From Candidatus Micrarchaeota archaeon (GTDB lineage Archaea; B1Sed10-29; WALL01; WAMD01): DNA of 14,769 nucleotides. The stretch is taken from contig CAZZDL010000020.1 of the NCBI GenBank assembly GCA_964652335.1, positions 1 through 14,769 on the forward strand, written 5' to 3'. How positions within the stretch are numbered: the stretch's first letter is position 1; each line of letters opens with the position of its first letter. A program made the position numbers and the translations under genes. The notes beneath the pieces are model-generated. The model made no database searches. It saw nothing but the letters and a program-made list of their open reading frames with translations, and was not told the DNA's origin. This document shows, one piece after another, positions 1 through 14,769 of this stretch.

Positions 1-557
1 CTAACCAAATCCCTAGCATCCTTGAACTTTGCCTTCTTTCTTAGACCAATCCTTTTCAAATAATTTCTAACTATCTTCATATCGCATAAAGAGACTAGAC
101 TATCAAAAGCATTTTCATATACGGGCTCGTTGTAGTACACAAAATCAACTAGAGTTTTCTCTGGAGTGGAAACAGGGATATAGAAATCCCCATACCTCTT
201 ACTCTCATATCCAAACATGCCCTTGGGCTTCATATACCTTATCAGGACATTCTTGTCTAGCACCTGCCTCACACCTAGTCTAACCCTCCTGCTGGTTATG
301 ACCACTGGAACAGTCTCTTGTTCCCAAACCTCATAAAAGGAAAGTGCAAACTCTAGCCCTAGGTAAGACGGTCTGAATGCGTAAACTGCTAGGACTGGAT
401 CGTCATGGAATGAATAAATACCTTTTCCTAATTTGTGTATTTTGCCAGAAGAAAGATAGTTGTGGATAATCAGCTTTGCATAGCTTTTACCAACTAGCTT
501 TTCCACATCCTTAAAACTAAAGACGGGCCAGTCCCTAAATTTTTCAAGCACTACCAT
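1..557 (-). CDS. Type IV toxin-antitoxin AbiEi-family antitoxin (wHTH transcriptional regulator), 3'-partial at window edge
   Basis: Not in the ORF track; translated by hand from ATG at 557, which overlaps the toxin stop. Reads MVVLEKFRDWPVFSFKDVEKLVGKSYAKLIIHNYLSSGKIHKLGKGIYSF...SYLGLEFALSFYEVWEQ...MFGYE...IPVSTPEKTLVDFVYY and stays open to base 1. The N-terminal wHTH ending in 'KLGKGIY', plus 'SYLGLEFAL' and 'STPEKTLVD', are AbiEi hallmarks. It is coupled to an AbiEii gene. Confidence 0.88.
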   Translation of the reverse strand, partial: MVVLEKFRDWPVFSFKDVEKLVGKSYAKLIIHNYLSSGKIHKLGKGIYSFHDDPVLAVYAFRPSYLGLEFALSFYEVWEQETVPVVITSRRVRLGVRQVLDKNVLIRYMKPKGMFGYESKRYGDFYIPVSTPEKTLVDFVYYNEPVYENAFDSLVSLCDMKIVRNYLKRIGLRKKAKFKDARDLV

Positions 558-1189
558 CTCATTATCGTCCTCCTCATCTGATCATAGGTTGGGGCTAATC
601 CATCAATGACTATTGTCTTTAAGATGTCCATGTCCTTTGGCTTCTCAATCCCAGCCTTTAGGGCAGCTACTGCTTGACGAATACGCCTCTTGTCACATAA
701 TGGATAAAGAGTTATCAGATCATACAAATCCCTTACCAAGTGTCTAGACAAAAATGCATCTACCTTCTCTTTGAATATCTCTTCAGGGGGTAGGACATAT
801 ACAGATACAAATGTACCATCCACCCTTTCATAGCTTCCAATAATGCCTTCCTTCTCCTGGTTCGAAAACTCAAGCTTCACATGGATACCATTTCTTTCTA
901 TATCAGAAAATATTGTGTTGCCTGTGGACTTGAATTTCCTCAATTGCATGTCAAACGGTTGTATAAATGAATCAAGCCTTTCCTTTATGCCCTTGCTGTC
1001 CTTCCATACATAATAAAAGTCTAGGTCCTCAGAGAACCTTCTACCTCCATAAACCCTCCAAATAGCGGTTCCTCCATGAAACACAGCCGGGCTAGGGAGT
1101 GAAACTACAAAGTCCACTAGGACATCCTGCATCCTAGCCATTTCCAGCTGTCTTCTTCTCTTGATTCTTTTTTCTATTGGAATTTTCAT
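551..1189 (-). CDS. AbiEii/AbiGii-family nucleotidyltransferase toxin (type IV TA)
   Basis: 212 aa. Carries 'VFHGGTAIWRVYGGRRFSEDLDF' (GGT...RFSEDLD) and C-terminal 'EKVDAFLSR...RDLYDL', typical of DUF1814/AbiEii. Confidence 0.92.
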   Translation of the reverse strand: MKIPIEKRIKRRRQLEMARMQDVLVDFVVSLPSPAVFHGGTAIWRVYGGRRFSEDLDFYYVWKDSKGIKERLDSFIQPFDMQLRKFKSTGNTIFSDIERNGIHVKLEFSNQEKEGIIGSYERVDGTFVSVYVLPPEEIFKEKVDAFLSRHLVRDLYDLITLYPLCDKRRIRQAVAALKAGIEKPKDMDILKTIVIDGLAPTYDQMRRTIMRW

Positions 1190-1200
1190 ACAAGATATTT

Positions 1201-1232
1201 AACCAAAGTTATATATAAATATAACCTTGGTT
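1201..1232 (-). promoter_or_regulatory. abiE promoter: TATA box inside a 14-bp inverted repeat (probable AbiEi operator)
   Basis: AACCAAAGTTATAT-ataa-ATATAACCTTGGTT, with 13/14 arm positions complementary. Minus-strand TTTATATA at 1219-1212 lies 23-30 nt upstream of the toxin ATG (leaderless geometry). Confidence 0.75.
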
Positions 1233-1318
1233 TAATGCATAGTCTAGTCACCAGCATAATATACGCATTATACTCATGGGGTGGATGGTCTATAATCGTG
1301 AAAGGAAAAAATTAACAT

Positions 1319-1338
1319 TTGTCGGCATATGCCGACAA
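1319..1338. promoter_or_regulatory. Perfect 20-bp palindrome, putative transcription-factor site upstream of the mevalonate operon
   Basis: TTGTCGGCATATGCCGACAA is its own reverse complement. It lies just upstream of TATA-like TTTTAAA (1344-1350) and TTTTTATA. Confidence 0.6.
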
Positions 1339-1390
1339 TCTAGTTTTAAATTTTTATATCAGCTAATCAAAAAGAATGAAAGGTGAGCTC

Positions 1391-2602
1391 ATGCATTTAA
1401 CAAAAGAAGAAGAATCAATGCTTGCAGGAGAGTACGGAGCTGGCATTCAAAAGGCAATGGAGATAATTGTTGCCTTAGGCAAGATATATGGGGCAGAGAG
1501 ATTGGTGCCAGTAACTAGTGTACAGGTAGCTGGGGTTTCGTACAAGAACCTAGGAGATGCTGGGATAGAGTTCCTAGAAGAATGGGCAAACGCTGGAGGA
1601 AGAGTAAGAGTCCCTACTACTTTAAATCCAGCAGGAATGGACCTAGACGACTGGGAGAAAATAGGCTTTGAAAAGGACTTTGCAGAAAAGCAGCTAGCAG
1701 TTATACATGCATTTGAGAAAATGGGGATTCCACCGACATGTACATGCACCCCATATCTAGCAGGGAATATCCCTAAATTTGGAGACCATATTGCATGGGC
1801 AGAATCGTCTGCTGTTAGCTTTGCAAACAGTGTAATCGGTGCAAGGACAAACAGGGAAGGTGGGCCAAGCGCAATCGCTGCTGCCATAACTGGAAGGACA
1901 GCCGAATATGGATATCACTTAGATGAAAACAGATTGGCCGAGTATAAGATAATCGTTGAAGCAGATATTAATGACTATGCAGACTTTGGATTTTTAGGAT
2001 ATTGGACAGGGAAACATGTTAGAAGCTCTGTTCCATACTTCACCAGCCTAAAGGCAAACTCTGATCAGCTGAAGCAATTGGGAGCTGCAGCCGCCGCAAG
2101 TGGTGCAATAGCCTTGTATCATGTGGAAGGAGTAACTCCAGAGGCTAGGATCCATGGGGAGAATATACTAAAAGATGATTATCAAACAATCACATTTGGA
2201 GAAGGAGAGAAGAAGGAGGTTATTGAAGCAATAGGGAAAGGTGAGACAGAGATTGACCTAGTTGTATTCGGATGTCCACATGCAAGCTTAGAAGAATTGA
2301 GAGAGATCGCTGGATTAGTGAAAGGCAAGCAATTGAAAGCTGAGCTCTGGATAACCACGTCCAAGCCAGTAAAGGAAATAGCCAAAAGGATGGGACTAGA
2401 CAAGATAATTGAGAATGCGGGTGGAAAGATTGTCGCAGACATGTGTGCAGTTGTATCTCCAATAAAGGGATTTGGGTTCAAGAGCATAGCTGTGAATTCT
2501 GGAAAATACGCCTGGTACCTAGCTAACCAAGGGTTTGCAATTAGAATGGGATCAACAAAGAAATGTGTGGAGGCAGCTATAACTGGAAGGTGGAAAGAAT
2601 GA
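1391..2602 (+). CDS. Phosphomevalonate dehydratase large subunit (aconitase X type II catalytic subunit, DUF521)
   Basis: Fe-S cysteine motifs 'TCTCTPY', 'GCPH' and 'DMCAVVSP'; also 'AGVSYKNLGDAG', 'TTLNPAG' and 'WAESSAVSFANSVIGARTNRE'. Start moved to 1391 (MHLTKEEE) because GGTGA sits at 1382-1386. Adjacent to the DUF126 subunit, IPK and fni. Confidence 0.9.
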   Translation: MHLTKEEESMLAGEYGAGIQKAMEIIVALGKIYGAERLVPVTSVQVAGVSYKNLGDAGIEFLEEWANAGGRVRVPTTLNPAGMDLDDWEKIGFEKDFAEKQLAVIHAFEKMGIPPTCTCTPYLAGNIPKFGDHIAWAESSAVSFANSVIGARTNREGGPSAIAAAITGRTAEYGYHLDENRLAEYKIIVEADINDYADFGFLGYWTGKHVRSSVPYFTSLKANSDQLKQLGAAAAASGAIALYHVEGVTPEARIHGENILKDDYQTITFGEGEKKEVIEAIGKGETEIDLVVFGCPHASLEELREIAGLVKGKQLKAELWITTSKPVKEIAKRMGLDKIIENAGGKIVADMCAVVSPIKGFGFKSIAVNSGKYAWYLANQGFAIRMGSTKKCVEAAITGRWKE

Positions 2603-2991
2603 TACTAGAGGGAAGAGTCATAAAGGAAGGAAATGTTGAGGGAGAAGCGCTTGTGTCTCCTGAGCCTATTGGCTTTTATGGAAATGTGGATCCAGACACA
2701 GGCATAATAATAGAAAAGGGACACCCACTAGAAGGAAAATCAATAGCTGGAAAAATACTCGTATTCCCGACAGGGAAGGGATCAACCGTTGGGAGCTATA
2801 CAATGTACAGACTAAAGAAAAATGGAAAGGCCCCTCTGGGAATAATAGTAAAAGAAAGCGAACCCATAATTGCTGTGGGGGCAATAATATCGGATATTCC
2901 AATGGTTGACAAGGTAGACATATCCAAGATAAAAACAGGTATGAAGGTGAAAATAGATGGAAGGACTGTCAAAATCAAAGATAGTGATTAA
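2599..2991 (+). CDS. Phosphomevalonate dehydratase small subunit (aconitase X swiveling domain, DUF126)
   Basis: Motifs 'GNVDPDTGIIIEKGHPLEGKSIAGKILVFP' and 'GKGSTVGSY'. ATGA start/stop overlap with the large subunit at 2599-2602. Confidence 0.92.
   Translation: MILEGRVIKEGNVEGEALVSPEPIGFYGNVDPDTGIIIEKGHPLEGKSIAGKILVFPTGKGSTVGSYTMYRLKKNGKAPLGIIVKESEPIIAVGAIISDIPMVDKVDISKIKTGMKVKIDGRTVKIKDSD
2957..2982 (+). repeat. 26-bp direct repeat, left copy
   Basis: ATGGAAGGACTGTCAAAATCAAAGAT, identical to 3473-3498. Preceded by GGTGA (2946-2950) and TAG. Confidence 0.97.
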
Positions 2992-3025
2992 AAATAACAA
3001 TATATAAATCTAGTATGGTGGTAAC

Positions 3026-3226
3026 ATGGAAACTGCATACGTGCCAATACCTAAAGAGGTATTCTCTGACCTGGTAAAAAGATTTGGGGAACTGGAAGAA
3101 ATAATGGAAACGCTTGAGATAATGGCTGACAAAGCTATGATGGACGACATAAAAAAGAGTGAAGAAGACATTAAAGCTGGGAGAGTAACCAAACTGAAAG
3201 ACATCAACAAACTTGGGGAGGAATAA
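3026..3226 (+). CDS. Type II antitoxin (archaeal RelB/Phd-YefM-like)
   Basis: 66 aa and acidic. 'ETLEIMAD..MMDDIKKSEEDIKAGRV' resembles the toxin-binding C-terminus of RelB/YefM antitoxins. GGTGG RBS at 3017-3021, TATATAAA at 3001-3008, directly upstream of a RelE-like gene. Confidence 0.8.
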   Translation: METAYVPIPKEVFSDLVKRFGELEEIMETLEIMADKAMMDDIKKSEEDIKAGRVTKLKDINKLGEE

Positions 3227-3228
3227 AA

Positions 3229-3471
3229 TTGGATATCTACTACACTAAGACCTTCCTTAAAGCATATAATAAGTTAGATAATGAAGCAAGAGAAAAGGTA
3301 AAAAAGGCAATACAAAAGTTACAAGAGGGACACAAAGGAAAACCACTACGATACGATCTCAGCGGTTATTTTTCCATAAGAATATCCAATATACGAGTCA
3401 TATATAAAGAAATTAATAACGGGCTAATGCTCATTACTTGCGGATTGAGAAAAAATGTTTACGGTGACTAG
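3229..3471 (+). CDS. relE: RelE/ParE-family toxin (RelE-like mRNA interferase)
   Basis: 80 aa and basic. Motifs 'YTKTFLKAYNKL', 'GKPLRYDLSGYFSIRISNIRVIY' and C-terminal 'GLRKNVY'. TTG start after a GGGGAGG RBS. Confidence 0.88.
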   Translation: MDIYYTKTFLKAYNKLDNEAREKVKKAIQKLQEGHKGKPLRYDLSGYFSIRISNIRVIYKEINNGLMLITCGLRKNVYGD

Positions 3472-3472
3472 A

Positions 3473-3498
3473 ATGGAAGGACTGTCAAAATCAAAGAT
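3473..3498 (+). repeat. 26-bp direct repeat, right copy
   Basis: Identical to 2957-2982. Begins 1 nt after the relE stop, at an ATG in the IPK frame, with GGTGA at 3463-3467. Confidence 0.97.
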
Positions 3499-4315
3499 GG
3501 GAGTCAAGAATGATAACCTAACCGTGATAAAGATTGGTGGGAGCGTAATAACAAGGAAAGAGGATGATAAACCTGAGGTGAACAGGGAAAACCTTGACAG
3601 GGTAGCAAAGGAGATAGGAAATGCATTGTCTGAAAAGCCAAATGGAAGGCTCATAATAGTCCATGGGGCTGGACCATTTGGGCATATATACGCAAAGAAA
3701 TATGATTTGCACCTAGGGCTAAAATCAGAAAAGCAGGTGAAGGGTATAGGGATAACCCACAGGTGGATGGAATGGCTAAACCATGAAGTTGTAAAGACTC
3801 TCCAAGAGAACGGAGTAAAGGCAATGCCGTTCCAACCAAGTGCTGGTGGAATTCTCTGCAATGGAAAATTAGTCCAATTCCCATTAAACGTCGTGGAAAA
3901 ATTCCTTGACCTTGGATTAGTCATTGTCTCCCATGGGGACGTACTACTTGATAACTCAAGAGGTATAGGAATACTATCTGGAGATCATTTGGCGCCGTAT
4001 CTAGCCCATAATCTAAGAGCCAAAAGACTTATCCTTGGCACTGACGTAGACGGAGTATTCACTGCCGATCCAAAGAGGAATCCAGATGCAAAGCTGGTTA
4101 AGGAGATAACTCCAGACAATCTGACAGGGCTAGAAATCGGGGGTTCAAATTCCACAGATGTCACTGGAGGGATGGCCAGAAAGATAGCAGAGCTTGTGGA
4201 CCTAGCAAAGGAAGGGCTTGAGTCAGAGATAATAAACATAACAAAGCCAGGAGTTTTATACAAAGCTCTTATGGGTGAAACAGGGCTTGGTACAATAATC
4301 AGACCTAAACAATAG
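3473..4315 (+). CDS. ipk: Isopentenyl phosphate kinase (amino-acid kinase family)
   Basis: Motifs 'KIGGSVIT', 'VHGAGPFGH' with the IPK signature His, 'SGD' and 'DVTGGMARK'; directly upstream of fni. Start 3473 chosen for the GGTGA RBS; ATG 3497 is an alternative. Confidence 0.92.
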   Translation: MEGLSKSKMGVKNDNLTVIKIGGSVITRKEDDKPEVNRENLDRVAKEIGNALSEKPNGRLIIVHGAGPFGHIYAKKYDLHLGLKSEKQVKGIGITHRWMEWLNHEVVKTLQENGVKAMPFQPSAGGILCNGKLVQFPLNVVEKFLDLGLVIVSHGDVLLDNSRGIGILSGDHLAPYLAHNLRAKRLILGTDVDGVFTADPKRNPDAKLVKEITPDNLTGLEIGGSNSTDVTGGMARKIAELVDLAKEGLESEIINITKPGVLYKALMGETGLGTIIRPKQ

Positions 4316-4355
4316 ATAATTTAAATAGCAACTGGATTAATTGTTTGGTGATTGC

Positions 4356-5423
4356 ATGTCTTGGACAACCGGAAAGAGAAAGCTTGATCATCTTCATATA
4401 GCTGCCAGGGAAAGGGTTGAATATGGAGACACCTGGTTTGATGATGTAATTCTTGTTCATGAGAGTGTCCCTGAGCTTGATCTTAATGATATAAACACAA
4501 AGACTAAGTTTTTAGGTAAAGAGCTAAAATACCCGTTCATGATTGTTGGGATGACAGGCGGTGTTGAAGAAGCAAAGGAAATAAATAGAGACATAGCTAA
4601 AGTGGCGGAAAACTTGGGAATAGGGTTCGGTCTCGGAAGCCAAAGGGCAATGCTTGAACGGGCAGAAACATGGGAAAGCTACTACGTCAGAGAAGAAGCT
4701 CCAAAAACACTAGTCATAGGGAATATAGGTCTAGCTCAGCTAGGAGACTATCCAAAGGACAAGATAAAGAAAGCCATGAAAAAAATAGGAGCAGACGCGA
4801 TGGCTGTTCACATGAATCCTGCACAAGAAGCTGTACAGCCTGAAGGAGACTGGGATTTCAAAGATAAACTTCCATTGCTTAAAGAATTAGCAGGAGAGAT
4901 ACCTGTTATAGCAAAGGAAGTTGGGAATGGTGTTTGTAGGGAAATAGCCATAAAGCTTAGGCACGCCGGAGTAAAGGCAGTAGATATCGGTGGATTTGGC
5001 GGAACCAATTGGGTGCTAATAGAAGCAATGAGGCATGGTGAAAAAACGCCATTCATAAACTGGGGAATACCAACAGCAGCCAGTGTGCTAGAAGTCGCTC
5101 CTATACTCCCAGCTATAGCCACCGGTGGAATAAGGAATGGTATGGAGGCTGCAAAGGCAATAGCACTAGGTGCCAGTCTAGTAGGAATTGGCCTGCCAGC
5201 GCTTAGATGGTACCTAGCTGGTGGGAAGGAGCTTTTGGAGACAAACCTCATAAGGATGTTGCACGAGTTTAAGATTGCGATGTTCTTAACCGGTTCATCC
5301 AATGTAAGAGAATTGAAGGAAACAAACCTAGTGATAACAGGAAAGCTTAGGGAATGGTGCCTAGCCAGAGGGATAGATATAAAACATTACGCAAATAGGG
5401 AGGCTGGAAAGGCTATATTTTAA
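4356..5423 (+). CDS. fni: Type 2 isopentenyl-diphosphate Delta-isomerase (FMN-dependent)
   Basis: Motifs 'RKLDH', 'MTGG', 'GSQR', 'HMNPAQEAVQPEGD', 'KEVGNG', 'GGTNW' and 'WGIPT'. GGTGA RBS at 4347-4351 before ATG 4356; TTTAAATA at 4320-4327. Confidence 0.96.
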   Translation: MSWTTGKRKLDHLHIAARERVEYGDTWFDDVILVHESVPELDLNDINTKTKFLGKELKYPFMIVGMTGGVEEAKEINRDIAKVAENLGIGFGLGSQRAMLERAETWESYYVREEAPKTLVIGNIGLAQLGDYPKDKIKKAMKKIGADAMAVHMNPAQEAVQPEGDWDFKDKLPLLKELAGEIPVIAKEVGNGVCREIAIKLRHAGVKAVDIGGFGGTNWVLIEAMRHGEKTPFINWGIPTAASVLEVAPILPAIATGGIRNGMEAAKAIALGASLVGIGLPALRWYLAGGKELLETNLIRMLHEFKIAMFLTGSSNVRELKETNLVITGKLREWCLARGIDIKHYANREAGKAIF

Positions 5424-5494
5424 TCCTGCAAAAGGGACTAAGCCTCTGTTGAGTAAGCAACAAGTATTAATTAAAATAAATCGTAATATCTAGC

Positions 5495-5941
5495 ATGGCG
5501 CGTCCTTTGTCTGAACTAGTAAAGAAAACTGGTGAAAGATTTGGTTTTCTTGCCGCTAGAAAGATAGCTAAACTGAAAGATCATGAACTGAAAGAGTTAG
5601 AGTTATCACATATTGAAGGGATTATAGATAATATTGATAAGTTCGGCAGATTAACTGCAGCCAAAAGGTTGGTTGAATATGCAATCAAGAAAGGTTTGAT
5701 ACAACCAGAAAAGCCAGAAAGCATTGAGATAATTGGAAGACTGGTAAAAAATTTGGAGAGATCCCCTACTCAAATTGCGATTAATTCATCAAATTTATTA
5801 GTATTCATAGCAAATAAGAATCCTGAGCTACTAAAGCCATTCATTAAAAGGCTTGAGGAACTAGAGGCTAATGGGCATATGTATCAAGCAGAGGAAGCAA
5901 GATTTGTGCTAAAGGCTATGAGGGGAAAGAAAAATGAATAA
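5495..5941 (+). CDS. Hypothetical helical protein, possibly HEAT/ARM-like C-terminal half
   Basis: 148-aa ORF filling the fni-gltX gap. TATA-like TATTAATTAA about 25 nt upstream; overlaps the gltX start by 8 nt. 'IANKNPELLKPFIKRL' resembles a HEAT repeat. AT-rich. Confidence 0.7.
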   Translation: MARPLSELVKKTGERFGFLAARKIAKLKDHELKELELSHIEGIIDNIDKFGRLTAAKRLVEYAIKKGLIQPEKPESIEIIGRLVKNLERSPTQIAINSSNLLVFIANKNPELLKPFIKRLEELEANGHMYQAEEARFVLKAMRGKKNE

Positions 5942-7625
5942 ATTGGAAGAAATTATCCGGAAGTACGCATTGAAAAACGCATACTCCTATGGTAAAGCCG
6001 ATATAAAAGCTGTAGCAAATAAAGTCTTCGGCCGGTGCAAAGAGGCACGGGTAAACCCAAGAGATGTCATGCCCATGGTCAGGGAGATAGTTGATAAGGT
6101 AAATAAGATGGACCATGACCAAATAGCAAAGGAGCTTGAAAAATATCCAGACCTGATGGTAAAAGAAGAAATAAAAGAAAGAACGCTTCCTCCACTGCCG
6201 AATGCAGAAGAAGGAAAAGTTGTAACCAGAATGCCTCCTGAACCAAACGCATACCCACATATAGGACATGCAATATCATTCTTTTTCAACTGGTATTATG
6301 CTAGGCAATACAAGGGAAAGGTAATACTAAGATTTGACGATACAAACCCTAGAAAGGAAAAGAAAGAATACTACGAAGCCATGGAATCTGGACTAGAATG
6401 GTTAGGGCTTGATTGGGATGAGAAACATTACATGTCAGAGGACATACCCATTATGTACAAATATGCAGAAGATCTGATAAAAAAAGGAAAGGCATACGTA
6501 TGTACGTGCAATGGGGAGACGATAAAGAAAAATAGAGAGCTCGGGCAGGGATGTGAGCACAGAGAACAAAGCGTTGAGGAAAATTTAGAATTATGGAATA
6601 AAATGCTAACAGAACTCAAAGAAGGAGAGGCTGTCCTAAGGTATAAGGGAGATATGAAGTCAAAAAATACTGTAATGAGAGATCCCACACTAGCAAGAAT
6701 AATAAATGCAGAACATCCGATACAAGGAGACAAATACAGGGTTTGGCCTACTTATGACTTCGCTTGTTCTATAGAGGATTCAATATTGGGTATAACCCAT
6801 GTACTAAGATCAAATGAGTTTGAACTAAGGAACGAACTACAAAATGCAATCAGAGATGACTTGGGCTTAAGGAGCCCTACAATAATCCATTATTCAAGAT
6901 TCAATGTTGAAGGAATGAAAGCTAGCAAGAGGGAAATAGCTAGGCTGATAGAGGAAGGGAAGGTAACTGGTTGGGACGATCCTAGGCTGATAACCCTGGC
7001 TGGTTTAAAGAGAAGAGGAATACTGCCGGAAACGATAAAGGGGCTTGCCATGGAGCTAGGTTTGTCTACGTCACAGCCAACGATATCGTGGGAAAACCTA
7101 TTTTCAATAAACAGAAAACTGCTCGACCCAATGGCAAATAGATACTTCCTAGTCATAGACCCTGTAAGAATAATAGTTAACAATGCTCCCAACAAAACAG
7201 CTAGACTAAAATTACATCCAAACTGTCCTGAGAGGGGGTTTAGAGAGGTAGAGACCTCTGGTATATTCTTCATATCCAGATCGGATGCAGAAACATTAAA
7301 ACCTGGGGACAAGATTAGGTTAAAGGATTTGTACAATATTGAAATAACATCTACAGACCCATTGAACGCCAAATATGTGGGGGAGGAAGTGATAAAAGGG
7401 ATTCCTAAGATACAATGGGTTACTATGGATAATGTAAAGACAAAGCTTATAATTCCTGATATGCTGTTTAAAGATGGGGTTTTCAATGAAGAAAGCCTAG
7501 TAGAAAGAGAGTGTCTGGCAGAGAAAGGAGTAGCTAATGTAAAGGTTGACGAAATTGTGCAGTTTGAACGGGTGGGTTTTGCAAGAAAGGACAGTGACGA
7601 TAGGTTTATACTAGCACACAAATAG
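5934..7625 (+). CDS. gltX: Glutamate--tRNA ligase (archaeal type)
   Basis: HIGH motif in 'RMPPEPNAYPHIGH'; also 'LRFDDTNP', 'WPTYDFA', 'GITHVLR', KMSKS-like 'KASKR', 'GWDDPRL' and 'QFERVGF'. Has the archaeal N-terminal extension. Confidence 0.97.
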   Translation: MNKLEEIIRKYALKNAYSYGKADIKAVANKVFGRCKEARVNPRDVMPMVREIVDKVNKMDHDQIAKELEKYPDLMVKEEIKERTLPPLPNAEEGKVVTRMPPEPNAYPHIGHAISFFFNWYYARQYKGKVILRFDDTNPRKEKKEYYEAMESGLEWLGLDWDEKHYMSEDIPIMYKYAEDLIKKGKAYVCTCNGETIKKNRELGQGCEHREQSVEENLELWNKMLTELKEGEAVLRYKGDMKSKNTVMRDPTLARIINAEHPIQGDKYRVWPTYDFACSIEDSILGITHVLRSNEFELRNELQNAIRDDLGLRSPTIIHYSRFNVEGMKASKREIARLIEEGKVTGWDDPRLITLAGLKRRGILPETIKGLAMELGLSTSQPTISWENLFSINRKLLDPMANRYFLVIDPVRIIVNNAPNKTARLKLHPNCPERGFREVETSGIFFISRSDAETLKPGDKIRLKDLYNIEITSTDPLNAKYVGEEVIKGIPKIQWVTMDNVKTKLIIPDMLFKDGVFNEESLVERECLAEKGVANVKVDEIVQFERVGFARKDSDDRFILAHK

Positions 7626-7655
7626 TTTTATAAGCCGATTGGTTAAATTCTATGG

Positions 7656-8612
7656 ATGTTTGAGTTTTGGGATAACTTACCAGTAGTAGGGCCCTATTTC
7701 GCAGGAGTCCCAGAGATAGTAAAGGCAGGATTAACAGGAATGCTGATTTTGATTGTGCTAGTGATTGGAGTAAAAGCTCTAAAGGGAAAGGGACCAAGCG
7801 GTGGGAGAAGGAGGAGATCTAGGAGAGAGCGAGAAGAAGTAGAAGAAACTGGACCTGGCGAAGAACTAGAAACTGGACTTGAGGGAGAAATGGTGGGAAC
7901 TGAAGGCCTTGAAGGTGAAATGGGAAGGGACCTAGGCTTGTTTGAAGAAGAGAAATCAGAGGCTGGAATAGAGTCCTTACTTGCAGGCCAGCCTATCACG
8001 CCAGAGTCAGAATTATTCCCAGAAGAGGTTGGAGAAACTAAACAAGAGAAGAAAGCGAAGGAAAAGGAGGAAAAGAAGAAAGAAGAAAAAGTAGAGGCAG
8101 CTGAACTGCCTACAGAGATTGAGACTGTATTGGAGGAAGAGCCTGAGGAAAAGCCTAAGAAAAAGGAAAAGCCTGTGCTGTTTGAAGAGATAGACCTGGC
8201 AAAGATGGGGGAAAAGCACGGTAGGAAGACAAGAGAAGTACCCAAGAGGGAGGAAAAGCCTAAGGAGGAAGTAAAAGCAGGATCTGAAAAGCCTTTAAAG
8301 AGATTCATTATGGAGTCCCTAGACACGGGAAAAAATGAAAAAGAAATAATTAGTGAAATAATCAAGAGAGGTATTGGCAGGGGAAAAGCAAGGGTCTTAC
8401 TAAAGCAAGTGGAAGAGCTATGGAAGACAAAAAGGAAGCCACTCTTGGATAAGAAAAAGGAGCTAGAGCACCAGAAAAAGATACTGCAGTACAAGTATCT
8501 AAAGATGCAGATAAGTGAAGACAATTTCAAAAAATTAATGAATGATATTCAAAAGCAGCTAATAGAAATTGAATCTAAGCTAAAAGCTAGTGAAAAGCTG
8601 TTTAATGATTAA
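7656..8612 (+). CDS. Hypothetical membrane-anchored protein with Glu/Lys-rich linker and C-terminal coiled coil
   Basis: 318 aa. One hydrophobic helix 'AGLTGMLILIVLVIGV' followed by basic 'KGKG..RRRRSRR', an E/K-rich low-complexity middle and a helical C-terminus. TTTTATAA at 7626-7633. Stop shares TTAA with the convergent gene. Confidence 0.8.
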   Translation: MFEFWDNLPVVGPYFAGVPEIVKAGLTGMLILIVLVIGVKALKGKGPSGGRRRRSRREREEVEETGPGEELETGLEGEMVGTEGLEGEMGRDLGLFEEEKSEAGIESLLAGQPITPESELFPEEVGETKQEKKAKEKEEKKKEEKVEAAELPTEIETVLEEEPEEKPKKKEKPVLFEEIDLAKMGEKHGRKTREVPKREEKPKEEVKAGSEKPLKRFIMESLDTGKNEKEIISEIIKRGIGRGKARVLLKQVEELWKTKRKPLLDKKKELEHQKKILQYKYLKMQISEDNFKKLMNDIQKQLIEIESKLKASEKLFND

Positions 8613-9337
8613 GGTCTTGGTTTTATAAATTCTAGCCCTCCTTTCCTAGTTCTTATGTACGTTTCGGCCATGCTTTCCCTAGACAGATCAATCAAATCGC
8701 TCCTCCTTGTTGCGGGCAGTATCTCAAACTCTGGATCCAGTGTACCTTGATCAGGGTCAAATTCTTGAAGGATAAATCTTGCATTGTGCTTTCTAGCTAT
8801 AAGAGATATGCTTCTAACCATCCTAGGATCATCTGTGACGTAGGGGATTACTGGGAAGACTATCTCTAAGTCACAGCTTATCCCTGCTAGGGTCTCATCA
8901 ATATTATGGAAATATTCTTCCCCTTTACCTGTCAGCAGTTCTGCAAGCTTGACATTGAACTTGCTACCCTTCATGTCCAGAGACACTGTATCCACCAGCT
9001 TTTCCCTACATAATCTAGCTATGAGGTCTGGATTCTGCCCATTCGTTTCTAGCTTTATTTTCAGGCCTTGGCTTTTGATAAGCTTTGCCAATGGATATAG
9101 ATTGTGAATGGTTGGCTCTCCTCCTGTCATGATAACAGAATCTATCATCGGCATGAATTCAACTATCTCGTTAAGAATTTCGGATGTAGTCAGCTTTCTG
9201 CAGCCAACAGATTTCACAAACCTGATTGCATTACAGTACCTACAAGCAAGATCACAACCGCAGAAATTCAAGACTATACTTGTATGCCCAGGATATCTTC
9301 CCTGATCAATCCCTCCAATGACTAAGGGGTAAATCAT
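8609..9337 (-). CDS. Radical SAM glycyl-radical activase, NrdG-like (anaerobic ribonucleotide reductase activating protein type)
   Basis: CxxxCxxC motif 'GCDLACRYC'; also 'YPG', 'TGGEPT', 'KLETNG', 'SLDMKG' and C-terminal 'LQEF.P..GTLDP'. Confidence 0.8.
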   Translation of the reverse strand: MIYPLVIGGIDQGRYPGHTSIVLNFCGCDLACRYCNAIRFVKSVGCRKLTTSEILNEIVEFMPMIDSVIMTGGEPTIHNLYPLAKLIKSQGLKIKLETNGQNPDLIARLCREKLVDTVSLDMKGSKFNVKLAELLTGKGEEYFHNIDETLAGISCDLEIVFPVIPYVTDDPRMVRSISLIARKHNARFILQEFDPDQGTLDPEFEILPATRRSDLIDLSRESMAETYIRTRKGGLEFIKPRP

Positions 9338-9431
9338 GACTATTCAAATGCAAGTAGAGTTAATAATGTTTTCTGTGTTCCAAGAACATGACTGCCAAAG
9401 GATTTTTAACCTTGAAACCAAAAAGAAGAGT
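9338..9431. promoter_or_regulatory. Divergent pair of archaeal BRE/TATA promoters
   Basis: Minus strand reads AGAAAACATTATTAA (9374-9360), about 25 nt before ATG 9337. Plus strand reads AAAGGATTTTTAAC (9397-9410), about 25 nt before ATG 9432. Confidence 0.55.
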
Positions 9432-9920
9432 ATGTCACCAAAAGGACTTGATTTCAAGGAGAAAGAACGATTGAAGATGCGAATGAGAATGGCATTTAAA
9501 GGAATGAATCCAAGAGTGAAGAAGGTACATGAAAATATAAAAAATGAAAACGAAGGCTGGGAAATAGGTATACTTGTCGCCCCTTCTCTTGGCCTAATAG
9601 TGCATAAGGTCCTTGAGGAAGGAGTTCCAAAAAGAAAAGGGATGATAAAGGTTACTGATAATTCTATAGAAGTATATGGGAAAGTCCCCAAGCATTTAAT
9701 TGATCTCGCCAGATATCTATCAGATGCAAAAATATCTGAGGGTAGGTATGTAAATCTCAGAGAAACCATCCGCAATATATATCTCTATTCAAGGGGTAGT
9801 TTAAGACTGCCCGGCGGGGGAATTGGTGTGATGATACCAAAAGAAGAAATAGATCTTCTTACAAGAACGCTTGCAATTGAAAAAGAAAAATTATTGAAGA
9901 TACTCGGTGGAAAGAAATGA
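9432..9920 (+). CDS. Hypothetical protein
   Basis: ATGA overlap with rio1 at 9917-9920 and a GGTGG RBS for rio1 in its 3' end. Start moved from 9336, which would collide head-to-head with the radical SAM start, to ATG 9432 downstream of a TATA box. No family recognised. Confidence 0.7.
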   Translation: MSPKGLDFKEKERLKMRMRMAFKGMNPRVKKVHENIKNENEGWEIGILVAPSLGLIVHKVLEEGVPKRKGMIKVTDNSIEVYGKVPKHLIDLARYLSDAKISEGRYVNLRETIRNIYLYSRGSLRLPGGGIGVMIPKEEIDLLTRTLAIEKEKLLKILGGKK

Positions 9921-10669
9921 AATTTGAATCCTTTGAAAAGGAGTTTTTACTGACAGAAAAGAGAACAATAAAGGACAGAGAATGGAAAAAGATATACGAT
10001 AGTGTTTTTGACCATTACACCATAGGAAATCTATTCAGAGCATTTCTAAAGGCAGATCTGCAAGGGCTTGTGCATGTAATCAGCCTGGGAAAAGAGGCTA
10101 ACGTATTCAAGGCATTAACAAGAGATGGGAAGAAAAGGGCTGTTAAAATATACAGGGTGGAAACCTCTGACTTCAGAAGAATGTACGAATACATAAATGG
10201 AGATCCAAGATTCCCAAGGGTAAGCAGAAATAGACGTAAGCTTGTGGAAGCCTGGTGCCAAAAAGAATTTAGAAACCTAGGAATTGGAAAAGAAGCTGGT
10301 GTCAGATGTCCAAAGCCTTACGCGTTCGCTGGAAACGTTTTGGTCATGCAGTACATAGGCAACGAAACCCCTGCTCCATTACTAAAAGACACGATCATAG
10401 ATAACCCAGAGGAGACGCTAGAGGAGATAGTAAACGACATGAAAAAGTTATACTCCTATGGGCTTGTTCACAGCGATTTAAGCGAATTCAATATTTTATA
10501 TTGGAGGAAAAAACCTTGGCTGATAGACTTTGCGCAGGGCGTATCTCTTGGCCATCCAAGGGCAAGGGAATTCCTAGAAAGAGATGCAAGAAATATAGCC
10601 AACTACTTCTCAAAGCTGGGAATAAATGTAACTATGGACGACATTCTTAGCAAGGTGTATTCTGATTAA
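9917..10669 (+). CDS. rio1: RIO1 atypical serine kinase/ATPase (small-subunit ribosome biogenesis)
   Basis: P-loop 'SLGKEANVF', 'AVKIYR', 'YINGDPRF', 'WCQKEFRNL', catalytic loop 'LVHSDLSEFNIL' and 'IDFAQ'. Confidence 0.95.
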   Translation: MKFESFEKEFLLTEKRTIKDREWKKIYDSVFDHYTIGNLFRAFLKADLQGLVHVISLGKEANVFKALTRDGKKRAVKIYRVETSDFRRMYEYINGDPRFPRVSRNRRKLVEAWCQKEFRNLGIGKEAGVRCPKPYAFAGNVLVMQYIGNETPAPLLKDTIIDNPEETLEEIVNDMKKLYSYGLVHSDLSEFNILYWRKKPWLIDFAQGVSLGHPRAREFLERDARNIANYFSKLGINVTMDDILSKVYSD

Positions 10670-10670
10670 G

Positions 10671-11222
10671 CTATCCGTGATGTCGCTTTTCGTATTCCTT
10701 CTGGTACTCTCTTAAACTCATCAAGAATATGTCAAGGCCAATTGGCGATGTTATTGGCTCTTTAAACTTGCCATTCTCATCTGGAGTAACAACACCCACC
10801 ATCCTCTTCAAAATATCCTCTACATCGCCCAATCCTGTTGCCCTGTTCCAATTAGAGAAGATCGTATTTCGCCTTGACCTTCTCAGCTTATCTTCATATT
10901 TGAATATACTCTCCGTAACCCTTTTCGCATGGTTGATAAGATTTGATACCAACTCTCCTGGCTTTCTCCCAGAAGCTAGTTCCTCCTCAATTAGGTTTGT
11001 TCGTTGAAGCTTGTATATGGCAAAAAATAGATTCAATGTATTCATCTCCTCCCTTTCAATGGTATGGGGCTTTTCAAGTATCTCTTTTAACCTCTCTGCA
11101 GATATCGGCTTGAACTCTTTCTTCTTTCCAATAATGTCGGAAAGCCCAAAGAATATTCTATTTTTCAATGTAAAATATCCCTTGATATCTTTATTTGGCT
11201 TGTTAACAGTCTTGCCTGGCAT
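10671..11222 (-). CDS. Hypothetical protein
   Basis: About 183-aa ORF converging on rio1 with a 1-nt gap. Protein-like K/E/I composition. Minus-strand GAAATATTATAAG (11257-11245) about 25 nt before ATG 11222; alternative starts are 11228 and 11234. No family recognised. Confidence 0.7.
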   Translation of the reverse strand: MPGKTVNKPNKDIKGYFTLKNRIFFGLSDIIGKKKEFKPISAERLKEILEKPHTIEREEMNTLNLFFAIYKLQRTNLIEEELASGRKPGELVSNLINHAKRVTESIFKYEDKLRRSRRNTIFSNWNRATGLGDVEDILKRMVGVVTPDENGKFKEPITSPIGLDIFLMSLREYQKEYEKRHHG

Positions 11223-11411
11223 GTTCATATTCAAACAAACATAACTTATAATATTTCAGGATGTTTTCCCTACAAAGCGGTGTACTTCTTTGCCTATTGC
11301 TCAAACCATCCATCATTACACCAATAAAAGCTTTTTATAGTTAAAAATCTATAAAATAGGCAGTAATTCTGGCTTTCAAAAGCTTTTAGTCTAAAATAAG
11401 GACGGGTTAGC

Positions 11412-11939
11412 ATGGAGTTTAAAACGTACCTAATTGTCCCAAAGGATAGGATAGGGGTACTGATAGGAAAATCTGGGAAAGTTAGAGAAAAGATTGAAAA
11501 GCTGACTGGAGTAAAGCTAGACATAAACAGCAAAACAGGTGAAGTGGACATATTATATGACGAGAATTCGGCAGAGAATGCATTAAAGGCTAAAAATATT
11601 GTCCAGGCCATAGCTAGGGGGTTCTCACCTGAAAATGCCCTGCTCCTAGCTAGCGATGATTATTATCTGGTCACAGTGAACATTCAAGACATAGTTGGAA
11701 AATCTAGGAATGCATTAATCAGACAAAGGGCCAGGGTGATAGGAACCCAAGGGAAAGCTAGAAAAATGTTTGAAACATTAACTGGGACAAAGGTCTCTAT
11801 TTACGGGAAAACAGTTAGCATAATAGGTCCATTAGAAAATGTAGAAATAGCAAAAGAAGGGATAGTAATGTTACTAAACGGAACTCCACATGGAGACGTG
11901 TACAAGCACATACAGAGGAGGATGCAAAATATCTTTTGA
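11412..11939 (+). CDS. KH-domain RNA-processing protein (archaeal Dim2/Pno1/Krr1 family)
   Basis: Two KH GxxG loops, 'IGVLIGKSG' and 'RVIGTQGKAR'; also 'AIARGFSPE', 'SIYGKTVSIIG' and 'GTPHGDVY'. Located between rio1 and top6B. Confidence 0.93.
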   Translation: MEFKTYLIVPKDRIGVLIGKSGKVREKIEKLTGVKLDINSKTGEVDILYDENSAENALKAKNIVQAIARGFSPENALLLASDDYYLVTVNIQDIVGKSRNALIRQRARVIGTQGKARKMFETLTGTKVSIYGKTVSIIGPLENVEIAKEGIVMLLNGTPHGDVYKHIQRRMQNIF

Positions 11940-11948
11940 GGTGTTTTT

Positions 11949-13553
11949 ATGGCTGGAAAGGCAGATACTATATTTAAAGAATTCAGAGAGCACAGTGTGG
12001 CTGAATTCTTCAAGAGAAACAGGCAAATGCTTGGTTACTCTGGAAAGATTAGGTCTTTGACTACAATAGTCCATGAATACGTAACCAATGCACTAGACGC
12101 ATGTGAAGAAGCTGGTATACTTCCAGACATAAAAGTAGAACTAGAACAACTAGGTCCAGAGCATTACAAGGTTATAACAGAAGATAATGGGCCAGGAATA
12201 CCTAAGAAGCATGTAGGGAATGTATTTGGAAAGATGCTTGCTGGAACAAAATTTCACAGATTCATACAGCAGAGGGGGCAGCAGGGAATTGGGGCTGCTG
12301 GGTGTACGATGTATGCTCAGATAACTACTGGGAAGCCAGTTAGAGTGATAACGTCAACAGGAAACGGCATGATATATGAATGTTCGGTCATGATAGATGT
12401 AAAGAAAAACGAACCAGTCATAAGTGATGAGAAAGAATACCCTGGAACTATGAGGGGGACTAAAGTCATAGGAGAGTTTAAGGGAGTAAAATATGTAAAC
12501 AATGAGTATGGTCCGTATGAGTACCTGAGAAGGACAGCCGTAGCAAATCCACATGCAAAGATAACATTCAAAGATCCTGACGGAGCCAAGCATACCTGGG
12601 ACAGGGCTGTTCATATTCTGCCAAAAATACCAAAACCATCAAAGCCACATCCTTATGGTATAACTGCACATGATCTGCTAGACTACGCGTCTAGAACAAA
12701 AGCTAGAAACATTAGGAGCTTCTTGGTTCAAACATTTGATAGAATGAGCACTGCAAAGGCAAAAGAGATTGAGGAGCTAACTGGTATAGACTTCAACAGA
12801 AAACCAGATTCTATAACATGGGAAGAAGCAGCAGCCATAGTTGAAGCGATAAAGAAGGTGAAATTCCTCGCTCCATCTACAAAGAATCTCTATCCAATAG
12901 GAGAGAAGCAGATTGAGAAGGCTATACTAAATGTCCTTGAACCAGAGTTTCATGAGGTAATAACAAGACCACCTAGTGTGTACAGGGGTGGAGTTCCATT
13001 CATAGTTGAAGCAGGTATTGCATACGGTGGGAAGGCAGGTAGATCTGTTGGGGGAAGCAAAAAAATGGAATTGATGAGGTTTGCCAATAGAGCTCCTTTG
13101 CTATTTGACGCTGGTGCAGATGTGATAACTAAGGTTGTGAATGAGATTGACTGGAAGAGATATGGGATAAAAGACGTGGATAATGTTCCATTGACCATCG
13201 TTGTGAATATAACGTCAACGTATATACCATACACATCAGCAGGTAAACAAGCAATATCAGATGAAGAAGAGATACATAAAGAAGTGAAACTAGCATTGCA
13301 GGACATTGCCAGAAGGATATCTATAAGCATATCAAGGAAAGCAAGGGCTCATGAGAAACAGCAAAGAAAACTAACCCTTGTTAAATACATACCTGAAATT
13401 GCATCTGCCCTAGAAAAGCTGACTGGAAAACCCAAAGCCGAAATAGAGAAGAAGTTAATGATTATTGTAGAGAGGAAATATGCAGAATGGGATAAGGAAG
13501 AAAATGGAGGAGATGATAATGCCGAAGAAGAAAACGAAAAAGCAAAGAAGTGA
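11949..13553 (+). CDS. top6B: DNA topoisomerase VI subunit B
   Basis: GHKL motifs 'HEYVTNALDA', 'EDNGPGI' and 'RGQQGIG'; transducer motifs 'RFANRAPL' and 'PYTSAGKQ'. GAGGTG RBS. Confidence 0.97.
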   Translation: MAGKADTIFKEFREHSVAEFFKRNRQMLGYSGKIRSLTTIVHEYVTNALDACEEAGILPDIKVELEQLGPEHYKVITEDNGPGIPKKHVGNVFGKMLAGTKFHRFIQQRGQQGIGAAGCTMYAQITTGKPVRVITSTGNGMIYECSVMIDVKKNEPVISDEKEYPGTMRGTKVIGEFKGVKYVNNEYGPYEYLRRTAVANPHAKITFKDPDGAKHTWDRAVHILPKIPKPSKPHPYGITAHDLLDYASRTKARNIRSFLVQTFDRMSTAKAKEIEELTGIDFNRKPDSITWEEAAAIVEAIKKVKFLAPSTKNLYPIGEKQIEKAILNVLEPEFHEVITRPPSVYRGGVPFIVEAGIAYGGKAGRSVGGSKKMELMRFANRAPLLFDAGADVITKVVNEIDWKRYGIKDVDNVPLTIVVNITSTYIPYTSAGKQAISDEEEIHKEVKLALQDIARRISISISRKARAHEKQQRKLTLVKYIPEIASALEKLTGKPKAEIEKKLMIIVERKYAEWDKEENGGDDNAEEENEKAKK

Positions 13554-14634
13554 AGGAAGAAGACAAGAGGTTCTTAGAAAGTTGAAGGCTCTAGGGGAAA
13601 AGATAGTCGGAGAAATAGAAAAGGGTGAAAATCCTCATATTGATATTCCTGTTAGGTCGTTGTCAAATATAGAATTTGATGAGGATCTGCAGAGATTAAA
13701 GCTAGGGACTAAGGTAGCTAAAAGATATTTCCTGAATGTGGCGCATACTAGGAAGTTTATGCAAACCCTTCTCGTGGCAGCGTTCGCAAAGGATTTGGTA
13801 ACAGAGAATCTGCACACCAGTCTAAGAGACATGTATTATGCATTGAAAAAGACAATACCTGGAACAAAGGAAAATACATTTGAAGAGCAAACAGAATCAG
13901 ATGCTGTGGTTGTTGACCTAGAGGTTGCAGAGGACATACTAAGAGAAGAAATGCACCTAAATGCCGATGTAAGAGGAAGAGTAGTTGGAGATGTAACTAT
14001 TGTAGACAGAGGAGATGAGGTTGACTGGTCAAAGCTAGGTTCTGGTGGTTGGGCAATTCCATCTAATGTAGAAGATATTGAGTTCAAAGAAGTAAATGCA
14101 GATTATGTTTTGGTTGTGGAGAAAAACGCGGCCTTTGAAAGAATGCATGAAGATAAATTCTGGAAGAAAGAGAATATGATACTGATAACCACTCAGGGAC
14201 AAGCAGCCAGGGGAGTTAGAAGGCTGATCAATAGACTAGCTATGGAACATAACTTACCTGTTATTGTGTTCACAGATGCAGATGCGTACGGATGGTATAT
14301 ATACTCAGTTATAAAATGGGGGTCAATGAACCTCGCCCACGTTACAGATAAACTAGGAACTCCTCAGGCAAAGTATATAGGTCTAACCATAAGCGACATA
14401 GAAAAGTATGATCTAAAAAATTATACAATAAAGGCCAAAGATGTGGACATAAAGAGAGCCAAGGAGCTAATGCAATATCCTTGGTTCCAGAAGAAAGAAT
14501 GGCAAAAGGAGTTAAACCTAATGATAAAGAAGGGATACAAAGCAGAGTTGGAAGCGTTGTCATCTAGGGGTCTCCAATTCATGACAAAGAGATACCTTCC
14601 AGAAAAGATAGAAAACAAGGAATTCCTACCATAA
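13519..14634 (+). CDS. top6A: DNA topoisomerase VI subunit A (Spo11 family)
   Basis: Catalytic Tyr motif 'SLRDMYY', TOPRIM motifs 'VVEK' and 'FTDADAYG', and 'KAELEAL'. Start 13519 chosen from GGAGG at 13506-13510; overlaps the top6B 3' end. Confidence 0.97.
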   Translation: MPKKKTKKQRSEGRRQEVLRKLKALGEKIVGEIEKGENPHIDIPVRSLSNIEFDEDLQRLKLGTKVAKRYFLNVAHTRKFMQTLLVAAFAKDLVTENLHTSLRDMYYALKKTIPGTKENTFEEQTESDAVVVDLEVAEDILREEMHLNADVRGRVVGDVTIVDRGDEVDWSKLGSGGWAIPSNVEDIEFKEVNADYVLVVEKNAAFERMHEDKFWKKENMILITTQGQAARGVRRLINRLAMEHNLPVIVFTDADAYGWYIYSVIKWGSMNLAHVTDKLGTPQAKYIGLTISDIEKYDLKNYTIKAKDVDIKRAKELMQYPWFQKKEWQKELNLMIKKGYKAELEALSSRGLQFMTKRYLPEKIENKEFLP

Positions 14635-14655
14635 GGCTTACCAACCCATAATTAT

Positions 14656-14664
14656 TTTTAAATA
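14656..14664 (+). promoter_or_regulatory. TATA box of the tRNA-Asn gene
   Basis: TTTTAAATA about 24-32 nt upstream of the tRNA 5' end. Confidence 0.65.
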
Positions 14665-14687
14665 AAAACCGATATAACTACACCCAT

Positions 14688-14761
14688 GCCGCCGTAGCTC
14701 AGCCCGGAAGAGCGCTCGGCTGTTAACCGAGTGGTCGCCGGTTCAAATCCGGCCGGCGGCG
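14688..14761 (+). tRNA. tRNA-Asn (GTT), intronless, CCA not encoded
   Basis: Full cloverleaf: acceptor GCCGCCG/CGGCGGC, D stem GCTC/GAGC, anticodon stem CTCGG/CCGAG with loop CTGTTAA (GTT at 14722-14724), T stem GCCGG/CCGGC with loop TTCAAAT, discriminator G followed by CTA. Confidence 0.98.
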
Positions 14762-14769
14762 CTAAACCG

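Follow-up and report, generated by a model that had tools for sequence, protein, structure and literature searches.

A repeat-flanked toxin-antitoxin cassette in an archaeal mevalonate operon belongs to a genome-wide set and appears to be an old insertion whose repeats evolve in concert

A predicted toxin-antitoxin pair lies between direct repeats at the acnX-small/IPK junction

The window, by which we mean the whole stretch of DNA analysed, is an entire contig of 14.8 kb from an 821-kb assembly (96.8% complete) of a DPANN-type archaeon from vent metagenomes. This genome is called G000; G001 belongs to the same genus, and G002 and G003 to the same family. The genes for the large and small subunits of aconitase X (AcnX) are followed by a 66-aa ORF, an 80-aa ParE/RelE-like ORF, isopentenyl phosphate kinase (IPK) and type 2 isopentenyl-diphosphate isomerase (IDI), with these features:

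1394..2602, + strand: aconitase X large subunit, putatively the large subunit of phosphomevalonate dehydratase (Pfam AcnX 1e-158; function from family and context)
2599..2991, + strand: aconitase X small (swivel) subunit (Pfam AcnX_swivel_put 3e-36; NCBIfam PRK03955 over its cut-off)
2946..2956, + strand: degenerate 5' part of the left repeat copy, including GGTGA at 2946-2950 (sequence and alignment)
2957..2982, + strand: left copy of the direct repeat, 26 bp, with no mismatch to the right copy (sequence comparison)
2983..3025, + strand: upstream region of the cassette, with a degenerate 3' repeat extension (2983-3000), a TATA-like box (3001-3008) and a GGTGG ribosome-binding-like site
3026..3226, + strand: putative RelB-type antitoxin, 66 aa (placed upstream of the toxin, as it also is in G001 and G003)
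3229..3471, + strand: predicted RelE/ParE-superfamily toxin, 80 aa, starting at TTG (Pfam ParE-like 4e-6, slightly below the curated cut-off)
3463..3467, + strand: GGTGA, a ribosome-binding-like site for IPK (likewise positioned in G001 and G003)
3473..3498, + strand: right direct repeat, 26 bp, holding the first codons of IPK (homologous ATG in G001, G002 and G003)
3473..4315, + strand: isopentenyl phosphate kinase (NCBIfam IPPK_Arch 7e-77, over its cut-off)
3494..3508, + strand: segment around a 15-nt insertion at the 5' end of IPK, specific to G000
3499..3513, + strand: unused small-subunit end (GSQE-stop) behind the right copy (such an end is also kept in G001 and G003)
4356..5423, + strand: type 2 isopentenyl-diphosphate isomerase (TIGR02151 6e-110, over its cut-off)

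AcnX pairs of this kind form the phosphomevalonate dehydratase of the archaeal mevalonate pathway, according to the available text of PMC10040528. As the initial annotation held, perfect repeats bracket the candidate promoter and the two small genes: the copies agree at 26/26 bases with a period of 516, cannot be extended by one base at either end, and are the only two in the assembly, where the next best match has 6 mismatches. Between them lie the upstream region and the two ORFs, and nothing else. GGTGA precedes both copies, as annotated, and 3' of the 26-mer 10/18 further bases agree, so that the degenerate duplication comes to 44 nt at 82% identity, longer than the roughly 36 bp first estimated; its core is perfect and its margins have decayed on both sides. 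The annotated reading frames are present in the sequence. The left copy codes for GRTVKIKD near the end of the AcnX small subunit, whose final two residues and stop are supplied by the start of the cassette; the right copy codes for MEGLSKSK of IPK in the +1 frame, and the small-subunit frame runs on through GSQE to a TGA at 3511-3513. The 41-nt gene overlap that had been reconstructed for the uninterrupted operon was not seen in the genomes compared: the outgroup genes overlap by a few bases, and no genome with a single copy of the 26-mer was found.

The small genes fit a RelBE/ParDE type II toxin-antitoxin (TA) pair, with a predicted RelE/ParE-fold toxin downstream of a small antitoxin. The toxin's Pfam and NCBIfam matches fall below curated cut-offs yet are consistent, and its family profile matches YoeB and RelE3 structures at 5e-5. 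The antitoxin ORF matched no Pfam or NCBIfam family; its profile matches a solved 'Antitoxin RelB' weakly (E=0.033), and unrelated matches score similarly. Within the C-terminal CGHRK motif, the G000 toxin has Leu where G001 and G003 carry His, and addiction by it may be weak. The earlier hand counts of G+C (18/60 and 15/60 in the toxin gene, 26/60 in IPK) proved exact, and the toxin gene is AT-rich as claimed (GC 0.33, versus 0.40 for the genome); it is the only such gene of the pair, since the antitoxin gene stands at 0.39. Region 2983-3025 would serve as the promoter of the cassette, a sigma-70 promoter scan being uninformative for an archaeon. The last toxin codons overlap the GGTGA site of IPK. 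A later IPK start at 3497 is less likely, as it lacks a ribosome site and the ATG at 3473 is common to relatives, and a 5-nt duplication near 3512-3523 was rejected as a frameshift at the IPK start because the N-D-L frame is the same in relatives. The N-terminal extension of IPK is poorly conserved (MEGLSKS, MGSLLKS, MEIPLKP, MDITPKQ).

An assembly join is rejected: single contigs span both 26-bp copies in a possible source run and in an independent run, as does a JGI contig that shows 6 differences in 6840 nt and 0 in the repeat. When 1500 random G000 windows of the same size were scored for direct repeats, 9 reached at least 19, and 5 of these 9 were repeat-flanked cassettes themselves. The empty-site junctions, joints and 516-bp circles suggested earlier as a check were absent from the contigs of four runs, which drop rare variants and in which rare forms are thus invisible. 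In run X3, one contig (8 differences in 557 nt) has position 3474, the right copy's second base, as its first; it was not counted as a sign of a mixed empty and filled population, the run having no cover upstream. Viral carriage was likewise set aside, as the 26-mer had no match in 2.9 million viral contigs and the sole toxin match was partial (25 residues). A metagenome scan with IPK returned only a near-identical strain and one distant locus.

The insertion appears to be old

Among 30 IPK loci examined, acnX-small lies upstream in 14. Eleven of these 14, all from other families, have the two genes adjacent without an insert, which is in keeping with the annotated view that a TA pair was inserted with duplication of the junction and left its neighbours intact; these loci are too distant to show the 26-mer. 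The other three (G000, G001 and G003) carry the same TA pair in the same order at the same junction. A different gene lies upstream of IPK in G002, which gave no acnX-small match; of this genome, 5 contigs and the search loci were read. No empty acnX-small/IPK site occurs among the family genomes.

The initial annotation read the perfect repeat as a sign of recent insertion, and the orthologous filled sites, together with their four-fold divergence, refute this. Four-fold sites of host genes differ by 59-74% among G000, G001 and G003 (34/52 in acnX-small and 66/102 in IPK between G000 and G001), host genes and TA genes are both close to saturation at synonymous sites, and identities among the three genomes are 39-55% for the antitoxins and 58-59% for the toxins. 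Because the same TA pair occupies the same junction in genomes so deeply diverged, the insertion appears to be old rather than recent, and the perfect repeat would date the last homogenisation, not the insertion. Among 31 phylum genomes, homologues of the G000 toxin are found in G001 and G003 at 62% and 59%, with all others at 39% or less; searching 185,579 species genomes brought up these two homologues again, along with one 36% match. In all three genomes, the last conserved Tyr codon of the toxin is immediately followed by the right junction. The comparison, which covers the three genomes where the locus is known, all of them kin, is compatible with vertical descent of the TA pair, although near-saturation of synonymous sites leaves such descent unproven.

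The two repeat copies appear to evolve in concert

Each of the three genomes has its own repeat pair. That of G001 is 26 bp perfect (33 bp with one mismatch) with a period of 538, and that of G003 is 14 bp perfect (21 bp with two mismatches) with a period of 517. Over 22 nt from the IPK ATG, the left and right copies differ at 0 positions in G000, 0 in G001 and 5 in G003, whereas the same 22 nt differ at 6-10 positions between genomes (6/22 for G000 versus G001). The copies are thus closer within than between genomes and appear to evolve in concert. At the local divergence of 20-27%, the chance that two independent 26-mers would stay identical is 3e-4 to 3e-3 each. Selection on the proteins does not explain the match within genomes, since the right copy is the poorly conserved IPK extension, read in another frame. 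Patchy, episodic conversion would fit, because the repeat has a perfect core and decayed margins in G000 and is partly decayed (5/22) in G003.

The 15-nt insertion in G000 hints at left-to-right transfer between copies: 12/15 bases of segment 3494-3508 match sequence that in G001 lies immediately within the left end of the cassette, a level reached in 40 of 20,000 shuffles in a test picked after the match had been seen. A second site behaves alike: G000 and G003 share the location of an MNT-HEPN pair, each genome has its own perfect 20-22-bp repeat pair there, and the repeats differ at 3 positions between the two. At thiI of G000, three identical 22-nt copies, one of them inverted, lie in or near the gene; short copies can therefore stay identical where clean excision is impossible.

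Repeat-flanked cassettes occur throughout the genome and in its relatives

The annotation had suggested a search for other repeat-bounded TA pairs. A census of G000 by ORF-pair scan and Pfam found 10 type II TA pairs, 7 of which lie between direct repeats (perfect ones of 19, 22, 22, 26, 51 and 78 bp, and one of 52 bp that has 3 mismatches) and 3 of which have no repeat. Both AAA_14-DUF4143 ATPases of G000 are also flanked by direct repeats (33 and 58 bp), as is one unknown ORF (26 bp). The acnX-small/IPK cassette is therefore one member of a genome-wide set, which the initial annotation had missed. Across 2111 gene intervals of G000, 15 distinct pairs score at least 19, and 10 of them are these cassettes; the other 5 were dropped as paralogue ends or as tRNA-linked or coding repeats. 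Left out of the counts are the tRNA-linked repeats on C9, C26, C28 and C1 (83131), the coding-motif repeats on C10 and C21, and a 241-bp repeat on C39, where neighbouring genes have a 3' end in common and no intergenic bracket is formed. From cassette to cassette, the repeats of the ten are unrelated in sequence, and most are copies of host TATA boxes, ribosome sites or gene ends. On C23, two RelBE pairs stand in tandem with repeat copies between them.

The same pattern is seen in G003, of which 704 kb were read: four ATPase cassettes that stand singly (34-58 bp, with nested repeats in one of them), RelBE pairs, the MNT-HEPN pair and, on L141, a tandem array with four repeat copies. G001 (345 kb read, 61% complete) showed the acnX-small/IPK cassette only. 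Empty orthologous sites were found for G000 cassettes on C2, C14 and C23 and for G003 cassettes on L145 and, in one case, L092; the single host copy at the empty site matches at 30/44 positions for C23, 34/58 for L092 and 13-14/22 for L145, and weakly for C2 and C14. Since close TA homologues occupy different sites in relatives (RelBE at 63-74%, a PIN pair at 80-85%), new insertions do happen. One ATPase group takes its palindromic repeat motif along to different sites, so not every repeat is a pure copy of its target.

Elsewhere in the phylum, at a score of at least 20, repeats flank 5/22 scorable HicA loci, 1/13 RelE loci and 6/23 ATPase loci, some of them degenerate, compared with 0/27 IPK control loci at a score of at least 14. 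Other archaeal lineages gave 0/5 repeat-flanked loci for ParE and 1/11 for the ATPase and, with narrower windows, 1/10 for RelE and 0/10 for HicA (best 20 of 70). These cassette counts are descriptive, the genomes being kin.

Profile searches of the family genomes match no tested mobility family

The annotated absence of a recombinase and of terminal inverted repeats was upheld. No mobility gene lies in or beside the insert, no terminal inverted repeat was found between the 26-bp copies (scores of 4-8 in 10/10 G000 inserts), and the 26-mer is not a multicopy element. The annotation had proposed tyrosine or serine recombinases acting in trans; Phage_integrase (PF00589) and Resolvase (PF00239) matched in 0/4 family genomes (assemblies 61-97% complete), with controls positive in 14/14 and 12/14. 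Cas1, Y1 transposase, IS110 and reverse transcriptase (RT) had no match in any of the 4 genomes, nor had DDE_Tnp_1 in G000, each with positive controls; the transposase families covered were IS110, Y1 and DDE_Tnp_1. By these tests the cassette does not appear to be an integrase element, IS, MITE, casposon or integron cassette.

As for host functions, RadA-family genes are present, and MutS_V and NucS were not found in the 4 family genomes. Ku occurs in 3/31 phylum genomes, exactly G000, G001 and G003. Since repeat-flanked cassettes also occur in genomes with no Ku match (G004, G009, G012, G013 and G014), Ku-LigD is unsupported as a requirement. AAA_14-DUF4143 ATPases are present in 4/4 family genomes, often between repeats, and match the candidate defence family PADLOC PDC-S01.

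Origin and maintenance of the cassette

We give a probability of about one half to a single old insertion with long target duplication, followed by episodic homogenisation in place by host recombination, with deletions removed by addiction. A RelBE-type pair would have entered the acnX-small/IPK junction once, in an ancestor of the archaeal family, and the junction (gene end, ribosome site and start of the next gene) would have been copied to both sides, so that both host genes survived. The copies, about 0.5 kb apart, would be re-matched now and then by homology-directed exchange in place, either gene conversion or unequal exchange followed by contraction, via RadA or replication slippage. 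Exchanges that delete the cassette would probably be removed by toxin addiction, so that the filled state persists and the repeat follows the host sequence as the cassette stays. We infer the single origin, the enzyme, the in-place exchange and the addiction as parts of this best explanation. Counting against it, 26 bp is short for RadA-type exchange. In-place exchange is open to doubt because sequence alone cannot separate conversion from excision and re-entry, the addiction step because the G000 toxin has Leu for His, and generality because 3/10 TA pairs of G000 have no repeat and G001 yielded one cassette in 345 kb.

The main rival, which we consider less likely, is cycling, in which recombination between the repeats frees a 516-bp circle with one repeat copy and leaves a working empty operon. 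Circles would re-enter empty sites by single crossover in the same or other cells, repeated rounds would keep the copies alike, and mis-targeted entry would start a new site; cycling and in-place conversion leave nearly the same sequence record. A plausible small-subunit end and stop are retained behind the right copy in all three genomes, as cycling would have it, although codon constraint in IPK could also retain the stop. The tandem cassettes on C23 and L141 and the close TA homologues at different sites in relatives are further points in its favour, and segment 3494-3508 could stem from imprecise excision. Set against it are the contigs of four runs, which show no joint, empty junction or circle (rare variants being dropped), the absence of an empty acnX-small/IPK site in the family, with no acnX-small match in G002, and the viral contigs, which lack the 26-mer. 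Were the insertions instead independent, with related TA pairs entering the same junction in each lineage, each fairly recently and duplicating the then-current target, the differing repeat ends of G000, G001 and G003 would follow naturally, and new duplicating insertions are clear in the family, with empty orthologous sites for at least five cassettes. We nevertheless regard this as unlikely: the G000 toxin lineage is found at no other site, the right junction has the same position behind the Tyr codon in all three genomes, and, with no site preference elsewhere, three entries at one junction and two at the MNT-HEPN site are not to be expected.

Selection for an identical function, such as a shared promoter, ribosome or protein-binding site, might keep copies alike without exchange of DNA, and indeed many repeats are promoters or ribosome sites, and the palindromic motif of one ATPase group is found with homologues at other sites. 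At this locus we find selection very unlikely, given that each copy falls in a different protein and a different reading frame, that changes are shared at freely varying positions, that the IPK extension is not conserved and that G003 tolerates mismatches. The annotated att core, used in a recent one-off integration by a recombinase in trans, would account for a perfect 26-bp repeat whose length lies within the archaeal att range given in the available text of PMC6563490, and a gene could be missing from an assembly that is 96.8% complete. The filled site common to deeply diverged relatives largely refutes this idea, and the unrelated repeats of the ten cassettes and the empty searches for recombinases and transposases leave it highly improbable. 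Hardly more credit is due to the proposal that the AAA_14-DUF4143 ATPases or Ku-LigD are the trans-acting machinery, making staggered breaks and capturing DNA with long duplications. The ATPases are in every family genome, often themselves between repeats, and Ku is restricted to the three genomes with the filled site, but cassettes occur without a Ku match, and the ATPases match a defence family and mostly have no repeats.

Returning to insertion accompanied by long target duplication, a wider and speculative extension is a recombinase-free cassette system of this small-genome family, in which TA pairs, like defence-type ATPases, come in through duplication of 20-80 bp at a host promoter or gene junction and then cycle between integrated, sub-kilobase circular and empty states through host recombination alone. 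Each cassette might thereby hold a private, co-evolving attachment site that lasts over genus- to family-level divergence. If true, such cycling would give chromosomal TA modules that have no mobility genes a general means of moving and persisting.

To our knowledge, how chromosomal TA pairs without a transposase or integrase move is an open question. Most TA pairs of this 0.82-Mb genome bear a readable insertion footprint, both filled and empty sites are available from relatives, and none of the families searched yielded a dedicated mobility enzyme, which makes the question testable in this genome family. A caution also follows: perfect flanking repeats are routinely taken as evidence of recent insertion, and at two sites here that reading is wrong.

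Comparison with known systems

Elements with comparable repeats differ from this cassette in several ways. Archaeal integrated elements, SSV-type or cryptic, have direct repeats of similar length at gene ends, but those in the available text of PMC6563490 are at least 2.6 kb long and carry an integrase, for which G000 and its family gave no match. A Microcystis TA module resembles ours in having a ParE-like pair between two identical direct repeats, although it is described, in the text available of PMC7935541, for one locus with 152-bp intergenic repeats that contain an internal inverted repeat. Integron cassettes, including archaeal ones (PMC9668308), likewise comprise small TA units, at times arranged in tandem, which rely on a promoter next to them. 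Here, by contrast, no integrase matched, and the repeats are site-specific host sequence with no shared attC.

The matching of the copies has its own precedent. Nearby prokaryotic repeats such as tufA/tufB and rRNA operons evolve in concert by gene conversion. Like them, the copies described here match within genomes and diverge between them, with a perfect core and decayed margins; unlike them, the tracts are only 20-60 bp, fall in different reading frames and flank an addiction module that can be deleted.

The closest parallel is insertion with long target duplication, reportedly first described by Nobusato et al. in 2000. It is known for bacterial restriction-modification (RM) genes (Furuta, Abe and Kobayashi 2010, PMC2853133, on whose available text the following comparison draws). 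As in those inserts, addiction-type genes lie between long, variable repeats that copy the target and are unique in the genome, without a mobility gene and, for sister cassettes, with relatives in which the site is empty. Repeats of 25-64 bp are listed in their Table 3 alongside longer ones. Two length criteria were used there, duplications of >30 bp in the first screen and >20 bp in the second; the perfect 26-bp core passes the 20-bp screen and not the 30-bp one, which the degenerate 44 nt at 82% does pass. The cargo differs, being RNase-type TA pairs and ATPases here and DNA-cutting R plus M genes there, where DNA breakage by RM was suggested as the likely cause of duplication. The idea that the cargo must cut DNA is weakened, because TA and ATPase cassettes show long target duplication too. 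The host is also different, a DPANN archaeon, no archaeal case having survived their screen, and so is the frequency, with 7/10 TA pairs here and 179 repeat-flanked cases from 4132 RM systems there. The word 'concerted' occurs 0 times in that text, whose comparisons are mostly within species or between close species. Amplification between such repeats is described, and a release-and-reinfection cycle has been proposed and is unproven, in the available texts of PMC2853133 and PMC3874152. In the literature covered, which took in few subscription papers, no account was found of repeat-flanked cassettes of TA pairs or ATPases forming a genome-wide class in archaea, or of such repeats evolving in concert.

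By analogy, the acnX-small/IPK cassette seems to work like an insertion with long target duplication, without being an RM member, and would broaden that kind of insertion, known for RM genes of bacteria, to TA and ATPase cassettes of archaea.

Repeat-flanked cassettes elsewhere in the source genome

The source assembly (G000) harbors additional cassettes at loci L093-L100, containing TA pairs, ATPases or unknown ORFs, each of which is bracketed by direct repeats of 19-78 bp that are mutually unrelated.

Repeat pairs bracketing cassettes in G000 (contig, positions of the two copies)
C11, 805/1303
C2, 18402/18871
C14, 4244/4784
C22, 7890/8632
C23, two pairs, 102/617 and 580/1086
C13, 13991/15244
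C8, 9463/10746
C17, 11197/12294

On C14, a MazF-type TA cassette sits between the genes for Ku and a LigD-type ligase (L095:466-2700), which were detected in only 3 of the 31 phylum genomes. No match to a tyrosine recombinase, and therefore no XerA, was found across the G000 assembly (96.8% complete), and the three family relatives likewise lacked tyrosine recombinase matches; neither MutS_V nor NucS was found in these four genomes.

Other types of repeats were also observed in G000. Three identical copies of a 22-nt sequence occur in the thiI region of C1 (50236, minus strand; 57078; 57688), two of them lying inside thiI or at its end, while the third is inverted and 7 kb distant. At L101, an ATPase_2/DUF234 gene and its upstream neighbor share an identical 241-bp 3' end (C39, 719-959 and 2176-2416). 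Additionally, hairpin-like repeats, some common to more than one contig, adjoin tRNA-like genes.

Hairpin-like repeats by tRNA-like genes in G000
C9, 28416/30247
C26, 64/4015
C1, 83131/85013
C23, 8502/9152
C28, 2692/3413

The mevalonate operon and its junction in another family

Residue 73 of the window toxin (codon 3445-3447) is Leu, while the CGHRK motif of the relatives G001 (same genus) and G003 (same family) has His at this position. Directly upstream of the operon, an AbiEi/AbiEii type IV TA pair (3-1189, minus strand) extends past the contig end. In G010, from another family, acnX-small and IPK are spaced by ~80 nt (L020). The start of IPK there shares sequence with an additional small-subunit-like end that is not in use, an arrangement resembling a duplicated junction left behind by a lost insert.

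Cassettes in other genomes

In G003, L141:2074-7254 strings together small pairs (PIN-type TA, ATPase and others), with four copies of one repeat as spacers. L092:395-11937 holds a series of ATPase cassettes, one of which has two nested repeat pairs (58 and 28 bp). Perfect 24-bp repeats also bracket a RelE pair in the 2-Mb genome of the distant archaeon G059 (L284:170-714); the pattern therefore extends beyond the phylum of the window organism.

One group of AAA_14-DUF4143 ATPases is accompanied by a palindromic motif at differing genomic sites, possibly an operator that the element brings along.

Palindromic motif alongside these ATPases
L099, G000 C8, 9463-9520
L092:3944-3994, G003
L034, near 17950, G001

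The AAA_14-DUF4143 ATPases match PADLOC PDC-S01.
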